Shown piece by piece: positions 1-64,000 of a stretch of DNA of 64,000 nucleotides (position 1 is its first letter; every line of letters starts with the position of its first letter). The notes under the pieces are model-generated. The model was not told the DNA's origin. It worked only from the letters and a program-made list of their open reading frames with translations, and made no database searches. The position numbers and the translations under genes are program-made. The DNA is taken from positions 2,671,729 through 2,735,728 of the forward strand of contig NW_003314271.1 of NCBI RefSeq assembly GCF_000143415.4, given 5' to 3'. The stretch is from Selaginella moellendorffii (taxonomy: Eukaryota; Plantae; Lycopodiophyta).

Positions 1-2070
1 AGTGGAGAAAATTCCTGAAGAGGTTGCCAAGTTCCCTCTTGAGTACCACAGATCTCAACAGAGGCAGCATCCAAGTTGGCAAAAATTACAGTTATGGTAA
101 CAAAGTTTTGAGTAATTTTGGACAAGGTATCAATGCTTTATCAATTACAGATCTTTATTACTGCTGCAACAGATAGAGATTGCGGCATTATCCATCTTGC
201 ATTTGAACCGGTGGAGAAAGTTGCCAGAAATTACCTTCAACACATTACTGAAACTGAGAACAACACAATATTCACAGACTGTGAATGGCATTCTTGTGTT
301 CATAAAAAAACAAGTTTAATGACAATATCAGCCTCAACACTTTGGCTTTTCTGCATTTTTGCGCCTTGGTGAAGGAGAGCTCAGTACTTTCAGATAGTAA
401 CAAACATCAAGTTGTTCCGCGCGAATTCATTGGAATCATCAAAAGACAGCAATCAGTGATTTTGAGAAGTAAGACAACTGTTATTACTCTCGTTACCACA
501 GGCTGATGGTTCATTCAGATGAGATTGTTAGTAAATTTTCATAACAAATGACGAGTTTATATGCCCAAGCAGACGTATTTGCTTATGGCAAGGTCAGTAA
601 GGAATCTCTCATGTTCTTTCATATCCCCGAGGAACCTCGAGCAGAAGGTGTTCTGGATTATTTGATTCCTCATAGAGTAAGTTCCTGAAGGTTCTTTCCT
701 TGCAACTCTACAGTTACCTTGTTCTTGCAGACTTTCATAGGAAACTGTCCATCCCTAAGTGCTCTGTATTATAGATCCAGATTACAAATGATCAATCCAG
801 ATTTTGATTTGATATCAAGTGATGTTATCAAATTATCATCTATGTGCTGTTATCTTCAAAGATGTAGGCAATAACAGCATCAATGCAGGGAAATCCGCCA
901 TAAGTGTGTAAGTTTTGGAAAGCACTGCCATAAGAGAAAGAGATTGAAAAACAATACAGAAAAAAGTCATGCATATGTACCATCATTCCCGCCCAGCAAG
1001 TGTCTGGGAAATCTGAGAGAAAAGCTTTCACACTCCCACTGGGACCAAGTATGGAAGTAAAAAAGCCAAATATTTTTTATGATCTAGAGCTACCTGCTAA
1101 AGAAATGAAAACAACATGAGCAAAGAGCAAGCTTTTTTTTTTCTTTCAAAACCTGAAGCTCGGGCTGTCTAGCTTGAAGGAAAGCTCTCTGGCTGCTGCC
1201 ACCATATCGACATGGCCATAGTGAGGAGTTTACAATGAGATTTCACCCCTCGCTGTGTCAGACAAATGACCCAACCTGCACAGAGTACCAAACTTGTAGG
1301 AAATGAGTACTACTTACATGAACAACCCCTGAAAATCAGTGTTGGCAAGGATGCATTCATGTCCCAGGCCATCTATGAGAAGATCCTCTGGTGTTTCAAT
1401 CCCACAAATAGCAACTACAACCAAAGAACCAACTTGAGTTCCTTCAACTCAATCATGAAGTAGATTGTCTCTTAATTTCTCTGAGTGACCAAGGTAGCTT
1501 GCAGGGAGACTTGTGATGCTACAAATATTAAACTTGGTGAATCAATCCTTTTAAGAGTGCCTTGGCTGGGAATTGAGTAGCATGTGCATGGCCTTGCCAC
1601 CAGTTTTCACCATCTATGCTTGGGTTACTACAAGCAAAAGCTTTGTTAGCTTCCTCTCAGAGATGAAAGAAAAACTCAAGCTACCTTCTGTAGTTCCATA
1701 GAGAAAAAGGACAAACAACATGTCATACATAAAAAAATAAAAAAGTTAGGATGATAAATTTAAATGATGATATTAAAAAATTTAAAAACTTTCACAATAA
1801 TCTTAATAAATTCAAATAATACAGATTTTTAATTACTGATAATGTAGCTACTGAATAGTTATATTACTATTACAGTAATACTAATGACATGCTTTGGAAA
1901 TTGGGATTAGAGCAGTAACAAAACAAAATGCAATTTTGTTGTGCATGATGACATTTTCACACTTCTATGATAATGCAGGTTTACTTCTTCTTTTAAGCAA
2001 AGAAACTCTATTATATAATTCACTAATAATCACTATTCTATAATACAATGATTATATGTGTTATCTTTAC

Positions 2071-4614
2071 ACTGCTGATCTCTTGGATCGTCTAGGGCGA
2101 AGTCTTGGTTCACCAAGCTAAATCTTGCTTCTGGGTATTGGCAAGTACTAATAGCCAAAGAAGATATTCCTAAAACTACTTTTTGTACACCATTTAATTT
2201 GTACGAGTTCTTGGTGATGTTGTTTGGTTTGAATAATGCTCTAGCAACTTTTCAGCGGATGATGGACGAGGTTCTTTGTGATATGCTAGAGGTGATTGCT
2301 AACTTCATTAATGATGTCTTGATCCACTTAGAGGGGATGTAAAAGGAGCACGTTCGTGATATTTGTAAAATGTTAGATCGGCTATGGGATGTTGGTTTAA
2401 AGTTGAAGCGGTCGAAATGTGTGTTTGGGTTTAACAACACAACTTATTTTGGGTACCGTATTTCTCGTGAGGGTTTGCAAGTTGATCTTGACAAACTTGT
2501 GGCTATTTTGAAGTTCCCTACTTTAAAGTGTGTGAATGATGTGTAACGCTTCTTGGGCAAGGTGCAGTATCTCAGTCATTTTGTGGATCATCTTTCTGAT
2601 CGCACTGCATCGTTATGAGCGTTGCTGAAGTCATTAACGTCATCTTTCATCTGGTCTCCAGATTGTGAATGGGCGTTTGTGGATCTCAAAGAGCTATTGA
2701 CGACTCCTACGGTTTTGGCATATCCTGATTACACTTGACTTTTTATTTTGCGCATGGATGCTTCTGACATTGGTCTTGGAGGTGTGTTGATGCAAGAGAG
2801 CTCAAGTGTGTCTGGTCAACGCCATCCCATTGCGTATATAAGCTGTATGTTACAACCAATAGAGATGAACTATTCCACGACGGAGAAAGAGTGTTTAGTA
2901 GTAGTCTAGGGTTTCGAGAAACTTCATGCATATCTACATAGTTCTCAGATGTTATTTGAAGGTGACCATGCTGCCGTTACTTCATTATTGAAGTAGAAGA
3001 ACCTGGTTAGTCGTACTGCTCGATGGGCTTTGAAGCTTCAGATATATGATTTTGATGTTGTTCATCGCCCAGGGAGTTCTATGGCTAATGCTAATGCTCT
3101 TTCTCGAGCTCTTCTTCCTTCTCCATTCTCTTCTCATGTTTCTGATGAGCCTGATGTTCTAGTATCTGTGGATTTTTCTAAACGAGGATTCTGTGCTGTC
3201 GGCAGTTATTGTACTTGACGTTCAGTGTCCACAAGACGCAGAGCAAGATCTACCTTCTCTTGATGAGGTTCACAAGGCTCAAAAGATTGAGCTATGGATT
3301 TGAAAGCTTCGAGATGGGTTTGAAAATCCTGCATCACTTGCTGATGATTTACTATTCCGGCATTTACATTCTCAATATTGCCTTGAAGACGGCTTTCTTT
3401 ATTTTGTGGGGATGGATTCTAATGATCATTTACGGTTGGTGGTGCCTTCTGTCTTTATTCCGCAGTTTCTCCATGCCTACCATAATTCTCTTGTTCTCGG
3501 TGGCCATATGAGACATTGTCATGTAACCGAGAAGCTGCGTAGATCTTTTTATTGGCCAGAAATGCGACGTGATATTATCCGGTATGTGTGTAGCTACTTT
3601 TGGTGCCAAACTCATGATACTCCCCCTTGTGCTGTGGAAGGACGGTTGAAGTCAATTGCCGTTTCCCGTTTGTTTGAGTTGGTGGCATTTGATCTTATGG
3701 GATGTTTTCCACAGTCGACTACTGGCAATAAGTATGTTATTATTGCTTCTGATTACTTGATTCGTTGGGTGGAAGTTGGTGCTCTTGCTAGCGCCTCTGT
3801 AACTGTTGTTAAGTACTTCCTCCTCAATCGAGTGGTGTTCCAGCATTCTTGTCCAGAGCAGATTCTTTTAGATAATGGTCTCGCATTTATGGCTGAGGCA
3901 TTTCATGTTTTGACATCTCGGTTGGGGATATGCCACACTTTCACGAGTGTTTATCATCCATAATTAAACAGTCTAGTGGAACGGCTCGTTCAAACATTCA
4001 AAGGGATGATTGTGAAGTATGTGAACTTTTAGCATTCAGATTGGGATGGTTATTTGCTGTCTCTTCGGTATGCATATGTCACAGGGGTGCAGAGTTTTGT
4101 TAGTGCTTCACCATATAAACTCCTATATGGTCATGATTCAATATTACCAACGGAGCTAGGTTTACTTTTGCAATTGCCACGAGCTACCGATGCTAGATCG
4201 TGGGATCAATATTTGACAAGCATTCTTCCACTTGTTCAAGCAAATTCTACTAAACACTTAGGCCGCATACAAGTGGGACAATAACAGCACTATAACTCCC
4301 ATCATCGTCCACCTGCAGAGTACAAATTGGATGATTTGGTGTTAGTCTGTTTTCCCCATCTTATGGTACATGGTTTATATAAGGGGCTCTTTGCACAATG
4401 AAAAAGACCGTATTAGGTGTTGTGGCAAGTTAGACCACAAGTTTATGAAGTTCGGCATGACATCCAGCATGCCCATCCTCTGGAGATTGTGCATGTGCAA
4501 CAGTTGAAACACTTCATACAAAGGGATCAGGAGCAGTTAATACCACTTAAAGATCCACTACTGCTTCCTTCTGACGTTCCTCTAGATCCTGGCCCGTCTA
4601 TGAGAGAACCCTAA
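2071..4614 (+). mobile_element. Degenerate 5'-truncated Ty3/gypsy pol (RT-RNaseH-integrase)
   Basis: Recognisable remnants: DLLDRLG..WFTKLNLASGYWQV; FIND at the YxDD position; RNaseH DASDIGLGGVLMQ; integrase HHCC/DDE region in ORF 3406-3963; many stops and frameshifts. Confidence 0.92.
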
Positions 4615-4646
4615 TAGTCTTCCATTATTCTGAGAGGAGGGGATAA

Positions 4647-4822
4647 TGTGAGGCCCAAGTGTACAATTACGATGCCGTATACTAATATTAGCAAAGTGGG
4701 ATTTTGGTAGCCGTAAGATTGGTTTCAATGCGGACCACTCGCTCTTATATATAAGCTAAAGTTTTTGGGCTAATTGATATACACATTTTCTGTATTCCCT
4801 TTCCATATTCCAAGCACTCACA
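4647..4822 (+). repeat. 3' LTR of the gypsy element (176 bp)
   Basis: Polypurine tract gagaggaggggataa (4632-4646) directly precedes TGTGAG...CTCACA inverted termini; internal TATA-like tatatataag near 4746. Confidence 0.75.
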
Positions 4823-7319
4823 CCTTGAAAATACATTTTACATTTTATATTTTATTTAGATAATGGTAATCTATAGTATTAATAAAGTGAAAAATTTCTT
4901 ACAGCTAAAAGAAAGTAATAGTTCTTGCAATATAAAATTCATTTTTAATTATTCATGGATATAGTAGTATGTTAGTTTAAATTATATAAATTTTAGTTTT
5001 ATGCTCTTTAATATCTAGGTTTGAAAAATATACTTTATAATACCAGAAAATCATGAAGTAGAGTTGATAAGATGAGAAAAAAACACTTTACTCATAAATG
5101 ATAAGATTTATAATAAAAAGTATATTTTCTGGAAATGCAAATACAAAACAATTAACCTTATGTATATTTTTATATTCACAATATTAATATATTGTCATAA
5201 ACATAATATCATATATAAACTATATTAATATTATTATGTACATGGTCATGTGTTAATCTATGCTTTTAATTAAAAACTTAATAATTTAAAAATTTAATTA
5301 TGTTTACAATCAATGTTCCATATGGTCTTTAATACTTTTATGTATATGATAATATTCTACATCTATGTTTTTAATTAATATGATAATAATTGAAAATTTT
5401 AATTATGTTTATAATTGATGTCTAGTTTTGAAATTATTTTAGACTCATATGATCTCGTTGCTTGAAAGTTTTCCATACATAAAAACAGTTATGTAGAGAC
5501 ATTTTATGAGTAATTTTATGTTTTCCATACATTTATTTATAAACATTAAATATTTTCATACATTTGTATTTATATATTTAATAAGAAAATTATGGTATGA
5601 TATGTTATACTCTTAGTGTAATGCATTAGTTGAAGAATTCACAAACTGTCTTTTTCTTCAGTGAAAATCTTTGGGAATTTTGGACATAGTTGTGACTTTT
5701 GATTTAGGACTTTTGGATATAGTGTATTACTTAGAATTTGCATATTGCTGCCCTAAGGGATGAAGATAGCAACAATAGAATAAAATTGGTATAAATAAAT
5801 TTTTCAAGATGATATATATATATATATATAACATTACCAAAAAGTAAGTTTGAATGTTAATATAATAATTAATATTTAGAATTTAAATTTGTTTTAGTAA
5901 AACACTAGCTAATAAAGTATTTCAAGCAAGAAAGAAATTATAAGAGTGCTACTGTTTTGAAATATAAATTAGCATTTATATTTAAAACTTTTTTTTTTTG
6001 GTTTTTGAAGAAATTATTAGTGATAAAAAACCCAGTTTAGTGTAAAGAAAACCCAATGCTGATTTTTGAAAAGAAATCATTGTTAATTAATCAATTTTTA
6101 GAATCTTATTTAGGTTTCAAGTTTAGAGTTTACTAAAATAGTCATCCTAAAATTAATATAAGTTATAGCTGTAAATATTATTTATAATGTTTTCCAACAA
6201 ATATTGTTGTATATGTGTTATATGTCAATAATATGATTTATTATAATTTGAAAAAAATTTAAGTATCATTATAGTTTTCATTTATATTGTAAAATGTGAA
6301 CTATTATAATAATTTTAATTTTATTTAATTTAAAACTAATTATCAAAAATATAAATTTTGTTTTAAGAAAATAAAGAACTATTGAGAATAAGAATGCATT
6401 AGTACACTTTACTGATAATTGATAAGCTTGATACAAAAATTTTAATACTAAAATAAAAACATAAATGAAAAAATTTACATATTTATATTGTTTTTTAAAA
6501 TGTTAAATAATATATCATATACAAAATATTAAAATTTTAATATGTATCTAGTTATGTGTTGGATCCATTGTTATATTTGAAATGTTAATATTTTTATAAT
6601 TTCTGTTAATGAATAATCATGTTCTGCTTTATATAATTACTAAATAGTAAATAGTTTTGAATAATTTAATAGATATATATTTTTAAATTGTATTTTTTTT
6701 ATTTTTACCTATATATGATTTGAATTGTTTTGGCTATAGACAATCTTATAGCAGATTATTAAAATTTTCAAAATGTTTTAATGCTTTTGGAATCATGACT
6801 TCCATATATAGCTTACTAGCATGATATCACCTAATTATAATCCTGGTAAAGCATGGTTTATTTATTGTTTAACTTTAATTTGATTAATCTGGATATTTAA
6901 TTGGGAGCTTTTGTATTACTTTTTAGCCTAAAACACTTTCCTTGAGAAGTTCATATAAACCAGGTTTTTAATATTTTAAACTCTTATATCTATGAACTTT
7001 CTTCATTCTATGTTTTTCTTTCCCAAGAATTTTGTCTTTTCATCATTGAATTTTCATAGTGGTTATCTTATGCATTATGAGTTATAAAATGTCTTACTCT
7101 TGATCTTTTGCTAAATCATATTCTGGTTGGAAAGGTTTTAGAGGTGTAATAATATTTTATATTTTATTAAATATCTAATATAAATTTTTCAAAATATTAT
7201 TCTCTATCTTGTGTAGTGGAGTTGTATCATTCTCAAAAATATGACACAGTATTGTGCTTTATTTTGAAATTATGAACTTCTCTTTTTTAAATAGCAACTT
7301 TAAATAAAGAGTACTAACT

Positions 7320-8372
7320 AAGACCCCAGCTTCACTAGGAAATATAGTATACCCAAGATAAATAAATCTTCTTTTCTAATTTTACAATGTTGATTGTATA
7401 CAAGGTTAAATTTATCTAAATTTTGCTACTATTTATATCCAGAGAAATTCACAATAATGCAAGTGTTGGGGAAGATAAGATCTTTTTTTTATCATCACTA
7501 AATTTGAATTTGATGTTTTTATTGCATTTATATAATAATAACATAGGCTAACAAAGCAAATAAATCATTGTATAAATATTGAGACCAACAATAAAACTCT
7601 TGTAAAGCTGCTGGTAGATTACAATAAAATTATGAGCAAGAAGACTAATTGAAAATATAAAAGGGTTTGTCATTTTTGAGATGTTATTAAAAAATGAATT
7701 TGATATTTTTATGTGTATGAGATTACTTATACCATATTAGACAGCATGTCATATATGAGACATGAATGCATAATTTTATCATAAAGCATTAGTACAGATT
7801 TTTCTTAATACAAACATTATATCTCTCATATAATTATTATCTTTGGATGTACCTCTTTTCAACACCTTTAATGTAGTGTGAATATCCAGATAGATTTACT
7901 TATGTCTATTTTTAAATGTAAAACCAGACACATAATAAAAATTCTATTATTCTTTAGTAAACTATGAAAGTTATAGGCATCATTAGAGTTGAGATAAAAT
8001 AAATTTAGCTCAGTATGCAATTAAAATTATAATTTCTCCAAACTAGCTTATTATTTTTTGGTAGTCTATAATTCTTCAGTTTTGTGAAAACTCAATTACT
8101 TTTAAAGCATGGCAGCAATCTTGTTTATGTTTTTAGGGTTTTGTACCTTTCTATAAAGGCAATAAAAAATTTAAATTCAAATTTAATGATGATTAAAAAT
8201 GACCTTATCTTCCCCAACACTTGCATTATTATACATTTCTCTAGAGATGAATAGTAGTAAAATTTATATAAATTTAACCTTGTATACAATCAAAATTTCT
8301 AACATTGTAAAATTAGAAAAAAAGATTTATTTATCTTGGGTATGCTATATCTTCTAGCGGAATTGGGTTCTC
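7320..8372. mobile_element. Non-autonomous long-TIR (MULE/foldback-like) element
   Basis: About 210 bp at 7320-7532 is the imperfect reverse complement of about 8150-8372 (e.g. acccaagataaataaatct / agatttatttatcttgggt). No ORF inside and no clear TSD. Confidence 0.75.
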
Positions 8373-8480
8373 TATATTTGATTAATTATTTTTCTTTGAC
8401 AAATATTCTTAATTTTTAATAAAATTCAAAGGTAATTATCCTAAAATGGGGCTTTAGGGTTCTTTTCCCCTTCTCTCAAG

Positions 8481-10301
8481 ATGGAGGACTCCGATAGGAG
8501 GACGCGCGCGAGGCGGCGGTTTAGCGTCGTCATCCCTCAGCTTGTGCTGCTCCTCGTTCTCGGATTCTACCGTGTCTGGACGGCCTCGGCCCAGCTCCAA
8601 TCCCTGCGCGCCGCCGCGGCTCCTGGAGGTAGATCACGCAATGCGCGGTATCTCGGTGAGATTACCAATGCCGCCAGGCAGAATGCGGCAGGGCTTGTGG
8701 AATCAAGCGAGGATCACAGGCATTGCGCCAGCATCGACAACCTCCCGCCCCGGCGGCGCTGCGAGCACGCGCGCCTCCACTGCAAGAACGGCCGCAGCGT
8801 CCTCAACTACGTCTCATTGCACTACTGCGCGCTGGATCAGAGATCTTGGCTGTCGGTACCACTCCTCCTCGCCGCTGTTCTCCTGGCCTTCTTCTGCCTG
8901 GCAGAGACCGCCGAAAGATTCTTCTCGCCGGTGGCAACGCTCATGGTGGAGATGCTTAGCATGTCTCCAACGATGGGGGGAGTGACGCTGCTGGCCCTGG
9001 GGAATGGAGCTCCAGACGTCTTCGCCTCCATGGCCGCTATCGGGGGTGGGAATTCTCGCATTGGGCTGGGGGCGATCATCAGCGCTGGGACCTTCGTCTC
9101 GGCGTTTGTGGTGGGATCTGTGGCGCTCGTCGCGGCTCCATTCTCCGTGAAGCCGCTGCCATTCGTGCGAGACGTGGTGTTCTACCTGGCGGCCGTGGGG
9201 CTCGTGTTCTTGGTCTACATGAAAGGGGTGGTGACGTTCTGGCAGGCCGTGGGATTCGTGAGCTTCTACGCGGTTTTCATTGTGGTGGTGGTGGTCATGG
9301 ATCTGGCAAGGGAAGCACAGTTGGATCACGACCAAGTGCCGCAAAAGCTCGTCCAAGCCGGGATCGATGAGATCTACGTAGAAGCCGATGCCGAGCGCTT
9401 GAATCTGTGCCAGGAATCGTTTCGAAAGTCCTGGAAGGATTTCCTCGCCAGCTTCTGGGATTTCAAAGTAGCAAGTCTCAGCTCTTCCAAGGTACGAGCG
9501 TTTTTATGATCTTCCAGTTCTTGACGTTGCGATTCGCAGATACGATCGATGCTCCAAGCTCCCTTGCACGTAATTCTCAGAGCCACTATCCCCGAGATCA
9601 ATCCTTTCAACTGGAGCCGAGCCTACTCCACCGCCAACTTCGTTTTCTGCCCGCTCCTGCTGCTCGTCATGTTCCGTTCCATGATCCCCATCGACCACCC
9701 CGTCGTGTTCTTCGTTTCCAGCGTCAAGCTCCCACTCTGGTCCCTCGTCCTCGTCCAAAACCTCTTCCTGGCAGCCGCCTTCTTCGTCTCCACAAAGCAT
9801 CCACCCGAGTCCACGCAGTTCCCGGTGGCCTTCATGGCCTTCGTGATGAGCGTGCTCTGGATCTCCTTCGTAGCCAGCGAGCTCCTCGGTTGCCTGGCGG
9901 CTCTGGGAATCGTGCTGGGAGTCTCTCCGGCTCTGCTGGGCCTGACGGTCCTGGCGTGGGGAAACTCCATGGGGGACTTGGTCGCGGACATTGCCATCGC
10001 TCGTGCCGGGAAGCCCGAGATGGCCATCGCGGGCTGCTTTGCCGGTCCCATGTTTAACATGCTCGTCGGCCTGGGCTTTGCTCTCGTCCTCCACACTTCC
10101 TATCTCAAGCCCCCGGAGTATTACCTCTCATACCATCCGAGCTTGCTGATAGCTTTCGGGTTTTTGTTCACTAGTCTGGTGGGATCTCTACTCGTCGTCG
10201 CTTGCTCGAAGTTCCAAGTCACCAGGACGTGGGGGCTATGCTTGATCGGGCTGTATTTTATCTTTACGTTGGTCAGCGTGTTCTCGGGCACATTAAGTTA
10301 G
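8481..10301 (+). CDS. CCX: Cation/calcium exchanger (CCX family); join(8481..9491,9540..10301)
   Basis: Alpha-1 repeat GVTLLALGNGAPDVF and alpha-2 repeat GLTVLAWGNSMGDL; a 48-nt GT-AG intron (9492-9539) joins the two ORFs in frame. Confidence 0.95.
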
Positions 10302-10498
10302 TTCGACAACGAGAGACAAAAGAAGCATTCGAATCAATCCGATAGAACAACAAAACGTACAGTTATCCGGAAAGTTGGAGGGCTCGGACACGCAGTTGGC
10401 GGGCTTGTCGAGCTCGGACGGAGAGAAGGTGGCCTACCTTGACAACGAAAAAAGCATGATCAAACCGTAAAGAGAAGAAAATGTATAGTTACCTGGAG

Positions 10499-11649
10499 TT
10501 AGAGCTCGGCCGCTCGACTGGCAGATGATCCCTTGGGCCGGACCGGAGCGAAGATGGCCTCTTTGATGGTGAAAGTGTTCCACCAGCTGAACATATGACT
10601 CACGAAGGCCTTGCCATCCTTGATCGTCACAGCCGATGGAACGCGGTAGAATGGCCCGACGTACGTGTGCGTCAGCCGGGCAGACTTCCATCCATCCGAA
10701 GACTTCAGCAGTCGGGCACCGGGAACTCCAGCCACCACGAGCTTGTCCGGCGAGAGGAGCGCGATTCCATCCCCTCCAGCCACCAGCGGCGCCTTGACCA
10801 CTTCCACCGAGGAGCCGTCGAGAGAAACTTTGAAGAGAGCGCCAGACCAGGTGTGGATGACGAGGAGGAATCCGTCGGGGTGGTAGTCGATGCCATTCAA
10901 TCCGGCCAGGTAGAATGGGAGCTGGTGTGGCTTCGACGTGAACACGGGGCTGGAAAGATTGGCCACATTGTTGCCGTCGCGATCGATCTTCCAGATGAAG
11001 TTCCCCAGCGCCTCGGTCACGTATGCATTGCCCTCGGGATCGACAGCCACATCGTCCGCCAAGAGGAGATCTCCTGCCAACGAAATTTCAAGAACTTAGG
11101 GGCAAAGACTGGGAGAAATCCAGAGAGAAAGGAACAAAGATCAATCGAGGAAGACAGATCGACGAGGAAAGATTTCCAGGGAGAAAGATCGACGAATCGA
11201 GGAAGATAGATCGACGAGGAAAGATTACGAGAATACGACTTACCAGGACTCTCAAGATTCGTCACGAACAGCGTTTCCCACGTTGCCAGATCGTAGGCGA
11301 TCAAAGCCGCGTGCTTCTGGTTCCATGCATCGGCGACCACCGCTAGCAGCCGGTTCCTCGGCGGATCGACGCGGATGCCGAGCGTGGAATTCCCCTTGAA
11401 ATCTCCTTCCAGATTCACGACTAGACGCTGCTCGTAGCCTAGATCTGTCTTGACCAGCTCCGAGATTCCTCCTTCGAATCGAGACACGAGAAATCGCTCG
11501 TTCTTCGCGTCCCATTGGCATCCCTCGCGAACAGAGCCGGGTCCGGCGTAGCTGATCGTGGCGCCGTCGCCGCTGTTGAGGAAAGTAGCGGTCATTTTCA
11601 TCGCGATCACAATCGCGGCCGTGACCAGGAAGAAGATCGCGCCCCCCAT
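10499..11649 (-). CDS. SMP-30/gluconolactonase-like (calcium-dependent phosphotriesterase superfamily) beta-propeller protein; exons 11244..11649 and 10499..11073
   Basis: N-terminal hydrophobic segment; motifs ADDVAVDPEGNAYVT, GLNGIDYHPDGFLLV and GGDGIALL; in-frame GT-AG intron 11074-11243. Confidence 0.88.
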
Positions 11650-11743
11650 TCTTTAAGAAGTCAAAAACCTCACGAAATAGGGTTCTTGAGATAGGATTTT
11701 AAAGTAAAGAGCTACCTAGGGTTCTAGAGATTCACGAAAGGAA

Positions 11744-13437
11744 ATGCTTGCTGGAGCTTCGATCGTGGCGCTTGCGCTCCTCGTCGCGCTCGGATCGTGT
11801 GACGCTAGCCAGACCAAGGTATGCATCGTAGGTAGCGGCATTGGAGGCGCATCGGCAGCTCATTTCCTCCGCAAGTACTCCGGCCGGCCCCAAAACGAGC
11901 TCCACATCCATGTCTACGAGAGAAACAGCATCGTCGGGGGGAGAATGGCGATGGTGGATCTGCTAGGGGATAGATTTGAAGCGGGTGCCTCGATTCTCCA
12001 TCCCAAAAACCTCCACACTGTCCATTTCGTGGGTTTGCTGGGTCTAAAGCAGAAAACCTCGCCCGACAGTGAGACGTTTGGCCTCTGGGATGGGAAGAAG
12101 TTCGTGGTGAGGACTATGGATGGTGGGAGCTCGTTCATCACGAAGAAAATTGCTGGATTGATCAATGCGTTGGGGATGCTGTGGCGCTATGGTAGCGACT
12201 TGTTTAGGATGCGATCCTTTGTATCGGTAAGCTCTTGCTCCTTTACTTTGATCCTCTTGGCGATTCTCACTCTCTTTTTTGTGTGTGTCTCTCTCTTTGT
12301 TCTTATAGCAACTTCTGAAGAGATTCTTGCATTTCTATGACGAGGGAAGGACCCCGTACAGCAGTGTTAAGGATATGCTGGAGTCTGTCGAACTCTATGG
12401 TTACACGCAGCATACACTTGTCCGTGAGCTCCTTCGAGAAGGATTGTCTGTCCAGATTATCACAGAGATTGTCACGGTACGTCCACGATTTGCTTTGCGT
12501 TTTTCGTTTGTGTCTCTGACTACTCGTTGCAATTCCAGATGATAACAAGGATCAACTATGGACAAAATGTTTCTATCAGTGGCCTGGCCGGTGCGGTTTC
12601 TCTCTGTGGTTCTGGAGACGATCTCTGGGCCGTTGAAGGCGGGAACTGGCAGATGGCGGATGGTTTGATCAAGCTCTCGAATGCCTCTCTCGGTTTAAGT
12701 GATACGGTGTTATCAGTCGTGAGCAAAGATGGAGTCTACGAGGTGATGAGCTCGTCTGGGAAAAACAGGACGTGCAACGCCGTGATTATTGCCGCCTCCT
12801 TAGACGAAGAGAAAATCGTTTTCAGTCCATCCGTCGATCTACCCAAACGCTCGATGCATCACACTTTCGTTACATTCGTTCGTGGGCTCGTCAGTCGGGT
12901 AAGTGTTTTTACGTCGAGATTTTGTGGTTTGATCGTATTTTGTATGTTGCCCGAGCAGGATTACTTTGGTCTCAAGGATGCAAAACTACCGGACTTAATC
13001 GCTACGTTGGAAGTGCCCGGCATTCCATTTATATCTATTTCGGTTCTTAAGAGCTATAATGCCACCGACAACGCTTACAAAGTCTTTTCCCGAGCATCGT
13101 TGTCCGATGAGTTCCTGGACAAACTCTTCAGGTACCGTCCTCAAAGTAAATTCCCGGCTTGTCTGATTTGCTGTGTAGCGTGCGAAGGAAAACCATTCGA
13201 CTCAACTGGGCGGCCTACCCCCAGTACAACGCGCCAGAAACCTTCGCTCCAGTCATTCTTGATGGCAATCATCTCTACTATGTCAATTCGTTTGAAAACG
13301 CCGCGAGCACAATGGAGACGAGCGCTGTTGCCGCAGAGAATGTCGCACGCCTTCTCCTCATGCGCTTGTCCACTGATGGCGCCGTGTTCAACTCTGGACT
13401 CAACACCATGGCGAAACGTGGCTCAGAAGAACTGTAG
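11744..13437 (+). CDS. FCLY: Farnesylcysteine lyase / prenylcysteine oxidase (multi-exon)
   Basis: Signal peptide; FAD-binding VCIVGSGIGGAS; RFEAGASILHPKN; ITRINYGQ; AVEGGNWQ; YVNSFENAASTMETSAVAAENVA; ER-retention-like C-terminus SEEL. Confidence 0.93.
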
Positions 13438-13504
13438 ACGCTGAATTACTGGTGACACACGGCTTTTTCTTGTGTGAAAAGAATGTGTGGACATTTTCTC
13501 TTGA

Positions 13505-15231
13505 CTATTTTGTATGTCGTGTGCAGAACGCCTCGAGTCTATCCCAACTTTCATCCAGAATAGTCTCAGGAGCAGCAAACAAGAGGCGGATCCAACCAGG
13601 AAAACCGAAAGCAGAACCTGGACGCAAGTAAATCATTAAGCATACACGCTATATCTTATTGAAGCCACTGTACCTGGTAATACCCCGAGTGCTTCCTCCT
13701 TCGCGAGAGCCACCGCAAACTCCTTATCGTCTCTGAGGTCTTTGAACTTGTCTGAATCGATTCTAATCTGCATGGAACGTTTTGAAAAACAGACTCCGGA
13801 GAGAAAGCGTTTACCATGATATACATAGAGCCTCGAGGCTTTGAAGGACAGGACAGTCCCGGGGTCTTCTGAGCTCTCTCGTAGCAAAGATCGGCTCTTG
13901 TGCTGAGTGTATCCAAAGTTTGACTGAAAAAGTCTTGTGGAGTATTTTGCAATATCTTCGGCAGCGCGGCCTGTTGAGACGTAAAGTAAGTAGCATTTTT
14001 CTAAACTTGTTTTCTGCGCTGTTACCTGAATCGGTGTACACGTTGACAGATGCATCTGTGCGAGATTTGTGAAGGCGTCCAGCACCTGGGAAGATCATAA
14101 TGGAGATTTCAGCAACCGAAAGGAAAGTTATATCGAACGACCTTTGCTTCCTTGAGGACACAGTCGGGATCACACACCGAAAGCCAGCCGAGCCTCCAGC
14201 CAGGGACGAACCAACGCTTGGAAATCCCCCCGACTGTCAACACAGGAACGTGAGACGCGAAGGCTCCCATCGGAACAAACTTTGATCCTTCGAAGGCCAT
14301 ATGAGCGTAGATCTCGTCAGCGATTATCGGCACTCGAAGCTTCCCCGCGAGCTTGGCAACCTGGACAGCGGGTGAGAAGGTGAAAAGGTGAAAAGCTCTC
14401 TCGAGTCAATACAGGCAGCGGAAGAACACACGAGAGCGAGACGCGAGGACTTTTTCACACCTGCGTCAGATGATGCGGGGTGTAGACAGATCCGCAGGGG
14501 TTCCCGGGATTGCAGAGGACTATCGCAGCAGTATCCGGATCCACCAGCCTCTCAACGCCTCGAAGATCAACCTCCCAGTCGCTGTTTGGAAGCAGATCAT
14601 ACTCGCGAACTTCAACGCCGAAGAAGTTGCAAAAGGACTGATACAGCGGGAATCCAGGCCGTGGGAGCAACATGTTGGACGGCTTTTCGCTGTTGGCCAG
14701 CGCCCCGATGCAAAACTGGATCGCCTGCGAGCACCCGGCCGTCATGAAGATGTCATCGGCTGACAACGAGTACGGTAGATCCTTGGAAAGGAACTCGGCC
14801 ACGGCGCTGGAAGAAAAGCTTACAGAATCACAAAAAAGGTATGACTTTGAAGTTCTAGTTGCTATCTCGTCGATCTAACAGTGCTCTTTTTCTTCTTTTT
14901 TTTTAATCTGTCTTTACCTGCGGCAGTCGTAGATTCCAGCTGCTTGGCTGTAGCCATTGTAGTGGAAGCCGGAGATGGCGTCCGTGAGCGCCTGGACGGC
15001 TACCTGGGGAGCTTTGATCTCGCCGAAAGCGCAGGGGTCGCCGAGAGTGAGCGAAATTGGCTTCTTTCCTCGCCCCTGGACCGTCGGCATGGATTCCATC
15101 GCTCTCCGGATTGGATTGAGGCTCCGCAATGCTGCCGGATTCGCTCCAATCGCCCACCGCTTTGGATCCACAGCCGATTCATGCGGACTGTGAGTGGCAA
15201 TCTCGCAGCGAAGCGCGAGCAAGCACGGCAT
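13505..15231 (-). CDS. TAT: Tyrosine aminotransferase / nicotianamine aminotransferase family (multi-exon)
   Basis: ISLTLGDP, NGYSQAAG, TAGCSQAI, NPGNPCGSVY, IIADEIY and the PLP-lysine motif GGISKRWFVPGWRLGW; last exon ends LEAFCTRHTK*. Confidence 0.92.
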
Positions 15232-15721
15232 TTTTTCTCTTTCCTCTCCGCTCGATCTCCTTTAGCGCTCCCGATTTCCTTCAGCGCTACCTTTAAAAAG
15301 GGGAAGATTCCGGGATATTCTCACCGTAGGAAAACACGTGGGAGAGAAAAAAACAAACGAGAAGTTCTCAAATCAAATCAATAGCGAAGAGGAGAGTGAG
15401 GTTTCCTTTTTATTGAGAGATGGAAAAGGATGATCTTCCGGGCATTGTCAATTGTGTACATGGAACCTTCTCTCTAGATCACACTAACACTGAGAAGAAG
15501 AAAACAATTAGCAAAAACAGGGTCTTTGTTTTTTTTTTTTTTTCCCTCTTTCCTGTGAGTGATCCATGGAAGCTACAACGCCCGCCCAGACCTCGCTCGC
15601 TATGATCCTATGCTGCTGCTGTGTAGAAGTCACCATAATTTACAAAGCTCTCCCCCGAGAACAAGAGAAGATGAGAAAGCTTCCCTTTTTATGATCCTAG
15701 AGGGGGATTTGGGAGATTCTT

Positions 15722-16096
15722 TCATCCAGAGGCCGCGAACGTCCGCTGGAGCCCCAGCGGCGATGGCATGAGCACCGGCCGGATCAATTCCTCGTGCTGC
15801 TGCTGCGCTGCCGCGGCCGTGGCCGCCGAGAATTCCTTGAGGATTTGGCTGAGCGCCAGCCTCTCCACACCCTCTGTTTCCACCTCCTCGCTCATGTACC
15901 TCTCCTCGATCCGGAGCTTGGCGACCTGGCCGTGGAGCAAGATCGTCTCGCTGCTGCCCGAGCTCCACTGCTGCAAATTCGACACCGGCAGCCTCCGGAT
16001 TGGCGAAGAGCCGGTCCCCCTGGACGATGAATTGGCTTGCCTGGCGGTGGAATCCGCGCCCTTGTCGCCCGCCGAGGAGAAAGAGGGATTGCCCAT
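15722..16096 (-). CDS. Hypothetical 124-aa protein (orphan)
   Basis: GC-rich ORF from ATG 16096 (MGNPSFSS...QRTFAASG*) flanked by UTR-like sequence; no family recognised. Confidence 0.45.
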   Translation of the reverse strand: MGNPSFSSAGDKGADSTARQANSSSRGTGSSPIRRLPVSNLQQWSSGSSETILLHGQVAKLRIEERYMSEEVETEGVERLALSQILKEFSAATAAAAQQQHEELIRPVLMPSPLGLQRTFAASG

Positions 16097-17543
16097 GCCG
16101 AGAAATCGATCGGGCTGAGAGCCCAGATGGGAGGAATCCGCCGCCAATTGGCGACCCAGATAAGAGGAAAGGAGGATCTCCTCACGAGGAAGTGGGCAAT
16201 TGGGCTATATCTTTCTTTCTTCTTTGCTTTCTTTCTATCACCTAATCAAGAACCAAGAACAGGGGCGTAGAGTGGAAGATGCGCACACCGCAAGCGAATA
16301 TATGCGGTGGATCGATCGATCAATCGGCGAAGAAAAGCAAAATTGCGATCGGCAATCGAGTGATGCGATGCTTGGGCCAGCCAGCGACCGAGAGAGTGAG
16401 AGGAAGACGGGCTTTAAACGCCTTGGCCACTTTCCCTGTTTCACCAGGCACTGGAATCGCGTGTTGTGTGTCGCGACATTCCGTTGTCGAGATCAACGGC
16501 CCCAGTTGGTTTGAAATTCCGTGGAGGGAATGTAGGGCCGTGTTTGAACGGCACAGATCTGCCGTTGGGTGGTCGGAAGACTTGGGTTTCGTGTGGCCAG
16601 ATACCAATGCACACGTGGGCGTGTAGCAATGCGCCACGTTTTTGTCCTGCATGAAATTTCTAGAAAAAAAGTATTTCCAAGTGTGAAAGATCTAACGGAA
16701 CTATCTATCAGTTATTTCTCATCGTGTGGCTGTCAATAAAAGTTCGCATTTGGGAGTTAACTGGCGGCTAGCATGGAGCACACGTTTTTTCCCTCCATGT
16801 ATTAGTTTACACTAACGATGCAAGATTATCCTACGCAAATCTTAAGAAAACATTGACTTTGGAAGAAGTCCACTTTGAGAGGCCATGGACGCGAAAACGC
16901 GATTTTGTAGAAAAATAAATTCTAGACAAAGTAAACAATGGAGAGCGGATCCTATGATCAGTGGCACCACCAGTGTTTCGATCCAATCCAAACGAATCCA
17001 GTGTTTAGATTATCATCATCGTCAGGAAAACGATTTACAGTACGCGTGAGTCGAAAGGAAGCATCGTCTAGTTTGTGTGTGGAAGATTCTTTGGACGCCG
17101 CTTGTCCTTGTTGACGCGAGCGAGAAAAAATCTTCCACTCTAACGAGCTGGCGAATTAAGACAAGAATCACTAACCTCTACGCAAACTCCCAGTCAGATC
17201 TTAGATTCTTCCCTGGAGGGTTGCAAATCAAGACAAGGATCAGTGATTTCCAAGCGTCGGCACCAAAAAGAGCCTGGATCTTGGCGGTGCTTGAAGTTCT
17301 CATCAATGAGTCGCGGAAGAACACAAGAACTTCAGGAAAATAAAGAAAAGAAAAAACAAAGAGTAGTGTCCACTCGACACTTGGAAGCGAAGATCACCGT
17401 CCAAGTTATCCATTATGGACAAGCAGGGTCCCATACTCAAGAACACTGTTGTACTAGTGAGTGACAAGATCATAACACTCCGATTTTGTTGGCAAAACTT
17501 TTGGAGGATTGATGACATATCTAGATCGCGATGGTCACTCATA

Positions 17544-19382
17544 CTAGATCATCAAAACCACCAGCAACAGCAGCAGTGAGACGAGAGATAGAGATCCAAA
17601 CCGGATTTGCGAGAAAGTTCCTGCGGCAGCCGCGGTAGAAGGCCCTGGAGCGAAGGCCGAGTTGCCGCTGGCAGGGATGGTGACGCCGGGAGTTGTAAGG
17701 CCTGAGGATCCGGGAGCCGCAGCTGGCGGAAGAGCAAGCGAGCCAGCGGCGGATTTATAGCTTGGGGGAGGTGGTGGAGCTGTAAAGTTCCAGCTTTAAA
17801 TGCAAAGATCCAACCAAGAAAAAAGTCATGAAAAACGTCGTAGTACCTGGACATGAGTTTAGATTTACCGATTGTAAGCTGTGATTCACACAGAAAAATG
17901 AGTTTTTGATCGAGTTTTGCGTGAAAGGTCTTGAGTACCTGGAGAGGATGATTTTTTTCTTGAAGCCGGTGTAGAGACAGGACGTAACGTTGCACCCTTG
18001 GACGGATGCCGCGGTGGCCATGGCCCCGACGGTGAGGTTCGTTCCCAGGCATCTCATGTCCGGGCAGGATCCACTGATGACTCCCGGGGCTGGCGTGCAA
18101 TACACTCTGCGGAGGAAGTATCATTAGCGATCATCGAAAAGTTTGAAAGTGATCGAGAAAGGAGGCGCAAGAAATTTGCTAGATGCAACTGAAAGAAAAA
18201 GAGAAACTAATGATATGAGATGAAATGATCAATGAAGTTTGCTAGCTAGTAATCTTTAGAAAAATTGGAAGTGATCGAAAACGAAAGCGAGAAAGCTTTG
18301 CAGCCGATGCAATGAAAACTTGGGAGAAGCACGCGCATATGATATACGATGCATGAAGGAAAAAAAAGGTCTGTGAAGACGATGGCTACGAATATTTGCT
18401 CGATGCATAGAAGAAAAGAGCGAGAAAAATATTTCTAGGAACTGTGAAGAAAAAGCAAAAGTTTTGAATGCGCAAGAAAGCAAACAAAGATGGTGATCCG
18501 TGATCTTACTGCTGGAGATTCGGCAAGCAACTGCACTGGACGCAATGACCAGCCGTGATGATGTAGCTTCCATTCGCCACAACGAGGCCAAAATCGTAGG
18601 CGCTGCGACGGAAACTCGATCCACAAGCTAATCCAACGCACGATCAATAAAAAAAACCATGGAAGGAAGCTATAAGAACACGACGAACACGAAGAAGAGC
18701 AAACGTTACCTCGGATAGGAACCGCAACCACGTCCCCGGCCGCGAGCTCCGACGCATTGGCGACGCCATTGAGCGCCATGAAATCGCCCGGTAACGATCC
18801 ATACTCCCGGGCAAGCTCGCCAACCGTGTCGCCGCCTTGCACCACGTAAGACATGAGCAGCGCGGTGCCACCGCCGGCAAGAGAGTCGCCGCATCCACAC
18901 GAGAATGGTATCACCAGCGTCGACCCGGCCGCAACCGCGCCACCAAAGTTCGCGGCGATGCCATTCGCTTGCGCAATCTGCTTGGCGGTGACGAGCTTCC
19001 CAAAGAGAGCGTCGGCGATGGAGGCGAGCGTGTCGCCGGGGCGGGACTTGTAGAGGGTGGCATTGCCGCGCCAGATGCCATCGACGCAGGAGCAGGAGAT
19101 CGGGACCTTGACGATCCGGCGCGGCGCGATGACGAGCTGGGGAGAGCCCGGGTCGAGCGAGGATCGCAAGTCGAGGTTGTTTGCGGCAAGGAGGGAGACG
19201 GTGTCGATGTTGAAGAGCGCGGCGATGGCGCCCAGGCTCTGCGCCGCCGGGGTCCTGTAGGCCACCAGCGAGGAGCACTGCGACGCGGAGTTGCAAGACT
19301 GAATGAAGGACTTGGCGGCGGCGATGGCGAGCATGGAAGCCAGAAGGAGCACCGTTCTCTGGTGGCGATCGAGTGACCCCAT
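17544..19382 (-). CDS. LysM-domain GPI-anchored protein (LYM1/CEBiP-like), multi-exon
   Basis: Signal peptide; LysM repeats separated by CxC (YKSRPGDTLASIA, YVVQGGDTVGELA); Cys-rich region (ITAGHCVQCSC, GCNVTSCLYTG); Pro/Ala/Ser stalk; hydrophobic GPI signal ...SLVSLLLLLVVLMI*. Confidence 0.92.
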
Positions 19383-19605
19383 TGCTCTGTTCTTTGCAGT
19401 GATCGTGATCCTGGGTGTTGCCCAAATGCTGGGCAAGGGAGCGCGAGCTTTTGGAATCGCTGGGCTTCTTACCTCGGAAAACTTGGGAGTGCGATCGATT
19501 GATGGGAATGCCGGTGGATTGAAAACCTTGGTCGCTATTGGATAAAAATGGACGGACGGATTTTTCCTCCGAGTAAAAGTAAAGTACCTGGTTAGGGTTC
19601 ATGGA

Positions 19606-20104
19606 NNNNNNNNNNNNNNNNNNNNNNNNNNNNNNNNNNNNNNNNNNNNNNNNNNNNNNNNNNNNNNNNNNNNNNNNNNNNNNNNNNNNNNNNNNNNNNN
19701 NNNNNNNNNNNNNNNNNNNNNNNNNNNNNNNNNNNNNNNNNNNNNNNNNNNNNNNNNNNNNNNNNNNNNNNNNNNNNNNNNNNNNNNNNNNNNNNNNNNN
19801 NNNNNNNNNNNNNNNNNNNNNNNNNNNNNNNNNNNNNNNNNNNNNNNNNNNNNNNNNNNNNNNNNNNNNNNNNNNNNNNNNNNNNNNNNNNNNNNNNNNN
19901 NNNNNNNNNNNNNNNNNNNNNNNNNNNNNNNNNNNNNNNNNNNNNNNNNNNNNNNNNNNNNNNNNNNNNNNNNNNNNNNNNNNNNNNNNNNNNNNNNNNN
20001 NNNNNNNNNNNNNNNNNNNNNNNNNNNNNNNNNNNNNNNNNNNNNNNNNNNNNNNNNNNNNNNNNNNNNNNNNNNNNNNNNNNNNNNNNNNNNNNNNNNN
20101 NNNN
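19606..20104. other. Assembly gap (N run)
   Basis: 499 consecutive N. Confidence 1.
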
Positions 20105-20409
20105 CATAAAAGTAGACCAATAAAATGGGAGTAAAAAACAATTTGTCTAATGTCATACCTTCTATTAAGCTCAAAAATATGCCCAAATCATAAATTATAA
20201 CATGTTAATATATCATTTAAAAATAAATAAATAAAATTTAGATACTTAAAAACACAAAATAAAGTTTTTTAAAACTTTTTTAACTTTATTACATTCTGAT
20301 CTCAATTACACATTAATCTCCTTTAGAGAAAGAGCAAATGAGCAAATACATGAAAAAATGCCTAATTTAGAAGTTATTTGCAAGTCATTTAGTTCTTGGG
20401 TTATAGAGG

Positions 20410-20860
20410 TATATCTTATTCCTAAACTAGATGGGATGAAACATTTTATAATTGACTATTGTCCTTTAAACTATGATTACTTATATTTTTACTTTAGGTT
20501 GATAATTTGATGGATATTCTAAAGCACAATCATTATTTCACCATCTTGGACCTGGCATTAGGGTATTGGCAAATATTAATATAGCAAAGACAATTTTTCA
20601 AACTCTAATGGGTTTATATGAATTCACCATTTGATCATTGCCCTTTGCGTTTGCTATATTTCAGCATATGATGACTGAAATATTAAAAGGTTTTCAAGAT
20701 TTTTCATAAATATATTTAAACATTTTGTTAATCCACAGTGATGACATGTGTTTATGATATGTCAAATGTGCTCCAATAACTTTAGAAACACTTTTTCAAA
20801 CTCAAACATCTAAAATATAACTTTCAGGAGAATTTTTTTATGTATTTAGGGTCTGTGATT
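20410..20860 (+). mobile_element. Highly decayed gypsy reverse transcriptase fragment
   Basis: Remnants IPKLDG..IDY..LN, FTILDLALGYWQI and GLYEF; strongly AT-shifted. Confidence 0.65.
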
Positions 20861-21039
20861 TTGTGAGTAGTTAAATCTTGAAAAGTGTGGCTTTAGCATA
20901 TGTGGTTTTCATTCTTTATTCTATATTGATTTACTATAAGATAACCATGAAACAAAACTTAAACCCTTCATGTGCCATGTGTTATATGCTATATGCCACA
21001 TGCCATGTGTCAAAGGACAGTGGTGCAAAAGCCAAATTT

Positions 21040-21444
21040 TAGAGCCTTAGGCCACTGAATAAAGGAAAGGGATAGGAACCTAGAGTAATGTTGAATTAAT
21101 CTTAGAGCTTTCAACATCCTAATGCTAGAACTAACACGCAAAACAGAGCCAAATGGAGTTTAATGCTATTTCAATATACTGGTGGCCTAACATGAGGATA
21201 TGAGTATTCCACCAGTTAACATGGTGTGGAATTTAAGCTTAGACCCAAACCAAATGTAGAACAAACACAAACACAAAAACAAAAGTTAAATTATATTTCA
21301 AGTTGGTCAACCATATTCAATCTACCCACTATCTCTACTCTATATTTAGAACCCCCCACAAGCTCCCCCCCCTGTTGAGGAACGCATGCTTTAGGATTTC
21401 ACCCTTAGCCACTCTAAGTACCAAGAGTTAGTTTTTGGGATTAA
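21040..21444 (+). repeat. Older copy of repeat family X, left half (split by the chromovirus insertion)
   Basis: Aligns by eye to about 27180-27575; the same copy continues at 37114. Confidence 0.75.
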
Positions 21445-21803
21445 TGTCAAGACCCCAACAAGATCAAGACTGGAAAATGTAGAAGACAAAGAAAAAAGCT
21501 AGTGGAACCGAAGAAAAAGCCTTAGATTGATATTGATTCAGATTGTGGAGAAATGAAACAGGCCTAACTTATATATACTAAAGGTTGATGAAGTTCCACC
21601 ACTCTTGGATCGAGGATGGCCTAAATATAACTGAGGTCAAGGAGGTGCCATGTCATCATCAAGAATGTGGTTCGAGACTCAGGAATCATATGGGAAATCG
21701 AGAGTCAGGAAAAGGGAAATGTCTCGAGAGTCAAGAATATAGTCTGTGGGTCAAGAATCTGGCGAGAGTTAGGAATGTGGCAAGAATTGGGGGATTCCTG
21801 ACA
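21445..21803 (-). repeat. 3' LTR of the chromovirus
   Basis: TGTCA...TGACA termini; adjacent minus-strand PPT tgaggagggggtg. Confidence 0.9.
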
Positions 21804-21899
21804 GCACCCCCTCCTCAATAACGAGTAGAACAAGGACGTGAATGAGAACAAAGAGGAGGATAAGATAGGTGGCAAGGGACGGGAGAGGGAGAATAAAAA

Positions 21900-24800
21900 G
21901 AATGAGGACTGGGATGAGAAGGATAATGGTGGTGGAAGTCCTGAACAAGGTCAGGAGAATGAATCAAGTTGTCCGCAGGTTCCCAAGTGCGTTCCTCAGG
22001 TTAGTAACCCTTCCAATCTACCAGATAGTAGAGTTTAGACTGTGAGATCTTGGAATCAAGGATGTCCTGAACCTCGTACTCAGACCCATCCTCGACCTGC
22101 ACTGGTGGAGGTGGAGGAATGACCCGATTTAGAATAAGACTGAGAATATAAAGCTTAAGGAGAGAGGAGTGAAAAACGAGGTGAATTTGATATGAGGAGG
22201 GAAGTGCAAAGTAATAAATGACAGGATTAATGATGGCAGTGATAGGGAAAGGACCGAGGCATTTAAAATTGAGTTTGGGACATGGCCTGGTGGTGGAGAT
22301 ATTTCGCCTGAGGAGCCAAACTTTATCCCCGATATTGTAAGGGGGACAATCCTGACGATGGACATTAGCAAATGTTTTGTGAGATTCCTGAGCACAATGG
22401 AGGTGGAAGGAGATGGAGTTGTGGATTTCCTGGAGGTTGAAGACAAATGCCTCAAAGCGGGGATTTGAACAAGAGGATTCGGATGGAGAAGGAAGTGAGA
22501 GATTGAATTGAGGATTTTGGCCAGAGTTTGCAAAGGGGGAAACTCGAAAGGAGGAGTGAACAGAGTTGTTATAGGAGAACTCAGTAAGGGAAAGGATATC
22601 AAACCAGTCATCCTAATGATAGTTGATGAAGCACCTTAGGAATTGTTCCAACATCTAAATCGTTTGCTCGAACTGTCCATTAGTTTGAGGATGATATGCT
22701 GAAGAGAGGTTGATCTTCACTCCAAGCAACTACAAGAACCATTTCCAGAAATGAGAGATAAACTGAGGTCTCTAATCCGAAACCACATCTATAGGAATCC
22801 CATGAAATCGGAAAATTTCCCTGAATACCAGTTTTGCTATGTCCTCGCCCAAAACTCCTTGGTATACAGCAGGAAGTGCACCATCTTTGTGGAGCGATCC
22901 ACCACAATTAAAATGCTGTTGAAGCCTCCAGAACTCAAAAGATCACTCAAGAAATCCATGGAGATGGATTTACAAGGACCTAAAGGGATTGGGAGGGAAT
23001 GAAGCAAACCTGAAGGAAGGTGGCAAGGTATTTTATTTTGGGCGCAAGTGTCACAAGAGGCAACAAAAGCTTTGTTGTAGTCATCCATGTGGGGCCACCA
23101 AAAGTCCCGTGCAACCAGCTCATAGGTTTTCAAAATGCCGAAGTGACCAGTAGTCGGGCTATCGTGGCACACCAGCAAGACCAACCTTTGAGCATCACCT
23201 TCAAGAATGTAAAGCTATTCCCTACGGTACAACAAGCCATCTAAGAACTCGAACTCATTAAATTGCTAGCAGTCAGGAATCATTGGGTGTCCAGCCTGAA
23301 GATGGGGGAAAATGTCGTTGGTGAGGTCGTTGGATTGAAGATTTTTTTTTATTGCCTCTATCAAGGAGGAGTCCTGAGGGGCCAGGAAATTGCCATATTG
23401 TGAAGCCGATCAAGACCGAGGATAATCTGATCCTGTTGATCGAAGGCAAGATTACCAAGCCTGAGACTAAGATAAGAGTGCCTTGAAAGAGCATCAGGAA
23501 GGCCCTGAAGCTTTCCAAGTCTGTACTTGATAACAAAGTCAAACCGATTCAGGAATTGTGCCCACCTTGCCTGACGACGGCTCAAAACTCGGGAAGTGGC
23601 AAAATATTCGAGACTTTTGTGATCTATCCAGACTGTTGTTTGATGGCTTGCCCCCTCCAAGAAATGATGCCACTCTCCAAAGGAATCCACAATGGCAAGA
23701 AGCTCCTTGTCATGGATTTCGTAATTAGTCTCCACAGGCTAGAATTTCCGAGAATGGAAAGCGACCAGATGAAATTCCTGATCCGCACCAAGTTGAGACA
23801 GCACAGCACCGATGGCAAAGTTGGAGGCATCCGCCTCAATGAAGAAAGGTTGTGAGGGATCAACGTGGATCAAGACAGGAGCAGAACTGAAAGCCACCTT
23901 GAGTGTGTCGAAGGCCTACTAGGCAGCAGCAAACCAAGAGAAGGGAACATCCTTGCAAGTGAGATGCGTGAGAGGAAGGACAATGTTGGAGTAGTGAACA
24001 ATGAATTTGCAGTAGAAGTTGGCAAAGCCAAGGAAAACCTGAACGTCCGACATTGATTGTGGAGGCTCCCATTCGAGAATAGTCTTGACTTTGGTAGGAT
24101 CCATCATGATACCCTCATGAGTGACAATGTACCCAAGGAACTCCACAAACTCTTGATCAAAGGAACATTTCTCAAGCTTCGTGTATAGGCCATGTTCCTG
24201 CAGCTTCACCAGCAACTTGCGAACATGCTCGTCGTGCTCCTCCTGAATTTTTTAGTAGATGAGGATGTCGTCAAGGTAGACGATCACCATCTAATCTAGA
24301 AACTCCTGAAAGATGTTGTTCGCCATGTGTTGGAAAACTGCTGGAGTATTTGTCAAGCCAAACGACATGACAGTGTACTCGAAGTGGCCATAGTGGGTTT
24401 GGAATGTAGTCTTCCATTCATCGCCAGGCCGGATCTAGATCAGGTTGTATGCTCCACAGAGGTCGATCCTGGTGAAGAAGCGGGCACCACCAAGGCGTTC
24501 CAATAGGTCCGAGATCAGAGGCAGTGGATAATGGTTCCGAACAGTCACCTTGTTCAAGCCTTGGTATTCGATGACTAGCCGCAAACTCCCATCCTTCTTC
24601 TTGACAAAGAAGACAGGTGCTCCAACCGGGGACTACGAATGCTGAATGTACCCCGAGGCAAGGTTCTCGTCCATGTACTTTTTGAGGGCCTTAAGCTCGG
24701 ACAGGGATAACCCGTAGATAGGCCCCCACAAAGGTGACACTCCTTGTAAATCAATGGGACAGTCGTAAGGTCGATGAACAGGTAGTGCACTAGCTTTTTT

Positions 24801-25087
24801 CTTGTCAAACACATCCCCAAAATCATGATACTTCTTAGGAAGACTGACAGGAGAAACATATAAAGCAAAAAGGAAAACAAGTTCTTCGTGGAGTTCTTTC
24901 ATAGTGATTGTGGAGATAGGAGGAGGTGTACGACTGAATGGAATGATCAAATGGGGATACTGTAGTTTGCTCCCGCTAGGCTTGACCCGAGGGGTAGGGT
25001 GTCAAGAAAGCGGGGCTCTCGGGAGAGCTGTGGCTCTCAACTTCCGTTCACGAGGGCGTGAACTTGTAGTGAAGCGTGGTGGATTGT
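21900..25087 (-). pseudogene. Chromovirus pol: RT-RNaseH-integrase-chromodomain (disrupted)
   Basis: [55 protein letters not shown], and chromodomain [11 protein letters not shown]...[17 protein letters not shown]. Confidence 0.93.
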
Positions 25088-28073
25088 AAGCAACTAAAGA
25101 GAATGACTGCCTTGGTTTTTGCTAAATTCCCTCACCAAGGTTCCCGCCTATTGTACTATCTCCTACTTGGTCCTACTCAGTTTCAGCTACTCACTGCACG
25201 AGCAACGGAGTGTTAGCCATCCATCCACGGATTCCTAAATCTTTCTCAATCCCCCTCCCTAGGTTAGACTACACTTAAGGTTCGACTACACTCCCCGCAG
25301 GCACAAGCAGCCAAGCACACCAAGCCTCTAGGTTCTTAACATCCCTTGGTATAACAAGGTTTAATTATGGAACCCTCTAAATCCCAAGCCTTGGGTGCAA
25401 CACTTGTTTCAGGACATCAGGGTGAAACACCGTGGCCTAACGGCCCAGTATGGGTACCTCTACCCCCCCCCACTTCCATCCCAAAGGGAAGGCCCAAGCC
25501 CCTAGGAAGGGTGAGGACCAATGAGCCACAAGGTACTCAAGTGGGACACCACTCCACCAGAGCCAAGAGCACCGCAGTCGGTTTCCCTTTCGGGAGTGGG
25601 AGCTGCTCTTGAGCACTTTCTTGGATGGCCCCTCTGGCACCACCCGAGTCCATGCTCACTCCCACCAAGGCCTCTCGGCCCCAGTCTCAACCTCAAGTCA
25701 GTTTGGAAGCACCACTGAAGAGTTCCTTCAAGACTGGTTCTTAGACCTCACTATCCCTTTCACCCCTTGACCCGTATTAGTACTCAGACTCGGTCTCGGA
25801 CTCGATCTCGAACTCGATCTCAAACCCGACTTTGGACTCGGTCTCGGACTTGATCTCAGACCCGATCTTGGACCCAATCTCGGACTCGACTTCGGACTCG
25901 ATCTCGGACTCGACTTCGGACTCGACCTCGGACTCGGTCTCGGATCCGATTTGGATCTCAGACTCTGTCTCAAACTTGGTCTCGAACTCAGTCTCCAATT
26001 CGGCCTCGGACTCGATCCCAAACTCTATCTCGAACTCAGTCTCAGAGTCGGTTTTGGACTTGATCTTTGACTTGGTCCCACCTGATGAACTCTTTGTCAT
26101 TTCGGTCATGCTTTCGGGGATCTTTTAGCCTACGACACCTCAGGGAGTTGGTTCCTTACATAATGATAGAATCGGACCACAGAGCAACTCCCAAGCCTAT
26201 AGCCTAAGGAGCGAAGAGATAGGAGCACGAAGTGACTTGGAACAATCCTAAAGTATCTAACATCCCAATGCTAAGATCAGCATGCAAAATGGAGCCAAAC
26301 GGAGTTTGGCATTATTTCAGCATACCAATGTCCTAACGCGAGGATATGGGTACTCCACCAGCTAGCATGGTGTGGAGCTTGGGCTTAGACCCAAGCCAGA
26401 CGCAAAACAAGGACAGGTATGCAAGTGAGAGCTAGACTATGCATAAGATTATTAGTCGGCCATACCTGACCTACCCACTATCCCTACTATACATTTGGAA
26501 CCCCCCATGAGCCACAAGGTACTCAAGTGGGACACCACTCCACAAAAGTCGAGAGCACCGCAGTCGGTTTCCCTTTCGGGAGTGGGAGTTACTCTTGAGC
26601 ACTTCCCTGGATGGCCCCTTTGGCACCACCCGAGTCTATGCTCACTCCCACCCAAGGCCCCTCGGCCCCAGTCTCAACCTCAAGTCAATTTGGAAACACC
26701 ACTGAAGAGTTCCTTCAAGACTGGTTCTTGGACCTCACTATCCCTACTATACTTTTGGAACCCCTTGCAGCCCCCCCCCCCCCCCCACCCCCTCCCCCTG
26801 GGAGATGCATGCTTTGGGCTTTCACCCCTTGACCCGTATTAGTACTTGGACTCGATCTCGGACTCGATCCCAGACCCCACTTTGGACTCGGACTCGATCT
26901 CGGACTCGACTTCGGACTCGACCTCGGACTCGGTCTCGGATCCAATTTGGATCTCGGACTCTGTCTCAAACTCAGTCTTGAACTCGGACTCGATCCCAAA
27001 CTGTATCTTGAACTCGGTCTTAGAGTTGGTTTTGGACTTGATCTTTGACTCGGTCCCATCCGATAAACTCTTTGTCATTTTGGTCATGCTTTCGGGGATC
27101 CTTTAGCCTACGACACCTCGGGGAGTTGGTTCCTTACAGAATGATAGAATCGGACCACAGAGCAACTCCCAAGCCTACAGCCTAAAGAGTGAAGAGATAG
27201 GAGCATGAAGCGACTTGGAACAGTCCTAAAGTATCTAGCATCCCAATGCCAAGACCAGCACGCAAAACGGAGCTAAATGAAGTTTGGCGTTATTTCAGCA
27301 TACCGGTGGCCTAACGCGAGGATATGGGTACTCCACCAGCTAGTATGGTGTGGAGCTTGGGCTTAAACCCAAGCCAGACGCAAAACAAGGACAAGCACGC
27401 AAGCGAGAGCTAGACTATGAGTAAGATTATTGGTCGGCCATGCCTAACCTACTCACTATCCCTACTATACATTTGGAACCCCCTATAGCCCCCTCCCCCC
27501 CCCCCCCTGAGGAACACACGCTTTAGGCTTTCACCCCAGGCCTCCCTTAGTATTAAGAGTTAGTCTCTGGGACAAACTCAAAACTTACTAAATATGGAAT
27601 GTCCTTAAATTGCAAATTTGGACACAGGACGAACACCATTGTGTTCAAAACAATCTCTACATTTCATAGATATGCCAAATGAGCAAATCTGGACACTTTT
27701 CATAAATAGCATTTAGAACCAAAATGAGACTAACACAAAGGGCATGATAGCGAGGGTGTTTGGTAGACATGGTAAGCTATCATCCACCAATATTAAGGGA
27801 CTAATCTCAATACGCAAGGGTTTTTGTCAAACCAGTGCAAAAGAGAACTAAGAGCTAAGCTAAGTATGCTCAACTAGAAACACATAGGAGTTCCTACTTT
27901 ATGTCCATCTGGCTAAGTACAAGTGCTAAGCCCAATAAACTAACACTTGAATAAGAGGCGCTAATAAAAGGAACCAGCAATATTGACCTCCTACCATCGT
28001 GGCAGTAAGGAAAAAGCGTTCGTAAGGACTGGCCAACAGATAACTTTCGATACCCGAAGTCACATTCGCGACA
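25088..28073 (+). repeat. Repeat family X (solo-LTR-like, ends ...cgcgaCA) with an internal ~986-bp tandem duplication and (GGACTC)n-like hexamer arrays
   Basis: Unit start atgagccacaaggtactcaagtggg at 25521 and 26507; hexamer arrays at about 25785-26070 and 26845-27055; homologous to 21040-21444 plus 37114-37610. Confidence 0.75.
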
Positions 28074-29398
28074 ATTGTCCTAAATAATATGACATTCACA
28101 AGAGCAACAATTCATATTGGCCAACATAACCATCTAGTGGCGAGTGGGATATACTTGGAGACTTTGGATGTGGTTACATTTGTTGTTTCAAAAATAGTAG
28201 ATCAATCTCCAAGAGCTTAACCTACAATTATAACTACTAAAGCAGTAGATGAGTTGATTCTTCAAAATTTCTTACAATCAATTTTAAACACTATAACATT
28301 TTCATCCTAATAATTGAGCAAAGCACTAAATAGTCTTTTGGCACTTACCAATAAATGAAAGTAAGATCTAGTCAATTTAAAATCTTATTTTGTATTTACT
28401 TTAAAATATCTTTGCAGGATGTGAATTGTAATAGAAAACTTTAGAAGAAAATCTCTCTTTTTTTTTTTTTTTTGAGAAGTCCTCAAGTCTCAATGCAATT
28501 TTAAAGTTTAAAAAATGAGTTTAACTACAACTTCTTCCAAAGCATTGCTTTTCTAGGACTAATCTAAGTTGAAGCCAAAAAATGATGTTATGTTTTCAAG
28601 ATGTTGGTGGATGGTATTAAAAGTGGAGTTGATCTTGTTAAGCAGATGTTACCAAGTATGGATTTGCAATACTCTTGGATATGCTTTAATCATACACACA
28701 GAATTCCTAAATAGTCTATAATTAACTCCCAATGTGTACAATCTAAGGTAAATATGCATTTATTCAATTATTATATTAATAATTATGTAGAGCATAATCT
28801 TTAATAGTGATAATTGTTTATGAGATGAGAGGAGAAGACATGCCAGCTCAAGTTCTTTTTTGGACACTACTGAACAAAATATACTAAGTTGGAACAGGAT
28901 TTTTAATACCACTAATATTTTATGGTTTTGTGAGTGATGAAGCGCAAGCAAATTGATGAGCTATTAGAACTACCTACAATAGTGGTCTAGATAAAGTTTT
29001 AGTTGGCCAAGAGAGGAATTGTTTTTTCCATTAAGGGTAAAGTCTACATGAACACATAGAGAAATATATTCAAGTTGAATATTATGATGAATATAAGTAA
29101 TTGTACTAGAGTTTAAAATTTGCAAACACTTTAGAAAATGCAAAAAAGCAATATAAGTTCATACGTTTATGACAGATTTGAGGTAATGTTTATGAGAAAG
29201 CAATTCCATGACTATAGACTTGGCTAGCATAATGGTTTAATCTTTCTATTATAGATGAGTTATAAAATAGTTGCTACTTAAATTCTAACAATAAATTTTA
29301 CCAAGAGTTACCATATGATGTGGCTAGCAAAAACAAATGACTTTAAACGTGTATCTCTATCTGAAGCTTGCTAGAATGATTTAGTTATTTTTATTCTA

Positions 29399-29570
29399 CT
29401 ATAAGCTCTTGAGTTTGGACTTCTTAGGAGGTCACCCAACTCTATAATCTCTTGAGTTTGGATTTTTTAAGAAGTCAATTAACCCTATAAGCTTATGAGT
29501 TTGGAATTCTTGGGAGGTCACTTAGCCCAGTATTACTCAAACCCAAGGACACTTAACCCTAAATATCCCA
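29399..29570 (-). repeat. 5S rRNA-derived sequence (Cassandra TRIM LTR-like) with a 43-bp unit repeated three times
   Basis: gggaggtcacttagcccagtattactcaaacccaaggacacttaac resembles the reverse complement of the plant 5S internal control region; units start at 29399, 29442 and 29485. Confidence 0.6.
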
Positions 29571-30339
29571 AAACCCTTAATCGATTGGAAAAGGGGGTGC
29601 ACTTTTATTTATGGGCCCTTTCCTTTTATATTTGAACCCTATAGATTGTCTTTCGAGTCATTCCCTTTAATTGCTTACATTTATAACAAGCCTTTATGTA
29701 TGCTTATATGAAAGGCTAGGTTATAAAAAATAGACTGAATCTTAAAGATTTAATAGCACACTTATCTGCTACAACATCAATACGACTTCCTAGTCACAAT
29801 CTCGTAGAGCTGGTGGGATTAACTTTAAATGATCTTGGAATTCACTCTGCAACAAAACCAACTGGGAATCTTAAAACTATCAAAAGGAAGCAACAAGCAA
29901 GTGAGCTGATATAGCTAACAAATTCACACCGTCTCAAGTATGAGTATGTTACTAGAGAATAAAGAGGACCAATGCTTCTAAGCAACCAAAAGTTTATATG
30001 CTTCCAAGTCAAAGAACAAAAAATTCATAAGATTGAGTGGGCTATATATTGACCAAATTATCCAAAAACCAGAATATATACCATGTACTTGGCCAATTGA
30101 AAAAGGATGAACTTGATGAATTTGGAGCTTCAGACTTTGGTTGAAGCATGCTTTAAATTTGAAGAGAACACTTTATAACCACCTATTCTTAAGAAGTTAT
30201 GAAAACAAGAAATAATAAATGTGTGAAGATTACAAATATTTGGTCAAAGGAAGCAAATGCAACATACTCAAAAACATTATAGTTGAAGGCAGAAGTTAAA
30301 AGTGTCAATATCAAGTAGCAGTATCGTCATCATGAATAT

Positions 30340-30520
30340 AAAATTCTCAATTATGAAACTGATATTGTAAACAGGAAGGTTTACAACATCAAAATTAACC
30401 AATTCCCAAGTTGCACTTGCATATACTTCTTTCCATTTTAGACTTTTATCAAGTCTTTCATCCCTTGCAAGCATTATATTTTGTATATTGTATGCTTCTT
30501 AGGATAGATCCAAATGTTTA
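30340..30520 (+). pseudogene. Decayed SWIM zinc-finger exon, possibly transposase-associated
   Basis: Reads VYNIKINQFPSCTC...FIPCKH (CxC...CxH) with an internal stop. Confidence 0.55.
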
Positions 30521-31032
30521 ACTTTGGATTTGTCTAAATATGAAATGTTCATGATATTGAAAAAGAATTAGATATTGGTATTATATTCGAATTTAATATA
30601 AGATAAATAATTTTTTATTTATAAATTACATCTAAAATAACATATAGCATTTTTATAATAGGGATTTTATGTAATAATAATAATAATAATTAATATAAAT
30701 ATGCATTATAAATTAGAGGATGCTTACATAAATAATTAGTATAAATACTAAATATTAAATATTAGAATAATAATTTCTTCTGTAAACAAGTTTATAAGGC
30801 AAAACCTCTATTAAATAGTAACTATTGCTACTAAGATTAGATACTGGTAGTTTATACAAATCTAAATATTACTAAAATTATTAATTTGGTTTAAAATACC
30901 TATTTAATAAAAATATTACTGCTAAAACCTTAATAGAATATTCTTTAGTGTGCCAGAATATTCACAAATTATTCTTGTCAATGGCAATGGAGATCCCCCT
31001 GGGGAGATGGACAATGGAACATAGATTAGTCC

Positions 31033-32335
31033 TCACGTCCTGCACCCCAAAGGCTCCATCCCATCCCTCCTAGACATAAATCTATAGCCAGCAATGAATA
31101 ATTCATGTTGCTGCTCCACAGAGATGACCTTGCTGCCAGGACACATGGCACACAACACCCCTAGCTTCCATATCTCGAGGTAGTGGTTGAGCTTGCCAAC
31201 GGTCCAGCGCTTACCACAGTGCACATCTCGCAGTTGTTCCATGCCTGCCAGTCGAGATCGTTGTCGTGCTCCACACGCGCAAACACCGCTTCAAAAGATT
31301 ACAGCATCCTCCTTAACTCAAGGCTCATCCGCTACCAGCCATGATCTTCAAAGCTCGAATTCATAACTTTGATTGTGAGACTCCAGAAAGAACATGAACT
31401 CAAGCTTCGTGAGAAAAGGTATTGCCAAAGATTATGCCAAATGGTCGACAGGCCAAACCACTTTTGAGCTCACGAGCTCAATGCATACCAGGAGATGCAA
31501 GGTCAAAACAGTCAATAAAAGTCGATAATGTCCTCAAAGCTTATTAGAAAAATACAAAAAAAACTCACTTCTGACCCTGTCAAGGATTTCAAAACAACTT
31601 GTTGCGACGGTACCTGAGAACCTAATCTTCGTACCTGAGCAAGCAATCTTTGCAAGGGCCTCGATGAGTTCCGCTGGATGATCTTCACCATCTCCGCCTT
31701 GTATCCATGCCTGGAAAAAGAAAAATCTTGAGACAATAGCAACAGGGATGGTCCAAAATTGAGCTCCACATTCTGTCATTTCCAGAATGTTCTCCTGTGC
31801 AGTTGTTCTGAGCATGATCGATCAAGCTGCCAAACCTTTGGCTCGTCCAGTCCCAGTATCGCTGCTTAGTTTGGTTTGACAATTTAGTTTGGAAACTAAA
31901 AAGAACTAGAGGTCAGGCAGAACAACACAATCGTCAAACCTCCAGTACCATGTTGCTGTGCTTCTTGGGATCGTGCAAAGGTTGAACACTCACTTGTTGT
32001 TCCTTAAAGGTATTGTCCACAGTGCCAGACGCTGCCCGAGCTCCTCTCCTACAAGGACGCCTACTTCCATAGCCCCACTCCAAGGTCCAGATCTTGCTGG
32101 CTCTCAAGTGCTACTTGAAGACGTGGATGAGGCAGATGGTGGCGGTGTTGTTCGAGCAAGACAAAGGTGATGGTATCGCTGCGAGAGCCATCTCGTTTGG
32201 GGACGCCGTTCAGGAGTGTGGCAACCATGTTATACTTGATCCCTACTGCATCAAGACATAGTTCCAGGATAGCGCTGGCTATAGAGCTTCTTTAGAAAGC
32301 TCGTGAGGTTTGATATAAACCATTGAGGAATCCAT
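31033..32335 (-). pseudogene. Fragmented gene of unknown family
   Basis: Coding-like GC island with splice-like sites and several short broken ORFs; no domain recognised. Confidence 0.3.
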
Positions 32336-32879
32336 TGAACATTTGCTCCTAAATATTTAAACAAACTCTTGAAGTTATTTAAAGACACTAAACATTCTAA
32401 ACAAAATTAATCTGGACCGTCAGATAGAAAAATATACTGCTGATAAATATACAAGCATAGAAATATCGCTAGATTTTTCAATGCCAATTGTGTCCTTGAC
32501 AAATTTACTCACTCCTAGTTGAATTTGTCAGTATTTAGGATTTGGGAATATTGAGGGACCAGTTCCTCTTTCCACCTCATTGCACGGATGCATAGGCCTC
32601 AATCAGCTTTTTATGAAGTCCCAGGCTTTGCTGGGAGCTGTGCATGGAGCCAATGTCAAAAAATTAATGTGAGCACATTCTTGGGGGATTGCTATTGCTT
32701 GGTATGATGGCTGTATGCCATGTATTGTAAGAGTGTATATGGAGCGCATCCACGATGAAAACATAGATACTGCATTTACAGATTCCACTATACGAATCTG
32801 GATTTATGTCACTACACACCACTTGTCTGGGATCCATGCCGCCAGATCTTATTCGAGGAACACCACCATGACCTTGTGA

Positions 32880-33303
32880 TCACACGCCATTTTCCGATTC
32901 CGTGTTGTCATCTATGGTGATTGGAAAACCAATTTCGTCGTCTGTTGGGAGAGCAATGTTGGCGTTGTATCGGCAAGTCTTATTACACCTGATGAAGCCG
33001 ACTTTGCAACAGTAAGTCCCTTGCTCGCAACAATAGTTACAACCACCCAATTGATTACGGAGGCAACAGTAGTACTTCTTGTTGGGATTGCACTCCTCCA
33101 CACAGGTTGCACCGCCAAATGGGGTAGGAATACCGAGGCAGCAATCCTTCTTACCAACTGCGCATAAAGATTTCATTCAGAACAATGGCCAACATGAAAT
33201 TATACTTACGTTTGAAAGGCGTGCATACTTTTGCTGCGTTAGAGAGCCCCACAATTACAAGTGCCATTGCAAGCAGCAAGAGAAGGCGGAATGAGGCAGC
33301 CAT
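32880..33303 (-). CDS. Secreted cysteine-rich peptide precursor, 123 aa (signal, 14-Cys domain, acidic tail); exons 33210..33303 and 32880..33157
   Basis: ATG 33303; signal MAASFRLLLLLAMALVIVGLSNA; a 52-nt GTAAG...GCAG phase-1 intron gives an uninterrupted frame to the stop at 32880. Confidence 0.85.
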
Positions 33304-34674
33304 GAGTTGATAACAAAGAGAATGAAGAACAAAGAACGAAGTGCAAAGGTTCTTAAATTCTCACTCGGGAGCCTCTGCAGCCGTTGGATATCTGGTGCAG
33401 CAGCCGTCAGATCCTGGACCACAAAGAGTTTTGAATCAGACTGGCGAACCTCCATCTTTATCAACCAGTAAATGATTTTTTTAACATTTTGTATGTTGGG
33501 TGCCACGCATGCCCTCCCTTGTAAAAATTTATACAAAAGAGTGGTCCCAGATTGAGCATCTCTTGTCAATCAAACTCAATAGAACACTTAACCATTGATC
33601 TCAATATGACACTAACCACAGGAATATTCCAAGAATATTCCATAACTAATGGGATTTATAGATGCAACATCTTGAAGAATTGGGAAGTTGGCATAAGGCT
33701 CATTCTTTGTTTGTTTCATTGGTATTAAAGTAGCATGTTTTTTTAGGGATGGCAGAAGAGCAGAATATAAATCCTAATGAGGAATATACTGTTAGTGAGG
33801 AAGAATCTCTTGATGATATTATTGTGTGGCAAGGTTATTAGATTTTTGAGGTTTAAAGCAACATTAACGAAGTTTGTCAAAAATTTTGAAAAGGTTAAAA
33901 CCAATTACTAGAGATTATATAAGGGATTTTATTTTTAAATGCATATTATTTGCAAGTTTTGTGATATTTGCTTTAGTCTCACAAGCATCTATAATGAACT
34001 GTTAAAGGTGCAATATTTCATCAAAAGTTTAAGCTTAAGTTAAGAAGGATTTTCTAGCAATCTTAATTGATATTATTATTAAGGCTCAAATCTTTTTGCT
34101 AAAACCATCAATCAACTTGGTCAACTCTGATCAATGGGATGGTCTACAGGGTAGTCAACATGATGATTAGTTAGCCAATTCTTCATATTCGGGGAAGAAA
34201 CAACCATTGTTATGTCATGGCTCGAAGAGTGGAAATGGCAATGAAAGAGAGGGGAAAGAAGAGGGTGAAAATTTCGTAGAGTCAAAAACAGAACCCTAAT
34301 TTGAGTTTAGGGAATTTTTCTTGATTCGAACTCGATGAACAACAGGGGAAGATGTGGGAGATGGTGATGTAGGAGAGATAAGCTGTAATTCCTTCTAACA
34401 GATCTGAGGCTGGACAAAGTATGAAAAACCTTTATTAACTCACTCTAAGGAGTTGACTTCAAATTAGCTTTGATGTAGTTCTTCCACTACAAATAAACTT
34501 TATCACAAAAAAATCAATTTTTACTTTATTCTTATGCCAACAACTTTCTTACAATTCTAACCAAGAATCAACTTCTTTGCTATCACAAACATCCAATGAT
34601 GACTTTCATTCCACAATACCATAATCCTTGACATGCTTAATGTACCAATACTAATTATGAATACAAAATTATGT

Positions 34675-36669
34675 GAAGCAGGAAATCCTTAATGAGATTG
34701 ATAGAATCTTTAAAGTTCCTCTTTCTCCTACCATACGAGATCTGAGGGTTGAATGCATCAGTGGGAATTTTGTGTCTCCATCTTCTGGACTTAGGGAAAT
34801 GTTGCTCATTCGAGTACACATCGGGTCCACCGTCACTGATATCGCCTTCAACACCATCAATAGCAAGTCCTCCTTTGTGGTGCTCAGCCTTTCTTGGTTC
34901 CAATTGCAACCAGACAATTAGGACTTAATGCTTTGGTGCTACTTGACTTGGGTGCAACTTCCTACTTCATGGACACGGACTTTGTTGCTCGACATCGAAA
35001 GAAAGGAGACATGGGATGCAAAAGTTGCAGGAATTGGTGGTGGCTTTGATGAAAGGTGGTGAGGAGCTTGATAAAGAAGAAAAATGATTTTTATTCAAGG
35101 AGTCGAAACAGACAGCTCTTACTTTGTTTGGACAGGGTCGTTTCCCAATTGCAATAGAGGTGGACCTTGAGGCAAAGTGAACTTGAGCAGTTAGGGAGGC
35201 TTCTTGGGACACACAGCTGCTTTGTGATTAGAATCAGTATAGTAGAGGCAAAGATTATGAGATACTTAACGTTGCTTCTCAGTAGGACTCAACTTCCCTT
35301 TGATGAATCGGGGAGTACCAAAGATATTTATCGAAACCGGAGCAATAGGTTCAGGAGTATGCCCTGAAGACTCAAGTTGGGATTCCTGAGTCTAGGATGG
35401 GAAAACAGCGGTGCGGCAACTTTCTTGACGACATTCAAAGAGACGATTGTCACTTCGAACAGCTTTGTTAATGGCGTCTGACAGGTCCGTGGGATCCTCC
35501 ATAGTGAGCAACAAATCCTTAACACTTTTATTGAGGCTAAAACGAAATTGATCAATTAGGGCCCACTCATCCCACTAAGTGTCCCAAGGCAAGGAGTTGG
35601 AACTCTATAGCATAGATCGAGGCAAGACAAGACCCCTAAGAGAGACGTCTCATTTTTGTGGTGGCAGCCCAAACTCGATCCGTCTCGCCAAAGCATGCTT
35701 CAAGCTTTTCTTTGAACAGCTGAAGATCCATCAGCTCCAGACCGTGTTACGAACACGGCCGGGATCCCGGCCGTGTTCACCGTGTTTCACGAACACGGCC
35801 ATGGGTCGTGTTGCCACGGCTGTGTTCGTGAACAGTGGTCCGTGTTAGTAACACGGAACACTGTTCAGAATATTCTCGCATGGAATATTCTGGTTTTAGG
35901 GCGCATGGCATCACACGACAATCCAGCCAGGGCGCACCATTTCAGGGCACAGCAGCAGCAATCCAAGGCAAACAAGCATGGCGCAGCAATCCAGCATACT
36001 GCGAAAGCATCCTTCTTCGCGATGGTGGGATGAGGTAAGTGTTCTTGAGAGCAGGGGGCATGGCCACAAATTATGGTCATGCAAATACTGCCCAATGGTG
36101 AACAAATTGAGTGGTGTTGATCGTGTGCGAGCTCATCTGTTAGGAGAAGGCCCAGGCAGCAAGGATATTGTGAGTTGTCCTCTCATCCCAGGTAACAAGA
36201 AATATTCAGTAGAATATTCGTGAGCCATCGTGGGCCGTGATCGTGTTCCGTGTTTGGGTTCCTGAAATCTGAGGCTCGTGTTCGTGTTCCATGTTCGTGT
36301 TCATAACTATGGCTCCAGAACCACGACCCCTTTCATGCTCTTCTCTAGGAGAGGAAAAAACCATGACAAAGTTACACCTTTGAGCAACATCTCGATCACG
36401 CTGATTTGAGACTCGGAAATGGGGTATTGCCGATGTTGAAGTGCGAAGATCAACTCCATCTAATTTAAGAATCCGTGAAGCTCTGAACACTTGCCTGAGA
36501 ACTTCACTGGGAAACTCACCTTTGGTTCAGGAACTCTGCTTGATCCTTGAGCCAAAAGTGAAGCAAGCTCCTGTTGCATGTGAAGAAGGGTTGCCTTCAA
36601 CTCGGTATTCTAAAACTGGATCTTTGCAAGGACTTTGGCAAAGAAATCAGGATGGCTTGGAGACTCCAT
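34675..36669 (-). pseudogene. Chromovirus gag-protease (disrupted; protease locally inverted; hAT insertion in gag)
   Basis: MESPSHP...EPKVSFPVKFSG..LHGFLN, WDEWALIDQF, and a degenerate zinc knuckle LCLYYTDSNHKAAVCPK; the protease motif LVLLDLGATSYF reads on the plus strand. Confidence 0.85.
35742..36311 (+). mobile_element. Internally deleted hAT (Ds-like) element retaining a BED-finger fragment
   Basis: 8-bp TSD GCTCCAGA at 35734-35741 and 36312-36319; imperfect 16-bp TIRs; subterminal gaacacg/cgtgttc repeats; ORF 35978-36223 contains WSCKYC...RVRAHL. Confidence 0.88.
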
Positions 36670-36753
36670 CGGCAAAGAAGAAAGAAAAGGGGAAGGCAAT
36701 CAAACAATCAAAACGAGCTAAAGTAAAAGCAAAAAACACAATTTGAATCAAAC

Positions 36754-37108
36754 TATTAAGACCCCCAACAAGATCAAGACTAAAAAATGCAGAAGACAGA
36801 GAAAAACTAGTGGAAATGAAGAAGAAGCCTTAGACTAGCATTGATTCAGATTTGTGGAGAAATGGAATAAAGCTAACTTATATATACTATAGGTTGATGA
36901 AGCTCCACCACTCTTGGATCGAGGATGGCCTAAATATAGCTGAGGTCAAGGAGGTGCTATGTCATCATCAAGAATGTGGTTCGAAACTCAAGAATTGTAT
37001 GGGAAATCAGAGAATCATGAATAGGAAAGTGTCTAGAGAGTCAGGAATATAGTCTATAAGAATCTAGTGAGAGTCAAGAATGTGGCAAGAATTGAGGGAT
37101 TCTTGACA
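36754..37108 (-). repeat. 5' LTR of the chromovirus
   Basis: Direct repeat of 21445-21803; TATA box at about 36878-36886 on the minus strand. Confidence 0.9.
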
Positions 37109-37113
37109 ATTAA

Positions 37114-37610
37114 CTTGAAACTTATTGAATATAAAATGGTACTAGATTATGAATTTGGACACGGGGCTAGCACCATTGTGTTCAAGATAATTTCTATATT
37201 CCGTAAATATGTCAAATTAACAAATCTTGACACTTTTCATTAATAGCAATTAAAAATGAATGGAACTAACACAAAGTGTATGATAGCAAGGGTGTTTAAT
37301 AGACACAATAAACTATCATTTAGCAAATATTGAAAGACCAAACTTAATATCATAGGAGTTCCCAACACTAGCAAATGCAAGCTAACATATGAGTTTCTCA
37401 TACTAGGCTGAGCATACTCAACAAAAAAACATATAAAATTTCCTACTTTATGTTTATCCAATATAAGTACATACATAATCACTAATTTCTCAACTAACTT
37501 AAGTGGAGATTGAAAAAGGAACTAGCATTACTATTGTGGCAGTAAAGAAAGAATATCTAAAAATATTAGCCAATAAGTAACTTTCAATACTTGTAATCAT
37601 ATTCGTGATA
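37114..37610 (+). repeat. Older copy of repeat family X, right half
   Basis: Aligns to about 27576-28073 and ends ttcgtgata versus ttcgcgaca. Confidence 0.75.
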
Positions 37611-38365
37611 GTGGCTATAAACTATATAAATAAAAAATATTAGTATAAGCTTAATTAGGCTTATAGATTTAGACCATATAATATTTGTATAAGTATTGGT
37701 CTCTAGTAATCCTAATTTACCTCTTCTCTCAGGGTTCTCTCAAGAAAAATGATTTAAAATAGAGATTAAAAATATTGAATTATAATTTATTATGATTTTA
37801 AATGTTATTTATGAAGACTCTGTAAATAATTTATGCATATTATGTAAATATGATTTTTATGATAATTATAAAAAGTATTTATTTTGTAATAATATTGTTA
37901 AATAAACATATTTATATGTCAATGACATAGAAATAAGAAAAGTATTAACTAATATTCCAAATATCATATTTCATCACTCGAGAAGCCAATGATCCAAAAC
38001 AAAGACTCACATTTCATTATCCAGAATTCTAGGATCTTAATATATAATAAAAGAAAAAGAAATGGTGACTTATCTAAATTAAAATCTGAAATAAAAATGT
38101 ACCTTTGAACAGTATATTCTATTAACCCTTAAACACTAGCCCTAATCTCCCAAAATATCTAAGGATATTCGAGTTTCAGAGGGGTACAGGATAGGGCTTA
38201 GGGTTTATGGCTGAAAGTGTGGATTCCAGCGTTGCAGCTCCTGCCGGCAGCAATCCTGCAATCCGAGGATGTAATTTATAGATTCTTGGTGATAAATGCT
38301 AGGCAGCATTCTATTAGATCGCATCACTTCCGCGATTTTTAGTTCCATAGCTTCATAGGGCAGCT

Positions 38366-41300
38366 ATGGAGCTTGTCGATTGCCACAAGCATTTTCTGGG
38401 CAGGCGCGTGGAGCAAGGGGTCCCCGCCCGCCAGTGCCTGAGGAGGATCAATCACAGGAATTCCTGCTCATCAAGCCAGAGGTGTGAGGCCGTGAAGCTT
38501 CCCGTCCAAGAGCTTCCAAGCCTCAAGATGGAAGAGGATGCTCCTTCGGGTAGCCGAGCCCCAGCCCTCTCCTCCTACGATGTTCCAAGCGAGGTCCTCA
38601 AGGAGGCGGCTTTCGGGAACTTCGATCGCCTCCTCGACTGTGGCAATGGGACTTTACGTCCCAACGTGTTCGTCAAAGCTCTCAAGAACTTACAGGATGG
38701 AAGCGTGGCTTTGGATCTCTTCGAGTGGGCCGAGAGGAATGGTCACAGACCGAGCCTCAACGCTTACAACTTGCTGCTCGAGCTGCTTCTCTCCAACCGG
38801 ATGTACGACGTCATGCACACCGTGTATGACAAGCTGGTGAGGATCTACTCGCCGGACGCTTACACCGTGGGGATCTTGCTACGATCCTTGCTAAAGTCCG
38901 GGAAGATCGAGAAGGCTCACAGGTTTGTTGAGCAGCTCCTCGTCAAGGGACTGTGCGATATCAGCACTTTCAACATCTATATCAGCGGGCTTTGCCGAGC
39001 AAGCCGGATAGGTGACGCACAGACGGTCTTCGATGGGATGAGGAAGCACGGGTTCTGGCCAAACAGGATAACTTACAATGCTCTTCTCAGCGGCCTCTGC
39101 AATGGTGGAAGGATGAGCGATGCCCAGGCGCTATACGAGAGGATGATCAAGGCCGGATACTCGCCAGACGTTGTAACTTACAACACTCTCCTCCATGGAT
39201 TCTGCAAGGTCGGCAAGCTTGACGAGGCGCTTAAGATATTTGACGGGGCCGTGAAGCGGGGGTTTGTTCCCGACGTGGTGACTTACAACGCGCTCATAAA
39301 TGGCTTCTGCAAGGCGGACAAGCTGGACGAGGCGCAGAGGATCCTCCAGAGGATGGTGTCCGAGAGTTTGGTTCCGGACGTGGTGACTTACAACTCTCTG
39401 GTGAACGGGCTTTGCAAGAACGGCCGGGTTGACGAGGCTCGGATGCTGATTGTCGACAAGGGATTCTCTCCGAACGTGATCACCTACAGCACTTTGATCA
39501 GCGGGCTGTGCCGGGAGCTCAGGGTTGACGAGGCCATGAAGTGTTTCCACGAGATGATCCAGCTCGGGCTGAGGCCTCACACGATCATTTACAACTCTTT
39601 GATCGACGGCCTTGGCAAGGCCAAGCGTTTGGAGAGTGCCAGGCAGCTGCTCGAGAAGATGGTATTGAACGGCTGCAAGCCGGATATCGTCTCCTACAAC
39701 GCTCTCATCCATGGCCTGGCAAGAGAACAGGGCGTCTCGGAAGCACTCAAGCTCTTCGGCAGTGTGCTGAGGCAAGGCTACGAGCCTGAGGTGCCGACGT
39801 ACAACATCCTCATCGATGGCCTGCTCAAAGAAGATAGAGTGAACGAAGCCTTCGAGCTCTTCTCCGGCTTGGTAAAGCACGGCCTGGAGCCGGATGCGAT
39901 CACTTACACGGTGTTTATCGACGGGCTGTGCAAGGCAGGCAGAGTCGAGGACGCTCTCCTCATGCTCAAAGACATGGACGAGAAAGGCTGCGTTCCTGAC
40001 GTTGTCTCCCACAACGCTGTTATCAACGGCCTGTGCAAGGAGAAGAGAGTGGACGAGGCCGAGGTTCTACTCTCTGGCATGGAAGCGAAGGGATGCTCGC
40101 CGAACGCTATCTCTTTCAACACCCTCATTTGCGGCCAATGCAGGGCGGGGAAGTGGAAGAAGGCCATGACCACTTTCAAGGAGATGCTCAAGAGAGGTGT
40201 CAAGCCAACAGTCGTGACTTACAACATCCTCGTCGACGGCCTTTGCAAAGCCAGGCAAGTTGACGAGGCCCGAGAGCTGCTGAGCACTAGTGGATTCCTG
40301 GCGGACGTCGTCTCGTGCACCTCGCTCATCAACGGCTTCTGCAAGGAAGGCAGGATCAAAGAGGCCATCACTCTCTTCGACGCAATGATTGAGAAGGGCC
40401 GAGTTCCGGACGTGGTGACTTACAGCGCTCTCATAGACGGGCTGGGAAAGGCAGGCAAGCTCGACGATGCTCGCAGGCTCCTCGGCGCTATGGAGGCCAA
40501 AGGCTGCATTCCAAACGTCTACACGTACAACTCCCTCATCTCGGGTCTCTGCGGCCTGGACAAAGTGGACGAAGCTCTGGAGCTGTTCGTGGCTATGGTG
40601 GAGAAAGGCTGTGTTCCGGACACCATCACGTATGGGACCATCATCTCGGCACTTTGCAAGCAGGAAATGGTGGACAAAGCTCTCGCTCTTTTCGATGGCT
40701 CGCTGGAAGCGGGGGTGGTGCCGACTTCCGGGATGTACTTCTCGCTTATCGATGGCCTCTGCGCGGTGGCGAGAGTGGACGAAGCTCTCAAGCTTCTACA
40801 GGCCATTCCCGAGCATCACAGGCCAGGCTCCGAGGCCTACAACAGCATCCTCAGCGCGCTAACCAGTGACGGCAAGCTCGCGGAGGCTCAAAGCCTGCTC
40901 GAGACGATGCACGAGCGGGACTTGGTTCCGAATGGATTCTTCTACAACGCGCTCATGGTGGCGCTGTGCAAGCAGCCGGGTGGGAGTAGCAGCGTCGTGA
41001 AGATCCACAGGAAGATGGTGAAGAAGCGATCGGTGCCGGAGCAGGGGCTGGTTCGGTGCTTGTGCATGGAGAGCCTCGCGGACGAGGCCGACGAGATCTT
41101 CCAAGGAATGCTCGCGGACAAGTGCCTTCCAGACGCCTTGACGGTGAACACGCTGGTGAAGAGCTTGTGCGAGCACGGCAAGGTGGAGAGGGGCCTCGAG
41201 GTTTTGTCGCAGCAAAGCGGCAGCAGGGAGAAGCGCGAGATGGTGGCTGGGTTTGAGGCTGTTCTTGCGGAGCTTTGCAAGGAGAGCGGCAAGCTGGATC

Positions 41301-41485
41301 GAGCGATGGAGGTGCTGGAGGAGATCAAGGGAGTGTCGAGCTTGGCGAGTTACAAGATCGTTTTGGAGTGCTGCGCCAGGGATGGGAGAGTGGAGGAGAT
41401 GGAGAGGCTGATCCGGGAGATTAGAGAGAGTGACCTTGCTCAAGATGGAGAACTGGAAGAGTATCGAATCACACTCGACAGTTAA
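38366..41485 (+). CDS. P-class pentatricopeptide repeat protein, 1039 aa, intronless
   Basis: Long array of 35-aa repeats of the form VVTYN.LI.G.CK.G..DEA; N-terminus resembles a transit peptide. Confidence 0.95.
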   Translation: MELVDCHKHFLGRRVEQGVPARQCLRRINHRNSCSSSQRCEAVKLPVQELPSLKMEEDAPSGSRAPALSSYDVPSEVLKEAAFGNFDRLLDCGNGTLRPNVFVKALKNLQDGSVALDLFEWAERNGHRPSLNAYNLLLELLLSNRMYDVMHTVYDKLVRIYSPDAYTVGILLRSLLKSGKIEKAHRFVEQLLVKGLCDISTFNIYISGLCRASRIGDAQTVFDGMRKHGFWPNRITYNALLSGLCNGGRMSDAQALYERMIKAGYSPDVVTYNTLLHGFCKVGKLDEALKIFDGAVKRGFVPDVVTYNALINGFCKADKLDEAQRILQRMVSESLVPDVVTYNSLVNGLCKNGRVDEARMLIVDKGFSPNVITYSTLISGLCRELRVDEAMKCFHEMIQLGLRPHTIIYNSLIDGLGKAKRLESARQLLEKMVLNGCKPDIVSYNALIHGLAREQGVSEALKLFGSVLRQGYEPEVPTYNILIDGLLKEDRVNEAFELFSGLVKHGLEPDAITYTVFIDGLCKAGRVEDALLMLKDMDEKGCVPDVVSHNAVINGLCKEKRVDEAEVLLSGMEAKGCSPNAISFNTLICGQCRAGKWKKAMTTFKEMLKRGVKPTVVTYNILVDGLCKARQVDEARELLSTSGFLADVVSCTSLINGFCKEGRIKEAITLFDAMIEKGRVPDVVTYSALIDGLGKAGKLDDARRLLGAMEAKGCIPNVYTYNSLISGLCGLDKVDEALELFVAMVEKGCVPDTITYGTIISALCKQEMVDKALALFDGSLEAGVVPTSGMYFSLIDGLCAVARVDEALKLLQAIPEHHRPGSEAYNSILSALTSDGKLAEAQSLLETMHERDLVPNGFFYNALMVALCKQPGGSSSVVKIHRKMVKKRSVPEQGLVRCLCMESLADEADEIFQGMLADKCLPDALTVNTLVKSLCEHGKVERGLEVLSQQSGSREKREMVAGFEAVLAELCKESGKLDRAMEVLEEIKGVSSLASYKIVLECCARDGRVEEMERLIREIRESDLAQDGELEEYRITLDS

Positions 41486-41582
41486 ATGTAAGCGGACGTT
41501 GTAATATAGAGCAAACTGTTTTCGCGAAAACCATCGCTAATTAAATACATGAGATGATCAGATTAATGAATTCATCAATGAC

Positions 41583-41664
41583 GTGGACGTGCCGGAGTGG
41601 TTATCGGGCATGACTAGAAATCATGTGGGCTTTGCCCGCGCAGGTTCGAATCCTGCCGTCCACG
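41583..41664 (+). tRNA. tRNA-Ser(AGA)
   Basis: 82-nt cloverleaf with a long variable arm, anticodon loop ctAGAaa, GGTTCGAATCC B-box and a downstream T-run. Confidence 0.97.
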
Positions 41665-41725
41665 AAATGATTTTCTCTCATGTTTTTTTCGCTTTTTTAA
41701 AGCGCGCTTTTGCAAATCAAATAAT

Positions 41726-41807
41726 GTGAACGTGCCGGAGTGGTTATCGGGCATGACTCGAAATCATGTGGGCTCTGCCCGCGCAGGTTCGAATCCTGCC
41801 GTTCACG
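41726..41807 (+). tRNA. tRNA-Ser(CGA) with an AGA-type body
   Basis: 82-nt tandem paralog with anticodon loop ctCGAaa; all stems intact. Confidence 0.93.
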
Positions 41808-41957
41808 CTCGAATTGCTTTCAGTTTCTGAAGAACGTCCGACTGTTATTCGTAGATTTTATGATGTTTTTATGCTTTGCCATGGATTTTCAACTACATAT
41901 GGATCACTTTTGTTGAAGGAAAGGGATTTGAGTTAAAAATTTGTTAAAAGTTGGAAG

Positions 41958-43452
41958 CTATCTCAACAGAATCTTCTTCACACTCTCGTAGACAATAAAA
42001 GTGATGGAGGATGAGGGAGCAACTCTAAGTAGGTTTGGTACCATTCCTTTGTATAAACCCCGGACTCCCTCATATCTGTGAAAAACTCGATGATTGAAAA
42101 GGAATAACTGGGAGTTTGCTTACTTGAGTGTCTCAGTGAAAGCGTGCCAGCCGCCTCTGTAGCTCAGTGATCCTTGCGAGTCAGGTCTTTGCTACAACAT
42201 CCAAATAAGCACAAGACTTTTCATTAGAACAAATGAAAATCCATGGAAGTACCTGTGAGCGTGTTCTAATAACCTGCAAAGTCACCTTTGTCACACATCA
42301 AATCCATGAGTGAGATGAGGCTTACTTGGTAGGGATAAGTTAAAAATAGCGCAAAAAGCTTGGACGTAGCACCAAGCACAGCAAAATCTAGAGAGGTCTG
42401 CGAGAATCACAAATTTTCAAAGTTATGAACAAAATCTTCCAAAGAAGTAAGAGCAAGGAAAACTTACTAGAGAGTTTTCAGTTGCCGAAGGATCCACTCT
42501 CTTGCGAGCTGCAATCGCCATTTTTCTGCCCTCTTCATACGCCATAAACTGAAGTGCTCCGTGTGACACCTATGCCTGACTCCATCAAATCATCAATTTG
42601 CCAAAGAAATGGACAAACTTACAAGAAGTACGCTCGGACCAAAGCCTTTGTAAAAGCCCCTCCAGCCTTCAACTTTACGAATGCTGTGGAAAGCATCTGT
42701 GCAGCCAATGTAGCTAAGGAAAGGAAAAATGAAAAAGAAATGTCTCTCACCCATAAAACCCGAGTAAGGCTGCTGAGATCCATTCGGAGGCTGAAGCTGA
42801 AGCCGTGTTTTTACTAGAAATATGGGATTTGTCATCGCAGAGACCTGATAAAGTTTAAAAAAACTTAAGACAAGAACAACTAAAGGAAAAAAAAGCAAAA
42901 AAACTGTCTACCAGTGCACCAGCTTCAGCAGACGCAACGAGGTGATGGCCTGGACCGAGCTCTCCTCCCAATCTTCTTTGATGCATCTCCTTGATATTAC
43001 TGTAACTGCGTGGAAAAAAATAAAATGAAAACCATGGCATCACGAACTAAAATAACAGTCAAACTTACAAGAGAAAATAGAGTCCCCACGCCAAGCTAGA
43101 ACCAAACACGGCAGGAGAAAGGCCGGCATACAATCCTTTCACACCCTGCCAAAAGGAAGGCAAAAAAGTCACACCTTGCGTAAAAAACTTTCGATTTCTA
43201 GACCTCTGTTCGCGCGATGGTGAGCAAGGCATTGGCAGTGCTCTTGTACTGATGAACAAAACGATTTCGACCATCGTCGGCTGGAGCTCAATGCGAAGAA
43301 ACGCCGCTTGCAAAGGAGAGAAAAGAAAACCAAAGAGAAGGCATACCCTGGAATCGCGTGCGAACAATGTCGAGAGGATGCAAAGCTACGACGGTGGCAA
43401 CCCCGGCAACAGCTCCCGCAGTGGCCTCCTCCCACTTCCATTCTCTGCCCAT
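41958..43452 (-). CDS. FOLT1: Mitochondrial carrier family folate transporter (multi-exon)
   Basis: [95 protein letters not shown]. Confidence 0.9.
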
Positions 43453-44495
43453 ACACAAAGAAGCCCTAAAATCCCCTGTAGATTCCAAATAACTCGCCTA
43501 GTTATTTGGCAAAAGGTTATAACCATTAACATTACCCGCGAAAGGGTAGCCCTAAACATCTAGATCCCAAGAATATACCAGATCAAATATTCTCTGGGTT
43601 TTGAGCGAGGACAATGCCTAATCCCAGATCCAAACACGCGATAAGCTGGGCTCCATTTTGCTGCGAGTTGAGCGTGGCGATGGAGCACATTGAGCTGCCA
43701 GTGAACGAACGCGCGGGGAATCACCAGCACAGTTTTCAGGCGAGGGGAGAAATCAGGCCTCCCACCGCGAAATCCAGGCGTATTATTGCGAAGCGAGGCC
43801 CGATGTCCTGGAGGGGATCGGGAATCGGCGGAGTGGCAAGGCATCGCACTAGATGGATGTAGCCATAACATGATTTGGATCGGACTATTATGAAGTAGAA
43901 GCTAGTGAATCGAGGGATTCGAGATTTTGATCGATGAACCTAGTGAGCTTTGATCATGAGAAGAAGAAAGTGATCTGGACAGAGACAACGTGGAAAGGAG
44001 ATGGTACCATCTCTAGAAGAACAAGTTAAAGGAGTTTTGATCGCCTGAGAAAGAAGCTGAGCTTGACAATTCAGTTGTCGTAATGTGAAAAAATGGTGTC
44101 AATGTAGAGGAAGATCAGGGCGCGGCTGGAGATGGGAGGAAAGGTAGCGCGAGTTTGTGGGGCGTGTTTTTTGGGCTTTTTAGCCTTCATGGCGCAGCCC
44201 TGTCGTGGAGCAGTAAAGAGCAAACAGTTCCATGACTGTAAAGTTTGGAAGCACTAGGTATTAGTGGATTCTGAAAATGTGTGAACTACATCTCTTGAAA
44301 ACACTTTGAGCAGTTTCTCATATGTAGTTAGATACAAATATGAGATACATATACTTTCGAAACTGTGGAAAGCGGTCTACTAGGATCCCAAGAAAGCCAG
44401 CCTGATCCCAAGAAGACAGCAGCTTGGGCGCAATTCCACTGATCCTTCTCTAACCTCTTTTGATCTCTCTTTTAGGGTTCATTCTGTGCTTGGTC

Positions 44496-45366
44496 ATGTT
44501 TAAGCGCCAGAACTACGCTGTGCTCCATGGGCGGTCTTCGTCGTCTTCTTCTTCCTCCTCGTCGGACGACTCCGGAGAGGACGATGGAGAAAAGCCCGGT
44601 GGGTTTTTTCCTTTCTTTCTTTCTTTGGTGTTGGGTTTATGGTTTAAGCTGCTTGTGCAGTCTCCAATCGCGAGTCCCATGAAGAGGAGGAGGAGGAGGA
44701 AGAGGAGGAGGAGAAAGGAAAGGAGGTAAAACGTAAAAGGGAGGATTGGGCGATGGCTGTGGAGGAGAGCGAGAAGGAGAAGCTGGAGCAGTCTCTCGCG
44801 ATTCAGGTTAAAGATGTTTTGAAATGCAGGGTGTGCCCCAAGGTTGTGTGCCTCTCGGAGGAAACCATGGCCTCCCACTTGCGCTCGAAGGTAACAGCTT
44901 CTGTCGGATGATATAAACTCTTTTTTTCCTTCTTTTCGAAGGGCCATCGTCGTTCTTTGAAGAAAATGACGGAAGGAAAGCTCAAAGTTACGCTCAACAG
45001 TGAGGGTGAGGAGGAAGAGATGGAATCTGAGGGCGAGACACACGCGGAGAGGCACGCACGAACAGTCGCCGCGCTCGCTGAGGTTCGTGGACGATCAAAC
45101 GAAAGCTTTCTCTTGATCAAGACAAACTTTCGTTCTCAGTGAAGACGTTTTTGTCCTAGGAATCCAAGAGGACGAGCACGGATCCGAGCAGCAAGAAGAG
45201 GAAGAAGGGCGGACGACAGCGCCAGAGATTGCGAGCCAAGAAAAAGGTGAGAACTTCTCTCCTTTTCTTCTTGTTCTTGTTCTTCTTTTCCAGCATAAAC
45301 TCGGTGGAAACTTTCCAGGCTAGACACAAGAAGTTTGATAAATCAGCTGCTAAGGTTAAGAAATAA
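44496..45366 (+). CDS. Conserved plant Ser/Glu-rich protein with a C2H2-type zinc finger (multi-exon)
   Basis: Spliced product MFKRQ..SSSS..EEEE..LKCRVCPKVVCLSEETMASHLRSK|GHRRS..LNSEGE..ETHAERHAR with a basic C-terminus. Confidence 0.8.
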
Positions 45367-46212
45367 AACAGAATGCATAAATAGTAACATTTTTCCTTTT
45401 TTCCCTCTTGATATTTTATATAAATAAAATCACAATACGAATTCATAGATTAATAAATATTGGTGGGAGTTTTGAGAAGTGCTGGATCAGTTGCAAGTTA
45501 AAAATAAAAAATTTCAGCTATGATATGACCTTGGAGAAGAATTTGCATACTTTTCTGGCTAACAATGAGAACTTGCAATTGTCTCGTTCACCATGGCAGT
45601 GGGGAATCTATAAAATGGAACTGGATCACTACACTCGCTTGCTCAAAATTCATTGTGATCAGCAATCTACTGGAAGATTTCTGGAGTCATGTTTGGAAAC
45701 AAGACAGTGGGAGACGTTGTGCGGCTGGGTGGACATATGAAGTTTGTTTTGGCGCTAAGATATTCCCCGTGTGTGGGAGGAAGTAGTGCATGCAAACATG
45801 ACCTCAGAAATCTTCCCGTACATGGATTGCTGATCAGGACAATAAATTGTGGCTTCAACCAGAATGACAGCATCTAGTGATCCAATTCTATTTAGTTATT
45901 AATTGTGTGAATTTGGATTCACCACCTTTTCTTGCATTAGATAGTGCTTAACAGCAAGTTCTGATTCGCCACCTGTTTCTCGTGATACCACATTGTTAGG
46001 CTTTGGATAGCGAGTCGTTGCTGTTTTGGTGTTATAAAGAGTTAAGAAAGAGAGACACTTGAAGGTGTGGCGCATGAGCTTGGCTCACAGTGTCTTCGTG
46101 CCTCTATATAAAGACAAAAGTTCACGCAAAAGGAGATTCACGCTCAGTAATAGGGAATTTTGCTCCTCGAGAGTCCTTCTTCCTCCCTTTCTTTCTCAGG
46201 ATAGCGATCGCG

Positions 46213-46644
46213 ATGGCGATTAAGGCAGCGATCCTGGTGGCGATCATGTCCCTGGCAATGGCATTGACGATCGCGGTGGAGGCGAGGGGCACGATCACGA
46301 GCAAGCTGTGGAGGGCCATGGATGTAGATTTCTCGGGCTATTGCAGCGATGAATCCATCCCAACTGGGAGCACTTACTGGACGAGCTTGAACCAGACGTT
46401 GACGGATCTCATCCAGAACACAGCATACGCCAATAACATGACCTATAGTGTCAAGAATGGTGGCGACGATGTCTCAGCCTATGGACAAGCCCAGTGCTTC
46501 AACATGGTGGGCAACCCTGGGATGTGCAAAAGCTGCGTCGAGGATTTGGTTCGTCGGGCTTGGCGTGAGTGCGGTGATGCCATTGCAGCAATGCTCATGC
46601 TCAAGGACAAGTGCACCATTCGTTACCAAGACTCTCCACTATAA
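46213..46644 (+). CDS. Single-DUF26 (Gnk2-like) cysteine-rich secreted protein, 143 aa
   Basis: Signal peptide; YGQAQC-x9-C-x2-C; C-terminal CTIRY; TATA box at about 46105. Confidence 0.88.
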   Translation: MAIKAAILVAIMSLAMALTIAVEARGTITSKLWRAMDVDFSGYCSDESIPTGSTYWTSLNQTLTDLIQNTAYANNMTYSVKNGGDDVSAYGQAQCFNMVGNPGMCKSCVEDLVRRAWRECGDAIAAMLMLKDKCTIRYQDSPL

Positions 46645-47799
46645 ACAGGTAATACAATCGAATAAAGATGGATTTTAGTTTGTTGTCTCTATAGTAAAAT
46701 ACATTTTATGTTTTTAAAGAAGAAGGAATAAAGATAGCAAAATTTCTATTTTTCTTGCTTTTAATTACTTCTATTTGTTTTTTTAATAACATATTATTTT
46801 CAAAATTCCTACAGAAGGAATTCAGCAAATGAGAGGATTGGTAGTAAGATTAGGAATGTATTCCATACTAGAATGATTGGAAACTCTAGGATTTGAACTT
46901 ATAACTGCCAATTTTCTTACATAGTAATAACATCCTTAGATCGTCTAGTTCTTTGGTATTTTTGCATACAAATGTGTAGTCCATTTCCTAGTGGGGATTC
47001 CTCCGAGATTTATCATGGAAATATATATTTTATAGAGTATTTAAAGATTTATAAGAAATAATAATGAGAATTATTGGTATATTTAGTATTATGAAAAGTT
47101 AGATTCTTACTAAGTATATAATTCATAAATGAAGCTTTTCGAGGGGCTTTTTGACCCAATTTTTTAAAAAACAATTCATGATTTCACCACTTTAAATAGT
47201 GTTATGACAAAATGATGGTACCCATCTGGTGGGCAAAATTTTACCACCTCAGGTTTTCATTCCTTGTGTTCAATTTAAGTTTCTAATCTTTCTTGCTGAA
47301 AATTTAGTAGAAATTCTTTTTTGATTGAAAAGAAAATAAGGCAGTTTTTATGGAGAAGGAAAGTGCAGTATTTTCCATATAGATTTTCACATCATTTAAT
47401 GGTCATGCTACATATCCTCCATTTCTAACATCAATTAGGGAAAAGACTTCTGAAGTAGGCTTGGGAAGTAAGCATTCACTCTTGAGTACATTCATTAACA
47501 ATACTCTAGAGAATTTCGGGCCTAGTTTTTATGATGAACTTGCTAATAGCCATTAGTGTTTTTTTTGCAAAAGAATGCAAGACTGTTGAGGTACCTTGGC
47601 CTTCTTCCCTCTTGCTTTAGTTACCATTGATCCAGTCTAAAAGGGAATGAGTGAATTAAATATTGATTGGTTTGAAGAATATAAACTTACTCCTTTTGGT
47701 TAGCGACCAAGCTGTTTTTCTCAACTACTTGAGTTCAAGTGGTCGCAGCCAGTCGAGCTTTCTTGACTAGCTCAACCTTGCTTGAAAGTTCGACCTTGC

Positions 47800-50700
47800 T
47801 AATAGATGTAAAAAATCGAGAACAATAAGAGCACATATCATGCCTTTCGATGCACAAGGCAGTCCCAGCTTGACACCATAATCTTTACACCAGACACCTA
47901 TAGCAATGAGAGATGAAAATGCCTAGAAACTTAAATTCACTAGCACCTCAGTTTGTAAATTTGAGAAAGATAAAACTTTAATTGTGACTATAAGTGCTTT
48001 AGATATACAACACCATCGCGAAGACTCTGGGCCGCCGGAATGTTCGAAGTTCTTTTACACCACCTCTTCGCTCCAATGGGGGAGGAACAACCAGATAACA
48101 TGTTATCCATCATGTCTTGAGCTTTCAATATTGGAGTAGTATCATTTTCTTCCTCCTACAAGAAGAAACAAACAAACAGTTCTTGGCTAATCAAAGCTAC
48201 GAAACCACCTCATTGGTTTCCAATTTGGTTTCAGAAAGTTCTACCTACAAGAAGGAAAAGTTTTTAGTTCTGATCAAGTGGAACTTCTTATTACCTTTTT
48301 GAGTAATTACTTTCATGGTGATGTCTAAAGGGCTGCATACTTCATCTTCGTCATTCTCCTCCACGTTATGTAGTGATGGTGTGTACTCATCCAAGACATC
48401 AGAAAATACAGTAGAATGAGGCTGGATTATCAACCAAAGTATTCTCCCTCAGTGACAAGCAACTTAAAGGCCAGGTTGTTGATGGGTTACAATAAAACAC
48501 AGGAAGCTCCTTGAATGAACAATGGTGCTTTTGCCTACGAGAAAGCATTGAAGTGCACAAGGACAGAGCTATTTCGAACACTATAATCCTGTTTGAGGAT
48601 CTCATCTTTGGTGATTTCCTTGTCAACTACCACTAATACAACCTTCAGCCAGCAACCACTTCTGGTATGGAAAATCTTGAAAGATGCCTTGTTTGCTTTC
48701 GAAGGCATGTTTTATAATGCAGCATATAAACATTGATGTCTGATGGCGCCCAGTGGATTGGATGGTGTCCTGGATCTTGTCTGAAAAAGAATGTGTGGAA
48801 CACATAGCTGCACAAACTTCTAGGCCCCCTCTATGGTCAAACTTCTATGGCCATATAGATCTTGATATGTGCAGAGAACAATGATTGCCATAAGTTCATC
48901 AATGCACTCCTTCATAACAAACAATAGCCTCTTACTAAACTTCTTGCACAAGTTGATTGCTAATATGTGCATCCCATCATAGACAAGGTCTAACAAAGGC
49001 TCAATTCTGTCAAGCCTATGAAGCTGCTATAGTTTTGATATGCCAGAACATCCCAAGAAATCAAAGTGCCTTTTGTTATCTTGCCTTTTGATTCATGGCA
49101 GACTTTGTTAATACCCTCATACATGCTGTGAGCTAGCCTTTTCTGTGGTGGAAACCTTGTTTGAAACCGATTCTTGACATACACATTATTCATCCACTTA
49201 TTTTTGTGCTCACTCTCTTTCTTGTAAGATCTTTGATATTAAGCAGTGATCTTGTCAATAGTGTGGCATCCCAGAGAGAAACATCCCTGTCTTGCACTGA
49301 GCAGGGTAGTCTCCAATAAATGCTAGAAGCATCACTCACAACTTGAAGTTCCCGCCAAAATCATTTTGATAGTTGAAGTCTGCATCAATGCCACAAACAT
49401 CTGCTCCAGGTCGTCTACTATAGGCCTCAAAAATAACTGGAAGTCCTTCCAAATACTTTCGAGCACGTCTTTGGCCAGACTTGTTGAGAAAGGAATGAAC
49501 ACCAAAGGAAGAGGTTTTGACATTCCACAACTGAATTGTGGGGTCGAATTGTCAAAACCTCTTCTCCAATTAGCACCTGAGCTTCTATAACAGCATATGG
49601 ATCATGAACTATCTTTGAGCCTCTATACCCGTCCTAGTGAAACATCACAGCACAGTTTCTCGGATCACCCTGGCCAAAGCAAAAAACATTAGTATACAAT
49701 TACCTTGAAGGATGAATATGTGGTGCATACTTGCATCTGAACATTCGAATGCAACTGGATTCGAACGGGTATCGAACGTTTAATACCCGTTTAGCTTTTT
49801 TTCGAACGGGTATAATGGTTTTCAGTTTTAATATAATTTAAAAATAATTAACTGTTACTAAACAAAGTTTAACATAATATAATATAGGTTTAATCTTCCT
49901 CCAAATCTAGAACATCATCACCACTAGCACTGTCATCATTAAGTTGTTGAAGAGGTTCTTTAACAACCTCTTGAAGTGCAAAGATCCTTTGCCACTAAGG
50001 CTTAAGCTCAAGGTTATCAAGATCATGCTCAATAAGCCTCAAACTCCCGGACTTGATCTTCTGTACGACACGCATATTTGTGTGTACAAAAACCAGCTTC
50101 TCCGAGTTTTTGGAGAGCAGTCGAGACCTCCTCTTCATCTAGATCATGCTCCATGAGCTCCAGTTTCGCTCGCATGGTGAAGCACAAACTGGCTGACTCA
50201 AGATCCATAAAGCAAGCCTTTGAAGTTCTAGTGTGCCTACACCAAAGTTGCTCCACCAACTCACTGGGTGTTTCCAGTTCTCCATCTATACAAGAGAATC
50301 AGTCTAAAAAGTTGACAAACAAACAATTTATACACACCTGCTTTGCTGCCTCTAAAGAGAACAAATAGCCAAGTTGTTGACAGAAACTTTGAAACTCATG
50401 CAACAGCTTGTGTTGAAGTCCTTGATCTCCTTTGCAACACAACTCTAGGTACTCCACAAAATCTTCCTGAGCCTCCTGGTCAAGAGGGAGATGAAGAAAA
50501 GTTGGGTTTAGAACAAAAGCAGCTCCATGCAAGATTGAATGCATTTGGAACCAACAAGCTGCTTTCCGACCTCCCTCACCATGATCCTCCATCATGAATT
50601 TGTTGATCTCCTCAACCTCTTCCTCGGCTCAAATCCCAGTCTCAACAACCTCTAAAAGCTTCTCATTCATCCGGTCCATAGCCTCAAAAATGAGACCGGA

Positions 50701-52950
50701 AGTTGCCCTCTCTCGGTCAGCAAGCTTCAAGACCTTGAGGAGCAAGCAGTCCAAGCAGCACCAACAAGTGCTGGCACCTAGTCCAGAAAGAGTTTGGAGT
50801 CTCTTCTAAGATTTGAGTTCAAATGCACTGGGCTTTGGCGGTCTTTGTGACGTCCAATCACCACCACTCGGAGCTCACAACCTTCTCCTTCAATGCCTCC
50901 AAGGTCGTCAGATTCAGGAGTTGAGATATCACTAGAAACATGTAAGCGAACCTTGTGCTCGCTGGCTTGATGAGATCCCGATTACTCAACTTCCAAAACA
51001 AAGCTAGAACACGAGGTTTTTTGGTGATAAAAGTTACCACCTCATTGCAGCCTTTCACCAGTGGTTTTACCCATGACAAGCTCCCGATATCTTCAAAGAG
51101 AAGGTCCAAGACGTGGCACACACACCGGCTGTGGAGAATGTGAGGATACTCAGCTGTCATGAGTTCTCCCATCTGCACACAGTTTGATGTATTGTCAGTG
51201 ATCACGTAAACAATGTTTTCTTCGCCAACTTCTTGAATCACTTTCTTCAGCTCGACCTAAATCCACTCTCCCATCATTGTCCTGCCCTTGGAATCTACAG
51301 ACTTCAAGAAAACCGAACCTTGGACATTGGAGGCCATGAAGTTGATCAAGGATCGGCTACGGTTGTCAGACCCTAACTCCATATCTTCTCCACCCCTCAC
51401 AGATTGGATCAAGTCGAGCATTGACACTATCATAAAGCTTCTTCAGCTGTGTACTTTGTAGCTTCTCATATCCCATCATCTGTGCAAGAGCTCCAAGGCC
51501 GAAGTTGATAGCAGCTTGAAGCAACTTCCTCAGATTTGGCCTCCGAATGGTGTTGAAAGGGATATTTTCAATGTAGAAGAACTCGGCCATGGCATCATCC
51601 AGACATTGAACCTTTGCAGACTTCATCGTCTTTCAAATGCCACCATCCAGTGCCGGTGCAGCACTTTGTTTAAGACTGCTGCTCTCGGAAAGTGGAACAC
51701 TGCCACTGCTCACCTCACCCAGCCCTCCAATAGCCCCACCACTTGCCTTGCAGCTGGCACCACTGCTCACCTCACCGACCTCAGTCTCATGAGCTAAGGC
51801 AAGTCTCTCTTGGGGACTTGCTGCAATCATGGAGCTCTTCATGAATTCCACACGATTAAAAGATGCCCGAGCCTTGTTCACCACCTCCAGTGGCACCTGT
51901 CCTGTACAAATCTCTACATTCCTTCTTTTCACACCCCCAAGGTGAGCACTAACTCATTCAGCCGCACCAGTGTAAGTATTCAAGCAATACTTACACTTCC
52001 ATGGACTCATGTTGTGGCTTGTCTCAGATGTTGGCCTCAGTTTCAGAACATGAGCCCAACTCTAGCATGGCTGCCTTCCTCCCCCCATCCCGGACTTACC
52101 TCAGCGCTTCCTGATCCCACAAACCCTGATTTTACATGAACCCTAATCCTAAGTAAAAGAAAGCATATTCTTTGGGGTTTTTTTTTAATATTCTTGGTGT
52201 TTAAACACCATATTATCGTTTTAAACGGCATTTTTTATTAATCGTACCCATTCGAATGCAAGTATGATGTGGTGTTTGGATCCCAGAAGCTTCAATTCTC
52301 TCTGAACTCTGCTCCATTGTAGCTACTGCTCCTCCAATCCACTCTTGTTTCCTCCTCTTATGACAGTAAGTTCTGCTATTCATGAGCAGCTTGACTTGAT
52401 CTCCAAGATGAAAATAGTGGAAGACAACATCACATGGACTTCCACATCATGGACAATTTCCTTGGAAAAGCTCAACTTTATGGAATACCCCCATTTTAAC
52501 GATGCCACCATTCCAAACATCTTGTATCTAGACACGAGTCTTGCCACAGAGACGTTGGAGCACCCTCAAAGAATCTCGTTTTGAGCTGCTATGGAGAAGT
52601 TTCGCACGTCCATTGATTGTTGCATTCGTATAAGCACCCTCTCACTTCAACAAGCTCCGGATCACCATTGTCCAAGCCGTCCCTCGCTCCCCATCCAAGC
52701 TGTCCTCCTCGTCCTCAAGCTCTTGATCACCAAGTAGCTCCGGATTGTCCAAGCTGTCCCTCAGTCCCTGCTCATCCACAAGCTCCCTGCTCATCCTCAT
52801 CCAATCTATCTGTCCATGTCCTCCACTGGATCGCAACCATTCTCACTGTCCAAGCCGTCATTTCCAGATGAGAAATCTCACACTTCTTCTTCCAAACTAA
52901 GGCGGCGATGGTACCGTTTGGTTCGATCCGACAAAAGCCTTGCACGCACA
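47800..52950 (-). mobile_element. Decayed CACTA/EnSpm-like transposase region interrupted by a hAT element
   Basis: Remnants GDPRNC and PLPLVFIPF...FQLFLRPIVDDLEQMF resemble Transposase_21. Termini were not found, so boundaries are approximate. Confidence 0.55.
49726..52266 (-). mobile_element. hAT transposon with a disrupted transposase (BED, DUF659, dimerisation domains)
   Basis: Perfect 8-bp TSD ATGTGGTG at 49718-49725 and 52267-52274; TIR catacttgcat; motifs WKCKYC, ENIVYVITDN, CVCHVLDLLFEDIG and LHGAAFVLNP. Confidence 0.92.
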
Positions 52951-53115
52951 GTAGCAAATTTTCATTGGATCGATAAATACGCTTGGAAATCTTATAGGTG
53001 CTAATTTTCATTTCCCAGCCCTTTGAATGGCTAATATAAAATTAATCAGTCCATAATAAGATCTCAAATTTACTATAAATATCCCAAAACGTCCAATTCT
53101 GGCAAAAGCTAATTC

Positions 53116-54040
53116 ATGGCGACAATGAAAATCCTGGACAGCTTCGGCCGGCTAAAGCCACAGGATTTCCACAGGGACGCTCGCGTCGTAGTCTATGCAA
53201 GCTCCGAGGAAGGCAGGAGGCGCCAGTGTTTAGAAGATGGGTACGCAATAGGGTCCACTCCCAAGGCATCTCTGGTTGGAGTTTTCGATGGTCACGGCGG
53301 CAGGGCAGCGGCAAGCTTTTGCGCCAAGAATCTTTTCCCGGTCTTGGTGGAGGACGAGGGCTTTCAGAGCGGCACTGGAATCAAGCAAGCCCTACGCAAT
53401 GCTTTTCTCAAGATGGACGATCTCATGAGAGAGGAAAACGAGCAAAGATATTGGCAAGCTGGAACCACAGCGATTGTCGCTGTGGTGACTGAGAACTTTG
53501 TGTATGTTGCCCACGCAGGTATGTTTTGCACATGTTTTGCACAAAGAGCTAACCTCTGTGTGTGTGTGTGTGTGTGTGTTCTTAGGTGATGCTTTCTGTA
53601 GTTACCGCAAAGGTGGCGAGACCAAGCACTTGACAAAGGATCACTCGCCCCACGTTCCTGAGGAGCGAGAGAGAGGTGTGAAAGCGGACGCTATTTTCAG
53701 TTATGGGAGCACAGCTAGCAAACTGTACATGGGAATCGGTGACTCGCAACTCCTCATATCGAGAGCTCTAGGAGACCTTGACCTCAAGAGCAACAAGAAG
53801 CTGGCGTTTGACGAGCAGGTCATCATCGCGGTGCCGGATGTTGTGGAGCTTGAAGTTACCGAAGATCTCGAGTACTTGGTTCTTTGCTCCGATGGTTATA
53901 CCAGGAGAGACATCCAAAGGTTGGATATGAAGAGCTTCTCGATGAGCTCCGGCGTCTATCGGGAGGATCGTCAAGACGATGGAACTTACGCTATTGTCTT
54001 GTTGGAGAAAAACAAAGCCGCCGCCAAGCTAGATGGTTGA
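53116..54040 (+). CDS. Divergent protein phosphatase 2C, 285 aa; join(53116..53518,53586..54040)
   Basis: LED, GVFDGHGG, GTTA, HAGD, LTKDH, SRALGD and CSDG motifs; in-frame intron containing (GT)n. Confidence 0.85.
53557..53579. repeat. (TG)n microsatellite in the PP2C intron
   Basis: Uninterrupted tgtgtg run. Confidence 0.95.
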
Positions 54041-54170
54041 TCTAAAACGTTGGTCCGAGTGATCCTCGTTCGTTTCATCCTGAATTTGTTTTAAAATTTT
54101 ACAATCTCTTACGTCTCGCAAGCCATGGAATCTGGCCAAGAAAAATTGTTTGATCTATCTTCTACCTTGT

Positions 54171-55836
54171 CTACTCCAAAATGTCAACTGGCCAGAGCCT
54201 CTCCCACATAGAAATCTCATCCTTTGATCGTAGCTTCCGGATTCCACCATAGTATCCATCGGTTTCGTTGCCTTCCTCTCGGTGACTCACGCGATCGATC
54301 GGTGTTCGTTTCCACCTCGAGCCACTTGTGAACTGATTGAACACCAGCCATACGGTATCTACAAAAAAGCATTGGACTCTTTAATAAGAATGGCAAAAGA
54401 AAAAGACTCAAAGAGAATCAGAATACTTACTGTCACTCTGGCAAGAACAATGCTGACGACTGCTATTATTCCCGGCGTTGGAACATGAATCAGAGTGACC
54501 AACAATTCCATACCACCAGCCTGCCAGATAGAAAACAAAAACTTGTCTTAAGTTTATATCCGCTCGAGCAAAACAAACAGGAACACATACCGTATGGAAA
54601 TTCCTTGGTTCGTCTCCACTGGACTTCGATGTGATCACCGGGCCTAAGCTCGGCCAAGCAATCCGAGGTGTGTAGATCGTGAGCCGGAGTTTGCACGGGC
54701 GAGGCTCGAACTCTCTCCCAGGATATATCATCCTCCATAACCAGAGCTCGAGGTCCGTGTGGAGGATACCTGACAAAAAAGAATTCGATTCAAGAAAAAT
54801 CACATTTTTGCCGTGAAATTCGCGCAAACAACGCTTACCTCGCACGAAACGAGTCGCTCGAGCGAACGTAGCTGAGCTCCGCATCGTAGCAAGACAAGAG
54901 AAATCCGACATGTCCATTCTGTGGAGGGAAGTAAGCCGTGAGCAAAAGAGAATTCTTTGAAAGAACACGAAGAACACGAACCTCTCGGTTAAAGACTTGG
55001 CCACGAAACCACAAATTCCCGGTCTCCAGCGCCCAGTACCACGCCATGAGCGAATCCGAGGGCCTGGGCGCTTTGCTCCGCAACGCCATCAATCTTTCCC
55101 TGGCCACCGATAGCGGCCACAAGCAAGCGGCCGCGATCGAGGGCCACAAGAGCTTCCACCCGCAATTCGGCCGCTCGCACGCGTTCTTGGCAGCGATCTC
55201 TTGCGCAGTCCTCCCCTTTCTGGGCGACGATTCCAGCACGGGATTGCGGCACCACTCCCTGTATGCCCCTGGACCCGCGATCTCGCCCCATTTCTCGTAC
55301 ACTAGCGACTCCCAGAAATGGCCGCTCTTGCAGCGCTGCCGGAGCTCCTGGCACACGCCGCCCAATCGGAGGAGGCTGTCCGCCGGGAGCCTGGAGAGAA
55401 TGTCGTCCAATGCGAGATCCGGAAGATCGAGAATCGAAGTGGAAGAGGAAGAAGGGCAAGAATCCCCATGAAAATCGCCCTCAGGGAGGCCGGATTGATG
55501 AAGAACCCTCGGCCGCTTGATCAAGAACGCCATGGTCGCGGCGGTAGCAGCGGCAACGGCGGCGTGGATCCGGCGCAGCGATCGCGAAGCCCATGCCGGA
55601 GAGCTCAACCCTATCGATGCCTGGCGCTCGCCTCTGCCCATTGAAACCACGGCCGTCGTGCGGTTGCCGCGCGGCGCCGCGGCGGCAAACGTCCATACCG
55701 CCGCGGCGCACACCGCCGCCGCCGCCCACGCCGCGCGGTAGGCCGCCAATCCCACAAAGGCCGCGCAGCCCAGCGCCAGCGCACCGCGCGGCAGCGGTGC
55801 CTTGCTAGCTTCGCGAAAAATGCCGGGCGGGACCAT
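54171..55836 (-). CDS. F-box protein (At2g26850-like, Tudor-like C-terminal region), multi-exon; start codon uncertain
   Basis: F-box [18 protein letters not shown]; QVFNRE|[17 protein letters not shown]; [19 protein letters not shown]|GWWYGIVGH; GFYGGIRK. Confidence 0.9.
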
Positions 55837-57831
55837 TTTCTTTTCCTTCTCTTTTTCTTTTTCTGTTGGAGTCTGCGAGGGAGGGAGGATAGGGGATTCG
55901 CGTCCTTTTATACTGTCTGGCCATGGCTGAGACTCCCGGACGTACGGAAGAGGAAAATGGTAGTTTTTGACCGGCATGAATATGAATGGATGGCTGGCAG
56001 GCAAGCGGCAATTGCGACCGGCGAGCCCAAAATCATAGCATTGTATCACGTGTTTAAATCTAGTGCACACTTATTGTGTGTCTGTGGATGGACGACCGGA
56101 TTTTAAAATTCCCGCGCCCGCCATATTTTAAAAGAGCCGAAAGCGCCGCTTGGTTGGGACGTATGTTCCTCGCAACTCCTCCACTCCACACCACTGGTTT
56201 GAGTTGTGGATGAAAAGCTTTCCTAAAAACTCTGTCTGATAACAGCACGCCTCTGCAATTAGTTGCTGGCCATCCTGGAACAACACCGTCACCAACTTCA
56301 AACGAAACTCTAGATACCATCGTCCCTGCTTCAAGGAGAAGACCTCTCTTATATTCCGCTTCAAAGGAAGACATCTCCTGCGTAAATTATAGCTCCGATG
56401 CCATGCGTGGGCCCTCGTGAGCTTTTTGTTTGGTTTGACAATGTTGAGCGCACCTCTATTTTCTTAGATCTAAGATCTCTCTCTCTGATTGCTGGAGGTG
56501 TTAGGCTGGAGGTGTCAGGGAGATTTTGCTTGCTTGTGTGATCTTGCTTGTTGGTGATGTCTGATTCAGGCACTAATGTTCCTGCAGTCCAAAGGCTGAA
56601 TAGTGTCGGCCATGATAGTCCCGGAAAAATCTCCCAGCGAACCGTCATGTTTGACACGCCTCCAGAGTGGATCAACGTTCAATACAGTTCCAAGTGGGTC
56701 AATCGAACATGATTGCCTACATCACCTTGCATTTTAAATATTCCAGAGTGGACCAGTTAGGTAACTGACATCACCATGCATTTTAAAATTTCCAGAGTGG
56801 ATCAATCAGACAACTTTTCCATGTTCTAGAAGACATGAATTAGAAAAGTTTGCGTGGATTAGAACCTTATTAATTCTAAAGAGTTACTGTCCTGGGAGGA
56901 GCTCCAATACCACTTCATCCGCATGGAGCTTCATACAGGAGATGTGTCCTACCCGATCATCCTGCTCGAGCCTTGATGGAGCTCCTTACATGGAAAAGGA
57001 CGATCAATTAATGTGAAGACCCAGCGGCAGCTTAGCAACCTGCAAACGCAGCTCTAGATGCGAGCTATTGATGACTCCATCAGCCTCATGTACGAGCGAG
57101 ATGAAGGCCGGTGAGCTCAGGAAATGAACGGCAAAGCTTGGCCTTGATCTTGAGGAGACGATTATAGCTCGCAGGCTTTTGAGCAATGGCTGCTGGCAAG
57201 AACAGTGGGAGCCGTCATGTATGCTACCTACCCAACAATCAATCCGATGGGCATGGATCATCATGCCCCCGCTGGGGCTTGCTCGCATACAGATGTGGTA
57301 ATCACCACCTACGTGTTGAGATGGGCGCTGAGTTAGACCTCGCACATCTTCCCGCCCAGATCGAAGATGCCCTCTATGACTGTAGATATATGACCACTTC
57401 TGACAGCAGCTACCATTCCGGCCCTCCTATCCAACATTGATGTTGTGAGGTATCTTTTGGGGATAGAAGAAATCGCAAGCAGCTTCTGGAAGTCAAGGCT
57501 GGGCGAGTTCAAAGAGCGTAGGTAGTGAAAGTAGGTAAATAAACTATCACATGTTGAATATCTGATGTATCAACCCCTAAAGAAAAGTTGCTACATCCAT
57601 AGGGTCAGCGCAGTAGCAAACTTCGCGCGCGCCTTCATGTTTGCTGAAATGCTGTTAAAACCCTAGGGTTAGGGCTCATGTGTTTTTGTCAACGGCGTGC
57701 GAATCTTCATCACAAACGAGCGGATACTTTCGGGCGCGGGCCAGAATCCTGTCGCAACTATCGACAAAGTGATATAAAATGCGGTCGTCTTCGATCGACC
57801 AGCAGCGAAATCCAGCGAAGAAGAAATCGAT

Positions 57832-58800
57832 ATGGCGGCGCCATTCCCTCTCTTGGCGGCGGTTCTCTTCGTCTTTGGAGCAGCAGCAGCAGCGGCAGCT
57901 TGTGAGACGCCATCGCCAGCTCCAGCTCCATCTCCCGACGCCGATCTTCCGGATTATCCATCCGGGAGGGGAAAGATCGCAGCCTACTGGGGCCAGCACG
58001 ACGGAGAGGATGATCTCGATCAGGTTTGCAGCTCCGGGAAGTACAAGATCGTGATGCTCGCGTTCCTGGCCAGCTTTGGCAACTTCCTGGATCCGGTTCT
58101 CAACTTGGCCAACCATTGCGATCCCTCCAACGGCGGCTGCAAGGCTTACAGCAGCAAGATCAAAGCTTGTCAGGCCAAAGGCGTGCAGATCATCCTCTCC
58201 ATTGGTGGCGGAGCTTCCGGCGGGTACTTGGTCAGCGATGCCGATGCTAGAGATTTTGCGGAGAAGCTCTGGAACAGCTACCTCGGCGGGCACTCCTCGG
58301 ATCGTCCCCTTGGATCGGCAGTGCTGAACGGGATTGATCTGGATATCGAGGGTGGTGGAATCCCGGATCGATATGGAGTGATGGTGAAGAGCTTGCGCAG
58401 CCTCGCTCATGGGTCTGGCAAGAAGAAGCTCGTCGTCACCGCAGCTCCCCAGTGCCCGTTCCCGGATTTGAATCTCGGGACTGCCATCCAGATTCCGGGA
58501 CTCTTTGACTACTTGTTTGTCCAGTTTTACAATAATCCTTGCGGTTATGGTGGCGGTGGAGCTGAGAACTTGCTTGATTCGTGGAAGCAGTGGACTACCG
58601 CGATTCCAACCGCGAAGATCTTCCTGGGGCTTCCGGCTTCTCCTTCCGCGGCAGGCAGTGGGTTTCTCCCTCCGAATGTTTGCAAGTCGAGCGTTCTTCC
58701 GGAGATCAAGCGCTCCAAGAATTATGGTGGTGTCATGTTTTGGTCGGTTTACTATGATCAGCAGGAGCAGTATAGCGAGGCCATTCGTTCCAGTGTGTGA
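57832..58800 (+). CDS. GH18 class III (hevamine-like) chitinase with a Pro-rich N-terminal stub
   Basis: Signal peptide, YWGQ, LSIGG, catalytic NGIDLDIE, AAPQCP, VQFYNN, YGGVMFW. Confidence 0.96.
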   Translation: MAAPFPLLAAVLFVFGAAAAAAACETPSPAPAPSPDADLPDYPSGRGKIAAYWGQHDGEDDLDQVCSSGKYKIVMLAFLASFGNFLDPVLNLANHCDPSNGGCKAYSSKIKACQAKGVQIILSIGGGASGGYLVSDADARDFAEKLWNSYLGGHSSDRPLGSAVLNGIDLDIEGGGIPDRYGVMVKSLRSLAHGSGKKKLVVTAAPQCPFPDLNLGTAIQIPGLFDYLFVQFYNNPCGYGGGGAENLLDSWKQWTTAIPTAKIFLGLPASPSAAGSGFLPPNVCKSSVLPEIKRSKNYGGVMFWSVYYDQQEQYSEAIRSSV

Positions 58801-59167
58801 TCACGCACTGTTCCTCACCACGTACATAAATAGATTGATTCCTCCATTGTTTTGAATTCGAGTCACTGTTTAGCTATTTCATTCGTGGCATTCCCTTCTT
58901 GTGTAGCTATTCAAGTTCACTGTTGCTTGGAACACGCTTTGTATCTGATCAAGCAAGAACATGACAAGAGAAAGTGGTCACCAAGGAATGGATTAAAATG
59001 TAAGAGCCAAGAAACTCTGAGACATCCAAGTAGTACAAGCTACTCTGTCATTTGTGATGAAGTTAGAGCTGAATTGAGCACCTTAAAAGGCACCCTGATT
59101 CATCCTCCTTGCAACACATCATAATCCTCCAAAGCATCTTAGCTAGCTTGATCGACCGATAACTTCC

Positions 59168-60103
59168 ATGGCTTTCCTCGCAGGAAAAGCAACATTCCTT
59201 GTGATAGTCTTAGCAGCAGCAGCGACAATAGCAGCCGCTTCTTCTCCTCGCAGATTGCGTAGCAAATCAAGAGATGGAGGGATCGTCTCCTACTGGGGCC
59301 AGTTCGGGCAAGAGGGCCCCTTGGACAAAGTTTGCGCGAGTGGGAACTACGAGATCATCAACATCGCGTTCCTTAATGAGTTTGGAAACTTCCGGCAGCC
59401 CGTGCTGAATCTGGCAGGCCACTGCGACGCCACCACCTCGGATGGCTGCGCCGCCGTGGGCGGTCAAATCAAGTCGTGCCAGTCAATGGGGGTCAAAGTC
59501 TTGCTCTCGATCGGCGGCGCCAGCGGTTCCGCCCTATTGGTGAGCGAGGCCGACGCTGCCAATCTCGCCCACCAATTGTTTGACAGTTTTCTCGGCGGTG
59601 AATCCTCGTATAAGCCTTTAGGCGACGCTGTTCTTGATGGAATCGATCTGGACATTGAGTCGGGCAAGACCCCGAAGCTATACGCATCGATGGTCCGCCA
59701 TCTTCGCACCATTGCCGGGAGATCCAAGATTATCGTCGCTGCTGCTCCTCAGTGCCCGTTTCCGGACGAGAACCTCGGCTCGGCGCTCAAGGTTCCGGGG
59801 CTGTTTGATTTGATCTTCGTCCAGTTTTACAACAATCCCCCCTGCGCGTTCGATGGCAGCGATAGCAAGAAGCTCCTGGATTCTTGGAAGCAGTGGACGT
59901 CGTCGATCCCCATGGCGAAGTTCTACCTGGGATTGCCGGCCTCTCGCGCCGCCGCTGGATCGGGCTTCCTTCCAGCAAATGTGGCCAGATCCAGCGTGCT
60001 TCCCGTCATCAAATCGACTCGCAACTACGGTGGAATCATGCTGTGGGCTGTTTTCTTCGATCAGCAAGAGTCGTATAGCGATTCCATCCTGTCCAGCGTC
60101 TAG
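59168..60103 (+). CDS. GH18 class III chitinase
   Basis: Signal peptide, YWGQ, catalytic [21 protein letters not shown]. Confidence 0.96.
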
Positions 60104-60336
60104 ACCACGCTAGATTTGAGATTTCAAATAAGAATCTTTAGATGTATTCTTCTCAATGTCTTTAGCGCGCGAAAATGCCTTAAAAAAATGGTGAAGGATT
60201 CTTCGAGTGAAGTGAAGTGCAAGGATGGTCGCTTCTGTCACGTATGAAAATGCTGGATTGCTAGGATGGATTTAAACGAGCTCGTCGCAAACATCGCTAT
60301 AGTATCACATCCTTCTTCTCGATATATAATCGAGCT

Positions 60337-61446
60337 ATGACAAAGATGTTTGCTGTGATTCTAGCTCTAGCATTGGGGGCAGCAGTGGCAAACTTCGCCC
60401 AAGCCCAAGATGGTTCGTGCTCTTCTTCGAAGCCATGCCCACCGGGATACTGTTGTAGCAAATGGAACTACTGCGGCCAAGGCTCGGAATACTGCGGCAA
60501 TACTCCACCGGCACCACCATACGGAGGAACACCGCCTCCTCATCCATCGCCATCGCATCCATCTCCGCCCCATCACCCAAGTCCGCCGAGCCCCCCATCT
60601 CCATCCCACCCGGGCGGGAAAGGCAAGATCGCGGCTTACTGGGGACAGAATGGAAATGAAGGTCCTCTGGACAAGGTTTGCGCGAGCGACAACTACGAGA
60701 TCATCCTCCTCTCCTTCCTCAACGAGTTCGGCAACTTCCAGCGCCCGATGCTCAATCTCGCCGGCCACTGCGATCCATACTCCCACGGCTGCACTGTTCT
60801 AAGCGGTCAAATCAAGTCGTGCCAGTCAAGCGGGGTCAAAGTCTTGCTGTCGCTCGGCGGTGGCGACTCTCCCGGGAGATTGGTGAGCGATGCCGACGCC
60901 GCCGATCTCGCCAAGCGATTGTGGGCGAGCTTCCTCGGCGGGGATTCCTCGGACAGGCCCTTGGGCGACGCTGTTCTTGACGGGATCGATCTGGACGTGG
61001 AGTCGGGCGCCACCCCAGAGTTATACGCCGGGCTCGTTCGCCACCTTCGCAGCATTGCCGGGAGCTCCAAGGTTTTGGTGTCTGCCGCGCCGCAGTGCCC
61101 CTTCCCGGATGCAAATCTCGGCTCCGCGGTGCAAACTCCTGGATTGTTTGATTTCATCTTCGTGCAGTTCTACAACAATCCCCCCTGCGCATATGTTGAT
61201 GGCGACGATGGAAAGCTCCTGGATTCTTGGAAGCAGTGGTCTTCGTCGATTCCCAGCGCGAAGATCTATCTGGGATTGCCGGCGTCTCCGAGCGCTGCCG
61301 GGTCCGGGTTTCTTCCGGCTCATGTCGCGACGTCGAGCGTCTTGCCGGAGATCAAGTCATCTCACAACTATGGTGGAGTGATGCTTTGGTCGGTGTTTTA
61401 CGATCAGCAAGAGTCTTACAGCGAGTCCATCCAGTCCAGTGTTTAA
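60337..61446 (+). CDS. GH18 class III chitinase with an N-terminal hevein (CBM18) domain and Pro/His linker
   Basis: Signal peptide; CSSSKPCPPGYCCSKWNYCGQGSEYCG; PPPHPSPSHPSPP linker; catalytic DGIDLDVE. Confidence 0.95.
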   Translation: MTKMFAVILALALGAAVANFAQAQDGSCSSSKPCPPGYCCSKWNYCGQGSEYCGNTPPAPPYGGTPPPHPSPSHPSPPHHPSPPSPPSPSHPGGKGKIAAYWGQNGNEGPLDKVCASDNYEIILLSFLNEFGNFQRPMLNLAGHCDPYSHGCTVLSGQIKSCQSSGVKVLLSLGGGDSPGRLVSDADAADLAKRLWASFLGGDSSDRPLGDAVLDGIDLDVESGATPELYAGLVRHLRSIAGSSKVLVSAAPQCPFPDANLGSAVQTPGLFDFIFVQFYNNPPCAYVDGDDGKLLDSWKQWSSSIPSAKIYLGLPASPSAAGSGFLPAHVATSSVLPEIKSSHNYGGVMLWSVFYDQQESYSESIQSSV

Positions 61447-61753
61447 TCGCCTCTCTTTCGTATCTAATACATACATTGTTTTCTCTTTGATCGTGGCTCA
61501 TCGCCCAGAAAGGAAGGAAGTATAAAAAGAATGTGAGGGAGATTATCCCTTGGAATTTTCTTGTCAAAGTGATCCATAGAAACAACGTATGGTGGAAATT
61601 ATGCGTTGTGGAGGACTGGAAACCTCGTTTTTAACCTAGGTAAAGGAAGAAAGATAGGGCAGAAAGAGTGGCATCATGGGCGAGCTAACGCTAGGCGGGG
61701 ATCGTTGTCGCTCGCTATTCATCCACCAGTCCAATTAGGGTTTTAACAGAGGA

Positions 61754-63587
61754 ATGGCCGCGGCCATGGCGGCGGTGGCCGCTCCATCCGCGGCGGTCGC
61801 CAGGGCGCTGGAGGGCGACGCGGCGGCAGTGGCGCGATTTGCATCGCCAGGTATTTCGTGGGGGAGTGCGCTGCTCAAGCACAGAGCGGGGGATTCTCCG
61901 CGTTCTTGGCGTGGGAAGAGGTCCGGGAGGAGTGCATTCTCGGTGTGCTTGCTGCATGGGCTCGGGGGATTCTGGGATTCCTCCGATTCGGATTTCTCGG
62001 CGAAGAAAACCTACAATCCAGAGGTGGGAATCTCTCTCTAGGCAATCGGAGCTACTTTCTTATCTCTTCGTTTTGGTTTTTCTTCTTTGCAGAAGGACAA
62101 AGCGTTTCTTCTTAGCATGGTGGAGCAAATCGAGCCTCTAGACGTGAGTAGCATTAGCAAAGACGCGTCGGCTGATAGCATGGATGCGATGAAGAGGACC
62201 ATCTCTGGAATGCTTGGGCTACTACCGTCGGACCAGTTCAAAGTCACGATTGAAGCTTACAGAGAACCACTCGCAAAGCTCCTTGTGTCTTCGATGATGA
62301 CTGGGTAAGGCTTGGCTGTTTTTCTTCTTTGAAGATTCTCTCAGAGTCGTGTGTGATTCTCTTAACTCCTTTTCTTTTGTCTATTTTTTTCGCTCCATAG
62401 GTACACCCTCAGGAATGCCGAGTACAGGCTCTGCTTGCAAAGAAGTCTACAGCTCTCCGAGGAAGACCTTGCGAGCACGTCAGTTGCAAGTGACGTGAAA
62501 GAAAAAAAGTCACAAGACTTGGAGGACAGCCGTGCCTGTGATGCTTCGGACGAGACCGTTGGAGAGGGGAGTTGCAGTGACTCTTCGGTCTCGGAAGAAG
62601 TGGAGGCTTTGAACCTGCCTGGGAATCTGGGTTCCCTATCACGAGAAGCGCAGGATTACGTTAGCCATATACAGGCAAAAATGCTAGCGATGGAGAAGGT
62701 AATACTTCGTTTGGTTCTTCTTTTATGTAACTCTAATCTTGCAAATTCAGGAGCTCGAGGATTGCAAACGAGCTAAAACTGCACTGGAGATGGAGAAGCT
62801 TGTCGGGGATGAAAAGAACGACCTCCTTGACTACTTGAGATCTCTGGAACCAGACAAGGTCTGTGTTCCAAAAAGACCACATTGTCCCTTACGTTGATTG
62901 ACTGTTGTTTTCTTTCATCTTTCAGGTTGCCGAGCTCTCGCACCCGGCCTCTAAAGATGTGGAAGAGGTGATCCAGAAAGTAATCGACGGGCTGCTCAAT
63001 GGCCTGTGCAAGTCGAGACAATCAAAGCCACCGCCGCAGCTCAACGGTGGCGGATCCCCGCCGTCGAGTTCCATTTCAAGCCCGTGGAACAAGAGCAGCA
63101 GCTCGGCCGAGATGTTTGCGAACAACTTACCCCTGAAGTTCCAGTCGACGGCAACAGCAACCCGCGACTACCTCGCCCGACTCCTCTTCTGGTGCGTATC
63201 TCGTGCTTATTAACGTGTGATTTTGCAAGGAGTTTTGTCGAGGCCACCGTGCAGCGTTTGATACGAAACTGTGAATACCCAAGGTAAGGAAGGCATTCCT
63301 TTCAAAGCGAAATGGTGCTGTGTGGTGGCTACTCGGCTCCTGACACTTTCTAACATTGTCTAGTCTAGAGTTTTTTTTCTTACAGTTCTTTGCTTCCATG
63401 GATTCTAACGAGCATAATCGTGTGCTTGCAGGTGTATGCTCATGGGGCATCACATTCGCGGGCTGGAGTACCGGATGGAACTGAGCCACGCGCTCAGTTT
63501 GACAGGAGCTAGCGTGGAGGATTGAAAAAAGGAGATCAATCAGTCTGGCAAACCAGCGAAAACAAATCAAAGCGAAGATCAAAGTGA
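61754..63587 (+). CDS. DUF760 / UV-B-induced At3g17800-like plastid protein (multi-exon)
   Basis: Transit-peptide-like N-terminus; DAMKRTISGMLGLLPSDQF; LLVSSMMTG|YTLRNAEYR; KNDLLDYLRSLEP; RDYLARLLFW|CMLMGHHIRGLEYR. Confidence 0.9.
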
Positions 63588-64000
63588 AAGAACTCACGCA
63601 AGAGCTCGAGGAAGAACAAGGCTGTAAATTTAAGCGAAGGTGCTTGTTGTAGATTACAAACAAAAAATAATTTTTGCGTTCCTTCACGTTTGTAAGTCTT
63701 TCGAGCACGGAGATAAAGAACGTACTATCTTGAGCGGTCATTGTTTTCGTTTCTTCCTTTTGAGCCTTTTGGTTGGCTAGTTGTTGGACCAGCAGCCTTA
63801 TCCACGAATTTGTACATACGAGTACGAGTGACGTTTTCCTCGCGTATATATGTATAGAAAACGCAGTCGCTTTTGATCCACTTACGCTTCACTGCACGGC
63901 CAATGGATCAAAGCTTGGAAACTTGGAAAACTCCATAGCCAAAACCTTACCTTTCTAGAAGGGGTTTCTGGCTTTCACGCTCCCGCTCGCGTTCACTCAC

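Follow-up and report, generated by a model that had tools for sequence, protein, structure and literature searches.

A spliced, transcribed gene for a small precursor with a signal peptide

The window, by which we mean the whole 64-kb stretch of DNA analysed here, matches scaffold GL377575.1 of Selaginella moellendorffii with 100% identity at ~2.70 Mb. The small gene that is the subject of this study lies on its minus strand, among neighbours that suit a land plant: a PPR gene of 20 repeats and no introns, two GH18 chitinases and an F-box gene. Direct reading gives two exons, exon 1 at 33303–33210 (94 nt) and exon 2 at 33157–32880 (278 nt), separated by a 52-nt phase-1 intron with the borders GTAAGT...GCGCAG (33209–33158). 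An ATG at 33303 opens exon 1, a stop codon at 32882–32880 closes exon 2, and the spliced frame amounts to 372 nt, or 123 codons plus the stop.

Evidence for transcription comes from Logan contigs of four public runs, which were compared with positions 32300–33900. Spliced contigs in runs X1, X4 and X15, which belong to three studies, skip 33158–33209 exactly, with CT..AC on the plus strand corresponding to GT..AG on the minus strand; the intron that an earlier note on this DNA had proposed from the letters alone is therefore borne out, and the product of splicing is the annotated protein. The spliced contigs, 506–558 nt long, span this gene alone, and, judging by variant positions within the contigs, no fewer than two of the near-identical gene copies described below contribute to them. 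A 791-nt contig from the DNA-like run X17 retains the intron and has indels upstream, and X4 also holds a minor intron-containing contig with a word depth of 22 versus 3399 for the spliced form, contig depths being unsuitable for ranking expression.

The contigs place the transcript roughly at 32671–33330, fixing neither its strand nor its exact ends. The 5′ UTR covers at least 33304–33330, the limit of the spliced X4 contig, and a 3′ UTR of ~150–210 nt occupies 32671–32879, the RNA-type contigs ending at 32671 (X4), 32687 (X1) and 32727 (X15). A TATA-like element, AATTTAAGAA, can be read directly on the minus strand at 33350–33359, ~20–30 nt upstream of the 5′ UTR, and is weak evidence.

Letter for letter, the spliced product equals P0007, that is, SELMODRAFT_440446 (XP_002968592.1, LOC9650533). 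The gene model is therefore already public: NCBI lists it as "uncharacterized" and UniProt automatically names it "Granulins domain-containing protein", a label to which we return below. SELMODRAFT_440446 is a real, spliced and transcribed gene, annotated already and uncharacterised; a literature search found no paper on it or on six related locus tags, nor any through a combination of Selaginella and granulin.

A basic cysteine-rich domain is followed by an acidic tail

The 123-aa precursor opens with a signal peptide, continues with a basic cysteine-rich domain of 71 aa (7.9 kDa, pI 8.8) and closes with an acidic tail of 28 aa (pI 4.05). The signal peptide predicted by the earlier note is present in the translation at residues 1–24 (33232–33303), where n-, h- and c-regions can be recognised by eye as MAASFR, a Leu-rich core and SNA-A; it is identical among the three close gene copies, and residues 3–24 are helical in the single-sequence AF2 model of the precursor, whose pLDDT was 47. 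The remainder of exon 1 (33210–33231) encodes the predicted mature start, KVCTPFK, together with the first base of Leu32, and includes Cys27.

We recovered the cysteine spacings by script as 9, 0, 11, 3, 7, 0, 7, 2, 0, 5, 0, 6 and 3, for 14 cysteines in total, in exact agreement with the pattern given before. The charge split noted at the same time also holds, since residues 25–95 contain 11 K/R and 4 D/E, while the tail (residues 96–123, 32883–32966) contains 0 K/R and 7 D/E, with Asn96 and Asn98 at the junction between domain and tail. The repeat modules by themselves are only mildly basic (net +3); the domain reaches its net charge of +7 through the Lys-rich N-terminal extension together with its final residues, and the secreted proprotein as a whole has a pI of 6.35.

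Alignment to paralogues resolves the domain into repeats. Module 1 (residues 36–60, 33072–33146) has the pattern CC-x11-C-x3-C with an enlarged loop and was placed by alignment to module 1 of the paralogues; module 2 (residues 61–79, 33015–33071), YCC-x7-C-x3-C, carries the additional Cys74 within its C-x3-C and gives the best score with a single-unit HMM; and module 3 (residues 80–95, 32967–33014), YCC-x6-C-x3-C, holds the sole N-x-T sequon of the protein, at N90. The 14-cysteine domain is thus three tandem modules of ~20 aa with the general form (Y)CC-x6..11-C-x3-C plus one extra pair, C27 and C74, and its disulfides are better read as three times two plus one than as seven in one new knot. 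Of the earlier proposal of a new peptide family with up to seven disulfides, the undescribed family stands, and its pattern is that of a tandem four-cysteine repeat shared by a sizeable Selaginella family.

The module defines a gene family in Selaginella moellendorffii

A phmmer search of 1.84 billion representative proteins with the precursor returned its own cluster, a 136-aa Selaginella protein (P0003) and one giant bacterial protein. P0003 is a plain tandem repeat, matched at E = 2.8e-4 in that search and at 1e-9 in a pairwise BLASTP comparison. The bacterial match (P0002, 3371 aa, E = 1.5e-4) was rejected as spurious, its similarity consisting of a short G-x-x-C-V-E...Y-Y-C motif that occurs nine times in Ig-like repeats, with neither CC nor C-x3-C. 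Two profile searches seeded with P0003 added P0011–P0023, giving 15 clusters, all from S. moellendorffii; these searches relied on shared 5-mers and may have missed relatives in other lycophytes or ferns. A scan of metagenome contigs with the family alignment gave 74 pattern matches and 0 relatives. By these searches, with their 5-mer-dependent profiles, the module marks out a gene family whose members found to date all come from S. moellendorffii. Several members adjoin one another on scaffold GL377567.1, and tblastn detected no paralogue within the 64-kb window.

We aligned 17 family sequences, each of which has three or four modules. The typical paralogue begins with a signal peptide, continues with an acidic spacer that contains no cysteine and ends with three or four contiguous modules of ~21 residues, for which the consensus is Y-CC-L-K-N-G-F/Y-G-(x)-C-x3-C-x5-x-Y; the difference between three- and four-module members is a single, clean block of 21 residues. 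Twelve cysteines (37, 38, 50, 54 / 62, 63, 71, 75 / 81, 82, 89, 93) are invariant in 17/17 sequences in alignments A2 and A3. An aromatic residue precedes the CC of the modules, and Tyr60 and Tyr80 are conserved in the same alignments.

Within the family, P0007, P0001 and P0006 form a subgroup of three genes, each encoding 123 aa, that is set apart by the 11-residue loop of module 1, the extra cysteines C27 and C74, the lack of an N-terminal spacer and the presence of a C-terminal acidic tail, which is found only here. C27 sits in the Lys-rich N-terminal extension, and no other subfamily has it. An HMM of the three-module domain, built from nine paralogues with the subgroup excluded, scored P0007 at 26.5 bits (E = 3.5e-10 for a single comparison), and the best of 1000 composition-preserving shuffles reached 6.7 bits, so that the similarity is far beyond chance. 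A 15-position HMM of the single module was too short to detect modules 1 and 3, and the whole-domain HMM was used instead.

Gene structure points in the same direction. Paralogue genes have three exons, for signal peptide, spacer and repeats respectively, and a phase-1 intron leads straight into the last of them; the phase-1 intron of SELMODRAFT_440446 lies at the equivalent place, within one codon of theirs. The gene thus shares with the CC-x6/7-C-x3-C family a signal peptide, an acidic region without cysteine, basic repeats and the phase-1 intron, and we regard it as almost certainly a real, expressed and secreted member. The gene is annotated, but the family itself is undescribed, and by motif and Pfam model it matches none of the known cysteine-rich peptide (CRP) families with which we compared it. 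The earlier note had staked its proposal on the absence of a match to a described CRP family, on transcripts and on homologues that retain the cysteine pattern; no described CRP family was matched, transcripts exist, and homologues keep 12 of the 14 cysteines.

The gene lies in a duplicated block present in three copies

SELMODRAFT_440446 is carried by a segmentally duplicated block of ~7 kb (27318–34713), which blastn aligns at 86–95% identity to a second copy. This second copy is located 122 kb away on the same scaffold and carries P0001; a third, with P0006, is on GL377594.1. The surrounding stretch is AT-rich and rich in repeats, with decayed Ty3/gypsy pol fragments at 22.8–23.7 kb of the window.

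Among the three copies, the flanks are 90–96% identical, the coding sequences ~99% and the intron 100%. Since coding sequence and intron are more alike than the flanks, the comparison suggests gene conversion or constraint. Each of the three copies retains all 14 cysteines and the tail. Any two copies show 4–5 coding differences, for the most part non-synonymous and concentrated in the module 1 loop (residues 40–45); the resulting dN/dS values of 0.4–1.1 rest on these 4–5 substitutions, too few to interpret.

A predicted stack of hairpins, compared with granulin

To describe the fold, we predicted structures with AF2 using the 17-sequence family alignment; one model reached a pLDDT of 70.9, while the other four of five remained at ~40. 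The pLDDT 70.9 model is all-beta, with six main strands, and in each module the strand that carries CC pairs with the strand that carries C-x3-C, yielding three hairpins. One hairpin per module is thus plausible on the basis of this prediction. Single-sequence AF2 of the whole precursor gave a pLDDT of 47 and was unusable. Foldseek found nothing in the PDB at E ≤ 0.001, the top weak matches being TNF-receptor cysteine-rich domains at E ≥ 1; a shape search of the Atlas gave no neighbour, with TM ≤ 0.41, and the VIA structure search, both wide and in a second look, returned no hit with Z ≥ 2 and no granulin.

Sequence models of known families were equally silent. The SELMODRAFT_440446 protein matches 0 Pfam families at E ≤ 1, and among 14 members scanned at E ≤ 10 we detected no granulin, thionin, defensin (Gamma-thionin), GASA, hevein (Chitin_bind_1) or LTP; that the scan works is seen from the neighbouring chitinase, in which the run made with the SELMODRAFT_440446 protein found Chitin_bind_1. 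A PDB sequence search with the peptide gave chance matches only, such as nitrogenase iron protein, and an NCBIfam scan gave only noise. The earlier view that the peptide fits none of the defensin, thionin, snakin, hevein and LTP patterns is upheld in that no Pfam, PDB or motif match to them was obtained.

Granulin needs closer consideration, as UniProt automatically applies the name "Granulins domain" to seven family sequences (P0007, P0001, P0006 and P0020–23). Members of our family could be divergent, stand-alone, granulin-like hairpin-stack proteins that arose from the granulin domain of RD21-type cysteine proteases and serve as a protease-associated or signalling module instead of an antimicrobial one. 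Like granulin, the Selaginella proteins are small and disulfide-dense, with vicinal CC pairs, and the hairpin stack predicted by the one confident AF2 model is the architecture named for granulin (Hrabal 1996, as cited in PMC1310530); the subgroup also contains a local CC-x10-CC-x5-CC run. In the feature space of a language model, the nearest ESM Atlas cluster is a granulin fragment of a plant cysteine protease, at 0.81, a value within the range reached by shuffled proteins, and an Atlas query with P0020 gave no neighbour.

The granulin motif and profile match are, however, missing. The granulin motif, CX5-6CX5CCX8CCX6CCX5CCX4CX5-6C, has 12 cysteines (PMC1310530), and a regular expression for it, used strictly and with each spacing loosened by 2, matched 0/17 family sequences. 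Where granulin follows that order, the Selaginella family alternates CC with C-x3-C and has three or four CC pairs spaced ~21 residues apart. The Pfam granulin model (PF00396) matches 0/14 members at E ≤ 10, and the family profile, searched against all PDB chain sequences at the same threshold, found no granulin and only a chance C-type lectin match; the structural comparisons described above also gave no granulin. Plant granulin domains, moreover, are known only from the C-terminus of papain-like cysteine proteases (PMC1310530), whereas SELMODRAFT_440446 is a stand-alone gene for 123 aa. The UniProt label on the seven sequences is unsupported by the Pfam model or the defining motif, and the signature behind it is probably SMART or a superfamily model. 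Taking these points together, we consider a granulin origin with a protease-associated or signalling role rather unlikely.

A charge split across the family and a proposed model for maturation

The opposition of a basic domain and an acidic tail in SELMODRAFT_440446 has a counterpart throughout the family. Acidic spacers of the paralogues have net charges of −2 to −6 and pI values of 4.4–4.8 (five computed), and their repeats with the C-terminus have pI values of 8.0–8.7. Every sequence examined combines basic repeats with an acidic region free of cysteine, which lies at the N-terminus, on a separate exon, in the relatives and at the C-terminus in SELMODRAFT_440446. We read the tail as a pro-region because this split holds family-wide, with only the position of the acidic part differing; as a pattern in sequence, it supports the reading of the tail as a propeptide and is not proof of it. 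At the position of Asn98, most members of the P0003–P0018 subfamily have Asn or Asp, which is compatible, weakly, with the action of an Asn/Asp-specific protease.

In the reading that we prefer, the precursor would enter the ER, where the signal peptide would be cut after SNA or SNAA. Each module would then acquire two disulfides and form a stapled beta-hairpin, the three hairpins packing into one small domain, with C27–C74 as a seventh bridge between the N-terminal extension and module 2. The acidic tail might balance the charge of this domain, act as a C-terminal vacuolar sorting propeptide, or both, and an Asn-specific protease of the legumain/VPE type might cut it off near Asn96/Asn98, a step that we propose purely by analogy. 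The released cationic three-hairpin domain of ~8 kDa would finally act as a defence (antimicrobial) peptide. For folding, processing, sorting and activity alike, we infer these steps by analogy with Ib-AMP (PMC10136942), thionins (PMC8279376) and class II defensins. Removal of the tail as a propeptide is evenly balanced against its retention, and antimicrobial activity of the mature product is possible though somewhat doubtful; the reading as a whole, comprising a family precursor, a hairpin domain, a removed tail and a defence role, falls in our judgement just short of an even chance.

The same layout might instead belong to a secreted signalling ligand or a cell-wall or developmental cysteine-rich ligand, of the kind represented by EPF, RALF or STIG1-type proteins, that retains its tail and has no antimicrobial role. 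Many plant CRP families are ligands, and the modest net charge of the modules, the near-neutral secreted proprotein and a tail conserved among the three copies to the same degree as the remainder of the protein would all suit such a function. An acidic part that may sit at either end of the protein is nevertheless easier to reconcile with a dispensable pro-region than with a binding surface, and CRP families that are lineage-specific, locally duplicated and expanding rapidly belong more typically to defence, neither point being decisive. To our minds a ligand is improbable, to about the same degree as the granulin-derived module discussed above.

Analogues among plant defence peptides

The preferred reading, that of a defence-peptide precursor with an acidic pro-region, finds its closest analogue at the level of the module in the Ib-AMPs of Impatiens balsamina. 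Ib-AMP1–4 are 20-aa peptides of the form CCX8CX3C with C1–C3/C2–C4 bridges, released from one multi-copy precursor (PMC10136942), in which the highly basic units are separated by acidic propeptides of 16–35 aa (PMC10136942). The Selaginella module is likewise a four-cysteine unit of ~20 aa in which a vicinal CC is followed by C-x3-C, several units are present in each secreted precursor, and basic units are combined with an acidic pro-region. In the Selaginella module, however, the loop is 6–7 residues long (11 in module 1) instead of 8, and a regular expression for CC-x8-C-x3-C found the Ib-AMP spacing in none of the family members. The Selaginella units are also far less cationic, being only mildly basic (net +0 to +5 over 3–4 units) and without the Arg/Trp-rich character of Ib-AMP. 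No sequence similarity or common ancestry between the two is on record, and as far as our scans show the 20-aa peptide is not in Pfam, so that the likeness is one of design only.

This likeness raises the prospect of a polyprotein that is cut between its modules into three separate two-disulfide hairpin peptides of ~20 aa, as in the Impatiens precursor. The near-identity of the CC-x6/7-C-x3-C module to CCX8CX3C would agree with such processing, as would the variation between three and four modules among paralogues and the KK or K-x-Y that the linkers often carry. The modules nevertheless abut, joined by 7-residue linkers and with no acidic spacers between them, where Ib-AMP units are held apart by such spacers, and we recognise no conserved cleavage motif between modules. 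The simplest role for C27 and C74 would be to link the N-terminal extension with module 2 and so keep the product as one intact domain, and AF2 packs the hairpins together. Cleavage into individual hairpins is, on this evidence, quite improbable, and a single released domain remains our preferred product.

Thionins resemble that product in the order of the precursor, in which a signal peptide, a basic cysteine-rich domain and an acidic C-terminal prodomain follow one another (PMC8279376). Their mature domain has CC at positions 3/4, four or six further cysteines in class 1 or class 2 spacings and an aromatic residue at 13, and the coding region of the acidic prodomain is interrupted by two small introns (PMC8279376). 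The 28-aa tail of SELMODRAFT_440446 is free of introns, the only intron of the gene following the signal peptide. In the 1KP data, the sole Selaginella thionin matches have the same sequence as some matches from other species, and PCR did not confirm them (PMC8279376). That the gene encodes a divergent thionin is highly improbable, for although module 2 reproduces the CC-x7-C-x3-C spacing at the N-terminus of class 1 thionins, along with the acidic C-terminal part, the full 6- or 8-cysteine spacings are absent from family members, the total number and pattern of cysteines differ, no member matches the Pfam thionin model (PF00321), and the helix–helix part is missing from a predicted fold that is all-beta and repeated.

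For the acidic tail of the intact domain that we favour, a further parallel exists in design. Class II plant defensins such as NaD1 have a short acidic C-terminal propeptide that balances the cationic domain and directs vacuolar sorting. The acidic tail of the Selaginella subgroup would follow this concept, and the subgroup differs from the defensins in that it has no gamma-thionin/defensin Pfam match and no CS-alpha-beta fold in the AF2 model.

Implications for lycophyte peptides

Among vascular plants, lycophytes form the sister lineage to all the others, and to our knowledge their repertoire of defence peptides is almost unknown. By analogy with the families compared above, the members of the Selaginella module family are probably defence peptides. 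The basic design, secreted, basic and disulfide-rich with an acidic pro-region, is already a known kind, and the family is one of many lineage-specific plant CRP families; since this is so, and since its defence role is proposed by analogy, we expect the surprise to a specialist to be moderate. A stronger statement would be that the modules constitute a new structural class of plant cysteine-rich peptides, a tandem stack of four-cysteine beta-hairpins that arose anew or by radical remodelling within the Selaginella lineage, perhaps out of a granulin hairpin, and whose acidic pro-region moved from the N- to the C-terminus in the subgroup; we regard this as unlikely, if not strongly so.

The family is transcribed, multigene and modular, our searches detected no relative elsewhere, and its predicted four-cysteine hairpin proteins would contribute a new scaffold to the catalogue of plant CRPs. 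The number of modules (three or four) and the position of the pro-region (N- or C-terminal) provide built-in comparisons for testing acidic pro-domains, and, if the modules do represent a new structural class, the family would serve as a natural experiment in how cationic defence peptides are neutralised and routed by their pro-domains.

Transcript and gene models

In the public sequencing run X4, a minor contig at window positions 33130-33239 keeps the intron of the peptide gene at a depth of 22, against about 3400 for the spliced form. It could come from pre-mRNA that had not yet been spliced, or from traces of DNA.

The annotated 135-aa model of family member P0016 (SELMODRAFT_404296; L005:10001-10585) seems to use a downstream acceptor and to leave out one module; were the locus spliced as in its neighbours P0015 and P0017, it would read GLQDTYCC and onwards, with four in-frame modules. 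P0018 has the same truncated start as the P0016 model, and P0014 (228 aa) carries a long C-terminal extension outside the family sequence, which looks like another gene-model error.

Genomic neighbourhood of the peptide gene

An intronless plus-strand gene for a pentatricopeptide-repeat protein of 1039 aa with ~20 PPR motifs (window 38366-41485) lies 5 kb from the peptide gene. Further along, also on the plus strand, is a tandem pair of GH18 (class III-type) chitinase ORFs (59168-60103 and 60337-61446), the second with an N-terminal hevein-like Chitin_bind_1 match just below the Pfam cut-off (26.4 bits vs 27.8). Decayed Ty3/gypsy-type pol fragments occupy 22837-23735 on the minus strand, their ORFs matching Integrase_H2C2 (E 1.2e-18) and RT_RNaseH (E 1.8e-16). 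The window has repeats in common with L001, the locus carrying P0001, at about 21.1-21.4, 26.2-28.1 and 37.1-37.6 kb.

Block duplication in the family

The peptide gene lies within a block of ~7 kb present three times in the assembly: at window 27318-34713, at L001:9419-18037, 122 kb away on GL377575.1, and as a single copy on GL377594.1 (L003, carrying P0006). Identity among the copies is 90-96% in the flanks, ~99% in the CDS and 100% in the 52-nt intron, and this excess of gene over flank identity suggests gene conversion or constraint.

P0015 and P0017 lie 5 kb apart (L004:10001-10535 and L004:15245-15769), ~1 Mb from the P0016 locus on the same scaffold. Since Spb1/FtsJ-type methyltransferase genes adjoin both the L004 and the P0016 locus, these too are duplicated blocks, like that of the peptide gene.
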